The notes under the pieces were generated by a model. That model did no database searches, was not told where the DNA came from, and worked only from the letters and a program-made list of their open reading frames with translations. A stretch of DNA of 16,869 nucleotides from a virus: the IMG/VR virus record IMGVR_UViG_3300045988_062617, positions 1 through 16,869 of that record; one strand, given 5' to 3'. Every line of letters starts with the position of its first letter. The first letter of the stretch is position 1. This document shows, piece after piece, positions 1 through 16,869 of the stretch. Position numbers and translations under genes: made by a program.

Positions 1-27
1 TTTGCCCCATTAAATTTCAAACCCCCT
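1..27. repeat. Left inverted terminal repeat (ITR), 27 bp
   Basis: nt 1-27 (TTTGCCCCATTAAATTTCAAACCCCCT) are the exact reverse complement of nt 16843-16869. The match stops at position 28. The ITRs sit at the extreme ends of the window, and the genome carries a terminal-protein / family-B polymerase gene pair. Confidence 0.9.
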
Positions 28-62
28 CCACAATTTCCCCCAAAAAAGTTGCATACAAGTAC

Positions 63-91
63 TTGACAAGTGACCGCACCTATGATATAAT
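63..91 (+). promoter_or_regulatory. Early promoter P1 (sigma-A type, extended -10)
   Basis: TTGACA at 63-68, a 17-nt spacer, then TGaTATAAT with TATAAT at 86-91. It shares ACTTGACAA and the 25-nt block ATATAATAAAGGTACAAAGAAAGGA with P2. Confidence 0.7.
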
Positions 92-155
92 AAAGGTACA
101 AAGAAAGGAAGGAAAGGGATACAAAAAATAAAATAAAATAAAGTACAAAAGGTAC

Positions 156-184
156 TTGACAATTAGCTGAATATGTAATATAAT
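156..184 (+). promoter_or_regulatory. Early promoter P2 (sigma-A type)
   Basis: TTGACA at 156-161, a 17-nt spacer, TATAAT at 179-184. It is followed by the RBS AAAGGAG and the ATG at 212. Confidence 0.75.
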
Positions 185-211
185 AAAGGTACAAAGAAAG
201 GAGAAATAAAG

Positions 212-478
212 ATGAAAAATATTAAACCAGTTTTAAGTACAGATAATTTATGTAATTCAATTAGTTTATATGTAAGTTATGCTTTAATAGCATATAGTGA
301 GGGTAAGGATTGGAAGTGTTACGTTAGAATGTCTAACGCATTACTTAGAACGATAACATTAGAGGGTTTTAAAAGTGGTGCTGATTTCAGCAAAGCATGG
401 GATGAGCTTATACGTATTACAGGGTTTAACAGATTGCATACTAATATGGAAATAAGCGATTATTTAAATTCATTATAA
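212..478 (+). CDS. Hypothetical early protein, 88 aa (ORFan)
   Basis: ATG preceded by AAAGGAG. It is the first gene after the tandem promoters. No motif recognised. Confidence 0.65.
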   Translation: MKNIKPVLSTDNLCNSISLYVSYALIAYSEGKDWKCYVRMSNALLRTITLEGFKSGADFSKAWDELIRITGFNRLHTNMEISDYLNSL

Positions 479-489
479 GGGGTATCACT

Positions 490-723
490 ATGAGTAAAAA
501 AGAGCAAGCTTTAATCAATGATGAAACACCTAGTTTCTACGTGTTGAGAAGTTACAATACAGTAGTAGCAATTATTGAGAAAAGTACAGATACATGTTAT
601 GACTTTCTTCAGTTAGTATACGGATACACAAATACGTCCGGACAGCACATCTGCAAGTTTGTTAAAGACTACGGTCGTGGTAAGTGGGGTTGTGCACAAC
701 GTGTAACATACCGTGAAGTATAA
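490..723 (+). CDS. Hypothetical early protein, 77 aa
   Basis: ATG preceded by AAGGGG and tightly packed behind the previous ORF. No function assignable from the sequence. Confidence 0.65.
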   Translation: MSKKEQALINDETPSFYVLRSYNTVVAIIEKSTDTCYDFLQLVYGYTNTSGQHICKFVKDYGRGKWGCAQRVTYREV

Positions 724-729
724 CTACTA

Positions 730-791
730 GGGTGCGTGGTCGGCACGATTACAGTTTCAACACTGTACGCCCTTTAGCACCACTAAGGTGC
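730..791 (+). repeat. 62-nt structured intergenic element, copy 1 (three-way junction plus hairpin)
   Basis: 59/62 nt identical to 1331-1392. Predicted stems: P1 730-734/768-772, P2 735-738/744-747, P3 750-755/762-767, P4 777-781/787-791. All three substitutions between the copies fall in hairpin loops. Confidence 0.8.
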
Positions 792-832
792 AGAAAACAA
801 ACAACACTACAATAGAAAGAAGAGGTATTACT

Positions 833-1132
833 ATGGCAAGAGAAAAAATGGTGACAAGGACAGTAACCCAGACAACGGCAGAAGTTATGACAATTGATGT
901 TACAACGGCAGAAGTGCAGATACGTGAGTACACTATCGGTGGTACTTATGACACTAACGAAACACTACTAAAAAAACTTCAGAAGCTTTTCCAGACCGAT
1001 ACATTTAAGCTTGTAAACATCAACACCACCACTGTAGAGGATTTACTACTCGGAATGACAGAAGAGGACTTCATTAAATACGCTACAGTTCTTCCACCTA
1101 GAAGTGCTAAAAAAGAAAGTGAGGAGAGTTAA
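833..1132 (+). CDS. phi29 p6-like histone-like dsDNA-binding protein, paralogue 1 (99 aa)
   Basis: The ATG at 833, with RBS GAAGAGG, is preferred over the track start at 788. MAREKMVTRTVTQTT...MTEEDFIKYATVLPP with an acidic C-tail resembles phi29 p6 as recalled from memory (..REITKTTVNV...YELPVEKFLEVATV.., acidic tail). It is also clearly paralogous to 1976-2314. Confidence 0.6.
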   Translation: MAREKMVTRTVTQTTAEVMTIDVTTAEVQIREYTIGGTYDTNETLLKKLQKLFQTDTFKLVNINTTTVEDLLLGMTEEDFIKYATVLPPRSAKKESEES

Positions 1133-1133
1133 C

Positions 1134-1301
1134 ATGAAAAAGTCAAATACAGTGCGGATAATGGTTGAATTTAAAGATTCTGATTCAGAGCGTTTTGTAA
1201 CAGACTCATTTTCGCTTGATTCTGGTGTACTGACAATCAAGCAAGGTTATGGCAAGAGTACATTACGGTTAGACTTCATCAAGTCAATTTACATATTCTA
1301 A
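1134..1301 (+). CDS. Hypothetical small early protein, 55 aa
   Basis: The ATG at 1134 is preceded by GAGGAG. The track start at 1104 lies inside the previous gene and lacks an RBS. No motif recognised. Confidence 0.5.
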   Translation: MKKSNTVRIMVEFKDSDSERFVTDSFSLDSGVLTIKQGYGKSTLRLDFIKSIYIF

Positions 1302-1330
1302 GAATTCATAAAGTTAGTCAAAACTAACAA

Positions 1331-1392
1331 GGGTGCGTGGTTGGCACGATTACAGTTTCAACACTGTACGCCCTTTAGCACCAACAAGGTGC
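1331..1392 (+). repeat. 62-nt structured intergenic element, copy 2
   Basis: Same fold as copy 1: P1 1331-1335/1369-1373, P2 1336-1339/1345-1348 with loop GUUGG, P3 1351-1356/1363-1368 with loop UUCAAC, P4 1378-1382/1388-1392. It lies 43 nt upstream of the next start codon; copy 1 lies 41 nt upstream of its own. Confidence 0.8.
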
Positions 1393-1435
1393 GATAACTA
1401 ATCAAAATAAAACCAGAAAGAAAGAGGGAACAAAA

Positions 1436-1693
1436 ATGAGTAAACACTATGTAAAGTTAGTAAAGGAAATGATTAAAGAGGACATCAAGGATGATGTAGT
1501 CATATCAGTTGTAAACGGAACTCTTGTGGTAGACATATATGTAAATCACTGTTTATGTTGGCACACGGCTATACCACGTATCGAATTGCGAGCTAGTTCA
1601 TATATGACAGCGAAAATCGTGGCAGACACAGTAAAAAATCAATACAGACAGTTCATTTTGGATAAGTATTTTGTTCGGAAAAAATTCAAATAA
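1436..1693 (+). CDS. Hypothetical early protein, 85 aa
   Basis: ATG preceded by AAGAGGG. No motif recognised. Confidence 0.6.
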   Translation: MSKHYVKLVKEMIKEDIKDDVVISVVNGTLVVDIYVNHCLCWHTAIPRIELRASSYMTAKIVADTVKNQYRQFILDKYFVRKKFK

Positions 1694-1697
1694 ATAC

Positions 1698-1726
1698 TTG
1701 ACAATAATTACGGTATATGCTATTAT
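1698..1726 (+). promoter_or_regulatory. Early promoter P3 (sigma-A type, extended -10)
   Basis: TTGACA at 1698-1703 within ACTTGACAA, a 17-nt spacer, then TGcTATTAT with the -10 at 1721-1726. It begins five nt after the stop codon of the previous ORF. Confidence 0.7.
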
Positions 1727-1732
1727 ATAATT

Positions 1733-1928
1733 GTAGCAAGGGTATAAGCAAAAAAATCTTAGTTACGTTGCCATAGGTGGTGTAGACTCCCAACCCTCTA
1801 CATCACCTGCCCCCTTAGTAGGTGTAGTTTATTGGTAAAATGCGTGAATCTTAAATAAACAATATCATCGCTCATTCACGTGAAACAGGTTCAATACCTG
1901 TCACCTGCTCTAGTGCTTTATAGCACTA
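1733..1928 (+). ncRNA. Candidate structured non-coding RNA or long leader (possible prohead-RNA analogue)
   Basis: No credible ORF lies between P3 and the ATG at 1976. Predicted structure: a 12-13-bp hairpin (1774-1786/1797-1809) with the C-rich loop CUCCCAACCC; a three-way junction closed by 1817-1824/1902-1909 that encloses hairpins 1843-1849/1874-1880 and 1885-1890/1896-1901; and a terminal hairpin 1911-1917/1922-1928. The ends and the function are not established. Confidence 0.35.
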
Positions 1929-1975
1929 AACTATATCTTGACGTTTTAAAAAATAAAGAAAGAGAGGAAAAAAAC

Positions 1976-2314
1976 ATGGCAAGAGTACCAATGGTAACAC
2001 GAACAATCACCACAACAAAAGTCAACGTAATGTGTTTAGACATTGAGACAGGGGAGCCTTGTAACAAGTGTGTAGTAGTTCCACGTACTTGCAAGGATGA
2101 TGAAAAACTTCTCAAGAAAACGAAAGAAGTTCTTGAAACGGAAACTTTGAAACCGGTACACGTTGTTGATAAGGAAGAGATTGAAACGCTCTACGGTATG
2201 ACAGAGCAGGAGTTCATTAAACACGCTAAAATCCTTCCACCGCGTTCATTATCTAGTGAAGAAGCGAAAACTTATTATGCAGAGAAAGAAGCAGAAGAAA
2301 ACGTAACAGAATAA
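1976..2314 (+). CDS. phi29 p6-like histone-like dsDNA-binding protein, paralogue 2 (112 aa)
   Basis: The ATG at 1976, with RBS AGAGAGGA, is preferred over the track start at 1880. MARVPMVTRTITTTKVNV...YGMTEQEFIKHAKILPP with an acidic C-tail. It has the same architecture as 833-1132 and as phi29 p6 recalled from memory. Confidence 0.65.
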   Translation: MARVPMVTRTITTTKVNVMCLDIETGEPCNKCVVVPRTCKDDEKLLKKTKEVLETETLKPVHVVDKEEIETLYGMTEQEFIKHAKILPPRSLSSEEAKTYYAEKEAEENVTE

Positions 2315-2341
2315 CAGAAAAAAAGAAAGAGGTAAAAGATT

Positions 2342-2698
2342 ATGGTAGAAATCAAAGAATGTAGCAGAGAATTTTCAGAAGTTGAGCAGTATCTTATGAC
2401 GATTGCACCGTCAATCATTTCAATGAAAGACGTACCAGATGGAACACATATTACAGTTGACGGTATTCTTACATTCGAGGATACCAAAGAGTCAACAGGT
2501 GAGATTGCTAATATTCTTTCAGTCATCACACCAGAAAAGAAAGTATATTCCTGCCAGTCATCAACGTTTAAACGTTCAATTCGAGATATTTCAAATATCA
2601 TGAAAGGTAAAACGTTCACGATAGTGAAAACATCTGGCAAGACAAAAGCAGGGCGTGACTTTATCAACTGCGAGTTAGATGTAGAAAGCATTAAGTAA
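2342..2698 (+). CDS. Putative phi29 p5-like single-stranded DNA-binding protein (118 aa)
   Basis: RBS AAGAGG. It sits between the p6-like and terminal-protein genes, as gene 5 does in phi29. The segments VPDGTHITVDGILTF and KTFTIVKTSGKTKAGRDFINCEL resemble phi29 p5 segments recalled from memory (LPDGTIIEANAIAQY, ETFKVKVVQGTSSKGNVFFSLQL). Confidence 0.55.
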   Translation: MVEIKECSREFSEVEQYLMTIAPSIISMKDVPDGTHITVDGILTFEDTKESTGEIANILSVITPEKKVYSCQSSTFKRSIRDISNIMKGKTFTIVKTSGKTKAGRDFINCELDVESIK

Positions 2699-2710
2699 CT
2701 TATAAATATT

Positions 2711-2745
2711 AACAGCGTGTGCTTTAATCGGTACACGCTGTTTTT
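2711..2745 (+). terminator. Intrinsic terminator inside the early operon
   Basis: The stem CAGCGTGT (2713-2720) pairs with ACACGCTG (2733-2740). It is extended by A-U pairs and followed by TTTTT at 2741-2745. Confidence 0.75.
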
Positions 2746-2768
2746 AGACAAGAGGGTGATTTTTTTTC

Positions 2769-3359
2769 ATGGCAAAAAGAAAAAAGAAAGTATCAGTTTA
2801 TACACGTAACAGAAACCGTATCAACAGCTACATAAGACGATTAAACAAAAAAGGACTTATAACCGAACTGTATTTCCCGACAGAAAGAGAACTAAAATTG
2901 CAAGGAATAAAAGGTGTAGAGTTAACTCGTTACACCAATGAGTTGAAAAAGGTAACGCCAGATTTCTTAAAAGGTGAAGCAATTCCAATACCAAAAATGC
3001 CTCAGAACTTTAACGAAAATGGTGATTTAAAAGTCGGTGATGACGGTATGTTTAATAGGACAGTAATAGCAGACATAAAAAATAACATATCACACTATCC
3101 TAAAGAGATAGCTGATAAAGTTACTTCTTTAATTGACCAGTTAATCACGCAGCAGGGTATAGATGATGTAGTAGAAGCTATCATGTCAACACCAGATTTA
3201 CATTACTATTTGAATAAAAATAAATATGATAGTGAAGCAGCATTGGAAGATTACGCTACAGGAATTATAAACGCACTACCTAATGCAAGTGACCAGTATA
3301 AAATGGACTTAGCTGACGCTTTCGAGTTTAATGAATTAGGCTATACAATTGAAGATTAA
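2769..3359 (+). CDS. Putative terminal protein (protein primer), 196 aa
   Basis: It lies immediately upstream of, and overlaps, the protein-primed DNA polymerase gene, which is the phi29 gene 3/gene 2 arrangement. It has a strongly basic N-terminus (MAKRKKKVSVYTRNRNRINSYIRRLNKKG) and an acidic C-terminal region. The C-terminal AFEFNELGYTIED loosely resembles the phi29 TP segment around the priming Ser232 as recalled from memory (SFEEFDSEGNTVE). Confidence 0.6.
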   Translation: MAKRKKKVSVYTRNRNRINSYIRRLNKKGLITELYFPTERELKLQGIKGVELTRYTNELKKVTPDFLKGEAIPIPKMPQNFNENGDLKVGDDGMFNRTVIADIKNNISHYPKEIADKVTSLIDQLITQQGIDDVVEAIMSTPDLHYYLNKNKYDSEAALEDYATGIINALPNASDQYKMDLADAFEFNELGYTIED

Positions 3360-5331
3360 AAAGTACAGATATTTTATGTGCGACTTTGAAACAACTGTTT
3401 ACAAAGGACAAGAGTTCACAGAGGTATGGGCGTCTGCTTCGGTAGAACTATTCACAGAAGATGTACAAATATTTCACTCAATTGATGAACAATTTAATTA
3501 CTTTGTAAGTCAAGATTGTAATATCGTAGCATATTATCATAACTTAAAGTTTGATGGTTCATTCTGGTTATCATATTTGATGATAGATAAAGGATTCAAA
3601 CAGGCATACAGAAAAACAGGTGAAGCTATAAACGAGGTAGAGTGGTTACAGGAAAAATTTATGGAAAACAATTCCTTTAAATATAGTATATCAGATAAAG
3701 GAATGTGGTACACCATTATTATAAAAGTAAATAACCACTTTATTGAAATAAGGGATTCACTAAAGCTTTTACCATTTAGTGTTAAAAAAATTGGTGATAA
3801 TTTTGGTACAAAGCATAAAAAGCTTGATATGGAATACACAGGTTTTCGATATGCAGGGTGTGAGATAACAGACAGTGAAAAAGAATACATTGGTAATGAT
3901 GTTCTTGTTGTTAAAGAAGCACTTGAAATTATGTTCAACGAGGGTCACGATAAACTAACAATAGGTTCTTGTTGTTTGGAAGAATACAAAGAGATGTGTA
4001 AGAAATCACTCAAGAATCAGTTAGAGTACAAGGAAATGTTTCCAGATGTATATAATGTAAGTATTAACCCTACAGAATATACATACGAAAATGCCGGAGA
4101 TTATATAAGAAAATCATACCGAGGTGGTTGGTGTTATTTAGTAAAAGGAAAAGAGAACAAGATAAAAACAAATGGAACTACGGCTGACGTAAATTCTCTG
4201 TATCCATCTATGATGTCATCTGAATCTGGAAACAGGTATCCAGTTGGTAAGCCTTGCTTCTGGAAAGGAAACTATATTCCAGACGAAGCTATAGCCGATA
4301 ATAAGTATTATTTTGTTAGAGTTAAAACAAGATTTTATATCAAGAGAGATAAGTTACCATTTATCCAGATAAAAAGTTCTTACTTATATAAAGGTACAGA
4401 AGCACTGGAATCGTCAGATATTTATGACAGTAAAACAGATTCTTACTTTTCATTCTATAAAGATAAGGACGGTATATTAAGAGATACAAGGGTTGAATTA
4501 GTCTTGACAATGACAGATTATCAGTTATTGAAAGACCACTATGATTTAGTTGATTTTGAAATACTTGACGGTTGTTGGTTTTACGCCTTAACAGGTATCT
4601 TTGATGAATACATAGAAAAGTATAAACATCAGAAACTTGTTAGTAAAGGTGCGTTGCGTGAGTTGGCTAAACTTTTTCTTAATAATCTGTACGGAAAAAT
4701 GGCATCAAGTAAAGATTCATCATTCAAACTAGCGTATGTGAAAGATGATAAAACTATCGGGTTTTTACCAGTTACAGAATCAAACAAGAAACCTGGTTAT
4801 ATTCCTGTCGGTTCAGCTATCACAAGCTATGCTAGAAATTTTACTATCAGGGCGGCACAGGCGAATTATCATGGTGTAGATAACCCCGGTTTTATTTATG
4901 CAGATACAGACAGCATACACTGTGATTTACCACCAGAAGAAATAGTTGGAATCAAAGTACATGATAAAAACTTTTGTTGTTGGAAATTGGAATCATGTTG
5001 GGATAAAGCTATCTTTGCAAGACAGAAAACCTACATTGAGCACGTAGTTGCAGAGAATCTCGAACCAATAGAAGAACCATACAACAATATAAAGTGTGCA
5101 GGCATGCCAAAACGTTGTAAAGATTTATTTGAATTATCGTTGGCATGTGACGCAGATAAAAATAAAGAATGGAGTGATGAAGAAAAAGAATTTCTATTTG
5201 ACGAAGATAACAATCCTATTAAACGTGATTATAGTTCATTTAAAATAGGATTAAAAGTACCAGGAAAATTGAGACCAAAGAGGATACGTGGCGGTGTATT
5301 ACTCGTAGAAACGTCATATGAAATGAGGTAA
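3349..5331 (+). CDS. Protein-primed family-B DNA polymerase (phi29 gp2-like), 660 aa
   Basis: Motifs present: Exo I DFETT, Exo II YYHNLKFDGSF, Exo III YIGNDVLVV, motif A DVNSLYPSMM, motif B KLFLNNLYGKMA, motif C YADTDSIH, and KxY RQKTYIE. The track start is a TTG at 3349 that overlaps the TP stop codon. An ATG at 3376 (MCDFETT) is the alternative start. Confidence 0.95.
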   Translation: MKIKKYRYFMCDFETTVYKGQEFTEVWASASVELFTEDVQIFHSIDEQFNYFVSQDCNIVAYYHNLKFDGSFWLSYLMIDKGFKQAYRKTGEAINEVEWLQEKFMENNSFKYSISDKGMWYTIIIKVNNHFIEIRDSLKLLPFSVKKIGDNFGTKHKKLDMEYTGFRYAGCEITDSEKEYIGNDVLVVKEALEIMFNEGHDKLTIGSCCLEEYKEMCKKSLKNQLEYKEMFPDVYNVSINPTEYTYENAGDYIRKSYRGGWCYLVKGKENKIKTNGTTADVNSLYPSMMSSESGNRYPVGKPCFWKGNYIPDEAIADNKYYFVRVKTRFYIKRDKLPFIQIKSSYLYKGTEALESSDIYDSKTDSYFSFYKDKDGILRDTRVELVLTMTDYQLLKDHYDLVDFEILDGCWFYALTGIFDEYIEKYKHQKLVSKGALRELAKLFLNNLYGKMASSKDSSFKLAYVKDDKTIGFLPVTESNKKPGYIPVGSAITSYARNFTIRAAQANYHGVDNPGFIYADTDSIHCDLPPEEIVGIKVHDKNFCCWKLESCWDKAIFARQKTYIEHVVAENLEPIEEPYNNIKCAGMPKRCKDLFELSLACDADKNKEWSDEEKEFLFDEDNNPIKRDYSSFKIGLKVPGKLRPKRIRGGVLLVETSYEMR

Positions 5332-5335
5332 AAAT

Positions 5336-5515
5336 ATGGAATTTGAATTTAAAGATATGAAATGTAAATGTGGTAATAATAAATTTGAAACGATGAAAAA
5401 AGGGTGTCAAACAGGACTATATTGTGCTAGTTGTGGGAAATGGATAAAGTGGTTAAGCAAAGACGATAAAAATTTAATTAAATTGAAATTAAATTCAATA
5501 TATGGTGTGAAATAA
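5336..5515 (+). CDS. Small zinc-ribbon protein, 59 aa (absent from the ORF track because it is under 60 aa)
   Basis: The ATG at 5336 lies 7-8 nt after GAGG. Translation: MEFEFKDMKCKCGNNKFETMKKGCQTGLYCASCGKWIKWLSKDDKNLIKLKLNSIYGVK. It has a CxC...CxxC four-cysteine motif. Stop codon TAA at 5513-5515. Confidence 0.55.
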   Translation: MEFEFKDMKCKCGNNKFETMKKGCQTGLYCASCGKWIKWLSKDDKNLIKLKLNSIYGVK

Positions 5516-5518
5516 CAA

Positions 5519-5548
5519 TTAGTTGATACTTATTATGAAATGAGGTAA
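5519..5548 (+). pseudogene. Relic copy of the DNA polymerase 3' end
   Basis: TTAGTTGATACTTATTATGAAATGAGGTAA translates as LVDTYYEMR*, against LVETSYEMR* at the true polymerase C-terminus (5302-5331). The 16-mer TATGAAATGAGGTAAA is identical at 5317-5332 and 5534-5549. Confidence 0.55.
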
Positions 5549-5634
5549 ATTAAAAGAAGCTTGTTCTGAATATGACATACGACCATGTGATATAGGGGAA
5601 TATATTTTAGATTTAGAAAATTTAATGTAATATT

Positions 5635-5676
5635 AAAACAGAGGGAGAACTAAGTTCTTACCCTCTGTTTTATTTA
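5635..5676. terminator. Bidirectional intrinsic terminator between the converging early operon and ATPase gene
   Basis: A 12-bp interrupted stem (5639-5650 pairing with 5654-5667, with a 2-nt bulge) and a UAA loop. It is flanked by AAAA at 5635-5638 and TTTTATTT at 5668-5675, so it can terminate transcription on both strands. Confidence 0.8.
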
Positions 5677-5792
5677 TATCTATAACCCATGTGTTAATCA
5701 TTGCGTTCAGCGAAAACGACAAGTAACACAGGCTCTATAATTTCAAGAGTGCTATCCTATGTACTCAATGTTAATCGCATGAGCAGATATAC

Positions 5793-6827
5793 CTAGTAAC
5801 TAAGTGCGCTTAATGTAGCTTCTTTACACCTTAAATCTTTAAACCTAAAGCATCCACGTTCAAATAGATACCTAAGATTATTCAAAAAGAAGTCATTACG
5901 TTTTAACATAACATAATTGATTTCGTGGTCGTCAGTAGTTACACTGATTTTTAAACCAAAAGTTCTATCTGGTCTGTCATCACAGTATAAGTATCCGTTT
6001 TCAGTAAATTCCCTTATACCAAACTCACACCCTTTATATTTAAGAGTGCAAAGGTATTTATTTTTTCCAGTAGGTCTTTCAATAAAACTCTGATTATCAT
6101 TCAAATAAACACATTCACTACTATATCCAACATAACTGTCTTTCTTAAAAGCTCGATTGAAACCGCTAGTTTTCTGCGCTTCACTTGCTGATTTATTAAA
6201 TCCCTGTTCTAATACAAACCCGTCACCGCGTAAAAATTTTATATCTTTATGTAGTCTAGCACTTATTTCCATTTTTGTATAATATGGGTTGATAATACTG
6301 ACAGGGTTCGAAATCATATAAACAGGTACATAACGAACCTGTTTACCCTGTCCTCTTGCAATAGACGTATGAATACTGATAAACTTTCTTACTTCATCAG
6401 GACAGTAGTGATTAGATTCACTTTGAAATTCATCAAATTCTAGCCTAGAAATATCAGCAAATAAATGGCTGTATTTTTTCAACTGGTCTGCACTGTTTAA
6501 ACTGATAGCATACCCACAGCTTTTTTCGTCTAAGAATAACTCATGGAAGATTCCACTCGCCCGTCTTTTTGAAGTCATGGTATGTCCTGTGAAGAACAGA
6601 TTACCTATATCTTTATAGAATTTATCTACCACATTATCAAGTTCATAATTATAACGGTAAATAAGTCCAAACTTTTCGCCTTTATCAAGAAATCTGTTTA
6701 TGCACAGCCTACTGAAATAGGTTGTTTTTCCTGCACTTCGGTTTGAAGTAACCATATAGATTTCTGGTTTGTTACCGTTGATATCTAACATTGACAATAA
6801 TTTAGTGCCGTCATAATATTTTGGCAT
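5793..6827 (-). CDS. DNA encapsidation (packaging) ATPase, phi29 gp16-like, 344 aa
   Basis: Walker A is SNRSAGKT and Walker B is RLEFDEF. The start at 6827 (MPKYYDG..) lies 9 nt after AAGGAG. The track start at 6881 would lie inside the promoter region. This is the only gene on the - strand. Confidence 0.9.
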   Translation of the reverse strand: MPKYYDGTKLLSMLDINGNKPEIYMVTSNRSAGKTTYFSRLCINRFLDKGEKFGLIYRYNYELDNVVDKFYKDIGNLFFTGHTMTSKRRASGIFHELFLDEKSCGYAISLNSADQLKKYSHLFADISRLEFDEFQSESNHYCPDEVRKFISIHTSIARGQGKQVRYVPVYMISNPVSIINPYYTKMEISARLHKDIKFLRGDGFVLEQGFNKSASEAQKTSGFNRAFKKDSYVGYSSECVYLNDNQSFIERPTGKNKYLCTLKYKGCEFGIREFTENGYLYCDDRPDRTFGLKISVTTDDHEINYVMLKRNDFFLNNLRYLFERGCFRFKDLRCKEATLSALSY

Positions 6828-6852
6828 ATCAAAAAACTCCTTTCCATACTTA

Positions 6853-6881
6853 ATTATAACACACCCATTGATTTTTCGCAA
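6853..6881 (-). promoter_or_regulatory. Promoter for the packaging ATPase gene
   Basis: On the - strand: TTGCGA (6881-6876), a 17-nt spacer, then TGtTATAAT with the -10 at 6858-6853. Confidence 0.6.
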
Positions 6882-6896
6882 GTAGTGTGATATAAT
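6868..6896 (+). promoter_or_regulatory. Late-operon promoter
   Basis: TTGATT at 6868-6873, a 17-nt spacer, then TGaTATAAT with the -10 at 6891-6896. It lies 30 nt upstream of the holin ATG. Confidence 0.7.
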
Positions 6897-6926
6897 AAAA
6901 TTGAATTAAATAATAAAGGAGATACC

Positions 6927-7274
6927 ATGAAGAACTTATATCCAATCTTTGTAGCGTTAGGGTTTAACGCACTAGACGTGCTAACCGGTATCGTGTCAGC
7001 CGTAAAAAATAAAGACATTAAATCCGCTAAACTACGTGATGGTCTTTTCAAAAAAGTGGGTTTTATTTTCTGTTATTTTACGGCTTGGTTAGTTGATGAG
7101 TACGGTGGTGTTATAGGATTCAAACTAGGTGTAGAAATATTACCAGTTATTGTCCTTTATGTATGTACAACCGAGCTAGTTTCAATACTGGAAAACATAG
7201 CAAAAATTAACTCAGACCTTTTACCGGGCAAACTTATGGAACTTTTTCACATTTCAAATACCAGAAAGGAGTAA
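6927..7274 (+). CDS. Holin (TcdE-like / phage holin 4_1 family), 115 aa
   Basis: Hydrophobic segments and family-typical motifs (ALDVLTGIVSA, GLFKKVGF, ELVSILENIAKIN). Strong RBS AAAGGAG. It lies directly upstream of the endolysin gene. Confidence 0.85.
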   Translation: MKNLYPIFVALGFNALDVLTGIVSAVKNKDIKSAKLRDGLFKKVGFIFCYFTAWLVDEYGGVIGFKLGVEILPVIVLYVCTTELVSILENIAKINSDLLPGKLMELFHISNTRKE

Positions 7275-7277
7275 CAA

Positions 7278-8000
7278 ATGGGTGATATTAACAAAGCTGT
7301 TTCTTTCATGATTAACACAGCAAAGGACAATATTCATGGTTATGACCAACAGCACAGAAATGGCCCAGATTATGACTGTAGTTCACTGGTAGGGACAGCA
7401 TTATACTATGCAGGTTTCGCTGTTTCGCCATATTCATGGACTGGCAATTTAGAATCACAGTTAAGAAAAGCAGGGTTTGTAGATTGCAAAGCACCATGGA
7501 AAGCAGGTGACATTCATTTAAACAGAGGAAACCACGTATGTATGAGTATCAATGAAAGCCAGATAGTTGAAGCGTCAATTAACGAAAAAGGAACACCCAC
7601 AGGTGGTAAAACTGGTGACCAGACAGGTAAAGAAATTCAGATTACTTCCTATTATAATTATTATCTAGGATGGGATTTACACTTGAGATTTACTGGTGCA
7701 AACACAAACAACAATAAAGGCTATACTGTTAAAGAAATAGCCAGACAGGTTATTGAAGGTAAATGGGGTGTCGGTAACGAGAGAAAAAGACTCTTAGAAA
7801 AAGCAGGTTATAATTATGATGAAGTACAAAACTATGTAAATGAACTCTTTACAAAAGGTGGTTACAAGTCGAACGGTGAAGTTGCAAGAGAAGTTATCAA
7901 AGGTGTATGGGGTGTAGGAAAAGAAAGAAAAAACAGACTTGAAAAAGCAGGTTACAATTACGACGAGATTCAAAAACTCGTTAACCAGATGTTAGGATAA
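7278..8000 (+). CDS. Endolysin: N-terminal cysteine peptidoglycan hydrolase (Amidase_5 / NlpC-P60-like) plus two CW_7 cell-wall-binding repeats
   Basis: Putative catalytic residues are Cys34 (YDCSS) and His86 (GNHVCM), with a GDQTGKE motif. Two copies of the CW_7 signature are present: GKWGVGNERKRLLEKAGYNYDEVQNYVN at nt ~7722-7847 and GVWGVGKERKNRLEKAGYNYDEIQKLVN at nt ~7872-7994. Confidence 0.9.
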   Translation: MGDINKAVSFMINTAKDNIHGYDQQHRNGPDYDCSSLVGTALYYAGFAVSPYSWTGNLESQLRKAGFVDCKAPWKAGDIHLNRGNHVCMSINESQIVEASINEKGTPTGGKTGDQTGKEIQITSYYNYYLGWDLHLRFTGANTNNNKGYTVKEIARQVIEGKWGVGNERKRLLEKAGYNYDEVQNYVNELFTKGGYKSNGEVAREVIKGVWGVGKERKNRLEKAGYNYDEIQKLVNQMLG

Positions 8001-8004
8001 CAGT

Positions 8005-9087
8005 ATGCCGGACATCAATAAAGCTTATTCATGGGCAATCGAAACGTGTAATGCCCCTAACGTGGGATATAGTCAGACATATAGAAACGCCCAGACCGTA
8101 GGTGGCATTACATATTACGATTGCAGTTCTTTTATCAACTATGCACTCTTAGCAGGTGGATTTACAACACCTAATTACGCACCTAGATACAACGCTTTCA
8201 CAACTTACACACAGGCAAGTGAATTGTTAAGGTTAGGATTTACAGAAGTTGATGCAACAGGTGAGTATCTAGCAGGTGACATTGGTTTATCAAGCGGACA
8301 TACAGAAATGTGCTATAAAGGTGGTAAAGGAAAAGGCGTATTCATGGGGGCACACACAGACAATGCACCGTTAGCGCATCAAGTAAGCATAGGGTCAACG
8401 ACTGGAAATCAAGATTATGAAACGTCGTTTCCACGATTGTTCAGATATGGCGATGGTGGCGCAACTGGTTATGGGTGTAGTGCTTATGTTGTATCAGCAA
8501 TATGTGGTAATATGTGGCAGGAAAGTGGTGTAAACCCAGGAATGTGGGAAGGACAGAATGTTAGTTCATTTACGAGTTTAAATGTTGGTTTTGGACTAGG
8601 ACAATGGACAAACACTGGTGGAGATACGCATGGTAGACTTTATAAGTTACATGAATGGCTTCAAGAAAATGGGTATCAAGACGATGATGGTAACGGACAA
8701 CTTCAATATTTAATTCACGAAAATGTATGGTATTCCAGAGATGAAGCTAGTCAATATGCCACATTAACAGATTTTCTCACTTCCAGTAGTACAGATTTAG
8801 CTGAATTAACACATGCTTTCAATGTAGGGTGGGAAGGTATTCACGACCACACATGGGATTTCCGTGTGAGCTACGCAGAAAAATGTTATGAGTTTATTAC
8901 TAATCATGCTAATGACACTTCAATCAACAAATGGTTTTCAAAAAATGAGTTTTTATCAGTTGACGAAAGAGTCAGCAATGCCGTTCTTATTTACAGATTC
9001 TTGTCGTCAGGAGGTGGTGGTGGTGGAACGCACACTACAAAAAAGAAATCAATGCCAGTTTGGATGATGCTAAAATATCATTATTAA
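8005..9087 (+). CDS. Virion-associated tail lysin: N-terminal cysteine hydrolase module plus C-terminal phage-tail-lysozyme/transglycosylase-like domain
   Basis: The N-terminus is homologous to that of the endolysin (INKAYSW.., YYDCSSF, GHTEMC). The C-terminal half carries CGNMWQESGVNPGMWEG...GFGLGQWT, typical of the phage tail lysozyme family. It ends with a hexaglycine linker and a short basic/hydrophobic tail. Confidence 0.8.
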   Translation: MPDINKAYSWAIETCNAPNVGYSQTYRNAQTVGGITYYDCSSFINYALLAGGFTTPNYAPRYNAFTTYTQASELLRLGFTEVDATGEYLAGDIGLSSGHTEMCYKGGKGKGVFMGAHTDNAPLAHQVSIGSTTGNQDYETSFPRLFRYGDGGATGYGCSAYVVSAICGNMWQESGVNPGMWEGQNVSSFTSLNVGFGLGQWTNTGGDTHGRLYKLHEWLQENGYQDDDGNGQLQYLIHENVWYSRDEASQYATLTDFLTSSSTDLAELTHAFNVGWEGIHDHTWDFRVSYAEKCYEFITNHANDTSINKWFSKNEFLSVDERVSNAVLIYRFLSSGGGGGGTHTTKKKSMPVWMMLKYHY

Positions 9088-9106
9088 GTTGAAAGGAGGT
9101 GATTAA

Positions 9107-9421
9107 ATGGCAGTAAAAACTAGAGAGGAAATTCTGGAAAGTTTTAAATCAAGATTAGGAGAAAATCCTGACGATGAATCCATATCGTTTTTAGAGGACG
9201 TTACCGATACACTGGATGACTTTGAAAAAAGAGCTAACGGTGACGGTACAGACTGGAAAAGTAAGTATGAAGAAAACGATGCAAGTTGGAGAAAGAAATA
9301 CACGGAAAGATTTTTCTCAGGTGAACCAAAAACAGAGCCAAAACAAGAACCAAAACTAGAACCAAAACTAGAACCAGATAATACCCCGAGGACATTTTCA
9401 GATTTATTTAAGGAGATTTAA
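9107..9421 (+). CDS. Putative scaffolding protein, 104 aa
   Basis: A small acidic protein immediately upstream of, and abutting, the capsid gene, which is the phi29 gp7 position. It has a very strong RBS (GAAAGGAGGTG), a DWKSKYEENDASWRKKY motif and an EPKx repeat tail. Confidence 0.7.
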   Translation: MAVKTREEILESFKSRLGENPDDESISFLEDVTDTLDDFEKRANGDGTDWKSKYEENDASWRKKYTERFFSGEPKTEPKQEPKLEPKLEPDNTPRTFSDLFKEI

Positions 9422-9424
9422 AAG

Positions 9425-10834
9425 ATGGCTAGAAGAATTGCTAATAGTACGCTAAATGCGTCTACAATCGACATTATGAACGTTATCCGACAGAACGCTT
9501 CATATGATTATCAGCAGAACGTACCTGCTGTTGCAAAGGCAAGTGACATTCCTAAAGTCGGAGAAGTTATCTACGGAACACCTGCTTTCGCAAACCAGTT
9601 TATCAACGCACTTGTAAACAGGATTGCTATTGTGCGTGTCCAGTCTGCAAACTTTAACAACCCGTATTCTATTCTTAAAAAAGGGTATCTTGAGTACGGT
9701 GAAACTGTAGAAGATATTTTTGTATCAATCGCAAAAGCAGTAGACTTTAGTGCAGAAAAAGCACCAAAGAGAGAGTTCCAGAGAAGTATTCCAGATGTAC
9801 GTTCAGCTTTCCACGTAATGAACTGGCGCGTAATGTACCCAGTAACCATTCAGGACGAAGATTTAAGGCAGGCATTTCTTAGTATTGATGGTGTACAGAA
9901 CCTTATTTCTAAGATTGTTGATGCAGTTTACACAGGTGCAGAGTATGACGAGTTCCTGCTATTTAAGTACCTACTGATTAAGGCTATCAGTCATGGTAGA
10001 GTGCATCCAATCTCAATCGGTACTGGCGCAGTACTTACAGAAAGTGCAGTGCAGTTCAGAGGCACTTCTAACTTATTGCCATTCATGTCAAGTGAGTTCA
10101 ATGAAGCAGGTGTTAAAACAAACACACCAAAAGAAAGACAGGTTATTTTCATGGACGCTATGTTCAATGCACAGTATGATGTGAATGTGCTTGCAAGTGC
10201 TTTCAATATGGACAAAGCAGATTTTATGGGAAGGCTGTTCCTTATTGATAACTGGTCAGAGTTTGACAATGAACGTTTTGACATTATCAGGGCTAATTCT
10301 GATGGAATCGAAGCAGTTACTACAGAAGAACTTGCACTGATGAAAAATGTTAAAGCCGTTATCATGGATGAAAACTGGTTTCAGGTTTATGATAACAATA
10401 ACAAATTTACAGAGAAGTACGTGGCATCTGGTTTATACTGGAATTATTTCTATCACACATGGAAAACAGTTTCAAATTCACCGTTCGCAAATGCTTGTGT
10501 ATTTGTAACAGATGACGCTACAATTACATTACCTACTTCAATCACAGCGCATGTAGATGCTAAGGACGAAAGTGACATTGCTACGGTATTTACAATCAGT
10601 CCAGACTTAGATGGACAGAGTATTGAACCACGCAATGTAAACTTTATTCAGACAGAAGCGTTGACTACGGCAGGTATTGCTGTTCAGCCTTATGGTGGCA
10701 TTATGATTCCTAACAATAAGGTTAATACAGAAATTACTCTGGTAGCAGAGATTAACGGTACTAAGTACACAGCTGGTACAACTATTACTGGTGATACAAC
10801 TGTTGATACACCTATTATCTTAAATAAAGAGTAA
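9425..10834 (+). CDS. Major capsid protein (phi29 gp8-like), 469 aa
   Basis: Segments NQFINALVNRIAIVRVQSANFNNP, VLASAFNM and GLYWNYFYHTWKTVSNSPFANACVF match phi29 gp8 segments recalled from memory. The C-terminal ~100 aa are a likely Ig-like decoration domain. Confidence 0.92.
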   Translation: MARRIANSTLNASTIDIMNVIRQNASYDYQQNVPAVAKASDIPKVGEVIYGTPAFANQFINALVNRIAIVRVQSANFNNPYSILKKGYLEYGETVEDIFVSIAKAVDFSAEKAPKREFQRSIPDVRSAFHVMNWRVMYPVTIQDEDLRQAFLSIDGVQNLISKIVDAVYTGAEYDEFLLFKYLLIKAISHGRVHPISIGTGAVLTESAVQFRGTSNLLPFMSSEFNEAGVKTNTPKERQVIFMDAMFNAQYDVNVLASAFNMDKADFMGRLFLIDNWSEFDNERFDIIRANSDGIEAVTTEELALMKNVKAVIMDENWFQVYDNNNKFTEKYVASGLYWNYFYHTWKTVSNSPFANACVFVTDDATITLPTSITAHVDAKDESDIATVFTISPDLDGQSIEPRNVNFIQTEALTTAGIAVQPYGGIMIPNNKVNTEITLVAEINGTKYTAGTTITGDTTVDTPIILNKE

Positions 10835-10840
10835 TGCTAA

Positions 10841-10876
10841 GGATGTGTGGTGGTATTAAGTTTCTGCCACACATCC
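10841..10876 (+). other. Stable hairpin between the capsid and tail-knob genes (possible attenuator or mRNA stabiliser)
   Basis: GGATGTGTGG (10841-10850) pairs with CCACACATCC (10867-10876), with a 16-nt loop. No U-tract follows. Confidence 0.4.
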
Positions 10877-10894
10877 GTTAGAAAGGAATGTGTT

Positions 10895-12445
10895 ATGTAT
10901 ATATATCCTCAAACTAATATAAAGTTACTAAAAGATGTGCCACTAGATACAACATATGACCATACATTATGGTTTGACAATGCAAGTGCGCAGTTCGGTT
11001 ATTTCAGTACGTTGACAAAGTACAATATGAATAATTACAGTTATCAAAGGGTACAAAAAGGGGTAGCAAGAGTTGGTATTAAAGCTGACAGTCTTTATGA
11101 TTGCAACTACATGATGTTTCAAAATTCAGCTTATGGTAATAAGTGGTTTTATGCTTTTATCACAAGTGTTGAATATGTAAATGATGTAACATCTAACATC
11201 AGTTTTGAAATTGATGTCATGCAAACATGGCTATTTGATTGTTCACCAGATTATTGCTTTGTTGAAAGAGAACACTCGGTAAGTGACCAGATAGGTGCTA
11301 ACATTATACCAGAAAACCTTGACACTGGCGAGTATGTGTATAATGGGTATGGTAAATTAACTAAAGTTCTTGACCCATTGTGCATTATATGCATGGTGTG
11401 TGACACGGCAGAAGACCCAGACGGAACACTATATGATGGGATTTACGGTGGGTGTACATTATTTGCGTACAATGTAGATAAGAAAGGTGTTACAGCGTTA
11501 ACCAAAAAATTGCAAAGCTATAACCAAAAGCCAGATGCAATTGTAGGACTTTATATGTGCCCTGTTATTGCCACGGGTGAGACTATTCCAGATGACGGCT
11601 TACAATTACTGTTTTCAAAAGGTGCTTACGGTTTTGACATTTCCGTTCCCGCCTTAACAACAAATGTCACGCTTGACGGGTACAAACCTAAAAACAATAA
11701 ACTGTACACTTATCCGTATAACTATTTATCAGTAGAAAACGGTAAATCTACAGCCAGTTTTAGGTATGAATTTTTTAACAATTTAACTGTAGCACTTCAC
11801 GTTGATGTTCCTGTTACTATGCCTGTGCAAGTAGCATTAAGGCCAAACGGGTACAAGGGCAGTAAGGTTGGTACAACTCTTAACGGTGAATCATTGATAC
11901 TTGACGATTATCCAATGTGCAGTTGGTCTACTGATTCTTTCAAAGCATGGCTAGCACAAAATGCACTACCATTAGCAACAACAGCAACGGCAGGCGCATC
12001 TGCTCTAGGATTGTCTGCTTTAGGTGTAAGTTTTCCGCCACTAGGGGTACTAGCAGGAGTTGGAACTGTAATGAATCTTTTATCACAGGGGTATAAAGCG
12101 TCTATTATGGCTGACGTGGCAAGAGGGAATATCCATAGTGGTAACGTTGATGTTGCAAGTGGAAAGAAAACTTTTTGGGGTGGTAGGATAAGTGTAAGTC
12201 ATCAGTATGCAAGAATGATTGATGATTTCTTTACTAAGTTTGGGTACGCAACTAAGAGAGTAAAAATACCTAACCGTAACAGTAGACCACATTGGAACTA
12301 TGTAAAAACTGTTAGTGCTACAATGACAGGAAGTGTACCGTCTGATGATATGAAAAAAATTTGCAGTATCTATGATAACGGTGTAACATTCTGGAAACAT
12401 GGGTATGAAGTTGGTAGATACGACCTAGACAATAGTCCAGTGTAA
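10895..12445 (+). CDS. Tail knob / distal tube protein (phi29 gp9-like), 516 aa
   Basis: The start at ATG 10895 (MYIYPQTNIKLLKDVPLD) is preferred over the track start at 10847, which lies inside the hairpin. YMMFQNSAYGNKWFYAFITSVEYVND..FEIDVMQTWLFD closely matches phi29 gp9 recalled from memory (YIMFQNADYGNKWFYAFVT..FEIDVLQTWMFD). Confidence 0.9.
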   Translation: MYIYPQTNIKLLKDVPLDTTYDHTLWFDNASAQFGYFSTLTKYNMNNYSYQRVQKGVARVGIKADSLYDCNYMMFQNSAYGNKWFYAFITSVEYVNDVTSNISFEIDVMQTWLFDCSPDYCFVEREHSVSDQIGANIIPENLDTGEYVYNGYGKLTKVLDPLCIICMVCDTAEDPDGTLYDGIYGGCTLFAYNVDKKGVTALTKKLQSYNQKPDAIVGLYMCPVIATGETIPDDGLQLLFSKGAYGFDISVPALTTNVTLDGYKPKNNKLYTYPYNYLSVENGKSTASFRYEFFNNLTVALHVDVPVTMPVQVALRPNGYKGSKVGTTLNGESLILDDYPMCSWSTDSFKAWLAQNALPLATTATAGASALGLSALGVSFPPLGVLAGVGTVMNLLSQGYKASIMADVARGNIHSGNVDVASGKKTFWGGRISVSHQYARMIDDFFTKFGYATKRVKIPNRNSRPHWNYVKTVSATMTGSVPSDDMKKICSIYDNGVTFWKHGYEVGRYDLDNSPV

Positions 12446-12460
12446 TAAGGTGGTGATAAA

Positions 12461-13351
12461 ATGGGACGAAGAAAGCATGACATTTTTGACGAAAGTATGG
12501 TGTTGAATAACCTTACTTATCGTCAGTATTTGAACAGGTTAACAGAACTTGCAATATCCATGTTTGAGTGGAAGAACCTGCCAGATACAGTTGACGCAAG
12601 ATATCTGGAATTGCATTTATTTGAAACTGGTTGCATGGTTTATTTCAAAGACGAAGTAATAGGGGACTTATGCTTAGACTGTATCGTTCAAGGTAGACTT
12701 GATGTGTATGGAAACCCTTTGATTAGACGTGCGTACAGTGGGTACAACAATTATCAGAAGTTATTAAAATATAATAACAGTGTTATTATTTGGAATAATT
12801 ATCTACATGGTAACAGTATTCTTGATGTCGAAATGTTTGCACGGAGATTGTACAACATTGATAGAATCATTGATGTTAACGCCAATGCACAAAAAACACC
12901 AGTGCTGTTACAAGGTACTGAAAAACAAAGGCTTACTCTTTTAAACTTATATAAAGAGTATGACGGTAACTCACCTTTTATTTTTGGTGACAAGAATCTG
13001 GATATTAACTCGTTGAAAGCATTTAACACTAATGCCCCATATGTATGTGATAAACTGTACCAGTTAAAAACACAGATATGGAATGAAGCGTTAACTTATC
13101 TCGGTATCAGCAATATCAATATTCAGAAGAAAGAAAGATTGATAACTGATGAAGTTACAAGAAATCAAGGTGGCACTATTGCTAGCAGATATAGCAGGTT
13201 AGAATCACGCAGACAGGCTGTTGAAAAAATAAATGATATGTTCGGGACAAATATCGAAGTCAATTACCGTGAAGATTTTCAGCAGGTTGGTGACGATAAT
13301 CAACCAAAAGACCCCGGTGCAAAAACGATAGGTGGTGCAGGAAATGAGTAA
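12461..13351 (+). CDS. Head-tail connector / portal (upper collar, phi29 gp10-like), 296 aa
   Basis: NANAQKTPVLLQG, YDGNSPFIFG, NAPYVCDKL and NIQKKERLITDEV parallel phi29 gp10 recalled from memory (NQNAQKTPVLIRA, YEGNAPVIFA, DAPYVVDKL, NLEKKERMVTDEV). Confidence 0.92.
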   Translation: MGRRKHDIFDESMVLNNLTYRQYLNRLTELAISMFEWKNLPDTVDARYLELHLFETGCMVYFKDEVIGDLCLDCIVQGRLDVYGNPLIRRAYSGYNNYQKLLKYNNSVIIWNNYLHGNSILDVEMFARRLYNIDRIIDVNANAQKTPVLLQGTEKQRLTLLNLYKEYDGNSPFIFGDKNLDINSLKAFNTNAPYVCDKLYQLKTQIWNEALTYLGISNINIQKKERLITDEVTRNQGGTIASRYSRLESRRQAVEKINDMFGTNIEVNYREDFQQVGDDNQPKDPGAKTIGGAGNE

Positions 13352-14123
13352 ATACACAACGGAAGTTAGGTATATTTGTGAAACTGATAGTGGGTTAGAT
13401 GAAAGTGTTGGATTTAACTCGGTTGATGATGTTATATCAAAATCATGGGACAAGATTTTTACAAGTAAAGTACCATTCTTTGATGAAGATTATAGAAAAG
13501 TACTCTGTTGTAAAATCTTAAAGCACTATTATTTAAGAGAGATTTGCTGTGAAACTGTAGGCATCTGGAAGCTTTGGGTGAATACAAAGATGGAAGAAAT
13601 CATGCCTTACTATAATCAGTTATATGAAAGTGCTAAATTAAAGTTTGACCCGTTCCATGACGTTGACTTAATTAGAAAACATAACAGAACTGAAAACGAA
13701 AAAAGCACAGACAACAGAAGTGGAAATGGTAGCAGAGATGTTAATACCTCACAGGCAACAAGTAACAACAAGAATAGTAGCGCAAATGGTGAAGAAAAGA
13801 ACCTGTTCAGTGATACACCTCAAGGCGGTTTAGTTGGTGTTGATAACCAGACTTATTTAACAGACGCTAGAAAGATTAACACCACTAATAGTGGTAATGA
13901 GAGTGTAAGTGGTAATTCTACAGAGAAAACTGGAAGTACCTATAAAGACAGTGAACAGAGTAGTGGAAATGTTGACACTACAGAAGATTATATCGAAACT
14001 ATTGTAGGTAAACAAAATTCAGAAAATTACAGTTCGTTAATCATGAAATACCGTGAAACATTCTTGAATATTGATATGCAGGTTATTGAAGAATTTGACG
14101 ATTTATTTTTTGGATTGTGGTAG
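13344..14123 (+). CDS. Lower collar protein (phi29 gp11-like), 259 aa
   Basis: It sits directly after the connector gene, and its ATG at 13344 overlaps the connector stop codon (ATGAGTAA). The N-terminal SKYTTEVRYICE motif is typical of picovirus lower collar proteins. A GTG start at 13332 is possible. Confidence 0.75.
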   Translation: MSKYTTEVRYICETDSGLDESVGFNSVDDVISKSWDKIFTSKVPFFDEDYRKVLCCKILKHYYLREICCETVGIWKLWVNTKMEEIMPYYNQLYESAKLKFDPFHDVDLIRKHNRTENEKSTDNRSGNGSRDVNTSQATSNNKNSSANGEEKNLFSDTPQGGLVGVDNQTYLTDARKINTTNSGNESVSGNSTEKTGSTYKDSEQSSGNVDTTEDYIETIVGKQNSENYSSLIMKYRETFLNIDMQVIEEFDDLFFGLW

Positions 14124-14141
14124 AACAGAAAGGAGTAATAT

Positions 14142-16775
14142 ATGTTTACAGATGTAGAAACACTTAGATACTGGACTTTAAAGGCGTTACCATTGGTTTA
14201 CGATGACTCACTTAGTTATATGGAAGTGCAGGGCAAAATTGTTAAAAAATTAAACGAGCTGATTAAGAACAATAATCAGTTGCCAGAACACATTAGAGAG
14301 CTTATTAAAACGTACATTTCCAGTGGTGAAATTGATAACATTATTGCTGAGATTTTAAGTGATTATATGCTTAGTGTTAAAAATCCACCAGAAAATTTGA
14401 AACCTGCTGTTGGTGATGGCTCAGCAGATGATACAGAAGCAATTCAGGGTTGTTTGGACTATGCCAAAGCCCACCATGGTATGTGCGTTTACTTCCCGAG
14501 TGGTGCTTATCTTACTAGCACAATAACACTTCCAGAAAATAGTGATGTTACTATGTTTGGTCAGGGAAGATATGTTACTAGACTGGTACTTAGAGGTGGC
14601 GCAACCGAAGCTATGTTAAAGGGTTCAGTAAAGAGTCTTACTTTAACAGGTTTGATGTTTGACGGAAACGGGGATATTCAGGTTAATAATGTTGACCTTA
14701 TCAAGTGTAATGTTGCTAACGCTAGTATTTCGCAGTGCATTCTTACAGATGGATTCAATTTGCTTGATGTTAACGCTAGTGGAAATGTACAGATTAGTCA
14801 TGTTATTTTTGACCATGCTATTGAAGAAAGTTTAATTATTCGTGGTACTGGTAACTCACATTGTGATAATATTACATTTAATACTATTTCAAGCCTAGTC
14901 GGAAAAGAATTTTTTACATTAGAATCTAATGATAATGTTGTTAAATGCAACTGCACAGGCGATGCTAGAAAACTGTTCACAGTTAGTGGCAACAGAAACT
15001 ACATTGAAGTAGATAACATTAGTGGTAACGTTGAAATACCTACCTTTAGTGATACTGGTGAACAGAATACAATTAAGATTAACAGAATTGCTATTAAGGA
15101 TAAAGTTAAAACTACTGATTTTTCAAGCGAAATAACTATTGTTAACTGTGGTGATGCTAATATTAACGGAAGTAGCAAGACAGAAGAATATACTGGTGAT
15201 GTTAGTTGTAGTGGCGTAAACAAGACAGAAGAATATACTGGTGATGTTAGTTGCAGTGGCGTAAACAAGACAGAAACATTTACTGGTGATGCTAGTTGCA
15301 GTGGTGTAAACAAGACAGAAACATTTACTGGTGACGAACAAAATAGATGTAATAATTACGAGCTTGATGCAAAAATGGTTACTATCGGTAGTGATAGAAC
15401 GCTAAATATTATAGAAAAAACAGAAAGCAAAACAGAAACGATTAACGGAAATTTAGTTAAAAATATTGACACATTAAACGAAACAATAACAGGAAATAGA
15501 ACTATAACTTGTAATGGAACAAATAAAGAAACTTATACGGGTAGTACAATAGAAAGAAGTAAAGATAAATCTGTTATCGCTGATACTATTGACGTGGATT
15601 CAAAGAATCCAATTAAATACAAAACACCTATACAGTCACCTACAACAGAATTTTTTGACTATGTGCCTATATTAGACAGAGATGGCAATGAAAGAAAAGT
15701 AATGGTTGAAAATGAAAAGACCAAACACCTTGCATCTACAACTGAAAGCTATGTTCTTATCATTGGTGATAGCTACGCCGGAGGATTTACCGCAGGTGGA
15801 GACGTTACTGGTTTTCCAAAACTTATGGCACAATACGCTGGATGGGTTGAAAATAAAACATACTGGCATGAAGAAACAGGTGGTGCAGGTTTTGGTAAAA
15901 AAGGTGGAGCAGACTTTACTAAAGACTTTAACCAGTTAACGACAGACGCTTATAATAGAATGAATGATGTCCAGAGATTGGGTATTAAGAAAATCCTGTA
16001 TGCAGGTGGATGGAACGATGCTGATGTATCGCAGTCTAATATTATGACAGGGATGAAGAACACATTTACTAATGCTCGGAAAAAATTCCCTAACGCTGAA
16101 ATCTATGTGGCTATGATTGGATGGAGTGTTGACTATAGTAAACGTGAAGAGATTATTACTAATGCACTTCCTGCTTATACTAGGTGTGGTAAATATGGAG
16201 CTAGATATATTACTAATTCAGAATATATTATGCACAACTATGGTGGTATCAGTAGATCCGATAATCAGCACCCTAACGAAGAGAACCAAGACTTAATAGC
16301 TACCTATCTTTTAAGCGGGATTTTACATGGTAATTGTGATGTACAGTATAGGCAACGTGTTCCATTCCATATTAACGAAAAAGCTGTTTCAAAAATTAGT
16401 AGCTTAGGTGTAATGAGCTTATCGAATGATGTTACATCATGGAACATTGGACGTATAACTATTGACTTTAATTATAATAATAAAATTAGTGGTGGTAGTA
16501 TTGTTCAGGTTGCTACAGTTGATGAAAATTGCTTGATACTTGGTGGTCCGTTAGGGTCTAATAAATTTAGTGCCTCAGTTAATGGATATATGCAAGACGA
16601 GTCAGGTGGAACTAAATTCTATGATTTTAACGGCGTTATTTCTATTGACGCAGGACATGTCAACTTGTCATTTGACAAGATTAACGGTACCAATAATGGG
16701 TATCAAAATTTTGACAGGCCTTATCAGGCTAACATTGATGTAGCTACGATTACTACGGCTAGTATAGAGTGCTAG
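14142..16775 (+). CDS. Tail appendage / receptor-binding protein: N-terminal anchor, pectate-lyase-like beta-helix, 15-aa repeat shaft, SGNH/GDSL hydrolase domain and C-terminal domain (877 aa)
   Basis: It occupies the phi29 gp12 position. GDGSADDTEAIQGCLDYAKAHHGMCVYFPSGAYL is a pectate_lyase_3-type beta-helix signature. The SGNH blocks are IIGDSYAGG (G542 D543 S544, nt 15765-15773), YAGGWNDA and DNQHPN (D707/H710, nt 16260-16271). Confidence 0.85.
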   Translation: MFTDVETLRYWTLKALPLVYDDSLSYMEVQGKIVKKLNELIKNNNQLPEHIRELIKTYISSGEIDNIIAEILSDYMLSVKNPPENLKPAVGDGSADDTEAIQGCLDYAKAHHGMCVYFPSGAYLTSTITLPENSDVTMFGQGRYVTRLVLRGGATEAMLKGSVKSLTLTGLMFDGNGDIQVNNVDLIKCNVANASISQCILTDGFNLLDVNASGNVQISHVIFDHAIEESLIIRGTGNSHCDNITFNTISSLVGKEFFTLESNDNVVKCNCTGDARKLFTVSGNRNYIEVDNISGNVEIPTFSDTGEQNTIKINRIAIKDKVKTTDFSSEITIVNCGDANINGSSKTEEYTGDVSCSGVNKTEEYTGDVSCSGVNKTETFTGDASCSGVNKTETFTGDEQNRCNNYELDAKMVTIGSDRTLNIIEKTESKTETINGNLVKNIDTLNETITGNRTITCNGTNKETYTGSTIERSKDKSVIADTIDVDSKNPIKYKTPIQSPTTEFFDYVPILDRDGNERKVMVENEKTKHLASTTESYVLIIGDSYAGGFTAGGDVTGFPKLMAQYAGWVENKTYWHEETGGAGFGKKGGADFTKDFNQLTTDAYNRMNDVQRLGIKKILYAGGWNDADVSQSNIMTGMKNTFTNARKKFPNAEIYVAMIGWSVDYSKREEIITNALPAYTRCGKYGARYITNSEYIMHNYGGISRSDNQHPNEENQDLIATYLLSGILHGNCDVQYRQRVPFHINEKAVSKISSLGVMSLSNDVTSWNIGRITIDFNYNNKISGGSIVQVATVDENCLILGGPLGSNKFSASVNGYMQDESGGTKFYDFNGVISIDAGHVNLSFDKINGTNNGYQNFDRPYQANIDVATITTASIEC
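15177..15335 (+). repeat. In-frame 45-bp tandem repeat, about 3.5 copies, inside the appendage gene
   Basis: The units are 15177-15221, 15222-15266, 15267-15311 and a partial unit at 15312-15335. They encode KTEEYTGDVSCSGVN (twice), KTETFTGDASCSGVN and KTETFTGD. Copies 1 and 2 differ by one synonymous nucleotide (TGT/TGC). Confidence 0.9.
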
Positions 16776-16785
16776 TGTAATGGTG

Positions 16786-16827
16786 AGCAGGTTTGTATGC
16801 AGATAAATGCATATGAGCCTGCTTTTT
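16786..16827 (+). terminator. Late-operon intrinsic terminator
   Basis: A composite hairpin in which AGCAGG (16786-16791) pairs with CCTGCT (16818-16823). An inner TATGCA/TGCATA stem lies within it, and TTTTT follows at 16823-16827. It starts 11 nt after the appendage stop codon and ends just inside the right ITR. Confidence 0.75.
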
Positions 16828-16842
16828 AGTGTACATATGAAA

Positions 16843-16869
16843 AGGGGGTTTGAAATTTAATGGGGCAAA
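16843..16869. repeat. Right inverted terminal repeat (ITR), 27 bp
   Basis: AGGGGGTTTGAAATTTAATGGGGCAAA is the reverse complement of nt 1-27. Confidence 0.9.

What the first reader, a model, noticed from the sequence alone, without database searches (positions are those of the whole stretch)
730..1392. Twice-repeated 62-nt RNA-like element: compact three-way junction with mutually complementary loops
Two intergenic copies (730-791 and 1331-1392) are 59/62 identical, although the genes flanking them are unrelated. Each lies about 41-43 nt upstream of a start codon.

Each copy folds with almost no unpaired linker. A 5-bp closing stem (GGGUG/CGCCC) is followed by a 4-bp hairpin, a 6-bp hairpin (UACAGU/ACUGUA) and then a 5-bp hairpin (GCACC/GGUGC). 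All three substitutions between the copies fall in hairpin loops.

In copy 2 the P2 loop GUUGG is complementary to the P3 loop UUCAAC (GUUGG:UCAAC, 5 bp including one G-U). This is the hand-in-hand loop logic used by phi29 prohead RNA. Copy 1 (GUCGG) carries one mismatch.

The 4-5 nt just 5' of the element (ACTA in copy 1, AACAA in copy 2) recur as the loop of its own terminal hairpin (ACTAA, AACAA). GCACC could also pair with either the upstream or the downstream GGUGC, which allows alternative folds.

Candidate roles:
- a miniature or heteromeric pRNA-like packaging RNA;
- a put/EAR-like cis-acting antiterminator RNA acting on the terminator at 2711-2745;
- an RNase processing or stabiliser site;
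- a protein-binding site.

I do not recognise it as any described family.
Basis: partly seen in the sequence, partly recalled or inferred. Interest (0 to 1): 0.72.

Follow-up and report, generated by a model that had tools for sequence, protein, structure and literature searches.

The report
Anticodon-less tRNA mimic in phage mRNA
The repeated 62-nt element is a real, conserved RNA structure in the early mRNA of a small gut phage; it is best read as a miniature tRNA look-alike with no anticodon arm, followed by a hairpin, which probably tells the host's tRNA-trimming enzymes where to cut the mRNA and then protects the new end.

Summary
Two + strand copies (730-791, 1331-1392) are 59/62 identical, and the minimum-energy fold is the proposed three-way junction plus hairpin. 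The window is a complete 16.9-kb phi29-like phage genome with inverted terminal repeats. The element lies in its early operon, before a p6-like DNA-binding gene and an 85-aa gene.

Covariance models find it in 61 of 80 related gut-phage contigs, always on the coding strand. All 20 base pairs show compensatory changes.

The "complementary loops" are better explained as a tRNA elbow. The P2 loop ends in GG in 56/60 sequences and the P3 loop starts with UUC in 59/60, and nothing else in the loops covaries. Variants in the same slot carry canonical T-arms, and one nearly reaches Rfam's mascRNA (tRNA-like) threshold. Other relatives have a hammerhead ribozyme or a promoter in that slot.

Best reading (inferred, untested): an anticodon-arm-less tRNA-like signal cut by RNase P and/or RNase Z, with the hairpin acting as a 5' stabiliser. 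The pRNA and put-like ideas are not supported. No Rfam family or paper describing it was found. A cultured relative, Clostridium phage CS229P2, makes the model testable.

The parts
730..772 (+). Copy 1, tRNA-like three-way junction. Acceptor-like P1 730-734/768-772 (A729-U773 can extend it). D-like arm 735-747 (loop GUCGG). T-like arm 750-767 (loop UUCAAC).
   Evidence: The minimum-energy fold equals this structure. Covariation is shown, and loop conservation. Models R1 and R2 score it 98 and 94 bits.
773..776 (+). Linker UUUA: discriminator-like base plus a U-rich trailer. This is the inferred RNase Z cleavage zone.
   Evidence: The linker is UUUA, AUUA, UUUC or UUUU in nearly all homologues. 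That it is cleaved is inference.
777..791 (+). P4 hairpin GCACC-ACUAA-GGUGC, the inferred 5'-terminal stabiliser of the downstream mRNA.
   Evidence: All 5 pairs covary, and the sequence is fully replaced in relatives while the hairpin is kept. There is no U-tract, so the scan does not call it a terminator.
833..1132 (+). Downstream gene 1: p6-like dsDNA-binding protein (99 aa). The ribosome-binding site is around 814-826.
   Evidence: Matches phrog_6370 at E = 2.8e-6. This gene family follows the element in most relatives.
1331..1373 (+). Copy 2, tRNA-like three-way junction. P1 1331-1335/1369-1373 (extendable to 7 bp with AA/UU). D-like arm 1336-1348 (loop GUUGG). T-like arm 1351-1368.
   Evidence: (96 bits).
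1374..1392 (+). Copy 2 linker UUUA (1374-1377) and P4 hairpin GCACC-AACAA-GGUGC (1378-1392).
1436..1693 (+). Downstream gene 2: 85-aa protein of unknown function (MSKHYV...). Its orthologues (MERIFTNALKKQ...) follow the element across the clade.
   Evidence: No Pfam or PHROG match.
1818..1909 (+). Third module: a tRNA-like element with normal acceptor, D and T arms but an oversized 'anticodon' loop. Probably not a decoding tRNA.
   Evidence: Rfam tRNA scores it 45.4 bits with a 24-nt insertion. ARAGORN calls Leu here, but Phe, Leu or nothing in close relatives. Relatives carry 58-61-nt insertions at the same place.
1911..1928 (+). Hairpin UAGUGCU-UUAU-AGCACUA, 2 nt after the tRNA-like element and upstream of the second p6-like gene (1976-2314).
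   Evidence: Fold. The same tRNA(-like)+hairpin layout occurs in L001, L046 and L051, where the tRNA is a true tRNA-Gln.
63..184 (+). Two consensus sigma-A-type promoters (63-91, 156-184). They would transcribe the operon that holds both copies.
   Evidence: Each matches 12 of 12 consensus positions. No promoter-like site lies directly upstream of either copy.
1698..1726 (+). Third strong promoter. It drives a leader of about 250 nt that contains the tRNA-like element at 1818-1909.
   Evidence: Matches 11 of 12 positions, with a TG extension.

Best explanation
Each copy is a cis-acting RNA module inside the phage's polycistronic early mRNA. It has two parts.

1. A miniature tRNA mimic with no anticodon arm. 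An acceptor-like stem stacks on a T-like arm, about 11-13 stacked pairs in all. A short D-like arm has a loop ending in GG, which would dock on the UUC of the T-like loop to form a tRNA 'elbow'.
2. Three to four U-rich nucleotides later, a hairpin of arbitrary sequence. It is followed by an unstructured A-rich leader, the ribosome-binding site and the gene.

Proposed mechanism:
- Host RNase P (at the 5' edge) and/or RNase Z (just after the acceptor stem) recognise the elbow and acceptor stack and cut the mRNA.
- This separates the downstream cistron (p6-like DNA-binding protein, or the 85-aa protein) from the upstream RNA.
- The new 5' end carries the hairpin, which would shield it from 5'-to-3' decay by RNase J. 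That raises expression of proteins needed in bulk.

Shown here: the conserved structure, its tRNA-like features, its positions, and its interchangeability with other elements.
Inferred: which enzymes act, that cleavage happens, and the stabilising effect.
For: Structure
- Both copies fold as proposed.
- In 60 distinct homologues 96.6% of cells are paired and 17 of 20 pairs have double changes. In a more diverse set of 49, all 20 pairs have double changes and 96.2% are paired, against 62% in shuffles. No shuffle out of 500 reaches these values, and slid controls collapse.
- An alignment made without structure already shows C-G to U-A in P3 and a completely different P4 sequence in MT835814.
- Frequent G-U pairs on the + strand only, and all hits lying on the coding strand, point to RNA.

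tRNA likeness
- The P2 loop ends in GG in 56/60 sequences. The P3 loop starts with UUC in 59/60 and reads UUCRA.
- The pair closing the T-like loop is G-C in 21 sequences, U-A in 17 and U-G in 8.
- Model R2 joins the window type to variants with canonical T-arms, such as CAAGG-UUCAAUU-CCUUG. Scores: L033:384 63.5 bits, L079:322 50 bits, L001:1025 46.5 bits.
- Rfam independently aligns L033:387-432 to the tRNA-like mascRNA-menRNA family. The score is 37.4 bits, E = 2e-4, with the anticodon stem deleted.
- The window's own T-like arm, ACAGU-UUCAAC-ACUGU, closely resembles the T-arm of the neighbouring tRNA-like element, ACAGG-UUCAAUA-CCUGU.

Processing role
- The slot before the p6-like gene holds a tRNA-like element in most relatives.
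- It holds a type-I hammerhead ribozyme with covarying stems in L047-L049 and L129. L132 has a complete hammerhead upstream (core 499-545) and a second matching cleavage site just before the p6-like gene.
- It holds a promoter in L120 and L046.
- All three create a new 5' end there.
- A hairpin follows the cut site behind the tRNA-like elements, behind true or odd tRNAs, and behind the hammerhead.
- RNase P and RNase Z both bind the elbow and the acceptor/T stack and do not need the anticodon arm (PMC4919913).
- tRNA-like t-elements direct RNase P/Z cuts at mRNA ends in plant mitochondria (PMC1920247).
- The host is probably a Clostridia-class Firmicute. The nearest cultured phage infects Clostridium symbiosum.
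Against: - There are no RNA-end data, so cleavage is wholly inferred.
- The window copies do not score with Rfam tRNA or mascRNA models, even when only 86 nt are searched.
- Their T-like loop has 6 nt, not 7, and is closed by U-A rather than G-C.
- There is no 2-nt spacer between the acceptor and D stems.
- The acceptor is only 5-7 bp. About a third of homologues have an A-A mismatch at the possible extra pair (linker AUUA).
- Cutting by Clostridial RNase P or RNase Z on such a minimal substrate has not been shown.
- The covariation alignments were fitted to the model, which favours the structure.
- A stable structure alone could block exonucleases without any cleavage.
Confidence: 0.55

Rival explanations
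1. A passive structural roadblock or 5' stabiliser only. The compact junction plus hairpin stops RNase J1 or other nucleases that enter from upstream cuts. No tRNA-processing enzyme recognises it.
For: The structure is stable and strongly conserved, and it sits directly upstream of highly expressed early genes. The P4 hairpin is conserved as a shape rather than a sequence.
Against: It does not explain why unpaired loop nucleotides typical of a tRNA elbow (GG, UUCRA) are conserved. It does not explain why canonical T-arms, true tRNAs and self-cleaving hammerheads occupy equivalent slots.
Confidence: 0.15
2. The excised mini-tRNA mimic of about 45 nt is itself the functional product. It would act in trans as a small RNA that binds or titrates a factor recognising tRNA elbows (RNase P, CCA-adding enzyme, a modification enzyme, the ribosome or a defence protein). 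mRNA cutting would be a by-product.
For: The elbow features are under selection. There are several copies per genome, up to 4 in L126. mascRNA and plant t-elements accumulate as stable small RNAs (PMC1920247; for mascRNA, general knowledge).
Against: The position is tightly tied to the start of particular genes, 40-50 nt upstream with a following hairpin. It is replaceable by a hammerhead or a promoter, neither of which yields such an RNA. No target is known.
Confidence: 0.12
3. A binding site for a phage or host protein that controls translation or stability of the downstream gene, for example autoregulation by an early protein.
For: The spacing to the start codon is fixed and loop nucleotides are conserved.
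Against: Two unrelated gene families are served by the same element. The conserved loop bases are exactly those of tRNA. No candidate RNA-binding protein was identified.
Confidence: 0.08
4. A miniature or heteromeric pRNA-like packaging RNA that oligomerises through intermolecular loop-loop pairing.
For: The phage is phi29-like. Copy 2 has 5 complementary loop positions.
Against: The loop complementarity is not conserved and does not covary; it is possible in 15 of 60 sequences. There is no Rfam pRNA hit. The element has no promoter of its own and lies inside mRNA leaders. Its size and architecture are unlike pRNA.
Confidence: 0.02
5. A put/EAR-like processive antiterminator that lets RNA polymerase read through the hairpin at 2711-2745 into the terminal-protein and polymerase genes.
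For: A terminator-like hairpin with a T-run lies at 2711-2745, and no consensus promoter lies before gene 2769.
Against: No similarity to known antiterminator RNAs. The tRNA-type features are left unexplained. The promoter at 1698 starts downstream of both copies and also feeds that terminator. Relatives replace the element with a hammerhead or a promoter.
Confidence: 0.03
6. A small riboswitch with a three-way junction and loop-loop docking, like the purine aptamers.
For: It is a three-way junction with possible loop contacts, located in a 5' leader.
Against: The junction has almost no unpaired nucleotides to form a pocket. There is no terminator and no pairing that would sequester the ribosome-binding site. 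P4 does not alternate in relatives.
Confidence: 0.02

Closest known systems
mascRNA / MEN-beta tRNA-like small RNAs (Rfam RF01684)
   Same: The acceptor stem runs directly into a short D-like stem whose loop ends in GG, followed by a T-arm with a UUCRA loop. It is embedded in a longer transcript and is cut out by RNase P and RNase Z (general knowledge). A variant in the same phage slot (L033:387-432) aligns to this model at 37.4 bits, E = 2e-4.
   Different: mascRNA is a vertebrate nuclear lncRNA feature and keeps an anticodon-like stem. The phage element has none (the 13 model positions are replaced by 2 nt). The window copies do not score at all. There is no evidence of common descent.
Plant mitochondrial t-elements (Forner et al. 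2007, PMC1920247)
   Same: Non-canonical tRNA-like structures next to protein genes in polycistronic transcripts. Their edges coincide with mRNA 5' and 3' ends, and they are proposed (partly shown) to guide RNase P/Z. This is the closest functional analogue.
   Different: A different system (organelle versus phage in Firmicutes). t-elements were found through the GGTTCRANYCC motif and have more complete cloverleaves. There is no dedicated downstream hairpin module.
Murine gammaherpesvirus 68 tRNA-miRNA encoding RNAs (TMERs)
   Same: A viral tRNA-like structure is followed immediately by hairpin(s), and RNase Z cuts between them (general knowledge).
   Different: These are eukaryotic pol III transcripts. 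The hairpins are pre-miRNAs, not the 5' end of an mRNA, and the tRNA-like part has four arms.
tmRNA tRNA-like domain
   Same: A tRNA mimic made of acceptor stem, T-arm and a reduced D-loop, without an anticodon arm. Rfam aligns T-arms of slot variants to the tmRNA T-arm.
   Different: In tmRNA the two halves are separated by about 300 nt of pseudoknots and the tag reading frame, and it ends in an aminoacylatable CCA. The phage element is contiguous, internal to an mRNA, and has no encoded CCA.
Hammerhead ribozymes in phage genomes
   Same: They occupy the equivalent position upstream of the p6-like gene in relatives (L047-L049, L129). Both would generate a new 5' end followed by a hairpin.
   Different: They cleave themselves through the CUGANGA...GAAA core, which the window element lacks.
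phi29 prohead RNA (pRNA, RF00044)
   Same: A small structured RNA with a three-way junction in a phi29-like phage.
   Different: pRNA is 120-174 nt, has its own promoter, and its intermolecular loop pairing covaries. None of these holds here.

Membership tests
tRNA (Rfam RF00005) | Four-arm cloverleaf with an anticodon arm; scores at or above 29 bits with the tRNA model | tested here: not met
   There is no anticodon arm: only 1-2 nt lie between the D-like and T-like arms. No tRNA hit at E <= 10 was found over 650-2000 or 715-800, and ARAGORN finds nothing there.
tRNA-like structures (general class: elbow-forming mimics) | T-arm with a UUCRA T-loop, plus a D-loop GG able to form the elbow | tested here: met
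   UUC starts the P3 loop in 59/60 sequences and GG ends the P2 loop in 56/60. Homologous variants have canonical 5-bp/7-nt T-arms.
tRNA-like structures (general class) | Acceptor stem and T stem stack to about 12 bp | tested here: inconclusive
   In the window, 5 (P1) + 6 (P3) = 11 pairs, or 12-13 with the flanking A-U pairs predicted. Variants give 5+7, 6+6 or 7+5. Many homologues have an A-A mismatch at the extension.
tRNA-like structures (general class) | Cleavage by RNase P and/or RNase Z, or CCA addition | not testable with these tools
   This needs end-mapping or in vitro assays.
mascRNA-menRNA (RF01684) | Score at or above the gathering threshold of 42.5 bits | tested here: not met
   The window copies give no hit. 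The best relative, L033:387-432, scores 37.4 bits, below threshold.
phi29 pRNA (RF00044) | Match to the pRNA model; conserved and covarying intermolecular loop-loop pairing; a discrete gene with its own promoter | tested here: not met
   No Rfam hit. A loop-loop helix of 5 bp is possible in only 15/60 sequences, without compensation. No promoter lies upstream.
Hammerhead ribozyme (CL00010) | Conserved core CUGANGA ... GAAA around a three-way junction | tested here: not met
   The core is absent from 730-791 and 1331-1392 and there is no Rfam hit. Hammerheads do occur in the same slot of relatives.
put / EAR processive antiterminator RNAs | Model match; promoter-proximal position; action on downstream terminators | tested here: not met
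   No Rfam hit. The copies lie about 570-640 and 1170-1240 nt downstream of the two promoters' -10 boxes at positions 91 and 184. Effect on termination cannot be tested here.
Intrinsic terminator | GC-rich hairpin followed by a U-run | tested here: not met
   P4 is followed by AGAAAAC (copy 1) or GAUAACU (copy 2). The scan does not report it.

The most novel reading that the evidence does not exclude
Small protein-primed phages of gut Clostridia punctuate their early polycistronic mRNAs with interchangeable RNA-cleavage cassettes. A cassette is either a 43-nt tRNA mimic without an anticodon arm, which borrows host RNase P/Z, or a hammerhead ribozyme. Each is followed by a protective 5' hairpin. 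This would be a bacterial-virus counterpart of mitochondrial 'tRNA punctuation'. It would also release a new class of mini-tRNA-like small RNAs that may have trans functions.
Probability: 0.45. Interest if true: 0.8.

Novelty: new variant of a known kind. Interest (0 to 1): 0.68.

Why it matters
- If host tRNA-maturation enzymes cut these elements, this is a compact way for a phage to set different mRNA levels within one operon. No paper describing it was found. It would extend the tRNA-punctuation principle from organelles and eukaryotic lncRNAs to bacterial viruses.
- The element is about 43 nt. It would be one of the smallest natural RNAs that keeps a tRNA elbow, which makes it a useful minimal substrate for studying RNase P, RNase Z and the CCA-adding enzyme.
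- It is also a candidate portable part: cleavage site plus 5' stabiliser, for building operons in Firmicutes.
- The swap between tRNA mimic, hammerhead and promoter at one genomic slot is a natural experiment on equivalent ways to make an mRNA 5' end.
- It is a warning for annotation. 'tRNA' calls in these phages (for example 1818-1909) may be processing signals rather than decoders.

Tried and rejected
- **Rfam searches.** I ran gathering and permissive thresholds on the whole window, on 650-2000 and on 715-800. Nothing matched the two copies.
- **pRNA / hand-in-hand loops.** Rejected on the loop statistics.
- **Alternative fold** (5' GGUGC or 3' GGUGC competing for GCACC). It is possible in this window. 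It is lost in relatives where P4 is GUGUAC/GUACAC, CGGC/GCCG, GACCA/UGGUC and so on, so it is not a conserved switch.
- **Flank ACUA/AACAA recurring in the P4 loop.** Not kept in other slot-1 copies, for example ACUA with loops AGUCA or UACAU.
- **Terminator, RNase III site, riboswitch.** There is no U-tract, the helices are only 4-6 bp, and there is no junction pocket or expression platform.
- **DNA-level repeat or protein-coding explanation.** Rejected because G-U pairs occur on one strand only, changes are compensatory, and the position is intergenic.
- **Bacterial and archaeal genomes.** An exact 25-nt degenerate core pattern found nothing.
- **More distant phi29-like phages.** Model R2 and a T-loop-hairpin scan on PZA, phiCPV4, CI644P3 and MT835904 found no such element. 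MT835854 has only a lone T-arm-like hairpin. The element therefore seems confined to this gut clade, within the sensitivity of these screens.
- **Literature.** Searches on tRNA-like + phage + RNase P/Z + processing, and on phi29-like + hammerhead, found no description of it.
- **Chimeric 'add an anticodon arm' test with ARAGORN.** Considered and not run, because it is too contrived.
Full report
**What the window is.** The 16,869-nt window has 48-nt inverted terminal repeats at its two ends (I1). It encodes a phi29-type DNA polymerase (phrog_1907, E = 4e-127), a phi29-type SSB (PF17427) and two paralogous p6-like dsDNA-binding proteins (phrog_6370). It is therefore a complete genome of a small protein-primed podovirus.

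Its nearest database relatives are uncultured human-gut phages: MT835814 and many IMG/VR contigs of 15-17 kb. The nearest cultured phages are Clostridium phages CS229P1-3, which infect Clostridium symbiosum and share 65.6% polymerase identity.

Three consensus sigma-A-type promoters lie on the + strand, at 63-91, 156-184 and 1698-1726. Both copies of the element lie inside the operon transcribed from the first two.

**The observation.** Both copies are real and are not chance. They occupy 730-791 and 1331-1392 and differ at 3 loop positions, with 0 matches expected in 200 shuffles. The duplicated segment is in fact 96 nt long (D2).

The z-scores are about -3. The copies end 41 and 43 nt before ATG 833 (p6-like protein) and ATG 1436 (85-aa protein).

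**Conservation and covariation.** I built a covariance model (R1) from 13 copies. It finds the element in 37 of 44, and then 24 of 36, related IMG/VR contigs at E <= 1e-5. There are usually one or two copies per genome, always on the coding strand of the early region. It finds none elsewhere in the two full genomes searched.
- In 60 distinct sequences, 96.6% of base-pair cells are paired and 17 of 20 pairs show double (compensatory) changes.
- I rebuilt the model from this alignment (R2) and searched again. The resulting, more diverse set of 49 sequences has all 20 pairs with double changes and 96.2% pairing, against 62% in shuffles. Slid-partner controls fall to 20-55%.
- These alignments are fitted to the model. 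However, a plain MAFFT alignment already shows C-G to U-A in P3 and a wholly different P4 sequence that still forms a hairpin in MT835814.
- G-U pairs are common on the + strand. They would be A-C mismatches on the other strand.

The folded molecule is therefore the mRNA.

**What the loops say.** Across the family the P3 loop is UUCAAC, UUCGAC or UUCAAUU, so it starts with UUC in 59/60 sequences. The P2 loop ends in GG in 56/60, but is otherwise variable in sequence and in length (GUUGG, GUUUGG, AUAGG, ACAGG and others). There is no matching change in P3, and a 5-bp inter-loop helix is possible in only 15/60. This is the signature of the tRNA elbow: D-loop G18-G19 contacting T-loop U55-C56.

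**The tRNA connection.**
- In relatives, the slot upstream of the p6-like gene holds variants that R2 aligns confidently with the window type, and these carry textbook T-arms. Examples are CAAGG-UUCAAUU-CCUUG (L033), GGUAGG-UUCGAAU-CCUACC (L087) and GAUAGG-UUCAAAC-CCUAUC (L001:1025). Scores range from 40 to 64 bits.
- The pair that closes the T-like loop is G-C in 21 sequences, U-A in 17 and U-G in 8. The window's U-A is thus a variant of tRNA G53-C61.
- Rfam independently aligns L033:387-432 to mascRNA-menRNA, the tRNA-like RNA cut out of MALAT1. It scores 37.4 bits (threshold 42.5), E = 2e-4, with the anticodon stem simply missing.
- T-arms of other variants align to the tmRNA T-arm.
- All variants share one architecture. 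The acceptor stem runs straight into a 3-4-bp D-like arm. Then come 1-4 nt, a T-like arm and the 3' acceptor strand. After 3-4 U-rich nt there is a hairpin.
- Acceptor plus T stems add up to about 12 stacked pairs: 5+6 plus optional A-U pairs in the window, and 5+7, 6+6 or 7+5 elsewhere.
- The window copies themselves are too reduced for any Rfam model. I therefore file them as tRNA-like, not as tRNA or mascRNA.

**A third module in the window.** The 'tRNA-Leu' at 1818-1909 has good acceptor, D and T arms but a 24-nt insertion in the anticodon loop. In close relatives ARAGORN calls it Phe, Leu or nothing, and more distant relatives have 58-61-nt insertions there. It is followed 2 nt later by a hairpin (1911-1928) and then by the second p6-like gene. 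In L051 the same position holds a true tRNA-Gln (70.8 bits), again followed at once by a hairpin. The repeated design is therefore: tRNA or tRNA mimic, then a hairpin, then the ribosome-binding site and the gene.

**Interchangeable occupants of the slot.**
- In L047-L049 the slot before the p6-like gene contains a hammerhead core: ACACCC-CUGACGAG-stem II-CGAAA-CACA...UGUG-UC|GGGUGU.
- In L129 it contains GUACCA-C(C/U)GAUGAG-...-CGAAAC-GCG...CGC-GUC|UGGUAC. L132 has this hammerhead complete at about 510-603, some 260 nt upstream of the gene, and a second matching cleavage site at 808/809 just before the gene.
- All three stems differ between the two types while pairing is kept.
- Rfam gives sub-threshold hammerhead hits: 26.7 and 24.1 bits, and a type II hammerhead at 34.8 bits (threshold 37) elsewhere in L118.
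- After the predicted cut, the new 5' end can fold into a terminal hairpin (GGGU-GUA-ACCC, or UGGUAC...GUACC).
- In L120 and L046 a promoter sits directly in front of the gene.

A tRNA mimic, a self-cleaving ribozyme and a promoter have one thing in common: each creates an mRNA 5' end at that place.

**Mechanism (inferred).** RNase P and RNase Z both recognise the tRNA elbow and the acceptor/T stack and measure from it, and neither needs the anticodon arm. CCA is an anti-determinant for RNase Z, and downstream uracils are reported to activate the B. subtilis enzyme (review PMC4919913 and its reference 74). The elements encode no CCA and are followed by UUUA, AUUA or UUUC.

Plant mitochondrial t-elements are the precedent for tRNA-like structures that direct RNase P/Z cuts at mRNA ends (PMC1920247). 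I therefore propose three steps:
1. Cleavage at the element's borders detaches the downstream cistron.
2. The P4 hairpin is left 0-3 nt from a monophosphorylated 5' end. There it would hinder 5'-exonucleolytic decay, which is the established 5'-stabiliser principle in Firmicutes (general knowledge).
3. The upstream fragment ends without a protective 3' hairpin.

The genes served fit this model. p6 in phi29 is a very abundant protein (general knowledge). I put about 0.8 on 'tRNA-elbow-forming cis RNA element' and about 0.55 on the full processing-plus-stabiliser mechanism.

**Rivals.** I considered a passive roadblock, a trans-acting released mini-RNA, a protein-binding operator, pRNA, a put-like antiterminator and a riboswitch. 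They are weighed in the rivals section. The first two are compatible with parts of the model. The last three are contradicted by the loop statistics, the position or the missing features.

**Novelty.**
- No Rfam family covers it, and no paper describing it was found in four literature searches.
- GenBank does not annotate the equivalent element in cultured phage CS229P2. It lies at 1913-1963, before a p6-like gene that is 40% identical to the window's second p6-like paralogue (1976-2314).
- It was not detected in PZA/phi29-type, C. perfringens or C. innocuum phages.
- Its core pattern is absent from 185,579 bacterial and archaeal genomes.
- The principle, a tRNA-like processing signal, is known. 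The anticodon-less architecture, the coupled hairpin, the phage setting and the swap with hammerheads are new as far as I can tell.

Noticed in passing
window 1-48 and 16822-16869: 48-nt inverted terminal repeats (79% complementary). The window is therefore a complete linear genome of a protein-primed, phi29-like phage.
   Followed up: partly
window 1733-1909: The strong promoter at 1698-1726 drives a non-coding leader of about 250 nt. It has a conserved 5' motif (AGUUACGUUGCCAUAG, also in L001 and L046) and a hairpin at 1776-1808 whose 3' strand repeats the 3' acceptor strand of the tRNA-like element (CACCUGC). Then comes the tRNA-like element with an oversized anticodon loop. If RNase Z cuts at 1909, a discrete RNA of about 180 nt would be released. 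It could be this clade's packaging RNA or another ncRNA.
   Followed up: partly
L047:446-527, with extra sites at L047:880/881 and 1695/1696; L132:510-603 with an extra site at 808/809: Type-I hammerhead ribozymes with large stem III insertions in relatives' early leaders. The same transcripts contain further 'substrate-only' sites (hairpin-GUC|GGGUG, or GCGUC|UGGUAC) that match the single catalytic core. One hammerhead may therefore cut several sites in cis at long range, or in trans.
   Followed up: partly
L114:~1040-1110, also L110, L115, L116 (upstream of the p6-like gene): A fourth kind of structured element in the same slot: AACCCU-nnUAGCAGACA-[GCGGUG...CACCGC]-A-AGGGUU, followed by the hairpin CCGC-AAUAAA-GCGG. 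The UAGCAGAC motif also precedes the extra cleavage sites in L047. It matches no Rfam family and its nature is unknown.
   Followed up: no
L118:376-440: Hammerhead type II candidate in the early region of a relative that also has a tRNA-like element upstream of its p6-like gene. It scores 34.8 bits, just under the threshold of 37.
   Followed up: no
window 2711-2745: A terminator-like hairpin (AACAGCGUGU...ACACGCUGUU followed by UUUUU) lies between the SSB gene and the 196-aa (terminal-protein-position) and polymerase genes. No consensus promoter follows it. Expression of the replication genes may need read-through.
   Followed up: no
window 59-133 vs 152-226: A duplicated promoter module (75 nt, 75% identity) with two perfect TTGACA-17-TATAAT promoters in tandem. 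L047 has three such tandem promoter repeats. Each of the first two is followed by a copy of the 13-mer AGTTTCAACACTG, which is identical to part of the T-like arm of the window element.
   Followed up: no
window 15149-15328: At least four tandem 45-nt (15-codon) units (the tool reported them as three overlapping 90-nt copies) inside the 877-aa ORF 14142-16775, which is probably a tail or receptor-binding protein.
   Followed up: no
window 7734-7975: Two 98-nt repeats, 73% identical and 144 nt apart, inside ORF 7278-8000. This suggests a duplicated domain of about 48 aa, possibly for cell-wall binding.
   Followed up: no
L139 (OP172773.1, Clostridium phage CS229P2) 1913-1963: An unannotated tRNA-like element without an anticodon arm: 7-bp acceptor UCCCGGA/UCCGGGA and T-arm GAGGGG-UUCGACU-CCCCUC. 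It lies before the p6-like gene at 2085-2372 in a cultured phage.
   Followed up: partly

Follow-up and report, generated by a model that had tools for sequence, protein, structure and literature searches.

The stretch between positions 1698 and 1975 raises the question of what a strongly folded RNA does between a strong promoter and the gene behind it. The window, i.e. the whole 16.9 kb of DNA analysed here, is a complete phi29-like gut phage whose closest cultured relative has a gut Clostridium_AQ as its host, and 1698-1975 is the leader of its second early transcription unit. In a preliminary description, this leader had been regarded as a candidate prohead RNA or, alternatively, as an autoregulatory leader of the downstream p6-like and SSB genes. 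The near-consensus early promoter reported there was confirmed at 1698-1726 (plus strand, as all features below unless marked otherwise). Its -35 box TTGACA (1698-1703) is followed by a 17-nt spacer and an extended -10 box, TGnTATTAT (1718-1726, with TATTAT at 1721-1726), and the site, which scores 11/12 and has the TG upstream of the -10 box, is among the three best in the window. Judging from the promoter sequence, transcription would start near G1733. It is also correct that no credible reading frame precedes the ATG at 1976. Homologues of the gene all start at MARVPMVTRT, and the single ORF in the list, 1880-2314 (GTG), extends the p6-like gene upstream in frame. That gene (1976-2314) matches phrog_6370, "dsDNA binding protein", and its start region (1929-1978) is composed of an A-rich spacer, the RBS GAGAGG at 1962-1967 and the ATG at 1976-1978.

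The roughly 240 nt of strongly folded non-coding RNA expected behind the promoter are indeed present, with z = -3.58 for 1735-1975 and a fold as good in 0/200 shuffles. Structure in 1698-1975 is far beyond chance and is conserved, with compensatory changes, in relatives, represented by about 80 gut phi29-like phages collected by a protein-anchored harvest. Comparison across related genomes, advised in the preliminary description, therefore did not return the poor conservation or lack of covariation named there as speaking against a functional RNA. If transcription starts near 1733, the first 85 nt of the RNA would be composed of a helix P0, the GUUACGUUGCCA motif, a hairpin P1 and a C-rich single-stranded tail. 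P0 (1733-1766), at the 5' end of the leader, is formed by GUAGC (1733-1737) pairing with GUUAC (1762-1766). It is weak when folded alone (z = -1.1), but its pairs change in a compensatory pattern among subtypes of the relatives (GUAGC/GUUAC, GUAAC/GUUAC, GUAAU/AUUAC), which was read directly across subtypes and not formally counted owing to a 1-nt register shift in the MAFFT alignment (GTTGCC vs GTTTGCC). Between P0 and P1 lies the conserved single-stranded motif AGUUACGUU(U)GCCA (1761-1773), which is the same in the window and relative L001, near-invariant in subtype A and found in several subtypes. The 12-13-bp hairpin noticed previously corresponds to P1 (1774-1809), with a 13-bp stem (1774-1786/1797-1809), the loop CUCCCAACCC and z = -4.95. 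In subtype A, P1 is 93.8% paired with 2 compensatory pairs, and it is present in 43/43 distinct promoter-proximal leaders, built from 15 different stem sequences. The leader is completed by the C-rich single-stranded tail CCCCCUUA (1810-1817), which occupies positions -8 to -1 of the element described below and contains CCC in 41/43 leaders.

Several further pairings were considered within this leader. The complementarity of CCAA in the P1 loop to UUGG at 1833-1836, pointed out previously, is present in the window but is not maintained in relatives: CCAAU/AUUGG occurs in 6/15 subtype-A sequences, D loops turned to AAUAG are uncompensated in the P1 loop, and subtype B is without complementarity. 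UUGG itself is the GG motif of a D loop. Similarly, TAGGTG (1774 and 1819) and CACCTGC (1804 and 1902) are each duplicated, as had been stated, yet both the words and the alternative pairings that they allow are limited to the subtype of the window. Since the alternative pairing, including a terminator-like hairpin at 1804-1824, is specific to subtype A, and merely 4 bp are available for pairing of this type in subtype B, it does not constitute a conserved switch. Terminator-like matches in general occur in the window at chance frequency (7 found vs 8.0 expected from shuffles). The C-rich tail was also considered as an anti-Shine-Dalgarno sequence acting in cis on its own RBS, but complementarity, assessed by eye, is weak (CCUU/GAGG in type A) and is not tracked by the RBS, so the tail is left unexplained.

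Downstream of the tail, the preliminary description had drawn a three-way junction, overlooking a fourth helix at 1827-1830/1838-1841; the structure is a four-way tRNA cloverleaf. The proposed closing helix exists, although its ends had to be corrected from 1817-1824/1902-1909 to 1818-1824/1902-1908. In this large tRNA-like element (TLS3, 1818-1909), the closing helix is a 7-bp acceptor, followed by the discriminator U1909 and no encoded CCA. U8 and A9 (1825-1826) connect the acceptor to the D arm (1827-1830/1838-1841, loop AUUGGUA), a long arm (1843-1849/1874-1880) with a 24-nt loop (1850-1873) replaces the anticodon arm, and a variable region (1881-1884) leads to the T arm (1885-1889/1897-1901, loop UUCAAUA). 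The acceptor is stacked on a 5-bp T stem with a 7-nt T loop (TTCRA), as in tRNA, and the tertiary nucleotides U8, A14, G18-G19, A21, G53-T54-T55-C56, A58 and C61 can all be read in the sequence. With the Rfam model of canonical tRNA (RF00005) the element scores 45.4 bits, above the gathering score of 29, with a 24-nt insertion at the place of the anticodon loop, and ARAGORN calls a tRNA at 1818-1910. In subtype A, every helix is fully (100%) paired, and acceptor, long arm and T arm show compensatory changes. Subtype A also preserves the sequence of the 24-nt loop well, a hint that this loop has some additional role specific to the subtype. One nucleotide past the discriminator follows a trailing hairpin, UAGUGCU-UUAU-AGCACUA (1911-1928), described before as a terminal 7-bp hairpin and now supported by z = -3.84, 96.7% pairing and 2 compensatory pairs; no U-run follows it.

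Such an element could be taken for a genuine decoding tRNA with an odd anticodon arm, either Leu-UAA, as called by ARAGORN, or Lys-CUU after removal of a short intron. Both tRNA detectors call it, its acceptor, D and T arms and tertiary nucleotides are canonical, and it shares with tRNA the elbow and the 12-bp stack, while some metagenomic clusters in a 2024 review of phi29-like phages are merely "predicted to encode tRNAs" (PMC11476376). However, no 5-bp anticodon stem with a 7-nt loop (U33, purine 37) can be drawn in TLS3, where the stem is of 7-8 bp and the loop of 24 nt, and in relatives of other subtypes the arm at this place is unrelated or absent. ARAGORN calls only 9/80 orthologous elements, with the anticodons Leu-taa, Phe-aaa, undetermined, Glu-ttc and Lys-ttt, and these calls flip between near-identical sequences, i.e. 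no anticodon is conserved. The gathering score of RF00005 is passed by 6/20 representative relatives, L001 giving no match, so most relatives lie below detector thresholds. The segment between the 5' strand of the acceptor and the T arm measures anything between 14 and ~130 nt, and different subtypes have unrelated versions of it. In addition, no machinery for short tRNA introns is known in bacteria. A decoding tRNA is therefore highly improbable and already largely refuted; because the acceptor/T minihelix covaries heavily while the middle part is variable and the called anticodons are inconsistent, TLS3 is in all likelihood a tRNA mimic that does not decode. For annotation this is a warning, as detectors label some of these elements, most probably in error, as tRNAs for Leu, Phe, Glu or Lys. 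The tRNA-like domain of a tmRNA was rejected as well, as pair 3-70 is A-U in the window, not G3-U70, and varies freely in relatives; ARAGORN found no tmRNA in the window.

TLS3 is one of three tRNA-like modules in the window, located at 729-791, 1330-1392 and, together with its trailing hairpin, 1818-1928, all between genes; three modules are also found in relative L001. Behind each module of the window a hairpin that is no terminator begins within 0-3 nt, and the next start codon lies about 62 nt downstream. The two smaller ones are the "62-nt repeats" which the preliminary description had set aside, and they turn out to be minimal copies of the same module. The first mini module (TLS1, 729-791, z = -2.6) has an acceptor-like helix (729-734/768-773), a D-like hairpin CGUG-GUCGG-CACG, a T-like arm UACAGU-UUCAAC-ACUGUA, the discriminator U774 and a trailing hairpin at 777-791. 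It starts 5 nt past the stop codon of ORF 490-723, with a p6-like paralogue (ATG at 833) downstream. The second (TLS2, 1330-1392, z = -2.5) is 83% identical to the first, has its trailing hairpin at 1378-1392 and lies upstream of ORF 1436-1693, an 85-aa gene unrelated to the p6-like ones. Modules range from a minimal size of about 45 nt to about 90-160 nt when expanded, and versions with 6+6 bp and 7+5 bp alike give a 12-bp acceptor/T stack.

In a strict census of the relatives, the coding strand yielded 118 modules, the opposite strand 18 and shuffles 3.6; when the trailing hairpin was included, the numbers became 103, 2 and 0.4, respectively. The modules are confined to early genes, and 111/118 are intergenic. 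The median spacing between the end of a module and the start codon that follows is 62 nt (IQR 54-68), and a consensus-like promoter lies within 160 nt upstream in 54/118 cases, which are the large modules. The trailing hairpin stands 0-3 nt after the discriminator in 101/116 modules; a U-run follows it in 0/101, so it was rejected as an intrinsic terminator or attenuator. Positions -8 to -3 are 64% C in large modules vs 59% A in mini modules. The GG dinucleotide is kept in 27/28 mini modules, in the small hairpin loop, and in 53/65 large ones, in the zone of the D loop. A DNA pattern, AGTTACGTTGCCANAG, searched in viral contigs gave mostly chance matches in unrelated contigs and little was gained from it, and no tRNA-like modules were found in the searched genomes of phi29, CI55P2 and CI644P3.

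In a comparison across subtypes, 11/12 pairs of the acceptor/T minihelix show compensatory changes, with 109 double-change cells vs 30 ± 4 in shuffles. As both the strict census and the cross-subtype parse demanded paired helices, their percentages of pairing partly reflect the search itself; support free of this bias is given by the sequence-only alignment of subtype A, by the freely harvested mini modules and by the strand and shuffle controls. The 28 distinct mini modules harvested without demanding paired acceptor and T helices are nevertheless 95.8% paired in the acceptor and 98.8% in the T stem, with compensatory changes in 4/6 pairs of each, 8/12 overall. This covariation contradicts the idea that the modules are decaying former tRNA genes or a functionless selfish repeat, which we consider very unlikely. 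The middle parts are highly variable and some look degenerate, e.g. the T loop UGCAAUU of subtype E, but compensatory substitutions hold the helices paired across deep divergence, and the strand bias and intergenic placement with a coupled hairpin are strict.

In regard to function, a cis role in the expression of downstream genes is most likely. The strand bias, the intergenic placement, the fixed distance to the next start codon and the adjoining hairpin that is not a terminator make the placement resemble punctuation. In addition, encoded CCA is present in 0/111 modules and position -1 is U in 61%, features expected of substrates of RNase P and RNase Z. We consider it an even chance that the modules are processing signals for these two enzymes, akin to t-elements, which would yield hairpin-capped early mRNAs. 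According to this model, TLS3, which retains the upper half and elbow of a tRNA (acceptor/T stack, UUCAAUA loop, GG of the D arm, U8, A14, A21) without a usable anticodon arm or encoded CCA, would be recognised, like the other modules, as a pre-tRNA by the host tRNA-processing enzymes. RNase P would cut at the 5' side, before G1818, and RNase Z after the discriminator U1909, as it does in CCA-less tRNA precursors of Firmicutes. The products would be an 85-nt leader RNA, a ~92-nt tRNA-like RNA that could be CCA-tailed, and downstream mRNAs, each beginning 0-3 nt before a stable hairpin with a strong RBS about 40 nt further. A stable 5' hairpin combined with a strong RBS guards Gram-positive mRNAs from 5'-end-dependent decay. 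The stabilising effect is inferred, as are the enzymes and their cleavages, while the fold with its conservation and covariation, the strand bias, the position between genes, the trailing hairpin and the lack of a conserved anticodon are observed.

Some observations fit this processing model less well. An RNase P cut at TLS1 would leave the upstream mRNA with an unprotected end 5 nt past its stop codon, a seemingly high price unless differential decay is what matters or the 3' cut alone is efficient. The primary transcript of the second early unit already starts with P0, so a stabilising hairpin is not a sufficient reason for a promoter-proximal module, and simple punctuation does not explain the conserved leader with its motif, P1 and C-rich tail. 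Furthermore, the discriminator is commonly followed by C (e.g. U-CUA in the window), and C74 is not optimal for Bacillus RNase Z.

Comparable structures have been described in other systems. Plant-mitochondrial t-elements are non-canonical tRNA-like structures with a GGTTCRANYCC motif, located at mRNA ends and cleaved by RNase P and RNase Z (Forner et al. 2007, PMC1920247), and they are CCA-tailed and not aminoacylated (Ceriotti et al. 2024, bioRxiv 10.1101/2024.09.09.612099). The phage modules likewise are tRNA-like, carry a T arm of the GGTTCRANYCC type, lie in mRNA precursors at the boundaries of coding regions, on the coding strand, and most probably do not decode. Unlike t-elements, they belong to early operons of phi29-like phages, number three per 17 kb, and have a trailing hairpin and a fixed distance to the next RBS. 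They also come in minimal and expanded versions, the promoter-proximal ones with an 85-nt leader, and their cleavage, CCA-tailing and lack of aminoacylation are predictions of the present work. RNase P substrates of viral and other origin include phage M3 RNA, the C4 RNA precursor and polycistronic mRNAs (PMC11143913). M3 RNA of phi80, the C4 precursor of P1/P7 and the tRNA-like structure of TYMV offer RNase P an acceptor/T-like helix, as the modules would, but these are single elements with other roles (antisense release, 3' end of an RNA genome) and not repeated intercistronic modules. In the tRNA punctuation of animal mitochondria and in bacterial tRNA-mRNA co-transcripts, a tRNA shape between cistrons likewise sets mRNA ends. 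However, real decoding tRNAs are used there, whereas the phage modules are mimics without an anticodon arm.

An alternative is that the modules act in trans, as abundant early RNAs with an acceptor, T arm and elbow, possibly CCA-tailed, that titrate or misdirect a host factor. This factor could be a tRNA-directed defence toxin, EF-Tu, a T-box leader or an enzyme of CCA addition or modification, and processing would be only the route by which the RNAs are released. Conservation is limited to the tRNA parts recognised by such factors, a 17-kb genome holds three copies, one of them behind a near-consensus promoter, and the restriction to early genes would suit this role, as would the fact that phage tRNAs are known countermeasures to tRNA-cleaving defences. 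On the other hand, defences targeting tRNAs mostly act on anticodon loops, which these elements do not have. A cis role would better explain why the coupling to the trailing hairpin is fixed and why the next RBS lies at a constant distance. Acceptor sequence and discriminator vary freely across relatives, so no specific identity set for a synthetase or toxin is conserved. We regard action in trans as possible but rather unlikely.

It is also conceivable, but unlikely, that processing and action in trans are combined, i.e. that the excised products work early in infection as abundant CCA-tailed mimics of the top half of tRNA together with an 85-nt leader, released from the promoter-proximal copy and exposing its anti-Shine-Dalgarno-like C-rich tail. 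Such products could be decoys for tRNA-directed defence or surveillance enzymes, or the C-rich leader could repress host translation initiation. If true, mitochondrial tRNA punctuation would have a counterpart in these phages, which would use the tRNA shape as a portable expression cassette, and the products would at the same time form a new class of phage small RNAs.

Finally, the leader might remain uncleaved and control elongation or translation of the p6-like, SSB and replication genes, e.g. by binding a protein of phage or host, or the ribosome. The strong promoter directly upstream and the replication genes downstream would suit such regulation, as would the conserved motif, P1 and anti-Shine-Dalgarno-like tail, and two of the three modules in the window precede p6-like paralogues. 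However, the module also precedes the unrelated gene 1436-1693 and occurs without promoter or leader, the tail is poorly complementary to its own RBS, and the terminator-like hairpin at 1804-1824 is confined to subtype A, such matches being no commoner than in shuffles. In addition, p6-type proteins bind dsDNA and not RNA. A regulatory leader of this kind appears quite improbable. The autoregulatory leader proposed previously is a weak reading: the same module stands before an unrelated 85-aa gene, and nothing indicates protein feedback.

Processing signals resembling tRNA are known for mRNAs of plant and animal mitochondria and for a few eukaryotic long non-coding RNAs, and our literature search found no report of repeated intercistronic tRNA-like modules in any bacteriophage. 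If RNase P and RNase Z do cut the modules, the smallest tailed phages would shape their early transcriptome by means of host tRNA enzymes, and the natural versions of ~45 nt would define what these enzymes need in a Gram-positive gut host. Modules of that size could also serve synthetic operons as compact processing cassettes.

In regard to packaging, the window does encode a phi29-type connector and gp16 ATPase, as had been noticed, and the RNA at 1698-1975 is structured, conserved and located behind a strong promoter, all of which would be compatible with a prohead RNA. With phi29 prohead RNA (RF00044), however, TLS3 and its leader share only that they are structured non-coding RNA under a strong early promoter. 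The RF00044 covariance model, a check named in the preliminary description, gave no match at E <= 10 in the whole window. The closing helix is not a long bulged A-helix but bounds a four-way cloverleaf with the 85-nt leader outside it, there are three copies per genome, and a covarying loop-loop pair is absent. The proposal that the p6-like, SSB and replication genes have a structured RNA in their leader, conserved and functional, thus stands, whereas its interpretation as a prohead RNA is hardly credible at all.

The statement that the genome holds no other candidate was also incorrect, because the minus strand encodes, at 5675-5792, a 117-nt RNA of pRNA topology that is present in single copy and bears every architectural hallmark of a pRNA. 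It adjoins the 3' end of the gp16 ATPase gene (5793-6881, also minus strand) and is composed of a bulged A-helix formed by the 5' and 3' ends, a C helix, a 6-nt bulge AUAGCA, an E hairpin, a UGU junction and a D hairpin with the loop UUCGCUG, and a kissing pair UAGC/GCUG joins bulge and loop. Its fold has z = -4.89 and is conserved in 80 relatives, with compensatory changes in 33/43 pairs. The kissing helix is 95.8% paired, with 4/4 pairs compensatory, and complementarity of at least 4 bp (loop-loop pairing of 4-5 bp) is found in 62/63 sequences, in 9 sequence versions. In topology, which matches domain I of phi29 pRNA, copy number and loop-loop covariation, this RNA agrees with phi29 prohead RNA where TLS3 differs. 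Our own covariance model, R1, finds it as a single 112-bit match in the window. No match to RF00044 was obtained for 5675-5792 even in a 251-nt search, and R1 does not find phi29 pRNA, so the likeness to Bacillus pRNA is architectural only. On these structural grounds, 5675-5792 is the pRNA candidate of this phage and a far better one than 1698-1975.

A candidate pRNA of the cultured Clostridium phage CI55P2 scores 11.9 bits with R1 (E = 3) and was assigned by position, fold and UACCA/UGGUA complementarity. Both this cultured phage and a large clade of uncultured gut phages thus have a pRNA-like RNA beside the ATPase gene. This may matter as much as the tRNA-like modules, as it suggests that RNA-dependent packaging, regarded so far as unique to Bacillus phages, reaches well beyond them. 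Such RNAs also supply dozens of natural variants of the pRNA three-way junction. The pRNA-like RNA (minus strand) and the replication operon (plus strand) end at a shared bidirectional intrinsic terminator, 5635-5671, and in all relatives, too, the pRNA-like element has a terminator behind it.

The promoter at 1698-1726 (TTGACA-17-TATTAT with an upstream TG) is among the genome's three best sigma-70-type sites, in line with the strong promoter named in the preliminary description, and, as was also stated there, no credible ORF lies ahead of the ATG at 1976. The transcribed region is indeed highly structured: 1735-1975 folds with z = -3.58, better than 200 of 200 shuffles, and both the long P1 hairpin of the leader (1774-1809; 13 bp, loop CUCCCAACCC, z = -4.95) and the terminal 7-bp hairpin (1911-1928; z = -3.84) form as described. 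The supposed three-way junction at 1817-1909, on the other hand, is a tRNA cloverleaf whose D arm had been overlooked. The Rfam tRNA model matches 1818-1909 end to end with 45.4 bits (gathering score 29), with 24 extra nucleotides in the anticodon loop, and ARAGORN calls a 93-nt "tRNA-Leu(taa)" at 1818-1910. By tRNA numbering, this large module comprises a 7-bp acceptor stem (1818-1824/1902-1908), U8-A9, a D arm with a 4-bp stem and the loop AUUGGUA (supplying A14, G18-G19 and A21), a 4-nt variable region, a T arm with a 5-bp stem and the loop UUCAAUA (supplying G53, T54, T55, C56, A58 and C61), and U1909 as the discriminator. The place of the anticodon arm is taken by a long arm (1843-1849/1874-1880) with a 7-8-bp helix and a 24-nt loop; an anticodon stem-loop of 5 bp and 7 nt cannot be drawn within 1818-1909, and no CCA is encoded at the end of the element. 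Membership in the functional tRNA family, tested on the anticodon arm, was rejected.

The region upstream of the gene orthologous to 1976-2314 was compared among 80 IMG/VR relatives and the GenBank contig MT835814.1. All of them share one order of parts: promoter, a helix at the leader 5' end (P0, 1733-1766 in the window), the motif GUUACGUU(U)GCCA, P1, C-rich tail, acceptor 5' strand, a "middle", T arm (GGTTCRAnnCC), acceptor 3' strand, discriminator, trailing hairpin, A-rich spacer and RBS. P1 is found in 43 of 43 distinct promoter-proximal leaders, with 15 different stem sequences, and 5-9 nt separate its 3' end from the tRNA-like element, with the single-stranded C-rich tail between them (CCCCCUUA in the window; ACCCCUCU, CACCUCCA, CCUCC and others in relatives). 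The middle is unrelated between subclades, consisting of a D arm and the 24-nt-loop arm in subtype A, to which the window belongs, of a D arm and a bent 6+8-bp arm in subtype B, and of 85-130-nt insertions with two extra hairpins in other subclades, while the smallest middles measure only 14-20 nt. ARAGORN calls only 9 of the 80 orthologous elements (Leu-taa, Phe-aaa, two undetermined, Glu-ttc, Lys-ttt), flipping from Leu to Phe among elements that hardly differ. Of 20 representative relatives, 6 score above the threshold of the Rfam tRNA model, which does not match MT835814.1. The tRNA-like element is a family that does not decode.

Its acceptor/T minihelix is under strong structural selection. 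Among 30 distinct syntenic sequences, 11 of the 12 pairs changed on both sides (109 two-sided cells, where shuffles gave 30 +/- 4; slid registers were about 40% paired), in a parse that demanded near-complete pairing; the more telling test is a sequence-only MAFFT alignment of 15 subtype-A sequences. In that alignment, six helices (P1, acceptor, D, long arm, T arm, trailing hairpin) were 94-100% paired, compared with 34-44% in slid controls, and five of the six held compensatory changes, which is the covariation among relatives that had been named as a check. A promoter/terminator scan also pointed to a terminator-like hairpin at 1804-1824 (CACCUGC-CCCCUUA-GUAGGUG, then UAGUUUAUUG), composed of the P1 3' strand and the acceptor 5' strand and thus expected to compete with both helices; it is probably incidental, since it is confined to subtype A.

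The "62-nt repeats" (726-821 and 1327-1422, 83% identical), previously taken for the only other packaging RNA candidate, fold instead as miniatures of the large module (729-791 and 1330-1392). Each has a 6-bp closing helix, a small 4-bp hairpin with the loop GUYGG, a 6-bp T-like arm (loop UUCAAC) that stacks straight onto the closing helix, and a discriminator followed 2 nt later by a trailing hairpin; the 6+6 = 12 bp stack has the same length as the 7+5 stack of tRNA. In 28 distinct mini modules harvested from relatives, anchored on nothing but the T-loop spacing and the small hairpin with its GG, acceptor helices were 95.8% and T helices 98.8% paired, four of six pairs in each were compensatory, and 27 kept the GG in the small loop. 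In tRNA, G18-G19 docks on the T loop, and the small-loop GG is its counterpart. Even the minimal modules thus keep what a tRNA elbow requires.

A strict census with hand-written criteria covered the window, MT835814.1 and 80 early-region loci (430 kb). It returned 118 modules on the coding strand and 18 on the opposite strand, against 3.6 in shuffles; for modules with a trailing hairpin, the respective numbers were 103, 2 and 0.4. Almost all (111/118) are intergenic, at a median of 62 nt from the next start codon (IQR 54-68), the mini modules directly after a stop codon without a promoter and the large ones after promoter and leader. The trailing hairpin starts 0-3 nt past the discriminator in 101 of 116 modules and is never followed by a U-run in those of the census. 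The 111 distinct modules all lack an encoded CCA, and 61% have U at position -1. Scanning phi29, CI55P2 and CI644P3 revealed no modules, so they are specific to this clade, and the scanner does not tend to give false hits. Their number and placement vary among close relatives, as the subtype-A relative L007 carries an additional large module (2695-2786) downstream of its p6-like gene.

In regard to function, the 12-bp acceptor/T stack, the T loop and its GG partner are the features by which RNase P, RNase Z and the CCA-adding enzyme recognise a tRNA. These are precisely the parts conserved in the modules, while the decoding parts are dispensable, and for this reason, together with the coding-strand bias, intercistronic placement, lack of an encoded CCA, U at -1 and hairpin right after the discriminator, mRNA punctuation is the most economical reading. 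The structure and distribution of the modules are shown directly; from these features we infer that RNase P would cut before G1818 and RNase Z after U1909, leaving a downstream mRNA with a hairpin near its 5' end and, about 40 nt beyond it, a strong RBS. In Bacillus mRNA decay, 5'-proximal stem-loops and RBSs stabilise against RNase J1/Y, and such a layout could prolong the life of the mRNA. We give roughly even chances to modules acting as punctuation through RNase P and RNase Z cuts that yield a hairpin-led, longer-lived mRNA. Alternatively, the excised tRNA-like RNA, or the leader, could itself be the functional product, which is the main rival and seems unlikely; both ideas could hold together. 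A cut at 1817/1818 would make the C-rich tail the 3' end of an 85-nt RNA. Both ends of the 24-nt loop at 1850-1873 (AUCUUAAAUA...UCAUCGCUCAUU) are nearly invariant across subtype A, with a variable centre, suggesting a subtype-specific interaction outside what punctuation explains.

The closest known system to this proposed punctuation is that of the plant mitochondrial t-elements, tRNA-like sequences with non-canonical cloverleaves that were found via GGTTCRANYCC and are located at either end of mRNAs, 5' or 3', where RNase Z and RNase P cleave them (PMC1920247). On the punctuation reading, the phage module would work like a t-element. Among the known substrates of RNase P are polycistronic mRNAs and some phage RNAs other than tRNA, and the RNase P protein contacts pre-tRNA leaders at positions -8 to -3 (PMC11143913); leaders of the mini modules are A-rich, in contrast to the C-rich tail of the large ones. 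No report of tRNA-like intercistronic modules in phages was found in the searchable literature.

The reading of 1698-1975 as prohead RNA (pRNA) was rejected: RF00044 has no match in the entire window (E <= 10), the region holds the tRNA cloverleaf, and a covarying, single-copy pRNA-like RNA was found elsewhere, contrary to the premise that no other candidate exists. This element (5675-5792, minus strand; the first 117 nt past the gp16 stop codon, z = -4.89) lies immediately 3' of the gp16 packaging ATPase gene (5793-6881, minus strand) and has an intrinsic terminator on its own 3' side (5635-5671). Its 5' and 3' ends form a long bulged helix closing a three-way junction. It occupies the same place in 80 of 80 gp16 relatives, with protein identity down to 67%, has invariant ends (GGUAUCU...AGAUAUA), and shows compensatory changes in 33 of 43 pairs of a 30-sequence alignment. 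Between the C and E helices sits a 6-nt bulge that can pair with the loop of the D hairpin; of 63 distinct sequences, 62 share this complementarity over 4 bp or more (a 4-5-bp kissing pair), in nine versions (UAGC/GCUG, UAGCA/UGCUA, AAGC/GCUU, ACGC/GCGU, AAACA/UGUUU, UUGCA/UGCAG, GUGGAA/UUCCGU, CUGUA/UACAG, AUAGCAC/GUGCUAU); as a pseudoknot, it is 95.8% paired with 4/4 positions compensatory. The minimum-energy fold of phi29 pRNA domain I (sequence from the phi29 record) shares this topology, with AACC (45-48) and GGUU (82-85) in the places of UAGC (40-43) and GCUG (83-86) of the element. The covariance model built from the element has one match in the window (112 bits), one in MT835814.1 (102 bits) and none in phi29 pRNA, and RF00044 did not match the element in a 251-nt search. 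As neither model finds the other's RNA, kinship with Bacillus pRNA is architectural and not demonstrable homology. The true prohead RNA of this genome is probably this element, which would occupy a new genomic position.

The same topology, with a hairpin behind it, is seen in Clostridium phage CI55P2 (OP172760.1, ~4700-4820, plus strand), in the spacer between the DNA polymerase and packaging ATPase genes, just upstream of the latter. There, the bulge UACCA is complementary to the D-loop UGGUA, the covariance score being only 11.9 bits, and this cultured phage offers an experimental handle on the family. Connector N-termini are basic in phi29 (MARKRS), the window (MGRRKH) and CI55P2 (MSSKRRK), and the N-terminal segment of the phi29 connector binds pRNA; this and the CI55P2 fold are consistent with an RNA-dependent packaging motor. 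Within one subclade, a palindrome, TGTTTCACGTGAAACA, occurs in two unrelated RNA contexts, as the "anticodon-arm" substitute in the middle of the tRNA-like element (loci L056, L061, L063-L065, L070, L072, L075, L079-L081) and as a hairpin separating the gp16 stop codon from the pRNA-like RNA (L242, L246, L248-L250); it could bind a protein or be a mobile hairpin.

The 16,869-bp window is a complete linear phage genome, as inverted terminal repeats are present at both ends (1-48 and 16822-16869; 48 nt, 79% complementary overall; TTTGCCCCATTAAATTTCAAACCCCC...). They are far longer than, and unrelated to, the 6-nt AAAGTA repeat of phi29. The gene set is of phi29 type (SSB, protein-primed family-B DNA polymerase, gp16 packaging ATPase, major capsid protein, tail knob, connector). 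The label "p6-like" for the gene at 1976-2314 is reasonable, on the matches of this gene and its paralogue (833-1132) to phrog_6370 "dsDNA binding protein"; the two are ~42% identical, each has a tRNA-like module before it, and MT835814.1 carries the same pair. That unannotated human-faecal contig is the only close GenBank phage relative, while well over 100 IMG/VR relatives come nearly all from human gut samples. The nearest cultured phage is CI55P2, with a gut Clostridium_AQ host and 42% connector identity, and, by this distant relative alone, the host of the window's phage may be similar. At the left end, a perfect-consensus promoter cassette (TTGACA-17-TATAAT plus GGTACAAAGAAAGGA) is duplicated in tandem (59-133 and 152-226), the second copy with ORF 212-478 behind it and the first driving an A-rich RNA of ~90 nt with no ORF behind. 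Inside the 877-aa tail gene (14142-16775), tandem 45-nt repeats (15 codons) at 15149-15328 form three overlapping 90-nt copies with 77-83% identity, and a second internal duplication (7734-7831/7878-7975) lies within ORF 7278-8000.
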